Under the pieces are notes generated by a model. It did not search any database. It worked only from the letters and a program-made list of their open reading frames with translations, and was not told the origin of the DNA. A stretch of 44,962 nucleotides of DNA from a virus (Duplodnaviria > Caudoviricetes): positions 1 to 44,962 of the IMG/VR virus record IMGVR_UViG_3300022822_000003; one strand, given 5' to 3'. Shown here in pieces: positions 1 through 44,962 of this stretch. Every line of letters begins with the position of its first letter. Position 1 is the first letter of the stretch. The translations under genes were made by a program, and so were the position numbers.

Positions 1-127
1 CTAAGTTAGTGGGTACACCTTTGCGCCTATTGGGTGAAGGGCTTAACGCCATAAACGAGTTCATCGCAGTGCCTGAAGAGAGAGAAGGCATAATCAGTGC
101 GGGTGCTGAGACCATCGGGCAAGTGAT
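1..127. repeat. 127-bp terminal direct repeat (copy 1), circular-assembly overlap
   Basis: Positions 1-127 are identical to 44836-44962, and the large ORF reads through the junction in frame. Confidence 0.97.
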
Positions 128-3100
128 TGGTACTAGGATTGCCCCGACTGCGATGCTGTCTGCATTCTTTAGCACCTCGGCACACCAGGAGTACGAAGCA
201 GCCAAGCGTGAAGGCGCAACTGAAATGCAGGCCACAGCGGTTGGACTACTGTCGGGCACATGGGAAGCGGGCTCCGAGTTCGCAGGAGCCCATAAGATCA
301 TGGAATTGATCCCGAAGAATATGACCAACAACCTATTAAAAGATGCAGTTGAGGTCGTCATGGCTTCGGGCATCGAGCTGCTCGAAGAGCTTGGCGCGAG
401 TTACGCTAAGCAGCTCACTCACATGGGTATCTATGACCCAGACCGCGAGTTCGACTTTGCGGGTGACATGACCGCAACCGATGCAGCTGGCATGTTCAGT
501 GGCATCGCGCTGATGAGTTCCATCGGCAAGCGTAACAGCTACATTAATCAACGCGAAGAACAAGCGCAACAGGTTGAGAACCAACGTGATGGGCTACTGA
601 GATTGCGTGAAGCGGCAGAGCAGAGCCGCACCTTTGGTCGGAACAAAGCAGCTTTCGCCGACTTTGTCGACAACGTCAACCCGGACAAAGAAGACCCCAA
701 CGTGTATGTCGACGCCGAGTCGGTGAACACGTTCTTTCAAACCAATGGCCAAGAAGCCTCTGAGATATTTGAGCAGATGGGTCTAGGCCTAGCGTTCGCT
801 GAAGCAGTGCAAGAAGGCAGCGACCTACGCGTACCTCTGTCTGCACTGGTCACAATGGAAGACACCGAACACTTCGGCGCCATGCTTGATGATGTGCGCT
901 ACAGCGTTGGCGACAATACGGCTCGCGAATTACGCGAGAAGATGGACCCGGAATCCATCAGCATTGAAGAAGAAGCGGACCGGCTGTTTAAAGAAGGCAT
1001 CGTGACAGAAGAGACGACTAACGTCGCGAACGACGCAGCCTCGCAGCTAAAAGATCAGCTCGTCAAGACGGGCCGGTTTGAGGCGGATACCGCTGAGCAG
1101 TACGCCTCTTTGCACAAAGCATTCATCACCACATTCGTTGGTCGAGGCTTTGCCACTGCGGAGCAGATGAAGCAGTATTACAACCTCGAGATCATTGACA
1201 AAGCAGGCGTGCTGCCTGATGGCGTCACCCTCAATCAATCAGAGACGACCGAGTATGAGCAGGCTGTCGCTAAAGGGCTAGACATGACAGCGCCTGCTCG
1301 CAAGCAAAGAGCCACCGACATGGGATTCGATGCAGAGACTGTTTATTACCACGGTACGGGTTCTGATATTCGAGCTTTTGAACCAGGGGCGCGAAGACCT
1401 GATAGAGATTTTACTTTTGTCACGCCAGATTTTGAAGAAGCGGAGTCCTTTGCTGAAGGTGTAGTTGGGGACAATGGAGGGAGGGAAGTGGTATACCCTC
1501 TTTATGTCAAAAAAGGAAAAACATTTGATTATGAGACCGCTAGTTCTGAAGAATTAAAATTGTTAGAAGATTATTTGAAGAAAAAAGTAAACGATGGAGG
1601 TAGAGTCTACAGTGAAGCTGTTGAAGGCCGTTGGGATGTACTTGAGGGGAGGGTGGTGCAATCTTTTCTTAAATCGAATAACTACAATTCATTTGCTACA
1701 TTAGAATCAGGTGTCAAAAACTTAGCAGTATTTAACTCAAACCAGCTTCGCAGCATCAATGCAGCCTTTGATCCCGACTTCGCGGAGAGCGCGAACGTAC
1801 TCAATCAAACCAACCAAGCTGGGCCTATCAACGCAGACGTGTCACTGACGTCCCTCGATACCTCTTTCGAGTTAGCGGGACAAACGCAGCTGCAGAATAT
1901 CAGACAGCTGAAAGAGATACTCCAACAGCGCGTAGAGGAGCAGGGGGTCGACTTGTCGGTAACCTCTCCTGAAGTTAAAGAGTTCCTGATAGAGCTAGGG
2001 CTGAAGGATGCGCTTCAAGCGTTGAAGAGCAATGAGAATGCCATTGGTTGGTATGACGTCACTGTCAGCAAAGCGTTGGCCGTACTCAGCACAATACACC
2101 CCGAGATTGCAACAGATGAGAATGCCAAGTTTGCATTCACCTTTGCCCTGGCTGTCACCTCTAATGGCTTAAAGGTTAAGAAAAACTTCGAGTTAGCTGA
2201 GCGTGTCTACAACCAATACAAACAAACTGGGTTGATGCCCACCAATGTAGAAGCAGGACAAGCTCAGAGCGCGATTAACGAGAGCCTCGCTCAATTCAAC
2301 GAGAAGTCAGCGGAGTACGGCATCGACGTCTACCGCCAATTCATGATCAGCAAATTCTCTATTGGCCAATTAGGGCAGCTAGGCTTTAAAGTTACCGGCG
2401 AGCTGGCTGGCACTGAAGTGTTCGGGGCCATGACACTCGGGCCTAAGATAGGCAACGGGTTCTTCGCGAACCTGAATGGCCACTTCGATCAGCTAACCAT
2501 TGACAGGTGGCTGATGAGAACGTGGGGCCGCTGGACCGGCACGCTGATCGAGCGTAGGCCTGACAGGGTGGAAGCTAAATCAGTTGAACTACAGAAGTAC
2601 ATTTTGCAACTGGCTAAGACGCCGACCAAGTTGGCCGAGTTCCAGAAAGCGTTGCGCATGGACTTTGACATACAGCAAACTGATAAGGTATCGAGAGGCA
2701 AGCCCGTGCTCGAGGTTAGTAACATAGAAGCGGTGGCGGTACAGATCCAGAAGATGTCTGTCTCTAAAGAAGTACGCACTATATTCGACCGCACTAAGTC
2801 TGGGGTGTCGATCCGCACCACTGGCAACTCACTTGCTAAATACATCGATGGCCAGAAAGAAGCACCTCAAAATGGAGCGGAGCGGGCTTGGATGCGCGAG
2901 GTGTTTGACGGGATACTTGTCGACATGCAAGTGGGTGGGTATGCAGACATGACTATGGCTGACCTTCAAGCACTTTTGTGGTATCCTGAAAAACGGTTAT
3001 ATGACGCTGCCAAATCTGCTGAAGACTCAGCTGAAGGGTACAGCGACGACGAGGCCCCTGATTATGCTAATGCAGCAATCGGGCTGGCTAAAGATCAAGG

Positions 3101-6100
3101 GGTAGACCCTGATGTAATTAAGAAAGCGGTATCTGATAATGAGACCAATAGACGCACAGCAGCAGCACGACGAAGCGCCGCAGCCCCAGGGCAAGAAAGC
3201 GACGAAGCAGGAACTGAAGGACTTGATGGCCGGGAACGTAAACGCTTCCTCCAAGGCAACATCCTCTGGAGACATCGATCTCGTAGGACGAGTAGCAGCA
3301 AGACACGGACTTACAAGAAAGCAAGCGCTGGAACTCTTGGAGGCCTTCGGGGGCTAGTTCACGCACCCTCTAACAATTACAACAATGTACTAAATTCTGC
3401 TGAAGCTCTGCCAGTCACGCTGGTGGAGTTAGATTCCACACCTGAATCCGCTGCACTTTTCACGCAGCAAATCCAAACCTCAAAAGATAGCGCCCTATTT
3501 GGTGCCGCTGTCTACATCTACCCGGCATCTGAGTACGAGGGGATGCGCTTATTCTTGTCTGAAGATAAAACCTCGGGCATGGCAATCAAGCCTGATGGCG
3601 ACATCGTCAGCGTGTTTACCAATGGCGGCGGCAAGGTTTACAGCATGCTGTCTCTCGCGGTTGAAATTGGGGGCACCAAGCTTGATGCCTTTGATACTGT
3701 TCTGCCAGACATCTACAACATCGGGGGCTTCACAGAAGTGGGTCGAGATTCGTGGGCAGAAGAGTACAAGCCTGACGACTGGGACAAATCGGTGTTTTCT
3801 GGGTTCAACGAGGGTGAGCCCGATATTGTTTACATGGAGTACCGGCCTGAGGAGATGGACGGCAAAACCTTCAATCAGGATAAAAGCGGGCCGAAAGGCT
3901 CGATCACTTTCCCGGCGGATGGCGTTGGCGAAAACACAACTTACATTAAACTTATGCAGGGTGCGGATCTGTCCACATTTCTCCATGAGTCGGGTCACTT
4001 CTTCCTCGAGATTGCGAAGGACCTAGGCGCACAGCCTGATGCCAAACCGCAACTCGTTGCAATGATGAAGACGCTGACTGACTGGTTCGACACCACAGAA
4101 ATAGGCGTCGAGCAGCATGAGCAGTTTGCGCGTGGGTTTGAAGCCTACCTGCGCGAAGGTAAAGCCCCGAGCGTTGAACTGCAGTCTGTGTTTGACCGTT
4201 TCATGGGCTGGCTCATTGAGATCTATAAAGAGCTCAGACAGTTAAACGTCAAGCTCAACAACGACGTGCGAGAAGTCATGGACCGCATGCTCGCCACCGA
4301 AGATGCGATCAACGAAGTGGAAGAGGTTGCCGGGTTCGGACTCATGTTCGCATCAGCTGAAGAAGCCGGTGTCTCCGAAGAAGAGTACATGGACATGAAG
4401 GTCGCAGCGGAACGTGCGCACAGCGAATCACTTGCAGACGTTCGTCAAAAGCAGATGACTGAGCTCAAGAAGGGGCAAAGCCAGGCGCTACGTGACGAAC
4501 GCAAGATGCTAAGAGAAGAGCTCACTGCCAAGCACGAAGCCGAAGCCGTCTATCAAGTGCGGCACATTCTTATGCACGGCACCTTACCCGATGGCCGAAC
4601 GCCCGTGGGGATGGAAGGGGTCAAGCTCAGTAAGCAGTGGCTCGTCGACAACATGGGCAACGCTGCGGATGCCATCTGGAAGAAGCTACCCAAGGGTAAG
4701 TATCACATGGTAAGCGCATCAGGTATGGATGTTGCACAACTCGCGTCGATGTTCGGCTATGCGTCCGGCACCGAGATGGTCAACGACCTCGCCACAGCAC
4801 CCAAGCTTGCCGATCTGGTTAAGCCACAGGTCGATGAGATCATGGCGATGCGCCACCAGTCGCTAACAGTCAAAGACAATCTAACCCAAGAAGCGATGAG
4901 AGTCGTCGCTGATAAACAACGCAAGCGCGGCATCTATGCCGAGTTGCGCGTACTAGCACGACGTGCGAGCGTCAAGCCCATCACCCAACAAGCACTGCGC
5001 GAGATCGCGAGAAGCAGAGTGGCGGCACTCAAGGTCCGCGACCTACAGCCAAACAGACATTTGCAGGCCATGCGTAAGCATTCGCAAGAAGCAACACGCG
5101 CAATGCTCGAGGGCGATGCTGGGGGTGCTTATAAGCACAAGGCTCAGCAGCTGCTGAACCTACAACTATACAGTCATACGCTTAAAGCGCGAGACCGCGT
5201 CGAGAAAGACCGCAAGTACCTGGCTAAGTTTCAAAAGCCAACAGTCCGTAAAAAGCTGGCTCGCGATTATCTGGATCAGATTGACTCGATCCTCGAGGCA
5301 GTAAGCCTAAAGCAGGGTGTGTCTAACAAAGAGTTGGACCGACGCCAGGCATTCACCGACTGGTACGATGAGCAAGTGGCCACACATGGCAGTGTCGAGA
5401 TGCCTAAAAAATACCTCGAGAAGCTGCGCACTAACTTCCGGGACATGCCGGTGCAGGACCTAATCACCCTAGTAGACAACCTACGCAACATCGAACACCT
5501 GGCCAAGCTCAAGCAGCAGATCCTAGTGGGGCGTGAGCTACGTGACTTCAACGAGACAATGGACGAGGCGCATGCAACCGCGCTCGAGGTTAACCCTCAG
5601 ATCTACTCACCAGAAGCTTATGCGAAGAAGGGTCGATTTGAAGGGTCTAACACCCTGATGGACCCGGACCTAGTAAGCAAGCTACGGGCCGAGCACATCA
5701 AGATGGAGTTCTTAGCTGAGCAGATGGACGGCGATGTCAAAGGGGGCACTTGGTGGAAGTTGTTATTCCAACCAATGGCAGAAGCTGAGAGCGCAGAGCT
5801 CAAAATGATAGAAGAGCTTGGCGCTACGCTTGGGGACATACTCTCAAGTGATACGTTCAAGCACTTGAACCGGGAAGTGACCTTCACTGCTGGAGATCAC
5901 TGGGACCGCAACATGCTGATCAGCGTCGCGCTTAACTGGGGCAACTCGGGCAACCGTATCTCGTTGACTGAAGGACTCGCAGGTAAGGGGGTTGAGGCTT
6001 TGAACATCGAGCAGTTCCTGAACAAGCACATGACCAAGAACGATTGGGATACCGTACAGCAAGTCTGGGACCTGATCGACTCCTACTGGCCAGCGATTGC

Positions 6101-7598
6101 TGCACTGCAGAAGAAGCTGACAGGTGTCGTACCTGAAAAGGTTGAACGCTCTCCCGTCGAGACGCCATTTGGAACCTACCCGGGGGGTTACTACCCACTA
6201 CACTTCGACCCCAAGAAGAACGCCAAGGTCAACGAGCGCAGCCAGAAAGCGGACGTGCTCGAGAATCTATCTGCTAACTTCATCCGACCGGCTACACGCA
6301 AAGGGCATACCAATGAGCGCGAGGGGTCAGGCGGATTGCCTGTTCAGCTAAGCGTCGACGTTATCTCTAAACACCTCGGACAAGTGATACATGACATCGC
6401 GTTTCGCGAAGCAATTATTCAGACTGACAGAGTCATCCAAGACTCGAGGACCATTGACGCGATTAAGCGAGTCGCAGGCGACAGTGTCTATGATGACATG
6501 AGACCTTGGCTTGGCAACGTAGCGGGCAGTGGCCAGATCCCCTTCGATGCAGGGTCACGCATGTGGGGCATCTTGCGAAAGAACGCCACCATCGTGAACA
6601 TGGGATTCAAGCTAACAACTGCAATCGTGCAGCCCTTAGGCCTGACGCAGACGTTTGAAGTGTTGGGGGTTAGTTGGACCCTAACAGGTGCGCAAGAGTT
6701 TTATGGCAGACCTGGACACATTAAAAAGAAAGCAGAGTGGGTAATGGAGAAGTCAGTCATGATGCGCAACCGCATGACTTCGTTCGACCGGGACATCGCT
6801 GACGCGATGCGCTCTGTCACGCAGGGCACTGGCCCCATCGACGAGATTCAGAAGTGGGCGTTCCACCATATCGGCTACATGGATTTGTCAGTTACCATGC
6901 CAACCTGGCTCGGCGCATATCGCAAATCATTGTCAGAGGGCAAGGTTGACAGCGACGCCGTGCTCGAGGCGGACAGCGTCGTGCGCATGACGCAGTCCAG
7001 TGGCAGCGCTAAAGATCTCGCTATGATCCAGCAGGGTGATGGCCGGAAGAAAATGTTCACCATGTTCTACTCGTATTTTTCTGCGATGTACAACCTGATG
7101 CGCAGGCGCAGGAACATCTCGCGCCGACAAGAAGAGATCACCCCCGCCAAAGTGGCACGCAACCTTCAGGCTTTGACTTACTTGGTTGTCATGCCGTCAG
7201 TGCTGGCTGAGTTCGTCGCGGGACGCGGACCCGATGAGGAGGAAGAGTACATGCCTTGGCTTGCTAAGCTGCTCGTCGCCTATCCTTTTATGAGTGCAGT
7301 GTATGTGAGAGACATAGCATCTGCTCTGTCCTCTGACTTCGGCTACGCGATGACCCCTCTCTCTGGTGCCATCGAGTCACTAATTGGATCGACAGAAGCG
7401 GTTGCCGGTCTTGTTGAAGACCCAGCTGACACGCTGACCAGCGAAGGGTTCGCCAAACAACTCATTATGGGTTCGGGTTACTTCCTCGGGCTACCCTCAA
7501 GGCAGGCGTGGCTTGTCACTAATAACTTGATGGACCTGATGGGGGGAGAGTCGCTGAGCTTTTCTGAGTTTATCATGCTTCAAGAGCGTCGCGACTAA
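1..7598 (+). CDS. Giant internal virion (ejection) protein, polyvalent: ART-like, HhH-GPD-like, GNAT-like and zincin (HExxH) domains. This is the 3' part; the gene starts at 44265.
   Basis: Last gene of the internal-virion block, just before the tail fibre. Motifs: YYHGT...FVT...VYPLY...AVF...FDP (1341-1775); WYD...GPKIG...TIDRW...LQALLW (2049-3003); DGDIVSVF...LDAFD..LPDIY..GF (3590-3850); ADLSTFLHESGH...HEQFARGFEAY (3960-4150). Confidence 0.9.
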   Translation, partial: KLVGTPLRLLGEGLNAINEFIAVPEEREGIISAGAETIGQVIGTRIAPTAMLSAFFSTSAHQEYEAAKREGATEMQATAVGLLSGTWEAGSEFAGAHKIMELIPKNMTNNLLKDAVEVVMASGIELLEELGASYAKQLTHMGIYDPDREFDFAGDMTATDAAGMFSGIALMSSIGKRNSYINQREEQAQQVENQRDGLLRLREAAEQSRTFGRNKAAFADFVDNVNPDKEDPNVYVDAESVNTFFQTNGQEASEIFEQMGLGLAFAEAVQEGSDLRVPLSALVTMEDTEHFGAMLDDVRYSVGDNTARELREKMDPESISIEEEADRLFKEGIVTEETTNVANDAASQLKDQLVKTGRFEADTAEQYASLHKAFITTFVGRGFATAEQMKQYYNLEIIDKAGVLPDGVTLNQSETTEYEQAVAKGLDMTAPARKQRATDMGFDAETVYYHGTGSDIRAFEPGARRPDRDFTFVTPDFEEAESFAEGVVGDNGGREVVYPLYVKKGKTFDYETASSEELKLLEDYLKKKVNDGGRVYSEAVEGRWDVLEGRVVQSFLKSNNYNSFATLESGVKNLAVFNSNQLRSINAAFDPDFAESANVLNQTNQAGPINADVSLTSLDTSFELAGQTQLQNIRQLKEILQQRVEEQGVDLSVTSPEVKEFLIELGLKDALQALKSNENAIGWYDVTVSKALAVLSTIHPEIATDENAKFAFTFALAVTSNGLKVKKNFELAERVYNQYKQTGLMPTNVEAGQAQSAINESLAQFNEKSAEYGIDVYRQFMISKFSIGQLGQLGFKVTGELAGTEVFGAMTLGPKIGNGFFANLNGHFDQLTIDRWLMRTWGRWTGTLIERRPDRVEAKSVELQKYILQLAKTPTKLAEFQKALRMDFDIQQTDKVSRGKPVLEVSNIEAVAVQIQKMSVSKEVRTIFDRTKSGVSIRTTGNSLAKYIDGQKEAPQNGAERAWMREVFDGILVDMQVGGYADMTMADLQALLWYPEKRLYDAAKSAEDSAEGYSDDEAPDYANAAIGLAKDQGVDPDVIKKAVSDNETNRRTAAARRSAAAPGQESDEAGTEGLDGRERKRFLQGNILWRHRSRRTSSSKTRTYKKASAGTLGGLRGLVHAPSNNYNNVLNSAEALPVTLVELDSTPESAALFTQQIQTSKDSALFGAAVYIYPASEYEGMRLFLSEDKTSGMAIKPDGDIVSVFTNGGGKVYSMLSLAVEIGGTKLDAFDTVLPDIYNIGGFTEVGRDSWAEEYKPDDWDKSVFSGFNEGEPDIVYMEYRPEEMDGKTFNQDKSGPKGSITFPADGVGENTTYIKLMQGADLSTFLHESGHFFLEIAKDLGAQPDAKPQLVAMMKTLTDWFDTTEIGVEQHEQFARGFEAYLREGKAPSVELQSVFDRFMGWLIEIYKELRQLNVKLNNDVREVMDRMLATEDAINEVEEVAGFGLMFASAEEAGVSEEEYMDMKVAAERAHSESLADVRQKQMTELKKGQSQALRDERKMLREELTAKHEAEAVYQVRHILMHGTLPDGRTPVGMEGVKLSKQWLVDNMGNAADAIWKKLPKGKYHMVSASGMDVAQLASMFGYASGTEMVNDLATAPKLADLVKPQVDEIMAMRHQSLTVKDNLTQEAMRVVADKQRKRGIYAELRVLARRASVKPITQQALREIARSRVAALKVRDLQPNRHLQAMRKHSQEATRAMLEGDAGGAYKHKAQQLLNLQLYSHTLKARDRVEKDRKYLAKFQKPTVRKKLARDYLDQIDSILEAVSLKQGVSNKELDRRQAFTDWYDEQVATHGSVEMPKKYLEKLRTNFRDMPVQDLITLVDNLRNIEHLAKLKQQILVGRELRDFNETMDEAHATALEVNPQIYSPEAYAKKGRFEGSNTLMDPDLVSKLRAEHIKMEFLAEQMDGDVKGGTWWKLLFQPMAEAESAELKMIEELGATLGDILSSDTFKHLNREVTFTAGDHWDRNMLISVALNWGNSGNRISLTEGLAGKGVEALNIEQFLNKHMTKNDWDTVQQVWDLIDSYWPAIAALQKKLTGVVPEKVERSPVETPFGTYPGGYYPLHFDPKKNAKVNERSQKADVLENLSANFIRPATRKGHTNEREGSGGLPVQLSVDVISKHLGQVIHDIAFREAIIQTDRVIQDSRTIDAIKRVAGDSVYDDMRPWLGNVAGSGQIPFDAGSRMWGILRKNATIVNMGFKLTTAIVQPLGLTQTFEVLGVSWTLTGAQEFYGRPGHIKKKAEWVMEKSVMMRNRMTSFDRDIADAMRSVTQGTGPIDEIQKWAFHHIGYMDLSVTMPTWLGAYRKSLSEGKVDSDAVLEADSVVRMTQSSGSAKDLAMIQQGDGRKKMFTMFYSYFSAMYNLMRRRRNISRRQEEITPAKVARNLQALTYLVVMPSVLAEFVAGRGPDEEEEYMPWLAKLLVAYPFMSAVYVRDIASALSSDFGYAMTPLSGAIESLIGSTEAVAGLVEDPADTLTSEGFAKQLIMGSGYFLGLPSRQAWLVTNNLMDLMGGESLSFSEFIMLQERRD
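3139..3357 (+). CDS. Putative nested (out-of-frame) 72-aa protein inside the giant gene
   Basis: ATG preceded by AAGCGGT at 8 nt. The C-terminus DLVGRVAARHGLTRKQALELLEAFGG is amphipathic and helix-turn-helix-like, while the host frame here is an Arg/Ser-rich low-complexity linker. Confidence 0.55.
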   Translation: MRPIDAQQQHDEAPQPQGKKATKQELKDLMAGNVNASSKATSSGDIDLVGRVAARHGLTRKQALELLEAFGG

Positions 7599-7628
7599 CG
7601 CTGAACGATCATAACCTAGGTGTAAAAT
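7598..7628 (+). promoter_or_regulatory. Putative late promoter ACGCTGAACG-N15-TAAAAT
   Basis: Same 10-mer and same spacing to a -10-like hexamer as at 27814 and 36014. Confidence 0.65.
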
Positions 7629-7634
7629 ACAACC

Positions 7635-8789
7635 ATGACAGTAGCCAACACATCAAACGTCGTTAAGTTTAACGGCAACAGCAGCACGACTTCTTTCCCT
7701 TTCACGTTCGCGGTGTTCGCGACGGGCGACGTTGTTGTCGTGCGAACCAGCGCGACAGCGGTAGAGACAGAGCAGACGGTGACCACCCACTACACAGTAA
7801 CGATCAACTCCGACCAGGACGGTAACCCGGGGGGCACAGTCACTATGTTGACTGCTCCACCCTCGGGGGAGAAGCTCACAGTATACAGAGACATCGCGTC
7901 AATCCAGGGGGTGGATCTTGCTAACCAAGGCACCTTCTACCCTGAGGTAATTGAAGATGCGTTTGATCGGCTCACGATGCTCGTCCAAGAGCTTGAAGAG
8001 CGGGGGAACCGCAGCCCTTTGCTCCCGGTATCCACAGGGGTCGGTGGGAGTTTTACACTCGGGGAGCCCGCAGCCGGTGAGCTTGTACGGTACAACGCTG
8101 CTGCCGATGGCATGGAGGCCTCAGGCCTTTCGATAGCGTCCATACCCGCTAATGTTTCAGCGGCTGCAAGCTCTGCTAGTGCTGCCTCAGACTCAGCAGA
8201 TGCTGCTGCACTCAGTGAGACAGCTGCTGCACTCAGTGAGACAGCTGCATCAGACTCAGAAGATGCTGCTGCACTCAGTGAGACAGCTGCCTCAGACTCA
8301 GCAGATGCTGCTGCACTCAGTGCAACTAACGCAACTAACGCTGCGATCACCGCTGCGAATGATGCTGCTAATGACGCAGGCGGGTACTCGCAAAGCCAAG
8401 TAGATGCGTTTGTATCTGATGCGGCGGTGAGGACATCGGTAGGCGCGGCTACCGACTCTAATGTTTTTACTGATGTAGACCACACAAAGTTGAACAGCCT
8501 AGGCGCTCAAACCGTCAAGCTTAACACCAAAGTTATTCAGCTTGGTGTTTGGGACGTGACTGCCTCCCTTAGTAAAGACATTGCTCACGGCCTAACGTGG
8601 ACTAAGATACGAACAATAAATGTTATAATTTATACTGATGATCAATCAGTGGTGAAATATAATGATGCTGCCATCTTTTCAATTTACAACTCTAACATCA
8701 CAGTAACTCTTGATAGTAGTTATAATAGTACAACATATAACGCAACCGATGAAAACCGAGGCTGGATGACCCTCCAGTATGTAGACTAA
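7635..8789 (+). CDS. Tail fibre protein
   Basis: The N-terminus MTV...F.GN..TTSFPFTF...YTV...FYPEVIEDAFDRLTML.Q matches the T7/epsilon15/BPP-1-type fibre adaptor. It is followed by Ala-rich heptad repeats and a small AT-rich C-terminal domain. Confidence 0.88.
   Translation: MTVANTSNVVKFNGNSSTTSFPFTFAVFATGDVVVVRTSATAVETEQTVTTHYTVTINSDQDGNPGGTVTMLTAPPSGEKLTVYRDIASIQGVDLANQGTFYPEVIEDAFDRLTMLVQELEERGNRSPLLPVSTGVGGSFTLGEPAAGELVRYNAAADGMEASGLSIASIPANVSAAASSASAASDSADAAALSETAAALSETAASDSEDAAALSETAASDSADAAALSATNATNAAITAANDAANDAGGYSQSQVDAFVSDAAVRTSVGAATDSNVFTDVDHTKLNSLGAQTVKLNTKVIQLGVWDVTASLSKDIAHGLTWTKIRTINVIIYTDDQSVVKYNDAAIFSIYNSNITVTLDSSYNSTTYNATDENRGWMTLQYVD
8181..8327 (+). repeat. Seven 21-nt tandem units of two types (AASDS[A/E]D and AAALSET) in the tail fibre
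   Basis: gctgcctcagactcagcagat and gctgctgcactcagtgagaca occur in the order A-B-B-A-B-A-B(partial). Confidence 0.9.
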
Positions 8790-8798
8790 TTAAAAATC

Positions 8799-9026
8799 AC
8801 GTCATAATTACGTCAAACCTTATTTAAGTTATTGATTTAAAAGCACCTTAGTTATTATTTGTGATAACTGCATGTCTGTTCTCCTGATAGTTATGTGTGG
8901 CGAGGAATATCGCTTAAACCCTTGCTGCACCTTGCTTTAAGACGCGACCGCTCACCCCCCTGCACCCCCCTTTAAAGCTTGTTATTACCCTTAAACTCAA
9001 ATACTCTACGTCAAAATTACGTCAAA
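8799..9026. other. attP: attP region with arm-type repeats, an IHF site and a candidate core
   Basis: ACGTCA(T/A)AATTACGTCAAA at 8799-8817 and 9008-9026; perfect IHF consensus (AATCAA-TAAC-TTA, minus strand) at 8825-8837; inverted repeat AGTTAT-N8-ATAACT at 8850-8869; immediately upstream of int. Confidence 0.75.
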
Positions 9027-9038
9027 AAGGAGTTCGGG

Positions 9039-9983
9039 GTGGCAACATTTAGGAAGCGCGGAAAGAAATGGTACGCTGAGATCATGTTGAAAGGCAAGCG
9101 CAAAGGGCGGTCCTTCGACACTAAAGCTGCCGCTAAACAGTGGGCAGATGGCGAGACTGAATCACCCACGACATCTATATACACTCACGACATGGCAGAG
9201 AAGTACATCACCGAAGTAGTCGTGAAGCACAAAAGTGCAGAAGAAACTGGCCGGAAGATCCGCAGGCTTGTACTCATGTTGCCTGACGTTCTCGCCGAGG
9301 ACCTGACCCGTGAGATGATGACTCAGTGGAAGAAGAAAGCAGTAAGTTTGTGGGCACCGAGCACTGTTAATCTCAACAGAACGCTGCTTAGTGTGATGTT
9401 TAATCATGCGATCTTGGAGTGGGGGTACATGCGAAGCAATCCTTTCAAAGGTGTTAAGACGCCGAAGGGTGCTGATCGCGAGCGCATACCCACTGACGCT
9501 GAGAGTGCTGCGATCCTCGGCAACTTAGGGGGCGAGGGCCGGTATGGTTTCAACAGATCGCAGGTTGCCATCTCTTGGCAGCTGGCATTGCTGACCGCGA
9601 TGCGTAAGATCGAACTGCTGAGTATATGCCCTGAGAACACAGATCTTGTTAACCAAGTTGTGACTTTAACGGACACCAAGAATGGGGACACCAGGCAAGT
9701 ACCTCTATCGGCTGAAGCCGTGAGGCTGATCAGGCTGCTACCCGGTGAGGCTTTTTCGATTAAGTACAAAAGTCATAGCGCTATATTCTGCCAAGCACGA
9801 AAGAAAGCGGGGATCAAAGACCTTCATTTCCATGACTCGAGAGCGTATGCGATAGGGAAGCTGTCGAAGGTTCCCGGCATCGACGTTTTAACGCTGGCGC
9901 GAATCGTCGGGCACCGGGACATTCAAAGTCTTATGATCTACTACCGGGAACCCGCAGCAGATGTAGCGAAGCTACTGGGCTAG
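9039..9983 (+). CDS. int: Tyrosine recombinase (phage integrase)
   Basis: Catalytic motifs TAMR..E, TKNG..R.VPL, HFHDSR, VGH.D...L..Y. Likely GTG start at 9039 after AAGGAG (MATFRKRG). Confidence 0.95.
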   Translation: MATFRKRGKKWYAEIMLKGKRKGRSFDTKAAAKQWADGETESPTTSIYTHDMAEKYITEVVVKHKSAEETGRKIRRLVLMLPDVLAEDLTREMMTQWKKKAVSLWAPSTVNLNRTLLSVMFNHAILEWGYMRSNPFKGVKTPKGADRERIPTDAESAAILGNLGGEGRYGFNRSQVAISWQLALLTAMRKIELLSICPENTDLVNQVVTLTDTKNGDTRQVPLSAEAVRLIRLLPGEAFSIKYKSHSAIFCQARKKAGIKDLHFHDSRAYAIGKLSKVPGIDVLTLARIVGHRDIQSLMIYYREPAADVAKLLG

Positions 9984-10120
9984 TTTGTTTCGACCGCAGC
10001 ACAGAGGCTCCAATCCCCTAAGTTGCGGTGTTCGCCGAATGCTATGTGCCCGTTGGCATACATCACGGTTAGTACAAAAACGAGGAGCAAACCCGCACAA
10101 ACATTCTGCTTCATAATCAT
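9980..10120 (-). CDS. Small putative membrane protein (46 aa, MIMKQNVCAGLLLVFVLTVMYA...)
   Basis: Read manually; hydrophobic N-terminal segment; fills the gap and converges on int. Confidence 0.4.
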   Translation of the reverse strand: MIMKQNVCAGLLLVFVLTVMYANGHIAFGEHRNLGDWSLCAAVETN

Positions 10121-10126
10121 TCATCC

Positions 10127-10417
10127 TTAATTAAGTTTAAAACGATAGCCGAACATTAGAGAGTCAAGATTCGATTCGGCACGATTGTCGAAGGGGCGAC
10201 CCACATCATATTGAGAGTAGTGAGTTATCTGTGCAAACCAGCCTGCATCAAATTCGTAGCGTAGCGCGAAGTACGCACCCACACCGCCTTGGTCTTCCCA
10301 CTCATGGCTATTTTTAAGCAACGAGCCGTTCTTGCCAGCGCCTATTTCAAGGTAGGTGTCGCCAGCTGTTGCTGACGCAGTAAATAAAAGCATTGTTATT
10401 AGTAGTATCCGTTTCAT
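10127..10417 (-). CDS. Secreted or outer-membrane beta-strand protein (96 aa) with an HxS motif
   Basis: Signal peptide ending ASATA, alternating beta-strand pattern, C-terminal GYRF, AAGGAG RBS. Confidence 0.8.
   Translation of the reverse strand: MKRILLITMLLFTASATAGDTYLEIGAGKNGSLLKNSHEWEDQGGVGAYFALRYEFDAGWFAQITHYSQYDVGRPFDNRAESNLDSLMFGYRFKLN
10288..10402. repeat. 115-bp exact direct repeat, copy 1 (copy 2 at 11032-11146)
   Basis: Identical sequence cttggtcttccc...gttattag. Confidence 0.95.
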
Positions 10418-10463
10418 GATCTTCTCCTTTGGTTTGATGTTATCTATGCAGTGACATAAGTCA

Positions 10464-10910
10464 TTATCTTTGCAATTCCCACCACTCAGAAAACCCTTGC
10501 TCTGTATTCGTCCCCGGTTGGTTATGCCACCACACGTAAAAAGATGTTGCTAGTTCCATCGCATCTTGCTTATCTATATTTCTGAGTACCCCTTCTTTTT
10601 CTGGTTGCTTGTATTCGTCAGCTATGTCGTTATTCATATCCCAATAGAATATTTCCCAGTACCCACTTAACGAATAACCCATTTTACGATAAAGTTCTCG
10701 ATAGCTTTCTGTATTCTTATCACCTCCATTTGCGTGAAACCCAGCACAAATGTTATTCAAAGAGCAATTATCCGTAAGTCGTCGAATAAACGAATCTTCT
10801 TTCCATCTAATTGTTCCATGCTTATCCCGAATAATTTCATGCTGATGATGATCTTCTGTCTTCATCATGTCAGCATAGTCTTTCGGTAATTCCGTTCTAT
10901 TTAATCGCAT
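10464..10910 (-). CDS. Hypothetical protein (AT-rich accessory gene)
   Basis: ORF with a CAGGAG RBS before ATG 10910 (MRLNRTEL). Confidence 0.75.
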   Translation of the reverse strand: MRLNRTELPKDYADMMKTEDHHQHEIIRDKHGTIRWKEDSFIRRLTDNCSLNNICAGFHANGGDKNTESYRELYRKMGYSLSGYWEIFYWDMNNDIADEYKQPEKEGVLRNIDKQDAMELATSFYVWWHNQPGTNTEQGFSEWWELQR

Positions 10911-11164
10911 TCGTTTTTTACTCCTGTTTGTGTTGTTAACTTTTGCCACCAACTAAGGCCTTTCTTTTTGATCAACCTATATCCTTTGTCTTGACAGCTC
11001 CAGCAGGGCTGCATTAACCCCGTGCTTCCATCTTGGTCTTCCCACTCATGGCTATTTTTAAGCAACGAGCCGTTCTTGCCAGCGCCTATTTCAAGGTAGG
11101 TGTCGCCAGCTGTTGCTGACGCAGTAAATAAAAGCATTGTTATTAGCAATGCCAGCTTAATCAT
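10901..11164 (-). CDS. Chimeric ORF: signal-peptide N-terminus duplicated from 10127-10417, fused to an unrelated CxxC tail (possible pseudogene)
   Basis: Shares the 115-bp repeat, then diverges into PCWSCQDKG. Confidence 0.6.
   Translation of the reverse strand: MIKLALLITMLLFTASATAGDTYLEIGAGKNGSLLKNSHEWEDQDGSTGLMQPCWSCQDKGYRLIKKKGLSWWQKLTTQTGVKNECD
11032..11146. repeat. 115-bp exact direct repeat, copy 2
   Basis: Identical to 10288-10402. Confidence 0.95.
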
Positions 11165-11166
11165 TA

Positions 11167-11418
11167 TTATTCTCCTATTGGTTGCTTTAAAATTTCAGCG
11201 GTTATCTCTTCACCCTCTTCATCCATAATGTCATCGCGACTTGATCTGTTTACACTCATACGATATTCGGCACGTTTTTCGCATACTCTTACGCACCTTT
11301 CACGCTCTGTTAAAGTTGATTCCATAGCCGCCTGTTTTAGTGCCTGCATCAAACTTATGCTATCCGGCATTCCAACATCATTCATTAATTCTTTACATCT
11401 AGTATCAGTAATCATCAT
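11167..11418 (-). CDS. Hypothetical phage protein
   Basis: ORF with an AGGAG RBS and an ERERC...C motif common in small phage proteins. Confidence 0.75.
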   Translation of the reverse strand: MMITDTRCKELMNDVGMPDSISLMQALKQAAMESTLTERERCVRVCEKRAEYRMSVNRSSRDDIMDEEGEEITAEILKQPIGE

Positions 11419-11434
11419 CTATCTCCTATTGGGG

Positions 11435-11656
11435 TTATTGGTCAATACAATGGATTGCATCCCATACGTCGTGGATGCTTTTCATATTAATGACACTTTC
11501 TAAAAATAAAGGTGCGCTTATTGTCTGAGTGTGTTTATAACCAATAGACTTTAGGTTATCTAGTACGTTTTCAGCATCAGTTTGACCGCAAACAACAACC
11601 CCTTCTGTTTTATGCCGAAAAACATAAACCATTGCTTCTCTTTCTTTACTCATCAT
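11435..11656 (-). CDS. Hypothetical protein
   Basis: ORF with an AGGAG RBS; same 20-nt start context as the downstream gene. Confidence 0.75.
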   Translation of the reverse strand: MMSKEREAMVYVFRHKTEGVVVCGQTDAENVLDNLKSIGYKHTQTISAPLFLESVINMKSIHDVWDAIHCIDQ

Positions 11657-11874
11657 CTATCTCCTATTGTTTATCAGTGTCAACACAGCCTATGGTTAGA
11701 AAACGAGGGGTCAAAAAATGACCCCTGTCCCTACCTGTAGAATTACCGCTATATAAAAAATAGACAATAAGGCCTCAAAAATTACAGGATTTCGCTTATT
11801 TCATGAGCCAATATCAGCTCGGGATCTCGCCCAGCTCGATGCTTCAACGCGGCTAGTAAAGGAACCGCGTGAAT

Positions 11875-12132
11875 TCAAATGCTTTCAAATCCGTTGAGCG
11901 CTGGGGTGCGAGCATATCGGGGTGTGAACCCCAGGTTGTACTGCTCACACGCCTCAACTTGCGCAACGACTTGGTCTAGGTCTACTTCATATCCACAGTC
12001 TTCAGTCGCATCGCTGCAGCACTTGCCATACTTAGTACAGATCGGTTGAGTGGTCCTGCGGGAGACTAAGATGCTCTCGCGATAGATGCAATCCGTGCAG
12101 ATGACGGGTGCCTTCTTGTGTACATACCCCAT
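11875..12132 (-). CDS. Cys-rich hypothetical protein
   Basis: CxxC...C....CC pattern; start overlaps the upstream stop. Confidence 0.65.
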   Translation of the reverse strand: MGYVHKKAPVICTDCIYRESILVSRRTTQPICTKYGKCCSDATEDCGYEVDLDQVVAQVEACEQYNLGFTPRYARTPALNGFESI

Positions 12133-12311
12133 CAGACTCTGCTCGATGTGCTGTTGAGCCAGCCGATCAGTTCATGCTCATGCCACAAATACTCGCGTGC
12201 GGGCTTCAACGCTTTAGGGAAGCCACGACGGGTTCGCAAACGCTCAACGACGTGGCGGGGGGTAACCCTCAACAGCACTGATGCTTCTTTTGCATTTAAT
12301 AATTTGCTCAC
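12132..12311 (-). CDS. xis: Excisionase / AlpA-like winged-helix protein (59 aa), not in the ORF track
   Basis: Manual translation from GTG: MSKLLNAKEASVLLRVTPRHVVERLRTRRGFPKALKPAREYLWHEHELIGWL..., with the L..KEA..LL.V...FPK....W...E...W pattern. Confidence 0.75.
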   Translation of the reverse strand: MSKLLNAKEASVLLRVTPRHVVERLRTRRGFPKALKPAREYLWHEHELIGWLNSTSSRV

Positions 12312-12667
12312 AGGAAGAGCCCCCTTGGGTTGGATCGAATGACTGCGGCTATCTCAGCAAAAGTCATTCCTTGTGAGTCGTTGAGCGTTACGAGGGACAC
12401 GCCTGCTTCCCCCTCAAAAGCTCCAGCTCCATCCTGGAGGCCCAACCACAGGAGCACAGCTTCCTGACGGTGCAAGCTCGACCCTACTAGCCGGTTAGCG
12501 CCGGTATATTTCTCTCTTTCGACCGCGATGCCATTTTGTTCTGCGACTAAGCAGGCCACCCCCAGGCAGCAGTACCCCTTCCCCCCCTGCAGCATCGCCT
12601 TGGTTTGCGCGTACTCCCTCGACTCTAGCGCCAGGCACCATGCCTCTCTTGCTTCTTCTGTGTTCAT
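12308..12667 (-). CDS. Hypothetical phage protein (W..AL.S..Y.Q / YCCLGV / LND...F.EIA motifs)
   Basis: ORF coupled to its neighbours; recurring phage motif of unknown function. Confidence 0.8.
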   Translation of the reverse strand: MNTEEAREAWCLALESREYAQTKAMLQGGKGYCCLGVACLVAEQNGIAVEREKYTGANRLVGSSLHRQEAVLLWLGLQDGAGAFEGEAGVSLVTLNDSQGMTFAEIAAVIRSNPRGLFL

Positions 12668-14028
12668 ACTCCTTGCTCCTGTTGCTTTAGCTTGATGAAA
12701 TTCTTCACTGCTTCTTGGGTGGTTGTGCGATTAGCGAGTCGGTCGAGCACTAGCGTATCGATGGTTTCCCGCGCCAAGATGCGGTGGATCATGACGGGCA
12801 CTTTTTGCCCTTGTCGGTCCAGTCGTGCGTTGAACTGAAGGTACAGCTCGAGGGACCAGTTGAGCCCGAACCAGACTGCGATGTGCCCCCCGTCTTGAAG
12901 ATTGAGCCCGTGGCCCGCGCTGGCAGGATGACAGGCCAGCATTTCGATCTCGCCACGGTTCCAAGCTGCGATGATGTCTGTGTCGTCTCCATCATCGAGA
13001 GTCACGATGCTTTTGTACTTGGCTTTGAGCCTGGCGAGGTCGTGCTGGTAGGTGTACGCTAATAGAATTGGTTTGCCCTGCGCTTCTTCAATGATGCTGT
13101 CGAGTGCCTTGATCTTCTCGTCGTGTACCGTCTCCCAGTTTTTCTCGTCATCAGTGTAGATAGCGCCATTACAAAGCTGCATGCACTTGCCCGCAACGAC
13201 GGCATGGTTCGCGGCTTCAACACTGCCTGATGTTAGGGTGATGAGCATCTCGCGTTCCATCTGTTCGTACATGTGGCGGGCGGCGAACGGCAGGTCGACA
13301 TACACGTCATTGAAGGTGCAGGGGGGTAGGTCGAGATAGTCAGCTGCCTTCATACTGACGCACACGTCAGCAATCAGCTCGAGGATCTTGTCCTGCGCAC
13401 CGAGGCGCGGAACCCACACCCGCTGGAAGTAATCTGTACTCTCGAAGTATTGAGAGCGAAACCGGGTGACGGCCTTGCCCAAGCGCTGCCCCATGTCGAG
13501 CAAGAATACTTGCGCCCAGAGATTAAGCAGATGAGTGGGGGCAGGGGTGCCCGTCAACTCAATGACTTGGCGAATGAAGGGTCTCACTTTGCGCAATGAC
13601 TTGAAGCGGGTGGTTGACCAGTTTTTAAACTGTGATGACTCATCGATAATGACGGTGTCGAAGGGCCACGCGGATGATTTTGGCAGCTGGTCAACCAACC
13701 ACTTCAGGTTGTCGACGTTAATGATGTAGACATCGGCGTCCACCTTCAGTGCTTTGATGCGCTCGGCTTTTGTGCCGAGCACCAACGAATAGTTTATGTT
13801 CAAGTGATCCCACTTGGCGATCTCATCGGGCCAGACATTTCGGGCAACGCGCAGTGGTGCGATGAGCAATGTGTTGTTCGCTATCCCTTTCTCGATCAGC
13901 GTCTGCAACCCGGTCAGCGTAGTGACCGTCTTGCCGAGGCCCATCTCCATCGCGAGCATGACAGACTCACCAGACTCGATGCGCTCGATGCCGTGCTCTT
14001 GGTATTTGTGGGGTACGAATGTGGTCAT
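12664..14028 (-). CDS. SNF2-family (SF2) helicase
   Basis: MGLGKT, IIDESS, LTGTP, HPASAGHGLNLQ, Q..ARL.RQGQ. Confidence 0.95.
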   Translation of the reverse strand: MTTFVPHKYQEHGIERIESGESVMLAMEMGLGKTVTTLTGLQTLIEKGIANNTLLIAPLRVARNVWPDEIAKWDHLNINYSLVLGTKAERIKALKVDADVYIINVDNLKWLVDQLPKSSAWPFDTVIIDESSQFKNWSTTRFKSLRKVRPFIRQVIELTGTPAPTHLLNLWAQVFLLDMGQRLGKAVTRFRSQYFESTDYFQRVWVPRLGAQDKILELIADVCVSMKAADYLDLPPCTFNDVYVDLPFAARHMYEQMEREMLITLTSGSVEAANHAVVAGKCMQLCNGAIYTDDEKNWETVHDEKIKALDSIIEEAQGKPILLAYTYQHDLARLKAKYKSIVTLDDGDDTDIIAAWNRGEIEMLACHPASAGHGLNLQDGGHIAVWFGLNWSLELYLQFNARLDRQGQKVPVMIHRILARETIDTLVLDRLANRTTTQEAVKNFIKLKQQEQGV

Positions 14029-14237
14029 TAGATTGACGTCTCTTCAAAGTCAGGCGCATCAGAGGCTGCAAGCTCAACATCTTCCCAGCGCCAATACATT
14101 TTTTCCTGGTCGCTGTCCCAGCACTCAACCTGCTGTAGCTTGCACATCAGTGAGAGGGCACCTTTTGTGTGAACTACAATGAAGGGTGCGTTCTCTTCTT
14201 TAGGTGCTGTTATTACTTTCAGTCTTAATGTTGTCAT
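14028..14237 (-). CDS. Hypothetical protein
   Basis: AAGGAG RBS; directly downstream of a promoter motif. Confidence 0.7.
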   Translation of the reverse strand: MTTLRLKVITAPKEENAPFIVVHTKGALSLMCKLQQVECWDSDQEKMYWRWEDVELAASDAPDFEETSI

Positions 14238-14262
14238 TTCTTATCTCCTTTTAATTAAGCAT

Positions 14263-14293
14263 CTATTATGCATATGTGCATATCTTATGCAAG
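14263..14293 (-). promoter_or_regulatory. Leftward sigma70-like promoter/operator (31-bp motif, copy 1)
   Basis: Minus strand TTGCAT-N16-CATAAT with an internal GCATAW-N-TTATGC palindrome; repeated at 19169, 20144 and 20614. Confidence 0.75.
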
Positions 14294-14563
14294 TCTTGCA
14301 TCAACAAACTTGTCGACTGCGCCTTTGCTGTCGAGCCAGCCAGCAGTTGCACCGCAAGCGCGAAGCGCTTTTATGCGTCTCTCTTGCATAGGATTGGGCG
14401 TTTTGCCCGGTGCTTTGAGCTCGACGAAGACAACCTCGCCGCCGGGGAACACGCAGATGCGGTCGGGTACACCCGCTGTGCTGGGGGATGTAAGCTTCCA
14501 GCAGAGGCCACCCGCCGCGGTCATTCTTTTCTTCAGATGGTTTTCAATCAATCGCTCGCTCAT
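14285..14563 (-). CDS. VRR-NUC domain nuclease
   Basis: MSER.IE, GVPDRI, FVELKAPG...Q; start at 14563 overlaps the polA stop. Confidence 0.92.
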   Translation of the reverse strand: MSERLIENHLKKRMTAAGGLCWKLTSPSTAGVPDRICVFPGGEVVFVELKAPGKTPNPMQERRIKALRACGATAGWLDSKGAVDKFVDARLA

Positions 14564-16515
14564 TTTCTGTACCTTGGTGCTTTGAATCCTTCGGCGACTA
14601 GCGGTAGGTCTACGCACCAAGTCGGTTTATTTTCCATGCAGTGGTTTAAGTCTTCGACGCGAAACTCGCCTTGCTTTTCATGACAGATGATTTCATCGTG
14701 GACCGTGCCCACGGGATGCATACCGATGGACTCAGCCGAGTGAACGCCGTGCCACAGCACGTCCCTCGCAACAGCTTGGGTGATGTTCTCAACCAGCTTG
14801 CCGCCATAGGTGTCTATCCACGTCCACTGCTTTGTGTAGCCATCGACCCCCATGAACTGGAGCCTGGAGGACTCGCGCCCCTCGACTACTTGCATCTCGC
14901 GATACCAGAGGATGCGCCCACTGGGGAGCTTGATGCCGAGTGAGTTGAGTTGTGAGCTGAAAGCAACCTGTAGACCCAGCAGTGTATAAACCGTGTTGGG
15001 TTTGCGACACGCAGCCTCACAGGCTTGTTGTATCAGCGCCCAGAATTTAACGATCTCTGAGTTGGCAGTGCGCCAGCCGTGTACTATCTTTAAAATAGTC
15101 GAGTCGGGAAGGTCGACACCATAGATGGCAGACATCTGCTTAAACGCGCCGAGCGCACCCTGGTAGCCAAGCGCAAGCTCCATGACCTTGCCGATGGTGC
15201 GCTGCTCTTCGTCGACATCAGCTACGGGCATGGTGAAAGCTCGAGCAAACGCGAGCTTGTACAGATCGGGTCCTGTGCCAGTATCGTAGGCGCGAAACGC
15301 TTCGAGCTTCCACTGTGCCCCCGCTAACCATGCGAGCACACGGCCCTCGATGTTGGCAAGGTCAGAGACGATGAGCTCACACCCTGGTGTCGCTGCGATC
15401 ATGGCGCGAATTAAGTTGGAGGCTGTGTGGTGTACGACGTTGTCGTGCAGCTTTTGCCCCCCTTTAAGCAGGGCGATAACCTCTTCGATAACCTCGGGTG
15501 TGAATTTCTTTTCAGTCCGTGGCAGGTTCTGGGGTTGGATTATGCGACCGGCTTCGCGGCCTGTGCGACCGGCACCATAGAACTCGAACGCACCGCGCAA
15601 CGCATTGTGGCTGTCAGACGCTGATATTATTTTAGATAGTTTCTTAACGCTGGACTTCGCCAGTGTCTTGCGGATCGTTAGCACTTCGAGTGCTTCAGCG
15701 GATGCATTGCCGAGGGCCAGCACAGCTGCGACGGTTGCGACCGTCATGTCGGGCATCTCGCAGCCATCTGCTTTGAGCCACTCAAGCATGCGAGCCACTT
15801 GATTGTGCCGCTGAACAGCGCCATCAGTTAAGTGGTCCAGCTTGTCTGTGAGGTTACGCTCTGCTGCAGCTATCTGATCAATGAAGATGGCTGCGAGCTC
15901 AGTGTCCATCGGCAGGCCGCGATCATTCATACGCAGGTTGGCGTACCAATTGTTCAGCTCGAGTTGCCAGTTTGAGTGGTCAAGTGTGTTGACTAGCTCA
16001 CGACAGGCGATGACATCTCGCCTGCAGTATTCAATAAAGTCGGCCCATTCGTTGGGCTTGTCATGTTGGGTGTACCTGCGGATATTGTGGTTTCTGGGTG
16101 CAGGCTTACAGAAAAGGCTGATCAGTCTGCGACCGTCGCTCTTAAGCTTGGCAAACTGGCTCGGCATGTTGATAGCCTGACACGCTTTGTCGAGAGACAT
16201 AGGTAGGCCATTGGTTAGCGCCAGTACCTGTGTGTCTTTCCATCTCTCGATTGGGAATTTATATTGAGGACAATGTTCAAGCATGATGAGTCTGTCGAAC
16301 GTGCCGACGTTGTGCCCAGTGATGGGCATGTCGGACATCAGCGCTGCGTGTAACCTGGGTGGCATGAGATCGCCGCTGGTGACATCCCAGACTTGGGCCT
16401 CGTCATCATCAAGCGCAAAGCCAACAAGCATGAGCTCGCTGGCTTTGGCGTAGAGGTAAGCCCCTACCTCGCTGAGATCACTATCCGAGTACGTCTCTAA
16501 GTCGAGGTAGAGCAT
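14560..16515 (-). CDS. polA: DNA polymerase, family A, with 3'-5' exonuclease
   Basis: DLET, HN..FD, DLANIEGR, R..GK..ELALGY, ENITQAVARD, VHDEI. Confidence 0.95.
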   Translation of the reverse strand: MLYLDLETYSDSDLSEVGAYLYAKASELMLVGFALDDDEAQVWDVTSGDLMPPRLHAALMSDMPITGHNVGTFDRLIMLEHCPQYKFPIERWKDTQVLALTNGLPMSLDKACQAINMPSQFAKLKSDGRRLISLFCKPAPRNHNIRRYTQHDKPNEWADFIEYCRRDVIACRELVNTLDHSNWQLELNNWYANLRMNDRGLPMDTELAAIFIDQIAAAERNLTDKLDHLTDGAVQRHNQVARMLEWLKADGCEMPDMTVATVAAVLALGNASAEALEVLTIRKTLAKSSVKKLSKIISASDSHNALRGAFEFYGAGRTGREAGRIIQPQNLPRTEKKFTPEVIEEVIALLKGGQKLHDNVVHHTASNLIRAMIAATPGCELIVSDLANIEGRVLAWLAGAQWKLEAFRAYDTGTGPDLYKLAFARAFTMPVADVDEEQRTIGKVMELALGYQGALGAFKQMSAIYGVDLPDSTILKIVHGWRTANSEIVKFWALIQQACEAACRKPNTVYTLLGLQVAFSSQLNSLGIKLPSGRILWYREMQVVEGRESSRLQFMGVDGYTKQWTWIDTYGGKLVENITQAVARDVLWHGVHSAESIGMHPVGTVHDEIICHEKQGEFRVEDLNHCMENKPTWCVDLPLVAEGFKAPRYRK

Positions 16516-16518
16516 GGG

Positions 16519-17163
16519 TTAGTGAAACAGAGCGTTAGCGACGGTACCCGTCTGCACCGGGGGCGTAGTGGCCAAAGGAGGCGTAGTTCCCTCGCGGGGT
16601 GCGGCCACTGGCTGAGATCCAGCAGGACCAAAAGTGTCTGCTGCGGTGGGCACGGGCGCTGCTTCTTCGAGCAAGTCGAAGTCGTTAGCCTGTGCTGGGC
16701 TAGACCCGCCAAAGGCTTCGCCATCCATCACAAACTGCACGCCCTTAAGCTCGGCGCATATGCGCTTGGGGTACTTCGGGTTGTTGAGCGCCCATACATC
16801 TAGTATCGCGTTGACGTAACAACCCGCATAGGGCTTGCCATCCTCCTCGGCCAAAGGTGCGCGGTCGCGGTCGATAACGGTGGGGCGCTTCTTGCTTGAC
16901 GCGTTGATGAACCAGCCACCCTCGTCGAACCCTTCTAGGTGTGACTTGTCCGTATTTGGACGCATGCAAAGGGGTAGGGTGGAGGGCAGGGCCTTGGGCC
17001 ATTTCTCCATCGCAGCTTTTTGAATCGCTTCTTGCACTTCAGCAATCTGCGGGTGGCCTGGCTCCAGAATAAACATGCCGCCAAACTTAGGCTCTTGCCC
17101 TGCTTCAAACGTAGTTGCACGAAAAAGATCGGGGAATGAAAGTCTTACATTTTTTAATAACAT
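16519..17163 (-). CDS. ssDNA-binding protein (DUF2815 / T7 gp2.5-like)
   Basis: NVRLSFP.LF, YAGCYVNA, L.GVQF..DGE.FGG; conserved position between the exonuclease and polA. Confidence 0.88.
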   Translation of the reverse strand: MLLKNVRLSFPDLFRATTFEAGQEPKFGGMFILEPGHPQIAEVQEAIQKAAMEKWPKALPSTLPLCMRPNTDKSHLEGFDEGGWFINASSKKRPTVIDRDRAPLAEEDGKPYAGCYVNAILDVWALNNPKYPKRICAELKGVQFVMDGEAFGGSSPAQANDFDLLEEAAPVPTAADTFGPAGSQPVAAPREGTTPPLATTPPVQTGTVANALFH

Positions 17164-18398
17164 TAAATAACTCCTGTTGCACTGGTAATGTCTGCGAATT
17201 GCTCCGCAGGGAAAATCGCTGGCCGCTTGTCAGAGGATTCTGCCAAGGTTGGTTTGCCAGCTGGCTTCGAGACTAGGTCTCTCAGTTTGTCGGTGAAGTT
17301 TTTCTTACCGAGTCGCTTCTCAAGCGCGGGGGCTGTGAGTAGTTTCTGCTCGGTAAAATCCGCCACCTTTAATTTGTACTTACGTTTGCGAAGCTCTAGG
17401 TTCATCTCGGCTTCGTCTAAGGACCAGCCGCGAGAGCTGCGACCTTCGACTAGCTTGTAGCCTTCGATGGCCAAGCCTTCTTCGAGTGCGCTGAACACCG
17501 CCCCCTCGATTGCTTTGGCCCAGCCCTTGACCAGATCGACGCGGTCCATCGCTATGGCGAGACGTTCCTCGTAGATGTGGGGGTCGGCCCCTCTACCTCC
17601 TGCTGCCAGCTCCCCCTCGATGATGGGGAACTCATGGGTAACCGTCTCTATTACAAAGCCATTAAGTTCAGGGCAGGTTGCCTTGGCTTTACACCAGCGG
17701 CACTGAGCAGTGCCGGGTATGCGAGGTGCGTCGGGCTGAAGTGCAAGCAGGGCTCCTTGCTCGATCTCACCGACCAAACCAATGAAGGTCTCTTGATCGT
17801 AGGTCACATCATCATAGTTGCCGATGCGTGGCTGACTGATGTGTAATGTAAAATGCGCGGGGATCTTGCTAAACTTTTTATAGATCGCACGACCTGCGCC
17901 CCACCCGTAGATCATCAGCTGTTTGTTCGCTTCGGCTTTGACTTTAATGCCCTTGCCAAACTTCAAGTCCATGATGTGTAGGTGATCTGATGCGACGTCA
18001 TACATCATGTAATCAGCGGTGCCATTACATTCGTCTACCGGAGTAAAAACTCGAGTCTCGATGGCTTCCCAGCGCTTAGTTGGCGTTGTTGCTGCGCGCA
18101 GCAAGTTGATCCCATCAATGTAGCTTTGGACGTGATCGCACATGTCTTCAGACACTGTGATCTCGTAGTCTTCATCTTCTTCTTCGACGACGATGACTTG
18201 ACCCTCACGTTCGTGGGGGATGCGGTCTTCTGTCAGCGCCCAGGCTGCGAGCTCATGGGCGGCTGTGCCCTCGGCTGCAAAAAAGCTACTGGTATCTGGC
18301 AGTCCCGCTTGCGCCTCGACGCTGCCGGGGCATCCGAGCCAAGTGGCCGCGCCCGAGGGTGACAACTTAGAATGTTGTGGTATGATTTGGTCGAGCAT
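17163..18398 (-). CDS. DUF2800 / Cas4-like PD-(D/E)xK exonuclease
   Basis: LSPS...W..CPGS, EGT.AH, GTAD, DLKFG.G, QL.IY, C.WC.....C. Confidence 0.9.
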   Translation of the reverse strand: MLDQIIPQHSKLSPSGAATWLGCPGSVEAQAGLPDTSSFFAAEGTAAHELAAWALTEDRIPHEREGQVIVVEEEDEDYEITVSEDMCDHVQSYIDGINLLRAATTPTKRWEAIETRVFTPVDECNGTADYMMYDVASDHLHIMDLKFGKGIKVKAEANKQLMIYGWGAGRAIYKKFSKIPAHFTLHISQPRIGNYDDVTYDQETFIGLVGEIEQGALLALQPDAPRIPGTAQCRWCKAKATCPELNGFVIETVTHEFPIIEGELAAGGRGADPHIYEERLAIAMDRVDLVKGWAKAIEGAVFSALEEGLAIEGYKLVEGRSSRGWSLDEAEMNLELRKRKYKLKVADFTEQKLLTAPALEKRLGKKNFTDKLRDLVSKPAGKPTLAESSDKRPAIFPAEQFADITSATGVI

Positions 18399-18436
18399 TT
18401 CTGAATCTCCTGTTGCAAGTTTTGAAAGTAGTGTTC

Positions 18437-18471
18437 GCGACCCGGTGGCATGTGGTGATGCGCCGGGTCAC
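18437..18471 (-). other. RNA stem-loop with CACCAC loop (copy 1)
   Basis: GUGACCCGG-C-GCAU-[CACCAC]-AUGC-CA-CCGGGUCGC, upstream of the exonuclease RBS. Confidence 0.65.
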
Positions 18472-18478
18472 CTTGTTT

Positions 18479-18706
18479 TTAAGTGTTTTCGTGCCAGCGC
18501 ACTTCCCACCCGCTAAGTGCGATGTAACGCCCCCGGAATCCTTTCACTGTTAAATTGCAAGTGGTCCCGGTGCGAAGCGCTAATTGTTGACCGGCGAAGG
18601 GTCCACCCAGGCATCGATACATTCGTGCGGTGGGTACGCGTTTTGCTCGGTTACGCAGCATCGCGCTAAATTTACGCATTGCCTTCTTAGCTTCTTGTGG
18701 TGACAT
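18479..18706 (-). CDS. Small basic hypothetical protein (GGP.G motif)
   Basis: GCAACAGGAGAT RBS. Confidence 0.75.
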   Translation of the reverse strand: MSPQEAKKAMRKFSAMLRNRAKRVPTARMYRCLGGPFAGQQLALRTGTTCNLTVKGFRGRYIALSGWEVRWHENT

Positions 18707-18820
18707 CTCTTATCTCCTGTTGCGGTTACGTCGGTTTACAGCTTTTCCATATTTATAGTGATCGAACCTGCTGTCTAAAATCACTTGTTCGGCTTTGTGG
18801 AGACGACCTTGATCGGCTCT

Positions 18821-18844
18821 AAAAAGCCCACTCGCTAAAGTGGG
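18821..18844 (-). terminator. Rho-independent terminator
   Basis: Minus strand CCCACT-loop-AGTGGG followed by CTTTTT, just after the gene ending at 18865. Confidence 0.65.
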
Positions 18845-18864
18845 AGGGAGTGGTCAGAGTGACC

Positions 18865-19107
18865 TTAAGAAGCTGGGGTCTTAAGTGCTTCAACGCGGTG
18901 AAGCGTTGCTTGGTTGTAATAGGTGCCTATCTCGGCGGTGACTTCTTTGCCGTCGAAATTGGTGACTTCGTAGGCTATCGATGCGTCTGGTGCAGTGGCG
19001 ACGAGGTATCCGTCGACGTTGAGCAAATAGCGTGGGTTGCCATTCGCGGATGTTGGGAGTCGCTTAACGACGGTGAGCTTTCCTGTGTGATGCGTAATGT
19101 TTTTCAT
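18865..19107 (-). CDS. Hypothetical early protein (S.NGNPRY motif)
   Basis: RBS-supported start at 19107 (MKNITHH). Confidence 0.8.
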   Translation of the reverse strand: MKNITHHTGKLTVVKRLPTSANGNPRYLLNVDGYLVATAPDASIAYEVTNFDGKEVTAEIGTYYNQATLHRVEALKTPAS

Positions 19108-19132
19108 CCTGATCTCCTGTTGCGACTTAAAA

Positions 19133-19160
19133 TCCCGAGGCGGGTGGTGCCACCTCGAGA
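19133..19160 (-). other. RNA stem-loop with CACCAC loop (copy 2)
   Basis: UCUCGAGGUGG-[CACCAC]-CCGCCUCGGGA; 11 pairs including G-U. Confidence 0.65.
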
Positions 19161-19168
19161 ACATTTAA

Positions 19169-19199
19169 CTATTATGCATATACGCATAAGTTATGCAAG
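19169..19199 (-). promoter_or_regulatory. Leftward promoter/operator (31-bp motif, copy 2)
   Basis: CTATTATGCATATACGCATAAGTTATGCAAG on the + strand. Confidence 0.75.
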
Positions 19200-19207
19200 T
19201 AAATGCA

Positions 19208-19681
19208 TCATTTAATTTTAGTTTCTCCGTTAACGGGATCAATGATGTCCCTGTGCTGGGCTATGAATCCGCTGACACACTTCCCGCCTGGTGAGTGGTA
19301 TGAGATATTCCAATCCGCATCCCGTGTGACAACCGGGGTGTAGATGTTGTCCCGGTCCTTTGTGAGATAAAAGAAGGGGGTGCCATTCCGGTATACGCCA
19401 TCGCTCTGTTCAGCTGAGTCGTCGTGTGTTACTTCAACGGGTCTGCCAAATACATCCAAGTTAAACCAGTGGCTATCTGCTTGGAAGGGCACATGGAAGA
19501 AGCCTTTTTGGGAGGACAGCGCGAAGTGGTCGCCGTACCATCCGACCCACACCCCTCCTTCCTCCGGGGGGTGCGATAACCTTTGCAGCATTGAAGTCAT
19601 CAGCGCAGCCTGGGTGTCGTTCTCCTCGTCGGTTTCTTTTCTATCGAGTTCTATACGAACCTTGTTAACCTTGTGTGTCAT
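19208..19681 (-). CDS. Hypothetical early protein
   Basis: 157-aa ORF with a GCAACAGGAGAT RBS. Confidence 0.8.
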   Translation of the reverse strand: MTHKVNKVRIELDRKETDEENDTQAALMTSMLQRLSHPPEEGGVWVGWYGDHFALSSQKGFFHVPFQADSHWFNLDVFGRPVEVTHDDSAEQSDGVYRNGTPFFYLTKDRDNIYTPVVTRDADWNISYHSPGGKCVSGFIAQHRDIIDPVNGETKIK

Positions 19682-19706
19682 TTCTTATCTCCTGTTGCGT
19701 TTAGTT

Positions 19707-19738
19707 CCTAGCAGGGCGGGTGGTGCCACACTGCTGGG
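19707..19738 (-). other. RNA stem-loop with CACCAC loop (copy 3)
   Basis: CCCAGCAGUGUGG-[CACCAC]-CCGCCCUGCUAGG; two mismatches. Confidence 0.6.
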
Positions 19739-19779
19739 CGTTACTACTGGCTTAGCCCCTGTGAAGGGGCTGTGTTAGT

Positions 19780-20100
19780 TTAGAAATTGTAGTCATAAAA
19801 CCTTTTTGGTTTGTCAGATAACTGGTAACGGTTGCCCCATTTATCCTGCCATCTCCCCTTTGCTTTTGAATATCGGATGCGAAATGCCACTTCATCTTTA
19901 CTTGATGTGATGAACCATCTTTGTGATTCTTGGTTAGAAGTATGAGCAAAAAAACCTCCAGCATGCATTTCTGGCTTCCAAGATGGATCTCTCTCAGCGT
20001 CCATCTCTTGGATGTCCATTGTCGTTTCAGAAACCTTTTTTATTACTTCAAAAGGTGTTACGTCTGTATACCCAATCTTATTTGCGTAAACTTTGTTCAT
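19780..20100 (-). CDS. Hypothetical early protein
   Basis: RBS-supported start at 20100 (MNKVYAN); ends FYDYNF. Confidence 0.8.
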   Translation of the reverse strand: MNKVYANKIGYTDVTPFEVIKKVSETTMDIQEMDAERDPSWKPEMHAGGFFAHTSNQESQRWFITSSKDEVAFRIRYSKAKGRWQDKWGNRYQLSDKPKRFYDYNF

Positions 20101-20143
20101 TTCCTTTATCTCCTGTTTTGCCTGGCGATTGCTCGGCACACCC

Positions 20144-20174
20144 CTATTATGCATATATGCATAAGCTATGCAAG
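20144..20174 (-). promoter_or_regulatory. Leftward promoter/operator (31-bp motif, copy 3)
   Basis: CTATTATGCATATATGCATAAGCTATGCAAG on the + strand. Confidence 0.75.
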
Positions 20175-20203
20175 GTAATGTGCATATTAATTCCATCAGG
20201 CAT

Positions 20204-20226
20204 AAAAAAGCCCCGAGGAAGGGGCT
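20204..20226 (-). terminator. Rho-independent terminator
   Basis: Minus strand AGCCCC-loop-GGGGCT followed by a T tract. Confidence 0.75.
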
Positions 20227-20276
20227 GTGTCATTTATTTTAGGTATTGAATAGCCTAAGTGGTGTGCCTCTCCCCT

Positions 20277-20564
20277 TTAGTTCAATATATTTTGAGCGTC
20301 AGAAGATCTTAAAGCGGTGATGGCGTCACAAGTATTAAAGTCTCGATCTCGCCATCCGGTCCACTTTTGAAGCTCTGCATCCGCGTACATTTCTGGCCCT
20401 AAGTGGCTTACATCCTGTTGTGCTCTTCGTTTAAGCTCTTCTGAGATGCGTGCTGCCTCCTTGGTTGTTACTTCAAGCTCAATAAACGACTGGGCTATTG
20501 TTACTTTTATTCTCTCGTACACTTTCTTGAGGCCGTCTTCATCAGACCATTCCATTTCATTCAT
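20277..20564 (-). CDS. Hypothetical protein downstream of the repressor
   Basis: 95-aa ORF flanked by its own promoter motif and terminator. Confidence 0.7.
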   Translation of the reverse strand: MNEMEWSDEDGLKKVYERIKVTIAQSFIELEVTTKEAARISEELKRRAQQDVSHLGPEMYADAELQKWTGWRDRDFNTCDAITALRSSDAQNILN

Positions 20565-20613
20565 TGACTTTCCGTCCTGTTTTGAGAAAAGATAACTACT
20601 TCATGTAGTCTAA

Positions 20614-20644
20614 ATATTATGCATAAGAGCATATTAAATGCAAC
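20614..20644 (-). promoter_or_regulatory. Leftward promoter/operator (31-bp motif, divergent copy 4)
   Basis: ATATTATGCATAAGAGCATATTAAATGCAAC aligns without gaps to copies 1-3. Confidence 0.6.
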
Positions 20645-20650
20645 AAAGAA

Positions 20651-21070
20651 TTAACTATTCGCATAATACCGAGTAAATAGCTTACCTCTGTGAGGGCTCT
20701 TGTGCCAGTCGGGCACTTCTTCGTCGAGCATATCCATCGCAGCCGCGGCCTTGTCCGCCTCCACAGTTGCCAGAGTGGAGTCGCCGGTCGTGCGCCTCTC
20801 AATAAAATTACCGAGACAAGGGGGTTCTCCTACTGAGTGTCCCTCGGGGTACGCGAGCTGCAGGCGTTGGTCAAGTGCGGTGACCAGCCCTTTGTATGTC
20901 GCTGCACCTGGGTTTGTGGTGTCGCCCGATAATATGCGCGATAGGGCGGGCTGGGAAACACCGGCTTCTTGCGCTAGTTTGTATTGAGAGTAGCGCTTAC
21001 CTCGAGTGCGTTGATCTTTATTGATTTCATCTATCGCAGCATGAAGCCAGTCTGCGTATTGGTTTGACAT
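20651..21070 (-). CDS. cI: CI-like Xre HTH repressor
   Basis: SQYKLAQEAGVSQPALSRILSG.T.NP; divergent from the cro-like gene. Confidence 0.85.
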   Translation of the reverse strand: MSNQYADWLHAAIDEINKDQRTRGKRYSQYKLAQEAGVSQPALSRILSGDTTNPGAATYKGLVTALDQRLQLAYPEGHSVGEPPCLGNFIERRTTGDSTLATVEADKAAAAMDMLDEEVPDWHKSPHRGKLFTRYYANS

Positions 21071-21333
21071 AATATTATTGGCCTTAAGTTATGGATAATG
21101 GGTGTGGGGTTTTGATGTGCATCATTATCTTTACGAAAGTAATCTTTCTCATTGAAGTTGACCACAAGGTTGCGCTGGGAGTCGCGGCCTAGATGCTTTG
21201 ATTGTGACGCAACGCAAGAACCCCCCAAACACTGATGCAGCTTGTGTTTGAATTTGCACTTTTGCTTGATGCGGCACTTGCACCTACGTGAATAGGTCTT
21301 AATACAAGTGGCAATCAGTGGTTGTGTGGTCAT
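21031..21333 (-). CDS. Possible Cys/Lys-rich protein within the switch region
   Basis: 100-codon ORF with AGGT upstream; overlaps the cI start; no recognisable family. Confidence 0.3.
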   Translation of the reverse strand: MTTQPLIATCIKTYSRRCKCRIKQKCKFKHKLHQCLGGSCVASQSKHLGRDSQRNLVVNFNEKDYFRKDNDAHQNPTPIIHNLRPIILCQTNTQTGFMLR

Positions 21334-21441
21334 CCTTTCTACCTATTTATGTGCGTGTACGCACACATACAACTAAACAGCTAGTATGCACTGATGTATA
21401 TTTTATACAATGATTTATTTACACATGAATAGTTATGCGTG

Positions 21442-21471
21442 TGGACATAACTTATGTGCATAGTTTACAAT
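21442..21471 (+). promoter_or_regulatory. Rightward (PR-like) promoter with overlapping operator
   Basis: TGGACA-N18-TACAAT; palindrome ACATAA-C-TTATGT at 21445-21457. Confidence 0.65.
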
Positions 21472-21477
21472 CCCCGC

Positions 21478-21669
21478 ATGAAAACTATCCCTCTGCTTAT
21501 TAGCGAACTCCGGGCAACCGGGGCAACGCAACAATCCATCGCCATCACTGCTGGCGTCTCTCAACCGACTGTATCCCGCTGGGAGTCAAGTTCGACCCCG
21601 TCGATGTCAGTCATTCAGTATATCAAACTGTCAGATCGGTTGGCATTATACAACGCAGATGCAAACTAA
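21478..21669 (+). CDS. cro: Cro-like HTH protein
   Basis: TQQSIAITAGVSQPTVSRWES; divergent from cI; likely start MKTIP. Confidence 0.85.
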   Translation: MKTIPLLISELRATGATQQSIAITAGVSQPTVSRWESSSTPSMSVIQYIKLSDRLALYNADAN

Positions 21670-23833
21670 CCCGGTGCTCGATGCTGACGAAATGTTGCGA
21701 GTGGGTCTCGCCCTAATCAGTCTCGGGTATCGCATTGTACCCATACTCAAAGGACAAAAGCACCCGGGCATCGTTGGATGGCAGAACCTGATCGCCACAC
21801 CAGCGCTCGTCAAAGAGTGGGTTGACTCTGGGCGTTATGGTGGCTGGGGCGTTATGGGCCTCGGAGGCATCGATGCAGACATCTACAATGAAGGTGCTGC
21901 TATCTCTTTTAATAGCTGCGTACCGAAGGCTCTGCCTCCCCGCGTCGGTCGTCGTCCTAAAGTGCTCTATGTCTGCACCAACCCTGAGAACCTGACCAAG
22001 CGTGTCAGTGACGGATATGTTGATACTGACGGTAATGTCAACAAGGTTGAATTCCTCGGTGTCGGCCAGCAGTTCGTCACCTGGGGTGATCACCCCGAGA
22101 CCGGCAAACCTTATAAGTACAGTTCTAACAAACCACTCCACGAAACCCCCATTGCAGAACTCCAACCCATTACCGCTGCGCAGGTCGCTGCGATGATTGA
22201 CTTCTTCGAGACCACTGTCGTCCCTCCCTTAGTCGCAGCAGGAACATGGACTCTACAAGCAAAAGGCGTCAGCGGTGAGACTAGTAATGTCATCGAGACC
22301 TCGGCATTTGAGAACATTGTTAAAGCAGAGCAGCCTGGTAACTTTACTCAAACGCAGGTTGTTGCAGCACTTAAAGCCTTGGACCCTGACTGCAACCTTC
22401 AAGAATGGGTCGAAGTGGGCATGGCGCTTTACCATCAGTATCAGGGGGGCACAGAAGGTCTCGACATCTTTGAGCAGTGGAGCGCTTCAAAACAGTCAAT
22501 GAAGTATCAGCCTGGCGTGTGTGAACGCAGATGGCCGAGCTTCAAGCCCGATGCCGGTCGCAACTCGATCACCTTCGCATCCATCTGGCAGCGGGCTAAG
22601 AACGCATCGCGACATGACAAACTCGTAGTAGAAGAGCGCGAGAGTGATGACCTCTTTGCCACACCCGTTGCTCGAACACTCAAAGCCCGGACCCTCGGTG
22701 CCTCGTTCGACATCCACAGCCTACAGCCGCGCCCTTGGGTGTTTGGCAGACGCTTCTTAAAAGGGTACATCAGCGCAACGATCGGCAAAGCAGGGGTTAG
22801 TAAGAGTACGTTCTCTATCCTGTCCTGCCTGTCCGTTGCACTCGGTAGAGGCCTGACGGGTGAAACGGTTCACCAAGAGGGCAGCGTGCTCATCATTAAC
22901 AATGAGGACAAGGTGGACGAGATCGAGCGACGCCTCGCAGCGGCTTGTCTACATTACGAGATCCCCTTTGCCCAAGTAGCAGACAAGCTGCATTACTTCA
23001 GCGGTTACGATGCTGAGACGTTTACACTTTGTACCCGTGATGATCTCGGCAACGTCATCGTCACCCCCAATGTGCCAGCGCTCTTATCTTATATCAAAGA
23101 GCACAACATCATCATGTGCAGCCTTGACCCTTTTATCAGTACGCACACTGCGAACGAGAATGACAACGGTGAGATTGAGCGAGTGATGGACACCTTCCGC
23201 CACATTGCAGCGGAGGGCAGTTGTGCTATTGAGCTCATCCATCACGTTCGCAAAGGGGGCGAAGCGGGGGATGCTGAAGCAGCACGCGGTGCGTCCTCCG
23301 CCATTGCAGCGGCGCGAGTGGTTACTACCTTATCGAAGATGACGAGAGCCGAAGCCAAGGCCCTGCACATCGACTTTGACGCACTCGGCTACATGCTAGT
23401 GCGATCAGACATTGGCAAAGAAAACTTTAGCCTAGGTGCGGCCGGGGCCACTTGGTACTTGATGCGCTCAGTCACATTGCCCAATGGTGATGAGGTCGGG
23501 GTGCATGAGCTCTACGATGTCACGGTCCACGAAGCAGAAGCGGATGAAGAAGACGCGGTTGCGACTGAGGCCATGAATGCCAGGTACAGAATCGACGTGC
23601 TCTGCGCTCTGGGTGATAACACGGACATGAGAATCACCGCAGCGATGGAACGGTTACGGGGGGTCTGGGGACTGAATAGTGACAACGCACTTCGCAAACG
23701 GATGACATGCGCACTGCATTTTGATCGGTCGAACGCGAACATCATCGAGCATGGTGGACGTTTGGTTCATCTCTGGTTGGAGCAGGGCAAGGGTGCAAAC
23801 AGCCCGATTACGGTGCGTGCAGACTATGCGTAA
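21659..23833 (+). CDS. Primase-polymerase (PrimPol) + PriCT-2 + RecA-like AAA_25 helicase
   Basis: G..IVP...GQKHP...W, DAD, G.HP.TG.PY; W..VGMAL...F.QWS...KY....W.SF; Walker A GKAGVSKST, NNED, LDPF, HHVRKG, ARGAS. Confidence 0.92.
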   Translation: MQTNPVLDADEMLRVGLALISLGYRIVPILKGQKHPGIVGWQNLIATPALVKEWVDSGRYGGWGVMGLGGIDADIYNEGAAISFNSCVPKALPPRVGRRPKVLYVCTNPENLTKRVSDGYVDTDGNVNKVEFLGVGQQFVTWGDHPETGKPYKYSSNKPLHETPIAELQPITAAQVAAMIDFFETTVVPPLVAAGTWTLQAKGVSGETSNVIETSAFENIVKAEQPGNFTQTQVVAALKALDPDCNLQEWVEVGMALYHQYQGGTEGLDIFEQWSASKQSMKYQPGVCERRWPSFKPDAGRNSITFASIWQRAKNASRHDKLVVEERESDDLFATPVARTLKARTLGASFDIHSLQPRPWVFGRRFLKGYISATIGKAGVSKSTFSILSCLSVALGRGLTGETVHQEGSVLIINNEDKVDEIERRLAAACLHYEIPFAQVADKLHYFSGYDAETFTLCTRDDLGNVIVTPNVPALLSYIKEHNIIMCSLDPFISTHTANENDNGEIERVMDTFRHIAAEGSCAIELIHHVRKGGEAGDAEAARGASSAIAAARVVTTLSKMTRAEAKALHIDFDALGYMLVRSDIGKENFSLGAAGATWYLMRSVTLPNGDEVGVHELYDVTVHEAEADEEDAVATEAMNARYRIDVLCALGDNTDMRITAAMERLRGVWGLNSDNALRKRMTCALHFDRSNANIIEHGGRLVHLWLEQGKGANSPITVRADYA

Positions 23834-23882
23834 TTCACGGAGTGCAGTTCAACTACAGGCGATGTGTTTGACACGTAATTAT

Positions 23883-24044
23883 TGTACGCATTGTGCGCAT
23901 TTGTACGCATATGCGTACATTTCCTTAGTAAAATCAACAGCTTACAATGTACGCAGTGGGCGAATGCGTACACTGACTGCGTACACTTTTAAGCTATTGA
24001 AATCATTGAAGAAATTGTACGCATTGTACGCACCCCTAAAGGGG
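23883..24044. other. Putative replication origin: TGTACGCA iterons plus IHF site(s)
   Basis: Direct copies at 23883, 23902, 23948, 24016, 24025; inverted copies at 23912, 23965, 23978; variant at 23892; AATCAACAGCTTA at 23932; directly after the primase gene. Confidence 0.7.
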
Positions 24045-24125
24045 CTGTGTACATGCTGGGGCATACACCTGCCCCAAGGGGCGGCAAGTACAGAAACAGA
24101 CAATAACACCTGGAGTGCATAACAA

Positions 24126-24518
24126 ATGATCTGGCATAAATTGGAAGAAGACATCATGCGTCACACCTACCCAACCAGTGGGCGGGCAATCACGCAGTGT
24201 GTGCTACGCGCAATGGGCTTCCGTCGGTCACGCGGTGCGATTAAGACAAGAGCGCATCGCCTGTCACTGACTTACACGCGTTGGACTGGACTAGAAGACT
24301 GGGTCCTGACGCAGACCTATCCAGAGTTTGGGTCCCGGTACTGTCAGAGGTACATGCCCCGCAGATCACTCAATGCGATCCGTGACCGGGTTAGGCGGTT
24401 AGGGCTTCGAGCGTCCGGCGTTAAGACTAAAACGCAGAAGGCTGAGATCTGCGCGATGGAAGGGCATGACCACATCAAGGCACTGGCTTGGCAGGGGGTT
24501 AAGTATCGTGGCGAGTAA
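24126..24518 (+). CDS. Two-repeat Myb/SANT-like DNA-binding protein
   Basis: Two repeats of W...E[E/D].....YP.......RS..AI..R..RL.L. Confidence 0.7.
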   Translation: MIWHKLEEDIMRHTYPTSGRAITQCVLRAMGFRRSRGAIKTRAHRLSLTYTRWTGLEDWVLTQTYPEFGSRYCQRYMPRRSLNAIRDRVRRLGLRASGVKTKTQKAEICAMEGHDHIKALAWQGVKYRGE

Positions 24519-25092
24519 GCTCAGTCTGTATCGCGGTAAGCAACGCGTCTTCGTTAAAGAATACTTAGTCGACTTGAATGCTGCCGCTGCAGCGTTGAGA
24601 GCTGGGTACTCTAAGAAGACAGCGTACAGGATGGGGTCAGAGAACTTACATAAACCTCACATTGCGGCTGCTATAGCCGCAGCGCTGGAGAAACGAGCCA
24701 AGAAGACAGGGGTTAAGGCAGCTGATGTGCTCACACAGCTCAACGATATGAGGACTGCTGACTACGCGGATCTGATCGGAGACGATGGGGCGTATCTGCC
24801 AATCAAGGAGTGGCCACTGATCTGGCGGCAAATGGTGTCAGGTGTTGAGACCAAAGAAACATTCAACAAAGAAGGCGAGAAGATAGGCGAGGTTGTAAAG
24901 ATCAAGTTTGCTGACCGCACCAGGGTCATCGAGCTAGTGGGCAAGCATGTCGACGTGCAGGCATGGATTGAACGCGCCGAGGTAACACATTTAGAGGGAC
25001 GCTCACAACGACTTGCAGATGCAAGCCGACGAGTCATAGACCTGGAGCAATCAAGCGACGGGACATTTAAGCCAACCGAGGAAGAGTCATGA
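24508..25092 (+). CDS. terS: Terminase small subunit
   Basis: F..EYLVDLNA..AA.RAGYS.KTA...G.ENL.KP.I and ELVGKH; likely GTG start at 24508. Confidence 0.93.
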   Translation: MASKLSLYRGKQRVFVKEYLVDLNAAAAALRAGYSKKTAYRMGSENLHKPHIAAAIAAALEKRAKKTGVKAADVLTQLNDMRTADYADLIGDDGAYLPIKEWPLIWRQMVSGVETKETFNKEGEKIGEVVKIKFADRTRVIELVGKHVDVQAWIERAEVTHLEGRSQRLADASRRVIDLEQSSDGTFKPTEEES

Positions 25093-25241
25093 GTATTGCA
25101 AATCGAATCAATCGTTTTATTAAAAAGCAAAAGAAGAAAATGAGGGTCAGTTACTTTAAGCGGCTAGGGCATGTGAATGTGCAAGCCAACACCCATGATC
25201 GCCGCAAGCGCAGAGCTTGTGACTACACATTAAGAAGATAA
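25089..25241 (+). CDS. Small highly basic protein (50 aa)
   Basis: Manual translation MSIANRINRFIKKQKKK...; ATGA overlap with terS. Confidence 0.5.
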   Translation: MSIANRINRFIKKQKKKMRVSYFKRLGHVNVQANTHDRRKRRACDYTLRR

Positions 25242-25253
25242 GGGGTCATAGTT

Positions 25254-25457
25254 ATGTCATTACCGAAATCAAAACGTCGCGCCGTCATACTGCAGAAGCT
25301 GCGCCAATCGCATGGCGCAAACTACCTACTGTGTCAGCATGCCGCTGATGAGATCCAAGCGTTACGCAAAGAGTGCAGCCGACTGACGAAAGAGAACATG
25401 ATCATTGATGGTGAGCTCGCATCAGTCGAAAACGAACTAGCACTCGAGCGCCGGTGA
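25254..25457 (+). CDS. Hypothetical coiled-coil protein (AADEI..LR motif)
   Basis: ORF with a GGGG RBS, coupled to the next gene. Confidence 0.7.
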   Translation: MSLPKSKRRAVILQKLRQSHGANYLLCQHAADEIQALRKECSRLTKENMIIDGELASVENELALERR

Positions 25458-25645
25458 GCGACAACCCTTGGGTCCCGGTGCTCTTTGCGGATCAGTGTCC
25501 GCTATGCGAGCTATGCGATGAGCCAGTCTGCCCCTTTTGTGATGTGCATTATACAGACTGTCATTGCCCGGGACCCACGCAAGATGAGTATCAATACTTG
25601 GAAACAAGCCAAGGGCTAATGGCCCGATTAAAAGAGGATGAATGA
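25454..25645 (+). CDS. Small Cys-rich zinc-binding protein
   Basis: CxxCxxC...CxxC..H..C.C. Confidence 0.7.
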   Translation: MSDNPWVPVLFADQCPLCELCDEPVCPFCDVHYTDCHCPGPTQDEYQYLETSQGLMARLKEDE

Positions 25646-25832
25646 AATGAAAGTCATATTAAACGAGAATGAGATCCGATCAATTTTAGCTGAAGCACTG
25701 TGCAAAAAATTAGACTATGCCCCTCCCTTCGTTGATATCAACCCGGATTGCTGTTGGTTTGATACTAGCAGTATCAATGAGCCAAGCGATGGTCAGTTTC
25801 GCAGTGTCGAGTTTTGTTACGAAACAACTTAA
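25638..25832 (+). CDS. Hypothetical protein
   Basis: GAGG RBS; overlaps the previous stop. Confidence 0.65.
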   Translation: MNEMKVILNENEIRSILAEALCKKLDYAPPFVDINPDCCWFDTSSINEPSDGQFRSVEFCYETT

Positions 25833-25844
25833 CAGGAGAGAATC

Positions 25845-26000
25845 ATGGACAAAGACAAAAAGCAACCAGAGATGGCGCACCCCAGCCAGCCACCACACAT
25901 CTGGCTGCAGTTCAACGCCGAGGGGGAGGTGACCGACTCGCGTCTCGAGAACCCGTCAGGCAATCCGTGGTACACGCTATACCAGGTGGCGAAGACATGA
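25845..26000 (+). CDS. Hypothetical protein (51 aa, P..IWLQ motif), not in the ORF track
   Basis: ACAGGAG RBS; ATGA overlap with the next gene. Confidence 0.6.
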   Translation: MDKDKKQPEMAHPSQPPHIWLQFNAEGEVTDSRLENPSGNPWYTLYQVAKT

Positions 26001-26338
26001 GTGGGTTGATGGGTTGTGGCTCTCACAGTTGTGTTATTGCACCCCCGGCACATGAAGGGCACAGCGGCAGCTGTCGCTGTCTGGTGTCTGACTATCGGGG
26101 TCAGAGCTTGATAAAAAGGCTCAAGGCTCAAATCGAAGAGCATCAACAGTACAACGATATTCTCGAGGCTAAGCTCAAGAAGCTCGACACTCATGTTGAT
26201 CGTCAGATAAGAGCAATGGGGGTCTATGAGAATGCGTTGAAGCTGTGCGAGACGCATGCGCATGAAGATCAAGCCTTTGTCGCTATCATACAAAACCGCA
26301 GAGCTTATGCTGATAAAGCATTAAGAGGGGCAGATTGA
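25997..26338 (+). CDS. Hypothetical protein (Cys/His N-terminus, coiled coil)
   Basis: Likely start MSGLMGC at 25997; overlaps the terL start. Confidence 0.65.
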   Translation: MSGLMGCGSHSCVIAPPAHEGHSGSCRCLVSDYRGQSLIKRLKAQIEEHQQYNDILEAKLKKLDTHVDRQIRAMGVYENALKLCETHAHEDQAFVAIIQNRRAYADKALRGAD

Positions 26339-27807
26339 AGACATTTAGCGAAGCAGATATCGAGTATCAGCTCGAAGATCAGTGTGCGAAGTTTAGACAT
26401 AAGCCGTTGCACTACTCGATGTGGGCATTTCCTTGGTCCGAAAAAGGGACAGTGCTGGAGCGGCACCCAGGGCCGAGAGCCTGGCAGTCTGACATACTCA
26501 AAGGTATGGAAGCGCATCTATCAGATCCAGCGACCCGGTTCGATCCGTTAGGCATTGCAGTGTCAAGTGGGCACGGTGTGGGTAAGTCAGCGCTCATCGG
26601 GATGGTCGTGGACTGGGGCATGTCGACTTGCGCAGATTGCCGCATCGTGTTGACCTCTAACACAGAGGGTCAGTTACGCACGAAGACAGCACCCGAAGTA
26701 TTGAAGTGGCACAACCTGTCGATGACTTCGCACTGGTTCAATGAATCATCGATGTCGATCTACAGTAATGAGAAGGACCACGACAAAGCTTGGAGAGCTG
26801 ACTTCATCCCGTGGAGTATTTCAAAGCCCGAGTCATTTGCGGGCACGCACAATCAGGGGAAGCGCATCATCATTGTGATGGATGAGGCCTCGGCCATCGA
26901 TGACGTAATCTGGGAGGTAACGGAGGGCGCACTGACCGACACCGAGACCGAGATCATCTGGATCGTGTTTGGTAACCCAACCCGGGCGACCGGCAGGTTC
27001 CGAGAGTGCTGGCGCAAATTCTCAAAGTTTTGGAAGATCCGGCTCAAGGTTGACAGCCGAGATGTCGAAGGCACCAACAAAAAGATGTTCGCCCAGTGGG
27101 CGGAGCAATACGGCATCGACAGCGACTTCTTCAAAGTCAGAGTCAGAGGGGAGTTCCCTATACAGTCTGCCATGCAGTTCATCAGCCAAACTGCGGTTGA
27201 CGATGCACGCGCTAAGCATTTACGCAAAGAGCAGTACAACTTCGCACCCGTCATCCTGACCTGTGACCCGGCTTGGACCGGGGATGATGAGCTCGTCATC
27301 GCCAAGCGCCAAGGCTTGCACTTTGAGATCCTCGAGCGGATACCTTACAACGACAACGACGTGCTGATTGCCCAGAAGCTAATCGCGTATGAGACGAAGT
27401 ACCGCGCAGCCCAAGTGTTCATCGATGCGGGTTACGGCCAAGGCATCTACAGCGCGGGCAAGACGATGGGCAGCATCTGGCGCATGGTCTGGTTCAGCGC
27501 CAAGGCGGGGCGAACTGACTGCCTGAACAAACGTGCCGAGATGTTCGTGCTCGCGAAAGAGTGGCTCGCCGAAGGCGGCGCGATCCCCAATTTAGATGAG
27601 TTGGCGGAAGAGATGTTGTGCATCGAGATGATGCCGACGATGGACGGCAAGTACAAGTTTGCGCCCAAGGACGCGGTTAAGATTCTGATTGGTCGATCAC
27701 CCAACCTGTGGGATTCACTCTGCTTGAGCTTTGCCTACCCGGTTCGCTCTGACATCACAGCCACTAAGCCTACGTTCGCGATATCTGACTACGATCCTTT
27801 CGCTTAG
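26335..27807 (+). CDS. terL: Terminase large subunit
   Basis: P..WQ, SGHGVGKS, MDEAS.I, GNP, G.FP, CDPA..G.D, RSP...D. Confidence 0.95.
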   Translation: MKTFSEADIEYQLEDQCAKFRHKPLHYSMWAFPWSEKGTVLERHPGPRAWQSDILKGMEAHLSDPATRFDPLGIAVSSGHGVGKSALIGMVVDWGMSTCADCRIVLTSNTEGQLRTKTAPEVLKWHNLSMTSHWFNESSMSIYSNEKDHDKAWRADFIPWSISKPESFAGTHNQGKRIIIVMDEASAIDDVIWEVTEGALTDTETEIIWIVFGNPTRATGRFRECWRKFSKFWKIRLKVDSRDVEGTNKKMFAQWAEQYGIDSDFFKVRVRGEFPIQSAMQFISQTAVDDARAKHLRKEQYNFAPVILTCDPAWTGDDELVIAKRQGLHFEILERIPYNDNDVLIAQKLIAYETKYRAAQVFIDAGYGQGIYSAGKTMGSIWRMVWFSAKAGRTDCLNKRAEMFVLAKEWLAEGGAIPNLDELAEEMLCIEMMPTMDGKYKFAPKDAVKILIGRSPNLWDSLCLSFAYPVRSDITATKPTFAISDYDPFA

Positions 27808-27813
27808 CAACCT

Positions 27814-27844
27814 ACGCTGAACGAGAAGAGCCTTGGTTTATTAT
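27814..27844 (+). promoter_or_regulatory. Putative late promoter ACGCTGAACG-N15-TATTAT
   Basis: Intergenic, at the head of the virion operon; matches 7598 and 36014. Confidence 0.65.
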
Positions 27845-27874
27845 GTGCGAATTAATAAATCTAGGACTAGGAAT

Positions 27875-28354
27875 ATGTGTGGAGGACCAGGCGATGGCGA
27901 GAGCGAGAGCGAGGACACGCCAACCGGCCCAGGCCCTGGCGGTGAACCCGGTAACGCAGAGGCAGCCAGTGGTAATAGTGGCGGTGGCAGCAGCAGCAGC
28001 AGCAGCCTGGAGACCAATAGTGTGACACAAACGGACACGCCAACAGGCCCAGGCCCTGGTGGTGAACCCGGTAACGCAGATGCCGCCAGTGGTAATAGCG
28101 GTGGCGGTGATGGCGGTGGCAGTGGTTATAGCGGTGGCGGTGATGGCGGTGATGGACCGCATTCACCAGCAACGGAGCCCTTAAACCCTAACAGCACTAC
28201 AGCAACAACAGAGGCAGCGACTTCAAAAAGTTCAAGAGGTCAGATGGACAGCCTTATCGGAGATGTCAGTCTTCGTAACCGCAATCGTACCCTGCTCGGC
28301 CCACTCGGTTTACCCGGTGACAACGTCAAAGCAACACTGCTCGGAGCTAGTTAA
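27875..28354 (+). CDS. Small Gly/Ser-rich virion-associated protein (MCGG...TLLG)
   Basis: AGGA RBS before ATG 27875; C-terminal TLLG typical of pre-portal proteins; internal ~66-bp duplication (27913 and 28033). Confidence 0.75.
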   Translation: MCGGPGDGESESEDTPTGPGPGGEPGNAEAASGNSGGGSSSSSSLETNSVTQTDTPTGPGPGGEPGNADAASGNSGGGDGGGSGYSGGGDGGDGPHSPATEPLNPNSTTATTEAATSKSSRGQMDSLIGDVSLRNRNRTLLGPLGLPGDNVKATLLGAS

Positions 28355-28356
28355 TC

Positions 28357-28563
28357 ATGTGCATCATGTCTAAACCAAACATACCTGCACCAATCCCGCC
28401 TCCTAAAGCCGCGTCAGCACCCGAGACGCAAGAGGCTGCAAGACTCAGAGCGGAGCGCAAAGCTGAGAACAATACGGGACGAAGGTCAACGATGCTGACT
28501 GGACCCCGTGGCGCGAGTAGCAATGCGAGTAGCAATGCGAGTAGCAATGCGAGTAGCGACTAA
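28357..28563 (+). CDS. Small pre-portal virion protein (T7 gp6.7/7.3-like position)
   Basis: MC...P.IP...GRRST.LTG; 12-nt repeat encoding ASSN at 28513-28557. Confidence 0.75.
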   Translation: MCIMSKPNIPAPIPPPKAASAPETQEAARLRAERKAENNTGRRSTMLTGPRGASSNASSNASSNASSD

Positions 28564-30218
28564 TGCCACAGGAGTCATTACGCACCCATCTTGAAGCAGT
28601 TAGGGCAGGCCTCGACACAGACTTCCAGCTCTACCGATCAAGGTGGATGGACATCCAAGAATTCGTAGCGCCGAGGCGGGGGCACTTCCTTCGCAAAAAC
28701 CGAAATGCACCGGCATCCTTCACGTCGATCATGGATAACACTGCGGGCTTGGCGTTAAGAACATTGCAGTCTGGCATGATGGCGGGCATCAGCTCCCCGG
28801 CACGCCCTTGGTTTCGACTAACACTTGGCGACAAAGGCTTAGCCGAGTCGCGAGAAGTGAAACCCTGGCTGCATCACGTTCGAGATAAGATGCTGGGCAT
28901 CTTCTCGAGTTCCAATGTTTATAACAGTTTGCACATATTGTATGGCGAGCTAGGTGCCTTTGGCACATCAGCCATCATGCCCCTATTTGATTTTGAAGAC
29001 GTGGTCCGCTCCTACAATCTTAGCCTCGGCAGCTATAAAGTGGGCACCAACCACCGGGGTGTCGTAGACCTAATTGTGCGTGAGTTCCCCATGACAGCAA
29101 AACAGCTGATTGGTGAATTCGGCAAAAAGAATGTCAGTGCCGTCGTACTAAAAGCTTGGGAAGACGGCAGTTACAATACAGAGTTCACTGTCATCCACCA
29201 CATCCTCCCGAACGAAAATCGTATTGTGCATAGCATGAACTCGGGCAACAAACCCTTTAGTTCTATCTATTACGAAGAGGGTGAAAAGGACAACCAGTAC
29301 CTGCGCATCGCTGGGTTCGATACCTTCCCTGCAATGGTCCCCCGCTGGGAGATCAAGGCAGAAGAGCACTATGGTTCGGGTCCAGGTGACTTTTCACTCG
29401 GTGACGTTAAGCAGTTACAGATCCAGCAAAAGCGTAAAGCACAAGGCATTGATAAAATGGTCAACCCCCCAATGCAGGCGCCAAGCTCACTCGCTAACAC
29501 CCCTATCAACTCACTACCGGGCGGCGTCAGCTTCTACGATGAGACGACAGGCGCTACCGGCATCCGACCCACTTATGAAGTCAACCCGCACTTAGGCGAG
29601 TTGAGAGAAGACATCAACGAGACGCAACAGCGAATCAGCAAAGCATACTACGAGGATCTGTTCCTCATGTTAGCTAATTCTGACCGTCGTCAGATAACCG
29701 CTAGAGAGATCGAGGAGCGCCATGAAGAGAAGCTCTTAATGCTAGGCCCTGTCCTCGAGCGCCTTCATGATGAGCTCCTCGACCCTCTTATCGACCGGAC
29801 TTTTGCGATCTGCTTGGAAAAAGGGGTGTTCCCCGATATTCCGCAGGCACTCGAAGGTCAAGAGATTAAAGTCGAGTACATATCGCTACTTGCTCAAGCA
29901 CAGAAAGCCGTGGGCACGGCCAGCATCGAGCGAGCCTTTGCCTTCACTGGCAACATGGTCTCAATCTACCCCGAAGCCCGGCACAAGCTTGATGCCACTA
30001 AGGCTGTCAGCTCATACGCGGACATGCTTGGTGTACCTCCTGAGATCATACGCTCCGACGAAGAAGTCGCAGAGCGCGTGCAGGCTGATCAACAAGCACA
30101 GCAACAAGCACAGCAACAAGAGCAGGTCACACAAGGTGCCGCCAACGCGAAGGTGCTTAGTGAGACTGATGCGGGCAACGGCGCGAACGCACTCCAAGAA
30201 GTCATTGGGGGGCTCTAG
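28563..30218 (+). CDS. Portal (head-tail connector), BPP-1/T7-like
   Basis: SPARPWF.L, FGT, PRW.....YG.GP, TA.EI.ER.EEKL..LGPVLERL..E.L.PLI. Confidence 0.95.
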   Translation: MPQESLRTHLEAVRAGLDTDFQLYRSRWMDIQEFVAPRRGHFLRKNRNAPASFTSIMDNTAGLALRTLQSGMMAGISSPARPWFRLTLGDKGLAESREVKPWLHHVRDKMLGIFSSSNVYNSLHILYGELGAFGTSAIMPLFDFEDVVRSYNLSLGSYKVGTNHRGVVDLIVREFPMTAKQLIGEFGKKNVSAVVLKAWEDGSYNTEFTVIHHILPNENRIVHSMNSGNKPFSSIYYEEGEKDNQYLRIAGFDTFPAMVPRWEIKAEEHYGSGPGDFSLGDVKQLQIQQKRKAQGIDKMVNPPMQAPSSLANTPINSLPGGVSFYDETTGATGIRPTYEVNPHLGELREDINETQQRISKAYYEDLFLMLANSDRRQITAREIEERHEEKLLMLGPVLERLHDELLDPLIDRTFAICLEKGVFPDIPQALEGQEIKVEYISLLAQAQKAVGTASIERAFAFTGNMVSIYPEARHKLDATKAVSSYADMLGVPPEIIRSDEEVAERVQADQQAQQQAQQQEQVTQGAANAKVLSETDAGNGANALQEVIGGL

Positions 30219-30502
30219 TGGCGAGCGGCATCTTAGAAGGACAATTGAGTGGAGTTGGTGCGTCTGAAGCGGTAACGCTTGGACCCAAGACGCCTTTCAA
30301 TCTGTCCCTATCAGGTGTTGATGGCACCTATGTCATCGAGCGTTCGTTTGATGAGGGCGCTACCTGGATGGTTGTGGGCACCGCGACGAAAGATTATGAA
30401 GGCGTGGGGTATGAGCCTGAAGCAAAAACCCTGTACCACATCAAATGCACTTCATACACCTCAGGCCCAATGACTTTTCGGATTGGGACTCGGATGTCAT
30501 GA
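30218..30502 (+). CDS. Small beta-sandwich protein, probably structural
   Basis: Alternating beta pattern with ERS.D.G.TW; coupled to the portal stop. Confidence 0.7.
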   Translation: MASGILEGQLSGVGASEAVTLGPKTPFNLSLSGVDGTYVIERSFDEGATWMVVGTATKDYEGVGYEPEAKTLYHIKCTSYTSGPMTFRIGTRMS

Positions 30503-30906
30503 ACGCCTGGCTCATGAGACAAGTGTATAAAACTCACGTCGCAGGCACTCTGATCTTCGAGTCTGGTGATGTGTTCAACATGCTGGAGAGACCGTGGCTA
30601 AACAACCGAAGCAACGTGTCGTGTATACCGTGGGGGACCTACGAGACTTTCTTTCTACCGCGGTCCGGCAGCGGGAAATACCGAAAAGTATGGCACCTAC
30701 AGAATGTGAAAAGCAGATCAGGCGTTTTGATTCACAGCGGCAACCTAGTCAGTCACTCGAGAGGGTGTCTCTTGGTAGGGACAAAGATGGGCGTGCTCGG
30801 TGGGCAACCCGCAGTGCTTGGCTCAAAGACAGCACTCAGAAAGATGAACGCATTATTAAAAGGTGACGGGTTCACTCTTAACATAGTCGGAGAAGCACCA
30901 TGTTAG
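30499..30906 (+). CDS. DUF5675-like protein, candidate endolysin (His/Cys peptidase)
   Basis: LE.PW..N....SCIP.G.Y, R.G.LIH.GN....S.GC.LVG; adjacent to holin-like genes; start at 30499. Confidence 0.8.
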   Translation: MNAWLMRQVYKTHVAGTLIFESGDVFNMLERPWLNNRSNVSCIPWGTYETFFLPRSGSGKYRKVWHLQNVKSRSGVLIHSGNLVSHSRGCLLVGTKMGVLGGQPAVLGSKTALRKMNALLKGDGFTLNIVGEAPC

Positions 30907-31418
30907 ACGCGATTTTAGGTATAGCGAGCTCATCAGGATTAGGAGCGGTAGTGGGTTTAGTGGGGTCGTTCCTCGCTAAGCGTGAGCAACGCAAGCTCGA
31001 TGAGATGAACAACACACATGAGCTATCCATGTCCAAGCTTGACATGGAGCGTGATGCAGCTGAGTCAACACAAGCGTTGGCAATGGCGGACAAACAGATC
31101 GAGCAGTCGCAGGCTGAAGCCGAGATAGCCAGTGAAGTATCCGCCGGTGAAGCCTTTACGGCATCCCAACAGCTTGCAGGGCAGAAGTCAGGAGTCGCTT
31201 GGGTGGATGCACTACGGTCCCTAATGCGACCACTAATTACTATTTACCTCCTCATGGTGGTTACCTATATAACTTACAACATACACCAGATACTAAATGG
31301 GGTTGAGTCAATCCCCCTAGCAGATCTCTATGCCCTATATAGCCACATCATTAACCAAACAGTTTTTCTGGCGGTGACAGCCGTTCTATGGTGGTTCGGT
31401 AGTCGAGGCTCAAAGTAA
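30900..31418 (+). CDS. Holin-like membrane protein (3TM/GTA-holin type)
   Basis: N-terminal TM, coiled coil, RP.IT followed by a TM, C-terminal TM ending WWFGSR. Confidence 0.75.
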   Translation: MLDAILGIASSSGLGAVVGLVGSFLAKREQRKLDEMNNTHELSMSKLDMERDAAESTQALAMADKQIEQSQAEAEIASEVSAGEAFTASQQLAGQKSGVAWVDALRSLMRPLITIYLLMVVTYITYNIHQILNGVESIPLADLYALYSHIINQTVFLAVTAVLWWFGSRGSK

Positions 31419-31603
31419 TGAGCGATGCACTCATAGCGCAAGTAGCCACCAAAATCACTTACGCATCTGCGGGTAGCACCGTTGTTTTTGGGTTAAATGT
31501 CCATCAATGGGGGATCGTTGGCGTGATTGTCGGTATTGCTATCACGGCTGGCATGGCCGCTTTTAACATCTGGTTTCGAATGAAGTACCAGCGAGGTGAA
31601 TAA
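31418..31603 (+). CDS. Small holin (HP1-like)
   Basis: TY.......G....W...G...G.......N.WF with a basic tail. Confidence 0.7.
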   Translation: MSDALIAQVATKITYASAGSTVVFGLNVHQWGIVGVIVGIAITAGMAAFNIWFRMKYQRGE

Positions 31604-31608
31604 CTAAG

Positions 31609-33894
31609 ATGCCTCGCGTAGTTAATACCAAGCCAGATAATGAAAATACATCCTCGGGAACCTTTATTGTTGAGCTGCCCGAGCATGAAGAAAACGACCT
31701 GATTCTTATATTGGCAGGTGGCGACAATCGAAATTCAGTTTTTACGGCCACTGCTGGCTGGACCAAGATAGATGATATAACGGAGGAGGGAACAGGGCTA
31801 TCAACTGCTGGCTGGTGGAAGGTAGCAGGGGCAAGCGAGGCTAGCCCTACCCTAACTGCTGCATCAGGTGACTGTAAGTGGGTTTCTTGCGTTTTTGTAG
31901 TAAAGGGCTTTGATAATAGTAGTGGTAACCCTATTGATTCTTCAAGAGCCGCATCAGGTGGTGACGCGGATGAGCCTGCTCCCGGACTAACAACCTCAAC
32001 CAATGATTGTCTGATATTACAATTCTTACATGGACAGTACTCTAGCCGAACCCATGTCGCGACTAACACTTCAGCTTTGTTTTTATCTTACTCTGAGAGC
32101 GACAGATCAAGTTTGGCTTCTTATTGGAGTTATGAAGAAACCGCAGGAGTAACTGGTGATGTATTGTGGATTGATAGCTACAGGAGTAATAAATCTTTTG
32201 GTACTATAGCGATAAAAGATGATGGTTCGGCTAACAGGCCAGAGTACATAGACCCAGATGTAATAACTAATAGTCTACTCTCTGTTGGTATAAACATGGG
32301 CGGTAATACTTTCCCTTACGGCACAGACGATCAAGATGCTGATGATCATATAACAACGATTGACGGTAAGACGGTTGACCCTATTACCACGACTTGGGGC
32401 AACACTTCAGCTATCGGGGTATACCCTTGGTTTGCTGGGGGAACATTAAATGAAACAAATGGCACTGACGGCAGACTATATGGAGGCACACTTAAACCAA
32501 CCACCCCCTACGATTTTTCTGATGGTTACTTTGCCTGCATCATGCAGCAATATTTTCCAACTTCTGGCTACGATAAAGAGCAAGGTGGTATTGTAATTGC
32601 ATTTTTAGATTCTTCCGATAATTGGAGGGCTTACACTGCTGCGGTGACAGAGGGTGGGTTAAATCTTTATACTCAAAAACCTATTGTTGTTGATCTAGGT
32701 TCCAACACTGAGCTATTAGATTCCAGTGGAACACTAGACGTGTCTGATATAGATAGAGTCTGTCTTTTCCTTTCGCATAATTATAATTCAGGCATGTCTT
32801 TTTCTAGTTTTACTAAAGTGCGTACTGTTGTTGGTGCTATTTTAGGGGGAAACGCAACTACCCCTGCAACTTACAAAGCTCTTAATGATATTGGACCTTC
32901 TAACCAACACATACTCTTTCAAAACGCAGGCAACCAAGGATTTAACCAGTTTGTATCTTTCATGCCTGTCAAAGTGGGTAACGGAACTGATACGGTAAAT
33001 TTTAACGCTAATGGTTCAGCCTTGTCATTCGGTAAAAAATCCGTTAGATCAGAAAACTTTTTTCAGTGCGCTATCGATGATAACCATTTTGGTTTGGAGT
33101 TGTATGGCGTTGCTGGGGATACAATAAAATTACCTAACTCATCAGTAGGTTCTTCTCACCCTTTTTACTTCAGAATTCATGTTGACTCTACAGCTTCCGC
33201 ATCTTGGGGGTTTTCTTCATTTTTAATTAATGGTGCAGGAGAGGTGACTCTTAGAGATATTGGTAATGTGTATGGTGGGTTACTGATAACTAACAGTGCT
33301 CAAGTAGGCACTAATGGTGCGGACTTGACTGGGGGCGTGACAATATCCTCAGTTAAGTCTGGGGAGACTGCTTCTGTTGAGGCTGTTACTAGTGAGGCTG
33401 ACCTCTTAAGATTAAAAAATTGCATGTTTAATAGCAATACAAATGCTCCTGCGATTATCATCACGGGCAACCAGTCTGGTACTTGGGCAACTGACCCGAA
33501 CTTAACAATGTCTGGGAATACTATTGATATTAAATACACAGGCACTACAGACTTCACGATTAGCTCCGCAGTTTCTTTATCAGTTGAAAACACTGAGGCT
33601 GAAGCAGCTGGCAATACAGGGCTAACAATAGAAACCCCAGAACTAGCAGTCACCCTCACAGGACTACAGACGGGAACAGACGTTGTTATTTTAACTGCCG
33701 GAACAGACACCGTTTTAGATAGCGTTGATCAAACAGCAGGATCGACTTTTGCTTATGTGTATTCCACTCAAGATGCGATTGATATCGGCATTATAAAAGC
33801 AGGCTTTGTCACCCAATACATCTATAACTTCACCCCGGGAGCCACTAGCGCAAACCTCCCTATTAAGCAACTCACTGACAGGAATTATGTATGA
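31609..33894 (+). CDS. Large beta-rich putative structural or receptor-binding protein (761 aa)
   Basis: Thr/Gly/Ser/Asn-rich, AT-rich central part, C-terminal domain ending DRNYV. Confidence 0.75.
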   Translation: MPRVVNTKPDNENTSSGTFIVELPEHEENDLILILAGGDNRNSVFTATAGWTKIDDITEEGTGLSTAGWWKVAGASEASPTLTAASGDCKWVSCVFVVKGFDNSSGNPIDSSRAASGGDADEPAPGLTTSTNDCLILQFLHGQYSSRTHVATNTSALFLSYSESDRSSLASYWSYEETAGVTGDVLWIDSYRSNKSFGTIAIKDDGSANRPEYIDPDVITNSLLSVGINMGGNTFPYGTDDQDADDHITTIDGKTVDPITTTWGNTSAIGVYPWFAGGTLNETNGTDGRLYGGTLKPTTPYDFSDGYFACIMQQYFPTSGYDKEQGGIVIAFLDSSDNWRAYTAAVTEGGLNLYTQKPIVVDLGSNTELLDSSGTLDVSDIDRVCLFLSHNYNSGMSFSSFTKVRTVVGAILGGNATTPATYKALNDIGPSNQHILFQNAGNQGFNQFVSFMPVKVGNGTDTVNFNANGSALSFGKKSVRSENFFQCAIDDNHFGLELYGVAGDTIKLPNSSVGSSHPFYFRIHVDSTASASWGFSSFLINGAGEVTLRDIGNVYGGLLITNSAQVGTNGADLTGGVTISSVKSGETASVEAVTSEADLLRLKNCMFNSNTNAPAIIITGNQSGTWATDPNLTMSGNTIDIKYTGTTDFTISSAVSLSVENTEAEAAGNTGLTIETPELAVTLTGLQTGTDVVILTAGTDTVLDSVDQTAGSTFAYVYSTQDAIDIGIIKAGFVTQYIYNFTPGATSANLPIKQLTDRNYV

Positions 33895-34076
33895 CATTGC
33901 GGCGAGTAAAAGAAACGACTGATGGTAAGTACGTCGGGCTTATCTTCGACGACACCCAGCCATTTCTTAGCCCGGATGGCATCCTTTTCCGACCAACGAA
34001 AGTGCAAGACCTTGGAGAGGGTTTGGTGCGGTATTCAAATTCAAACTATGTGGTACTCACGGAGATATCTGACTAA
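33891..34076 (+). CDS. Small hypothetical protein
   Basis: Translationally coupled on both sides. Confidence 0.7.
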   Translation: MTLRRVKETTDGKYVGLIFDDTQPFLSPDGILFRPTKVQDLGEGLVRYSNSNYVVLTEISD

Positions 34077-35431
34077 TGGCTAAACTAACGGCGCGTTCCA
34101 GCCTGAATGTAGGAACAGAACTCCTGGTGCATGAAGCCAATAAAACAATTGGCCTCGCCGTAGATGGAAATCTAATTGCTAAAGACGGTGTAACGCTTCA
34201 GGCAGTTTACAGTAAGTTAGTAGACTTATGGGCTACCGCTGACTACCAAGACTCACCTTTTCCGATGAATGCTATTGATGCTAAGTCGGGACAGTACCAG
34301 ATTGGCATCGATGCGGGTGGCAACGCGAACGGGTGGACTTGGCTCAACGAGGCTACCCGGTCTTATCTACGCGATGGCGGGTGTGAAGAATACAACGCAG
34401 CCGGTGCATTAGTCGCCGTCGGCACTGGAATAACCGGGCTAGGCTCGCCGAATTCAGGCGCCCAACTCTACTACCAAACGACCTCAACAGGTGCGCCAGT
34501 TAACTTCACCTATGATGATCAAGTCAATGAAATGATTCGGGTCTACACCGATGACAATGGCGACGGTTCTGCCGACTTAGACACCCGCAACTACTTCAAA
34601 GGGTTTGTTCGAGAGCAAGGAAAGAAGTTTAAATCTTCAGTGCTCGGGGAAACAGGGGAGACCAGCACAGGCCCCTACATCGTTAACTTGCTATTGAGTA
34701 ATGAGGATGACTTAAAGATAACAGATGACGATGACCAAATGGGCGTTGCGCCTTATAACAACATCACTTTAACAACCTACGCAACGGACCAAGCTAATAC
34801 GGTTGGCGGCGTTGCCCGTCAGTTTAGAAAAATCGTTGATGGTAATAATGCAACCTTAGAGCAAATCTATACAAAGCTTCAGTACCTACTTCGCCAGGAC
34901 TCTGATATTGATTCATCCGGCTCTCGAACCCTGAATGGCAAGACTGCAGATGTGCTGGCTAATTTTGTGGGGGATACGTTAGTCACAACGACCAGCGTCT
35001 TCATTGACAATACCCAGGCTGCTGACAGTAACCGAATTGATTTTACCGACCAAGGCGGAACCGTGCGAAGAAACTTATACCAAGCCGCGGGTACTCTATT
35101 CTTCAATTCAGTCATGCGAGGCACCGGGTCAAGCTATCGTCTTATGTTTACAACAGGGCCAGGCTCTGGGGACAACTATGGCGAAGCAGGAGCACTGACG
35201 GTTGAAGATGCGGATGGTGCTGGTATCACAGGTGAGATAGCAGCTACGGTCACCTTTAGTTTTGACTACGATGGGGATACGCGGGGCGGAAGTGCTGAGA
35301 CAGATAAACCCGTAACCTTGGTCGGCGTAAAGCCTGATGGCTCTAAATTTGCGGTGGCAACAGGCACACTGACTAGAAGCAAAGTTATAGTGCTGTCACT
35401 TGTGGGTGAAACAGACCGAGCTTATGTGTAA
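34076..35431 (+). CDS. Putative structural protein (451 aa)
   Basis: Beta-rich; GVTLQA.YS.L...W, FPM, RDGG; ends DRAYV. Confidence 0.75.
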   Translation: MAKLTARSSLNVGTELLVHEANKTIGLAVDGNLIAKDGVTLQAVYSKLVDLWATADYQDSPFPMNAIDAKSGQYQIGIDAGGNANGWTWLNEATRSYLRDGGCEEYNAAGALVAVGTGITGLGSPNSGAQLYYQTTSTGAPVNFTYDDQVNEMIRVYTDDNGDGSADLDTRNYFKGFVREQGKKFKSSVLGETGETSTGPYIVNLLLSNEDDLKITDDDDQMGVAPYNNITLTTYATDQANTVGGVARQFRKIVDGNNATLEQIYTKLQYLLRQDSDIDSSGSRTLNGKTADVLANFVGDTLVTTTSVFIDNTQAADSNRIDFTDQGGTVRRNLYQAAGTLFFNSVMRGTGSSYRLMFTTGPGSGDNYGEAGALTVEDADGAGITGEIAATVTFSFDYDGDTRGGSAETDKPVTLVGVKPDGSKFAVATGTLTRSKVIVLSLVGETDRAYV

Positions 35432-35434
35432 CTC

Positions 35435-35941
35435 ATGGCCATCTCGTTCACCGCATCAACGAAAATAATACAGCTAGACTCGTTCACTGTTTCCGCGTCT
35501 GAAATTTGGAGTCGTTGGATTGACTGGGTCGCTACCTCTGATAATGCTAAGTACCTGCCTGCTTTTAGTCAGTTGGGCGGCGTGGCCCCTGTGGCCCTCT
35601 ACATTTTCTGTGAGAACGGATGGAAAGTCCGACCTCAAGAATCCGATGGCATTACCACTATCACCGGCAACTTACTGGTGCAAGGAGGTGGGTCCCCCAT
35701 TGCTGCAACCGTGGGGTCCTTCCAAGTATTAGTAAATCTTGAAACTCCTGTGTCCGCGCAAGCTATTGAAGTGAACACAGGTTCCGCCATCAATAAAGCA
35801 ACGGTTCGCGCAGCGCTGGATGACCAGGGCTACACCACAGTAAGAGCGCCAAAGATCGATGAGATACTGCAAGAAGTCGAAAATATAGAAGGGTCAGGCG
35901 GCTCACTGTCCCCTTTCCTTTTCTCGGTACTAACTAAATGA
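35435..35941 (+). CDS. Putative structural protein (168 aa)
   Basis: I.SRW.DW, PAF...GG, NGW.VRP, GNL; same module as the two preceding genes. Confidence 0.75.
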   Translation: MAISFTASTKIIQLDSFTVSASEIWSRWIDWVATSDNAKYLPAFSQLGGVAPVALYIFCENGWKVRPQESDGITTITGNLLVQGGGSPIAATVGSFQVLVNLETPVSAQAIEVNTGSAINKATVRAALDDQGYTTVRAPKIDEILQEVENIEGSGGSLSPFLFSVLTK

Positions 35942-36249
35942 GTGATAAACCTTACGATTCTGGCAACAAGATACACGTCGAAACAAAGCGCACAAAGCGA
36001 CAGCTCGCAACTGACGCTGAACGTAACCGCCTGTCCTATATAATGTTAGATCCAAAAGGTAGAGCTTTTATGTACGAGCTTTTAACCGAGGCTCATATCT
36101 TTAGGCCGTCATTTAATCCGGAATCGGAGAGAGTAACATGCTTTAAAGAAGGTGAACGAAACGTAGGACTCAGGTACTTAGGGCGCATCCAGTCAGATTT
36201 TCTGGAAGAGTACAACTTAATGCTCGTTGAGCACAATTTGAGGAAATAG
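35938..36249 (+). CDS. Bbp19-like head assembly protein
   Basis: GRAF...L......SF.......F.EG.RNVG; lies before the scaffold. Confidence 0.8.
   Translation: MSDKPYDSGNKIHVETKRTKRQLATDAERNRLSYIMLDPKGRAFMYELLTEAHIFRPSFNPESERVTCFKEGERNVGLRYLGRIQSDFLEEYNLMLVEHNLRK
36014..36044 (+). promoter_or_regulatory. Putative late promoter ACGCTGAACG-N15-TATAAT (intragenic, upstream of scaffold and capsid)
   Basis: Perfect TATAAT at the same spacing as the other two copies. Confidence 0.65.
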
Positions 36250-36253
36250 ATTA

Positions 36254-36961
36254 ATGGACATGTACGGAGATCCAGCACCCACTGAAGGCGCTGCACCCAC
36301 TGAAGGCGCTGCACCCACTGAAGGCGCTGCACCCACTGAAGGCGCTGCACCCACTGAAGGCGCTGCACCCACTGAAGGCGCTGCACCAACTGAAGGCGCT
36401 GCACCAACTGAAGGCGCTGCACCAACTGAAGGCGCTGCACCAACTGAAAGCGAGGGCGACGCTGCCCCGGGCGCATTCACCGAATTCACTATCCCCCAAG
36501 GCATGGAAGTGTCTGAGGATCGCATGACATCATTTCAGTCTTTCGCGACTGAGATGGGCATGGACCAAACACAAGCACAAAAGGCAATCGATTACTTTTC
36601 AGAAATGCAGGCGCTCGATGCGACCGGCATGCAGGATCGGTTGGCCTCACAAGCAAAAGAAAATGTTGACCGGATCAAGGCGATGAAAGCCATGACATCG
36701 GGCGATGGATTTGAAGCGAACGTCGGTAAGGCAAACACAGGAATAACGCAGGCACAAACCCAGATCAATAGGATCTTTGGGGCTGATGCGATAGACCTGG
36801 GTAAACATCTGGAAGACTCGGGGATCGGCAATGACCCCGCGATTATGCAGTTGGCTTATGTGTACGCATCCACAATCTCGGAAGATGGTTTTGTCACCGG
36901 CCAAGGTGGCGGGGGCGGAACGCCTAAAAGCCGAGAGGACGCGCTATACCCCGTTAAATAG
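36254..36961 (+). CDS. Capsid scaffolding protein
   Basis: Acidic low-complexity N-terminus, Q.QAQK..D, G.GN.P, ISED; lies before the major capsid gene. Confidence 0.85.
   Translation: MDMYGDPAPTEGAAPTEGAAPTEGAAPTEGAAPTEGAAPTEGAAPTEGAAPTEGAAPTEGAAPTESEGDAAPGAFTEFTIPQGMEVSEDRMTSFQSFATEMGMDQTQAQKAIDYFSEMQALDATGMQDRLASQAKENVDRIKAMKAMTSGDGFEANVGKANTGITQAQTQINRIFGADAIDLGKHLEDSGIGNDPAIMQLAYVYASTISEDGFVTGQGGGGGTPKSREDALYPVK
36275..36448 (+). repeat. 18-nt tandem repeat, 9 full units plus a partial (APTEGA)
   Basis: gcacc(c/a)actgaaggcgct; six ccc units followed by cca units. Confidence 0.95.
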
Positions 36962-37035
36962 CAACAACTAGCAGGATGTGAAGGTGCATCCAACCCTAAC
37001 CAAGGGTCACTTTGAGTGACCAAGGAGATGTTAAA

Positions 37036-38040
37036 ATGGCAACAGTAGGCCAAAATTATTTAGACCTCGCGGATTACTACCGCAAACAGGACCCTGATGG
37101 CAGCGTTGCTGACGTCATTGAAATGCTCGCAGAGATCAATCCGATCTTAGACGATGCGATTACGCAAGAGTGTAATGATGGCTCTAGCCACCTAACCACA
37201 ACGCGCACCGGACTACCGCAAGGCACCTGGCGCAAACTCTACCAAGGCGTACAGCCTTCCAAGTCTGCAACCGCACAGGTTAAAGACACCACGGGCTTCC
37301 TCGAAGCTTACAGCGAAGTCGACAACAAGTTGATCAAGCTCGCTGGCGGCAATGGCAACGCCCTACGTTTAGATGAGGCTGAGACATTTGTTGAAGGCAT
37401 GTCTAATCAGATGGCATCGGCGATGTTTTACTCTGACACCGACGTTAACCCCGAGCAGTATCTAGGGTTGCACCCGCGTTTTGATAAGCTGGGTACAACC
37501 GGCTCTGCGTCTCAGATTATCGATGGTGGTGGCACCAGCACGGATAATACCTCGGTTTGGTTTATTGTCTGGTCTCCGAAGACTGTATCGCTTCTTTATC
37601 CTAAAGGGTCGAGTGCTGGCGTACAGCGCGAAGACTTGGGTAAGACAACCAAAGAGTTATCAAGCGGCGCAATGTACGAAGTAATGCGTGAGCATTTCTC
37701 ATGGGACATGGGCTTAACCGTTCGTGACTGGAGGTACATCGCTCGCGTTTGTAACATCGATGTCAGCGACTTGAATGCGGCGGGTGCTTCTGCACTAGAC
37801 GCGTTGATCAAGAACATGATCAGAGCTTACTACAAGCTACGTCAGCGTAAGGTTCGCAACGGTCGTGCTGCAATCTACTGTAACACGACAGTGAAGACTG
37901 CACTGCACTTAGCCGCAATGGACAAAGCGAGCAACACGCTGACCATCGAGATGATGGAAGGCCAGGAAGTCGTTAAGTTCTTGGGCATACCTATCCGCGA
38001 AGTTGATGCTTTGATCAACACCGAATCAAGAATCACATAG
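37036..38040 (+). CDS. Major capsid protein (epsilon15 gp7 / BPP-1 Bbp17-like)
   Basis: E.L...N.IL.D, RTGLP...WR, LEAYSEVD, GL.VRDWRY..R..NID, F.GIPIR..DA; AAGGAG RBS before ATG 37036. Confidence 0.93.
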   Translation: MATVGQNYLDLADYYRKQDPDGSVADVIEMLAEINPILDDAITQECNDGSSHLTTTRTGLPQGTWRKLYQGVQPSKSATAQVKDTTGFLEAYSEVDNKLIKLAGGNGNALRLDEAETFVEGMSNQMASAMFYSDTDVNPEQYLGLHPRFDKLGTTGSASQIIDGGGTSTDNTSVWFIVWSPKTVSLLYPKGSSAGVQREDLGKTTKELSSGAMYEVMREHFSWDMGLTVRDWRYIARVCNIDVSDLNAAGASALDALIKNMIRAYYKLRQRKVRNGRAAIYCNTTVKTALHLAAMDKASNTLTIEMMEGQEVVKFLGIPIREVDALINTESRIT

Positions 38041-38050
38041 GAGTATCGAC

Positions 38051-38458
38051 ATGATATTAGATTCGCAAACACTTTTCTCTGACGCGCAAGCCATCACTGG
38101 CACTGCCGTCTCTACTAATGTGGTCCAGATTGGCCACTTAACCAACACCCCTGGCGACATGGGCGCCGGAGGCCCGATACCGCTGCTGATCCAAGTAGTT
38201 GAGGCTTTCGACAACCTGACTAATCTCGTAGTGACCGTGGAAGTTGATGCTGATGCAGCCTTTTCTGACACGAAGATTGTCACGTCAGTAACCGTCCTGT
38301 TGGCAGACCTGGTGGTTGGTAAGCAGATCGCGCCGCAGTATGTCCCCTTTGGGACTAAGGAGGCCTTTATGCGTATCAAGTACACGGTTGGGGGTTCGAG
38401 CCCGTCGGCAGGTAAGATCACTGCGGGCATCAGCAAAGGTAATCAAACCAATGTCTAG
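38051..38458 (+). CDS. Capsid cement protein (Bbp16-like)
   Basis: MILD....FSD.QAIT..A.STN, Y.V.G.....GKITAGI. Confidence 0.88.
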   Translation: MILDSQTLFSDAQAITGTAVSTNVVQIGHLTNTPGDMGAGGPIPLLIQVVEAFDNLTNLVVTVEVDADAAFSDTKIVTSVTVLLADLVVGKQIAPQYVPFGTKEAFMRIKYTVGGSSPSAGKITAGISKGNQTNV

Positions 38459-38651
38459 TTCGCAAACCAGCATCAAGGTTAAAGCAACTGCGGTGGGGCA
38501 CTATCAAGTCCTGCGTCAGCCGGGAGATGTCTTTATATTTGACACCGGCAAAGGCTCGAAAGCGTTGGTCGAAAGATCGTCGTGGATGGAAGCAGTCGTT
38601 TTAGCCAAAACTGAGCCAGAGCCAGAAGTGGTAGAACCCACTAAAAGCTAA
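38451..38651 (+). CDS. Small hypothetical virion-module protein
   Basis: Likely start MSSSQ at 38451; G.Y..LR..G.VF...SWM motif. Confidence 0.7.
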   Translation: MSSSQTSIKVKATAVGHYQVLRQPGDVFIFDTGKGSKALVERSSWMEAVVLAKTEPEPEVVEPTKS

Positions 38652-38678
38652 AGCAAGCGGACCCCTCATCCGTGAACC

Positions 38679-38706
38679 GCAAAGGGCCGACCCCTCGGCC
38701 CTTTGC
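38679..38706. terminator. Strong hairpin after the capsid genes (terminator or stability element)
   Basis: GCAAAGGGCCGA-CCCC-TCGGCCCTTTGC, a 12-bp stem with no clear U tract. Confidence 0.5.
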
Positions 38707-38727
38707 ACCTACTAAGGAAGAATTAAA

Positions 38728-39036
38728 ATGCCCGTTGATCTAAAGCGTAACTCACATGAGAAGCAGGGCACGATGCTCGGCGTCGCGGCATCTGACGATG
38801 AAGAGAATGATTATGCCTATGGCTTATCTCTTCACTTAGAAGCGCCAGAGCTTCAAAAAGTACCCCTCACTGCTGACATGGTCGGCACTACAATTCCAAT
38901 GGAGATTCTCGCACGCGTCGAGAGCTTCACCGATTCAGAAGAAGGCAAGAGTGCATCGATACAGGTCAGAGCCATAGGCCTTAAAGCCGAAGCGGCTGAC
39001 GAAGCACCAACCCGGGCGAGTGCGCTTTATGACTAG
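38728..39036 (+). CDS. Capsid staple protein (epsilon15 gp10-like)
   Basis: Y.YGL.L.L....L.K, VG, A.V, IQ...IGL, C-terminal ALY. Confidence 0.75.
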   Translation: MPVDLKRNSHEKQGTMLGVAASDDEENDYAYGLSLHLEAPELQKVPLTADMVGTTIPMEILARVESFTDSEEGKSASIQVRAIGLKAEAADEAPTRASALYD

Positions 39037-39619
39037 CGTCGCCGCCATCTGTAATCTAGCCCTAGCGGATATAGGCTCAACCGCCACGATCACCTCGCTA
39101 AGCGAAGTATCGATTGAAGCTAAATATTGCAACATCTATTACACCGCAGCGAGAGACTCGTTGCTTGAAGAAATCGAATGGCCCTTTGCCCAGCGTAAAG
39201 TTGAGCTGGCGAGCACAGGGACACCCCCACCCCAGTGGCTCTATCAGTATGCGTACCCGAACAACACGGTTGCGTGTCACCGGATCTGGCAGCTTGACCG
39301 TCAGGCCGCACCCCTACCTTTTGAAATTATCGTCAGTGATGACCTAGAGGCTAGACGGATCGTCACCGACACCGCAACTGCGAGTGTTGTCGTTACTTCA
39401 CTAGTGACACTGCCCACGCTCTACTCCCCTAAATTCGTAGAAGCATTGCACTTTAAACTAGCAGCGATGCTGGCAATGCCAATCACCAAAAAGAGGACCA
39501 TGCGCTCCGATATGCTCGAGGCGTACAGAGCAGCGCTGTATTCAGCAGCGGCAAGCTCACGTAATCAACAAGTCGGCGAACTGCCGAGGGACCCCGACTG
39601 GATCACTGGCAGAGGATAA
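39029..39619 (+). CDS. Tail tubular protein A / adaptor
   Basis: ICNLAL..IG, R..LL....W.FA, Y.YP, F..AL...LA..LA; start at 39029. Confidence 0.9.
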   Translation: MTSVAAICNLALADIGSTATITSLSEVSIEAKYCNIYYTAARDSLLEEIEWPFAQRKVELASTGTPPPQWLYQYAYPNNTVACHRIWQLDRQAAPLPFEIIVSDDLEARRIVTDTATASVVVTSLVTLPTLYSPKFVEALHFKLAAMLAMPITKKRTMRSDMLEAYRAALYSAAASSRNQQVGELPRDPDWITGRG

Positions 39620-39622
39620 ACC

Positions 39623-41659
39623 ATGCAATCGACGTTCACCGCTGGCGAACTATCTCCCTCACTACATGCTCGAGTGGATCTGGCCAAGTATCAAACAGGA
39701 CTTGCTACCGCTAAAAACGCAATAGTGCATGCGCATGGGGGCGTCAGCAACCGCGCAGGCTGGGAGTACATAGTCCCCACAAAAAATGTCACAGGCAAAG
39801 TCCGCTTGATCCCTTTTAGGTTCAACACCGAAGTTGGAAACACCTACATGCTTGAGTTTGGTGATACCTACATGCGGGTTCACCGCAAGACCGCTGCAGG
39901 CGTCTATGACCCTGATGGTGTGGTAGAGCAAACATCTCCTTTCGGGGAAACGCACTTAGCATCACTAAAGTTTGTGCAGTCAGCTGACGTCATGTTCATC
40001 ACATCAAAGTGGCTCGCACCCCACAAGCTCGCACGTACCAATGTCAACCACTTAAGCTGGGCGTTCAGCTTAATGGCTTTTAATGACACACCACCCCTGG
40101 TAGCAGGACTATCTGCCACCAGCGCGGAATTCGACTCAGGTGCGCAAGATCGTACTCGTAAGTACCGGGTCACCCAAGTAGACACAGATGGGCGGGAGTC
40201 AATAGGGTCAACGATGCAAAGTGCAACAGTTGACACGCTCTGGCCCGCAGCCGCAAAGGTCACGCTGACCTGGACTGACTCATCTGACTCAGCATTCGCT
40301 TACTACAACATTTATTGTGCGCTCGAGGGGGACACCTATGGCTTCATCGGCACCGCAGAAGACAACAAGTTTGTCGACGACAACATCACTCCCGACTTAG
40401 CAACCCCGTTGGCTCGAGAGAAATATGAGTTTGACTCTGAAGCAAAGTACCCAAGCGGTGTGGCGTTTCATGAACAGCGCTTAATGTTCTCAGGACTCAA
40501 AGATGATGCACAAGTCATGATTGCATCCGAGGCGGGTGACTTCAACAGCTTTTCATACACACGCCCCCGCAGTCCCTCTGACGCTTTTAAGTTTCAGGTT
40601 GACTCCGGTGTCATCAACGAGGTCAGACACATGGTCTCAATGAATGATCTGGTCGTCATGACCGCGGGCGCAAACTTTAGAATTACAGACAATGGCGACG
40701 GGTTCGCGTTTGAAAACATCTCGAGCAAGCCACAGGGCAATCGTGGTGCGTCTAATCTGACCCCTTTAATAGTAGGCAACACGCTACTCTACACTCTGCC
40801 TAGAGAAAAAGCAGTGCATGCACTGACCTACTCAGAGCAGGCCCAGGGCTACGACGGGCTGGAAGTATCAATCATGGCTAAGCACATGCTGGACGGCCAG
40901 AAGATTATTGATTGGACCTACCAGCAGGAACCCGACTCCATCGTCTGGTCCGTCATGTCTGATGGCACGATGACGAGTCTAACCTATGTGCGCGAGCACC
41001 AAGTGACAGGCTGGTGTAGGCACGAAACTGATGGCACTTTTGAAGCCGTAGCCTCTGTTGAAGAGGGTGAGCAAGATGCGGTCTACGCCGTCGTTAAGCG
41101 CAACATTAATGGCGCGGATGTCCGGTACATCGAGCGACTACGTGAGCGCGAAGTGTTCGACGCAAAAGATGCATTCTTTGTCGACGCAGGCAAAACCTAT
41201 TCGGGGGCAGCAACGTCAACGATCACAGGGCTCGCACACTTAGAGGGTGAAACAGTAGCGGTACTCGCGGATGGCAATGTCGTTGGACAGCAAGTCGTCG
41301 CCAGTGGCCAGATCACGTTACCCGCAGCCGCGACGCTAGTTCACGTTGGGCTACCCTTCGTCACAGACATTGAGACGCTCGAGCCCCCTGAACAGTTTGG
41401 CAAGCGAAAGTCTGTTGCACTGCTTCGCGCTAGAGTGTACCGATCTCGCGGCATGTGGGTCGGACCCAATGCTAATCAGCTAACCGAGCTGCGCCAACGC
41501 GGGCAAGAAGATTATGGTGCCGCGATACCTTTATACACCGGGCTGCTTGAAGTCACACTCGATCCTACCTGGGAAGAGCACGGCAACTTGTTTATCCGCC
41601 AGGTGGACCCATTACCCTTAACGCTGATAGCCGTCATGCCGGATATTGGCAGTGAATAA
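39623..41659 (+). CDS. Tail tubular protein B / nozzle
   Basis: F.AGELSP.L..R.D...Y, LIPF.F, QSADV, YPS.V.F..QRL, W.RH.T.G, PLP. Confidence 0.92.
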   Translation: MQSTFTAGELSPSLHARVDLAKYQTGLATAKNAIVHAHGGVSNRAGWEYIVPTKNVTGKVRLIPFRFNTEVGNTYMLEFGDTYMRVHRKTAAGVYDPDGVVEQTSPFGETHLASLKFVQSADVMFITSKWLAPHKLARTNVNHLSWAFSLMAFNDTPPLVAGLSATSAEFDSGAQDRTRKYRVTQVDTDGRESIGSTMQSATVDTLWPAAAKVTLTWTDSSDSAFAYYNIYCALEGDTYGFIGTAEDNKFVDDNITPDLATPLAREKYEFDSEAKYPSGVAFHEQRLMFSGLKDDAQVMIASEAGDFNSFSYTRPRSPSDAFKFQVDSGVINEVRHMVSMNDLVVMTAGANFRITDNGDGFAFENISSKPQGNRGASNLTPLIVGNTLLYTLPREKAVHALTYSEQAQGYDGLEVSIMAKHMLDGQKIIDWTYQQEPDSIVWSVMSDGTMTSLTYVREHQVTGWCRHETDGTFEAVASVEEGEQDAVYAVVKRNINGADVRYIERLREREVFDAKDAFFVDAGKTYSGAATSTITGLAHLEGETVAVLADGNVVGQQVVASGQITLPAAATLVHVGLPFVTDIETLEPPEQFGKRKSVALLRARVYRSRGMWVGPNANQLTELRQRGQEDYGAAIPLYTGLLEVTLDPTWEEHGNLFIRQVDPLPLTLIAVMPDIGSE

Positions 41660-42110
41660 CATACAGATGGTGACGGCAACGCCCGAGCACTTAACCGAAC
41701 TGGCTAACAACATGAGAGCGACGGACCTGCAAGAGATCGGGTGTCTGTCGTCGCGGGAGCCTCGTCTCACTTTGCAGATGTCAGCGGATATGAGCAGCCG
41801 AGTAGAAACCTGCCTCATCGATGGCGCTGTCGCTGCTGTTTGGGGCATAGCCCCCTGGGAGAGCTATGGGGTCCCTTGGATGCTAGGCACCCCGCTCATT
41901 AATGATCACCCCAAAACTTTAATAGAAGAGAGTAAGCATCAGTTGCAACTCATGCTGAGTGAGTACGACCATCTGAGACAATGGGTGGATGTACGCAACG
42001 AAGCGTCAGTCCGGTGGCTGAAACGTCTGGGGTTCACCTTCCACGACGCGATCCCATATGGTACGAGCGGTGAGTTGTTTTACCCTTTTGAGATTTATAG
42101 AGATGTGTGA
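41646..42110 (+). CDS. T7 gp13-like GNAT-fold protein (internal virion protein A type)
   Basis: MR..D..E, PW.LGT, V..RN..S.RWL..LGF.F; exact start uncertain. Confidence 0.85.
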   Translation: MAVNNIQMVTATPEHLTELANNMRATDLQEIGCLSSREPRLTLQMSADMSSRVETCLIDGAVAAVWGIAPWESYGVPWMLGTPLINDHPKTLIEESKHQLQLMLSEYDHLRQWVDVRNEASVRWLKRLGFTFHDAIPYGTSGELFYPFEIYRDV

Positions 42111-42561
42111 ACCAACAACACTACTAATGGCAGCGTCAATGGTGGCCCAGCAGCAGGCCTCTTCTGCAGCGGCCAGCGCTACCCGGCAAGTGGCCTACAA
42201 CAAAGCCAAGCAGATAGAATACCAGCGAAAGCAAACAGTCCATCGTGGTGAGCTCCGCCAGCAGAAAGTCTTCCAGGCAAACGCGGATCGTTCGTCGAAG
42301 GCGATGGTGGCCCTCTCAGCATCTGGGATTGATGCCGGGGCTGGCTCATCGAACGATGTGCTCGCAGACATAGCATCTGAAGGTGCGATGGACTCGATGA
42401 TCATCAAAGCAGATATTGAGGGGGAGCTGCACGGCTTAGCCTCTCAGCAGCAGTCTGTGCTAACCCAAGGCACTCTCGACAGCAACAACATCAGGAACAA
42501 CGCGACAAGCTCACTGCTGACAAGCGGTGCTCAGACAGCGCACTACTACAAAAATAGATAA
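42103..42561 (+). CDS. Internal virion protein (T7 gp14-like, MCEP start)
   Basis: MCEP followed by a hydrophobic stretch, ASGID..GS; position in the ejection block. Confidence 0.8.
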   Translation: MCEPTTLLMAASMVAQQQASSAAASATRQVAYNKAKQIEYQRKQTVHRGELRQQKVFQANADRSSKAMVALSASGIDAGAGSSNDVLADIASEGAMDSMIIKADIEGELHGLASQQQSVLTQGTLDSNNIRNNATSSLLTSGAQTAHYYKNR

Positions 42562-42573
42562 GGACGAAACGAG

Positions 42574-44265
42574 ATGCCAGTAGTCCCATACCGCTCGACC
42601 TTGACGCCCAGCAGGGCACCCTCAACGGTCCAGAACATCAACGTCCCCGTTAACAACTCGATGGGTGAAGCGCTGTCAGGCATGGCGCAGATAGCCGACA
42701 AGCACTACGCGAAGGTCGATGAGGCCAACGCACAGAAGCTATTAAACGGGTACAGGTCGGACGCGAATGCGTTACGCACCCGGTTTATGAACACCTCGGG
42801 GCAGGATGCCTACGAGGGCATTGGAGCTTATAAGAAGTCGCTGAGTGACATGCGCAGTAAACACTTTGAAGGGGCAGGCACCGGGCGTCAGAAGCGGATG
42901 CTCAGTGCTGCAATGGACTCAGCAGATCTTGCGTACAATGATGCAGGTTACTCGCACGCAGGCAAAGAGCTCACCACTTGGAACAACAAAGAGGCCGAAG
43001 CCGCTGTCGACTTGCATGCGCAGGATGCGTTGTTTAACCGGCTTGATGGCAAAGCCTCAAAGAAATCAATCTCACAAATTGTGACTCAGATGCGGATGAC
43101 CGCAGACAGCAACGGCGTAGGACCGGAGGCCACAGACCTCGCGGTACTTGGCATGACAACCAAGGTCCATAGCTCAATTATTAATGCGTTTGTGGCTGAG
43201 AAAGACTTTGCCCGGGCTCGCGAATACTTTGAAGAGAAGTCAAATCTAGCGGGTATCGCACCGAGCGAACGCCCCGCGATTGCGACACTGCTCGACAAGG
43301 GTCAGACACTTGCAACACAACAGACACTAAGCGACGACATAATAAGCAAACACGGCGGAGACTATTCCGCGATGCTTGAAGCCGCTAAAAAAACGGAGAA
43401 GGGAGATGTGCGTGAGGGGGTTGTCCAACAGATCAACAGCCACATCGCTGCGTCAAAAGCCCAAGAACAAGAAGACATCCGACAAGCTAAGCGCGAAGTG
43501 ACGCAGTTCCTAAACGCAGGTAACGACCCAGATGCAATACTGAACAATCCGAAGTGGAGCGAGCACTTTTCGCAGTCGGATATCAACACCATGAAAGCTT
43601 CGATCATGAAGGGCAACAGCTTCGGCGCTGACTACGCGACTGCAAACGAGGCGTTTCTCGACCTGCAGCAGGGACTGCACCGACTCCCCGTCGAAGAAAG
43701 ACAAGCCTATATTAATGGAATCGACCCCGCTATGTCACTTGAGTGGCCACAACCTATGCGCCAACAGCTCATGGACTGGTATGCCGAACAAGACAAGATC
43801 ATAGCGGCAAACGATCTGCAGTTGAGAAGCCCGAAACAGCTCATGCTTGAGACCACGACCAACGTGGTAGACGATATGTTTAAAGCCTTCGTCAAAGAAG
43901 AGAAGGGCAGTAATGCCAAACTGGAGCGCATGCAAAAACAGGTGATATACAACAGGGTTGTAGCGCAACTGATTGACGAAAAGGATTGGGCCACGGACAA
44001 TGTTGGCCTGAGAGAAAAAGCCCGCAGGATCGCGGGTACGCTCCTGCTTCAGGACAAAGACACCTTTGGTTCTAGCGACGGATTCTTGTTTGAGAACCTG
44101 GATGCAATCGTGAGTGACGAGTCAACCGCCAGTGACTTTTTTGAAGAGCTGCCATCTGAGCGTCAAAGAGTGCTCGCGGAGACAGCGATGGAGGCCGGGT
44201 TCCCGAACCCCACTATGGTCCAGCTGATGAGGGCACATTTATTAGACACAGGGGCAATTAAATAA
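42574..44265 (+). CDS. Internal virion (ejection) protein, gp15-like position
   Basis: MP.VP.Y start, helical Ala/Gln-rich sequence, synteny. Confidence 0.8.
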   Translation: MPVVPYRSTLTPSRAPSTVQNINVPVNNSMGEALSGMAQIADKHYAKVDEANAQKLLNGYRSDANALRTRFMNTSGQDAYEGIGAYKKSLSDMRSKHFEGAGTGRQKRMLSAAMDSADLAYNDAGYSHAGKELTTWNNKEAEAAVDLHAQDALFNRLDGKASKKSISQIVTQMRMTADSNGVGPEATDLAVLGMTTKVHSSIINAFVAEKDFARAREYFEEKSNLAGIAPSERPAIATLLDKGQTLATQQTLSDDIISKHGGDYSAMLEAAKKTEKGDVREGVVQQINSHIAASKAQEQEDIRQAKREVTQFLNAGNDPDAILNNPKWSEHFSQSDINTMKASIMKGNSFGADYATANEAFLDLQQGLHRLPVEERQAYINGIDPAMSLEWPQPMRQQLMDWYAEQDKIIAANDLQLRSPKQLMLETTTNVVDDMFKAFVKEEKGSNAKLERMQKQVIYNRVVAQLIDEKDWATDNVGLREKARRIAGTLLLQDKDTFGSSDGFLFENLDAIVSDESTASDFFEELPSERQRVLAETAMEAGFPNPTMVQLMRAHLLDTGAIK

Positions 44266-44962
44266 TGAGTATAAATCTCCGCAATGCGTTCGAGCAGATC
44301 AAGAACGAAAACGAAGATACCCCCCAGAGCGCCAACTCAGGACTAAAAGATGCATTCCAGACCATGAAGTCTCAGGACAACGTGCAGTCTGTAACGGAGG
44401 AGAACACGCTGCTGTCCGCACAGGATGGCAACGCGGACGAGTACGCAGCGAACATAGATATGGGCGTCAAGCTGAAGCAGCCAACTGAGGTTGTCGCAGC
44501 CGCACCTGATATCGCTAAAAATCTGATCCAGCGCGAGAAGATCCAGCAATACCAGCGCTCGAACAAACCGACCATTGACTGGGCGTCAAAGCCTAACAAT
44601 GCGCAGCTGGTCCACGATGACATGGACGCACTGACGTTTTTCGAGAACACATTGAAGACAATGGTCAGCGCAGCCAAAACGCTTCCACTAGTGATGGACC
44701 CAGCGCGAAGTGTTACTTCAGGGCTAACGGGAATAATAGGTACAGAAGCAGAGCGGGTGGGCACAACGCTAGAGGGCATTCAGCTCGACCGCAGTGATCC
44801 CGTTGCAACAACACTCTCATCCTTCGCAATAGCCCCTAAGTTAGTGGGTACACCTTTGCGCCTATTGGGTGAAGGGCTTAACGCCATAAACGAGTTCATC
44901 GCAGTGCCTGAAGAGAGAGAAGGCATAATCAGTGCGGGTGCTGAGACCATCGGGCAAGTGAT
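44265..44962 (+). CDS. 5' part of the giant ejection protein; continues at position 1, ~2,722 aa in total
   Basis: ATG overlaps the previous TAA; manual translation (MSINLRNAFEQ...) is open and in frame with 9..7598 across the overlap. Confidence 0.9.
   Translation, partial: MSINLRNAFEQIKNENEDTPQSANSGLKDAFQTMKSQDNVQSVTEENTLLSAQDGNADEYAANIDMGVKLKQPTEVVAAAPDIAKNLIQREKIQQYQRSNKPTIDWASKPNNAQLVHDDMDALTFFENTLKTMVSAAKTLPLVMDPARSVTSGLTGIIGTEAERVGTTLEGIQLDRSDPVATTLSSFAIAPKLVGTPLRLLGEGLNAINEFIAVPEEREGIISAGAETIGQV
44836..44962. repeat. 127-bp terminal direct repeat (copy 2)
   Basis: Identical to 1-127. Confidence 0.97.

Follow-up and report, generated by a model that had tools for sequence, protein, structure and literature searches.

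A small gene read in the +1 frame lies within the linker between two enzyme-like domains of a giant virion protein of a temperate, podovirus-type phage, and we are nearly certain that it is a real protein-coding gene. Comparison of homologous loci shows that its two halves have separate attachments: the C-terminal half tracks the GNAT acetyltransferase-fold domain behind it and the N-terminal half the HhH-GPD glycosylase-like domain in front of it. We lean towards reading its product as an inhibitor in two parts that is translated from the late mRNA of the giant protein; its C-terminal helix pair would sit on the GNAT domain and its N-terminal part on the HhH-like domain.

The window (the whole stretch of DNA that was analysed, 44,962 nucleotides) is a virus record that is complete and carries a terminal repeat of 127 nt. 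The phage is temperate and of podovirus type, and its gene set includes an integrase, replication genes, terminase, head-tail adaptor, major head, tail tubular and internal virion proteins. The sequence was found in two sequencing runs, both from salt-lake metagenomes; the window itself may derive from the first (X1), and a contig from the second (X2) covers positions 2962-3550 with zero mismatches. No RNA data set was listed among the runs containing the sequence, a result that has no bearing on expression. The host gene starts at position 44265 and crosses the terminal repeat, giving a protein of 2,722 aa in total. Its long C-terminal part corresponds to phrog_9880, and an HExxH stretch is located further along the chain, after the ART-PolyVal/GNAT part. 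Polyvalent proteins carry several conflict domains in one chain encoded in a virion gene block, and here these are an ART-PolyVal ADP-ribosyltransferase domain, an HhH fold and a GNAT fold. In Table 1, we summarized the features of this region.

Table 1. Features of the giant gene and of the nested gene within it (positions in the window).
Feature	Position	Strand	Remarks
Host gene, polyvalent virion protein	3..7598	+	phrog_9880 match; located behind portal, head, tail and internal virion genes
ART-PolyVal ADP-ribosyltransferase domain	1341..1760	+	Pfam PF18760, 31.9 bits vs cut-off 31.2
HhH-GPD glycosylase-like domain, DUF7178-related (below cut-off)	1980..3110	+	predicted fold; invariant Lys156, Asp175
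Weak Shine-Dalgarno-like AAGCGGT	3124..3130	+	8 nt upstream of ATG; pairing energy -3.2 kcal/mol
Nested gene P0001, 72 aa	3139..3357	+	ATG 3139, TAG 3355-3357; +1 frame of ORF 3-7598
N-terminal module, M-x-AQ-Q-x-H-D type	3139..3210	+	appears to track HhH-like domain; codon phase shifted
Possible second start ATG, 43-aa product (C-module only)	3226..3228	+	SD -4.8
C-terminal module: helix, HPGLT-type turn, helix, G-F/G stop	3277..3354	+	located ahead of GNAT domain
GNAT acetyltransferase-fold domain, phrog_2563	3360..3860	+	predicted fold, phrog_2563

The first-pass annotation had described the flanking domains as HhH-GPD-like and GNAT-like, and the predicted folds bear out both names. The model of the upstream domain (pLDDT 85) gave TM1821 OGG as its best VIA match, with a Z of 11.2 that lies below the caution level of about 13 for helical proteins (rmsd 4.4, 196 aligned). 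The top 23 rows were all DNA glycosylases or relatives of the HhH-GPD fold, unrelated rows reached a Z of 5.5 at most, and Foldseek returned no match for this model at E<=0.001. The modelled structure thus falls within the HhH-GPD fold. K156 and D175 of this domain are invariant in 19 sequences, and they may correspond to the catalytic Lys of the hairpin and the downstream Asp of HhH-GPD glycosylases. The model of the downstream domain (pLDDT 89) was assigned to the GNAT fold, with a VIA Z of 12.3 (rmsd 2.6, 129 aligned) and a Foldseek E of 2e-4; solo GNAT homologues in Streptomyces and Pseudomonas phages carry the annotation acetyltransferase. No sequence relative of either domain was found in the PDB.

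The 72-aa ORF between these domains, proposed earlier together with its ATG and weak Shine-Dalgarno (SD)-like sequence, was confirmed, as was the description of the main frame above it as an atypical Arg-rich linker: Arg reaches 17.6% over the nested ORF against 5.5% in the whole protein, and I, V and M are few. Because the linker is short of these three residues, an open +1 frame arises frequently by chance. In 20,000 synonymous resamplings with the main-frame protein kept fixed, the +1 frame was open over 72 codons in 45% of trials (P=0.45), and the giant gene holds five further +1 runs of at least 70 codons. The length of the ORF was dropped as evidence for a gene, the open frame being within chance. 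The other +1 runs of the giant gene (e.g., 3433-4026) displayed no evident SD-led conserved features.

The signals at the start are conserved in homologous linkers, a point on which the proposal had been staked: a start is present within 15 codons of the N-motif in 45 of the 49 listed representatives. The median SD energy at these nested starts (45/49) was -5.7, compared to -1.7 for 3,959 other +1 ATG/GTG codons, a comparison that used the best candidate start per locus and is biased in favor of stronger SD sequences. Among 115 HhH+GNAT loci, the nested gene begins with ATG in 90 and with GTG in 25. The possible second start of the window also has counterparts, since L002 and L028 likewise hold an ATG 43 codons upstream of the stop. 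Judged by these sequence signals, the nested ORF has the make-up of an overprinted gene: it lies within another gene and is an open frame that has its own start, stop and ribosome-binding site, the window's own SD being weak.

Comparative evidence agrees with the earlier suggestion that the other frame is under selection. Position 1 of the main-frame codon serves as wobble position for codons read in the +1 frame, and the phase of substitution shifts inside the nested ORF. This was seen in 20 pairs selected by rule from the 115 HhH+GNAT loci, several of which come from one clade so that the pairs are partly non-independent. Up to six codons before the start, substitutions per site at main positions 1/2/3 were 0.108/0.042/0.319, which is the normal pattern, and the first 24 nested codons turned this into an inverted one (0.251/0.142/0.102). 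The Ser-rich middle of the nested ORF was mixed (0.128/0.108/0.167), the last 26 nested codons were inverted again (0.137/0.096/0.106), and the normal pattern returned just past the nested stop (0.088/0.117/0.296); the GNAT region gave 0.102/0.056/0.343. A set of 11 hand-picked close pairs gave 0.189/0.115/0.121 in the nested ORF, 0.140/0.085/0.414 in the GNAT region and 0.119/0.088/0.350 upstream, with a Fisher p of 3e-26 for the frame switch, a value inflated by kinship among phages. Conservation at the protein level depends on the choice of clusters. In 17 clusters picked by eye, identity was 32% in the +1 frame against 25% in the main frame and the entropy signal was strong (1.29/1.04/1.36), whereas all 27 clusters of the first set gave 17.3% against 15.5% and a weak frame signal in entropy (1.64/1.57/1.66, p 0.049). 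Particular residues of the +1 frame are retained, namely L in 16, T in 15 and G in 16 of the 17 clusters. The comparative signal exceeds chance, and the +1 frame is under purifying selection from start to stop.

The distribution of the two modules was followed with a C-profile, termed A1 and built on the last 43 residues, and with an N-profile built on the N-terminal half, both at a match threshold of 12 bits; the viral hits taken in were the best 80 of 439 and the best 80 of 461. The C-motif was found in 40 of 46 non-redundant HhH linkers that have a GNAT domain behind them and in 0 of 18 that do not. Seen from the GNAT side, in 111 non-redundant loci, it occurs in 43/49 with HhH upstream, 24/55 with other upstream sequence and 0/7 that are solo or short. 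When A1 was run over 42,282 six-frame segments, in which some loci duplicate training contigs, the 120 loci L092-L211 gave 68 matches in the +1 frame directly before GNAT and one elsewhere; this single exception (L178) is further up but ahead of the same GNAT.

The N-motif follows the other neighbor, being present in 32/49 HhH+GNAT loci against 1/55 GNAT loci without HhH, and 99 of 100 N-profile matches lie in the +1 frame directly behind an HhH-like domain. The N-profile reached 12 bits in just 1 of 18 HhH loci without GNAT. By eye, an N-like ORF with an early stop is visible in L218, L281, L287, L289 and L290. In L013-L027 the +1 stretch is of another, acidic kind; these loci form three groups, two of which again show the shift of codon phase there. 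The modules can be arranged in several ways: L107 has separate nested ORFs for the N- and C-modules, L138, L150 and L157 have them fused, and L095, which carries both HhH and GNAT, has the N-module only. On these sequence patterns, the C-half goes with GNAT and the N-half with the HhH-like domain. The original picture of effector and small gene moving as one unit is upheld insofar as the small gene travels with the domains, but it does not do so as a single cassette, since its halves follow different domains.

A test that uses no motif gave a comparable result: of 104 fused loci, 78 have an SD-led +1 ORF of 40-120 codons that ends beside GNAT, and one has such an ORF in the +2 frame; at control positions it was found 73 times in 970. 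Even among the 37 fused loci without the motif, 20 have such an ORF. The remaining 26 of the 104 fused GNATs have none by this test, and together with the free-standing relatives described below they speak against a strict coupling to GNAT. Two cultured phages carry unannotated nested ORFs: Limnohabitans phage DC33 has the same layout, and Microbacterium phage Caron has one in a minor capsid gene in the MuF position, between portal and scaffold (gp4, with GNAT at its end). The solo GNAT genes of Streptomyces phage Alvy, Pseudomonas phage Ulina01 and HATV-2 showed no such ORF by eye. A small gene genetically coupled to an effector, as expected of a toxin-immunity pair, is what these loci seem to present, with exceptions in 26/104. 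Adjacency alone makes neighboring DNA co-travel, and therefore co-occurrence is no demonstration that the small protein acts on its neighbor.

Modelling of complexes, one of the checks proposed at the outset, points weakly in this direction. The GNAT alignment (A2) paired with the last-43-residue alignment (A1) scored 0.43, the best of three controls 0.01. In the benchmark, this mark is reached by 116 of 157 solved pairs and 2 of 215 mismatched pairs, and scores up to 0.60 comprise just 18 solved pairs and both mismatches. The runs shared at least 56% of contacts, and the partner pLDDT was at least 57. Binding of the GNAT domain by the C-module is thus weakly suggested by the models.

An inhibitor of this kind would work as follows. 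The giant protein would be synthesized late, packaged into the virion and delivered by injection, and the nested gene would be translated from the same late mRNA. During virion assembly, the enzyme domains of the giant protein would be harmful to the cell that makes it or to the DNA of the phage itself, and the small protein would mask the GNAT and HhH domains during synthesis and packaging and be left behind at packaging or ejection, so that the domains act only in the next cell. Downstream of a domain that lies inside a polyprotein there is no room for an immunity gene, and for this reason the antidote would be placed in the linker, where it would move with the domain on shuffling.

The same domain coupling and the same weak complex score would also fit a small protein that binds the flanking domains as a chaperone, an activator or a packaging/processing adaptor, rather than as an inhibitor, for example as one subunit of a DNA-modifying pair, made up of HhH and GNAT domains, that protects incoming phage DNA. 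A precedent comes from phage PaMx11, where, according to the accessible part of the source, an amino-acid:DNA transferase of HhH fold and a GNAT share one DNA modification pathway (PMC8989533). PaMx11 gp46 is among the fold matches of our upstream domain (Z 7.6), and the solo GNAT of HATV-2 adjoins a gene annotated as endonuclease III. We nevertheless regard such a role as rather unlikely: repair glycosylases outscore gp46, no kinase or 5-hmU pathway gene was found among the 20 window proteins scanned, and the peptide is missing from solo GNAT homologues (0/7), so that the GNAT fold needs no peptide.

Returning to the candidate inhibitor, its relatives extend well beyond this phage. A search with the single 72-aa sequence found no homologue in a word-indexed protein set and one locus in viral contigs; relatives were recovered via the flanking domains and profiles, and they do recur beside the same GNAT and HhH-like domains, as the first-pass annotation had asked. 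In a set of 1.84 billion proteins, the profile matched 276 at E<=0.001, counted as clusters at 50% identity, and most of the 150 matches listed are 46-135 aa long and have the motif at their C-terminal end. When 22 members were compared with Pfam and PHROG, at most one of them fitted any given family. The resemblance to HU/IHF that had been seen in the C-terminal half was not sustained, with Pfam Bac_DNA_binding at 14.5 bits against a cut-off of 22.4, over 24 of 90 positions, and matched by 1 of the 22 members; the HU/IHF identity of the nested peptide was rejected on these grounds. The peptide P0003 had no usable match in the ESM Atlas and P0113 none among plasmids. A further profile (A5), of low sensitivity in that it missed the known copy in G001, found nothing in 400 genomes of one class and, in 401 of another, just the known nested copy.

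Picking by motif only gave 71 loci, 35 of them non-redundant, which comprise 10 nested before GNAT, three nested at contig ends, one nested without GNAT and 21 non-nested, several of the 21 being chance matches; in the 15 viral contigs of this set, 10 are nested before GNAT. The non-nested loci imply that the peptide can exist without GNAT. Free-standing relatives of full length are present in L341 (P0091; hhalign 99.3%), L343, L330/L332, L344/L345 and L314/L317, where stops interrupt the frame that a host gene would use. No GNAT, HhH or other remnant of a giant gene was found near them on their short contigs, and their closest nested relatives fall in different subfamilies. Seven pairs of these copies differ by 41 synonymous and 65 non-synonymous codon changes, which suggests modest selection in their own frame. 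As for their surroundings, L344 neighbors a DrmMI/type IIG methyltransferase and a Macro domain, L314 an EVE-HNH type IV-like nuclease, L317 an HNH gene, and L330 ARPP-1 and an addiction antidote, and the neighborhoods of L341 and L343 had no defence match.

Such copies (L341, L343, L330, L344, L317), with their own-frame selection and without a domain remnant beside them, are what one would expect if the nested gene were an independent small gene, serving for instance in superinfection exclusion or host interaction, which merely hitch-hikes in the spare coding space of linkers. We consider this reading improbable. In the whole six-frame scan (211 loci and the window) just two C-profile matches stood off-position, both of them before GNAT (L051, L178), and the motif, missing where GNAT is missing, keeps GNAT as its neighbor whether the scaffold is a podovirus ejection protein, the product of a MuF-position gene or another protein.

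It is also very improbable that nested translation itself is what matters, by tuning the synthesis, pausing or stability of the long mRNA or by coupling to a GNAT-led isoform. The conserved start and SD, and a nested stop that always lies closely ahead of GNAT, would suit it, but specific +1 residues are conserved (the L, T and G above) and the peptide is kept in free-standing copies. Translational coupling to a GNAT-led isoform was rejected, as just 1 of 115 loci has a main-frame ATG/GTG close to where the nested gene stops. We give hardly any credence to entry into the +1 frame by programmed frameshifting, which would truncate the polyprotein and leave the peptide at its end, or to the ORF as a by-product of linker composition, for although an open frame is easily explained by composition (P=0.45) and one database protein (P0066) fuses an HhH domain to the peptide, the codon phase shift begins at the ATG/GTG, +1 stops often lie 1-7 codons upstream of the start, SD sequences are enriched, and P0066, which exits the main frame at a point well within the HhH domain, has the look of an error in its contig.

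The two-part inhibitor may be one case of a broader arrangement, which we put forward tentatively and hold to be possible but doubtful. In this extension, the +1 frames of linkers would form an antidote layer of polyvalent proteins, with one inhibitory module per effector domain, fused in the order of the flanking domains, and cells would have repeatedly captured these modules as free-standing orphan antidotes in defence islands, disarming injected effectors.

How the producing cell and the phage DNA survive the synthesis of a giant protein is left unaddressed in the consulted passages of the paper that defined the polyvalent class (PMC5512222). Giant multi-enzyme proteins of virions act at injection, and a nested, domain-coupled gene would offer a testable answer to self-protection and point to a cognate partner for each domain. 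Such partners would allow effectors that are otherwise hard to express to be cloned and assayed. What would pass for disordered linkers appear here to be dual-coding, and annotation overlooks a widespread protein family, of which two cultured phages carry unannotated copies and which also has free-standing copies near restriction-type genes.

Among known overlapping genes, Rz1 of phage lambda is embedded in the +1 frame of Rz, and its product partners that of its host gene in the spanin complex for lysis. That overlap runs through a structured gene, whereas the overlap described here is limited to an interdomain linker and appears modular. The protein of the window resembles the polyvalent proteins of phages and conjugative elements in being giant and virion-linked and in joining ART-PolyVal and GNAT in one chain, two domains that are also reported as neighbors in one chain in (pro)phages (Iyer et al., 2017, PMC5512222); the main text of that study makes no mention of overlap, a glycosylase or a small protein, and its consulted passages contain nothing on nested genes or self-protection. 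In the literature covered, mostly main texts in open access, we found no account of nested out-of-frame genes in polyvalent or ejection proteins.

Three further systems come close in single features, as far as the consulted portions of each paper describe them. Rpn toxins are blocked by intragenic antitoxins, small proteins made from an internal start within the gene of the larger protein (PMC10327210). The Rpn antitoxin is read in frame and is a C-terminal fragment of the toxin, whereas the nested ORF is in the +1 frame, ends before GNAT, lies between two domains, is encoded by a phage and specifies a peptide unrelated in sequence to the host protein, its inhibitory action being putative. Behind MuF toxin genes, in 89.4% of 191 genes, comes a small ORF that is a candidate for immunity (PMC5576092), and the likeness includes a temperate phage, a virion-linked effector and an adjacent small ORF that may confer immunity, as well as the MuF position of Caron gp4. 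The MuF small ORF is downstream of the toxin, in contrast to the nested ORF, which is upstream of its domain, wholly intragenic and in another frame. The ShiLan domain provides a complete gene in a different frame within its host gene, namely an out-of-frame HNH gene inside a phage methylase, which is read through as a loop (PMC11855218). It is a selfish homing endonuclease, whereas the nested peptide holds no nuclease motif and appears to track specific effector domains. To these precedents the present locus seems to add, as judged by sequence comparison, the coupling of a nested gene to the specific domains that flank it.

The nested peptide has full-length relatives encoded by free-standing genes in cellular-looking accessory DNA (loci L314/L317, L330/L332, L344/L345, L341 and L343); these are candidate orphan antidotes. 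Three groups of them are adjoined by restriction-type, Macro or ARPP-1 genes, and an unassigned neighbour gene of about 200 aa is common to L317, L330/L332 and L344. Genes of the peptide family are also paired in tandem in L310 and L342; in L310 a single frame reads through both, with no GNAT behind.

The N-terminal modules of nested ORFs differ with other upstream domains and look alike by eye within each upstream-domain type, when loci are grouped by that domain (L044/L060, the L063 group and L113/L164; L035/L046/L048; L061/L066/L079). In L013-L027, where the HhH-like domain has no GNAT behind it, the +1 candidate ORF that comes after this domain is of another, acidic kind (EIDWDLL type); its codon phase is shifted, and it is possibly a DNA-mimic-like inhibitor.

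Solo HhH/DUF7178-like genes were found near solo GNAT genes in L089 and L091; these are the adjacent gp117-gp118 of phage HATV-2 and, by eye, gp86 and gp81 of phage Alvy. Because solo genes of both lie near each other, the GNAT and HhH enzymes may work as a pair.

In the window itself, the +1 frame has no stops for 197 codons across the GNAT and the next stretch. Two further ORFs, near-identical over their N-terminal ~45 residues and with a signal-peptide-like start, are a local duplication.

Coordinates of the features
Feature	Locus	Position	Strand
Nested +1 ORF, 47 aa, Caron gp4	L088	3774-3917	
Acidic candidate +1 ORF	L013-L027	roughly +8 to +75 codons past APDYANAA	
Solo HhH/DUF7178-like near solo GNAT genes	L089	1507-1887 and 2502-3137	
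Solo HhH/DUF7178-like near solo GNAT genes	L091	2381-3487	
Tandem peptide-family genes	L310	167-736	
Tandem peptide-family genes	L342	437-971	
Stop-free +1 frame	window	3433-4026	
Duplicated ORFs	window	10127-10417 and 10901-11164	-

The fused GNATs of AT-rich Gastranaerophilales-type prophage genes (L173-L194) are accompanied by +1 ORFs that are divergent, acidic and helical, ending GW or YG, and some fused-GNAT loci of this set have no such ORF. One Terriglobales genome holds two paralogous GNAT-bearing genes, with two consecutive motif-bearing +1 ORFs before the GNAT in L178 and one in L180. Finally, the minor capsid gene gp4 of Microbacterium phage Caron contains an unannotated +1 ORF directly before its C-terminal GNAT, offering a test system in a culturable phage.
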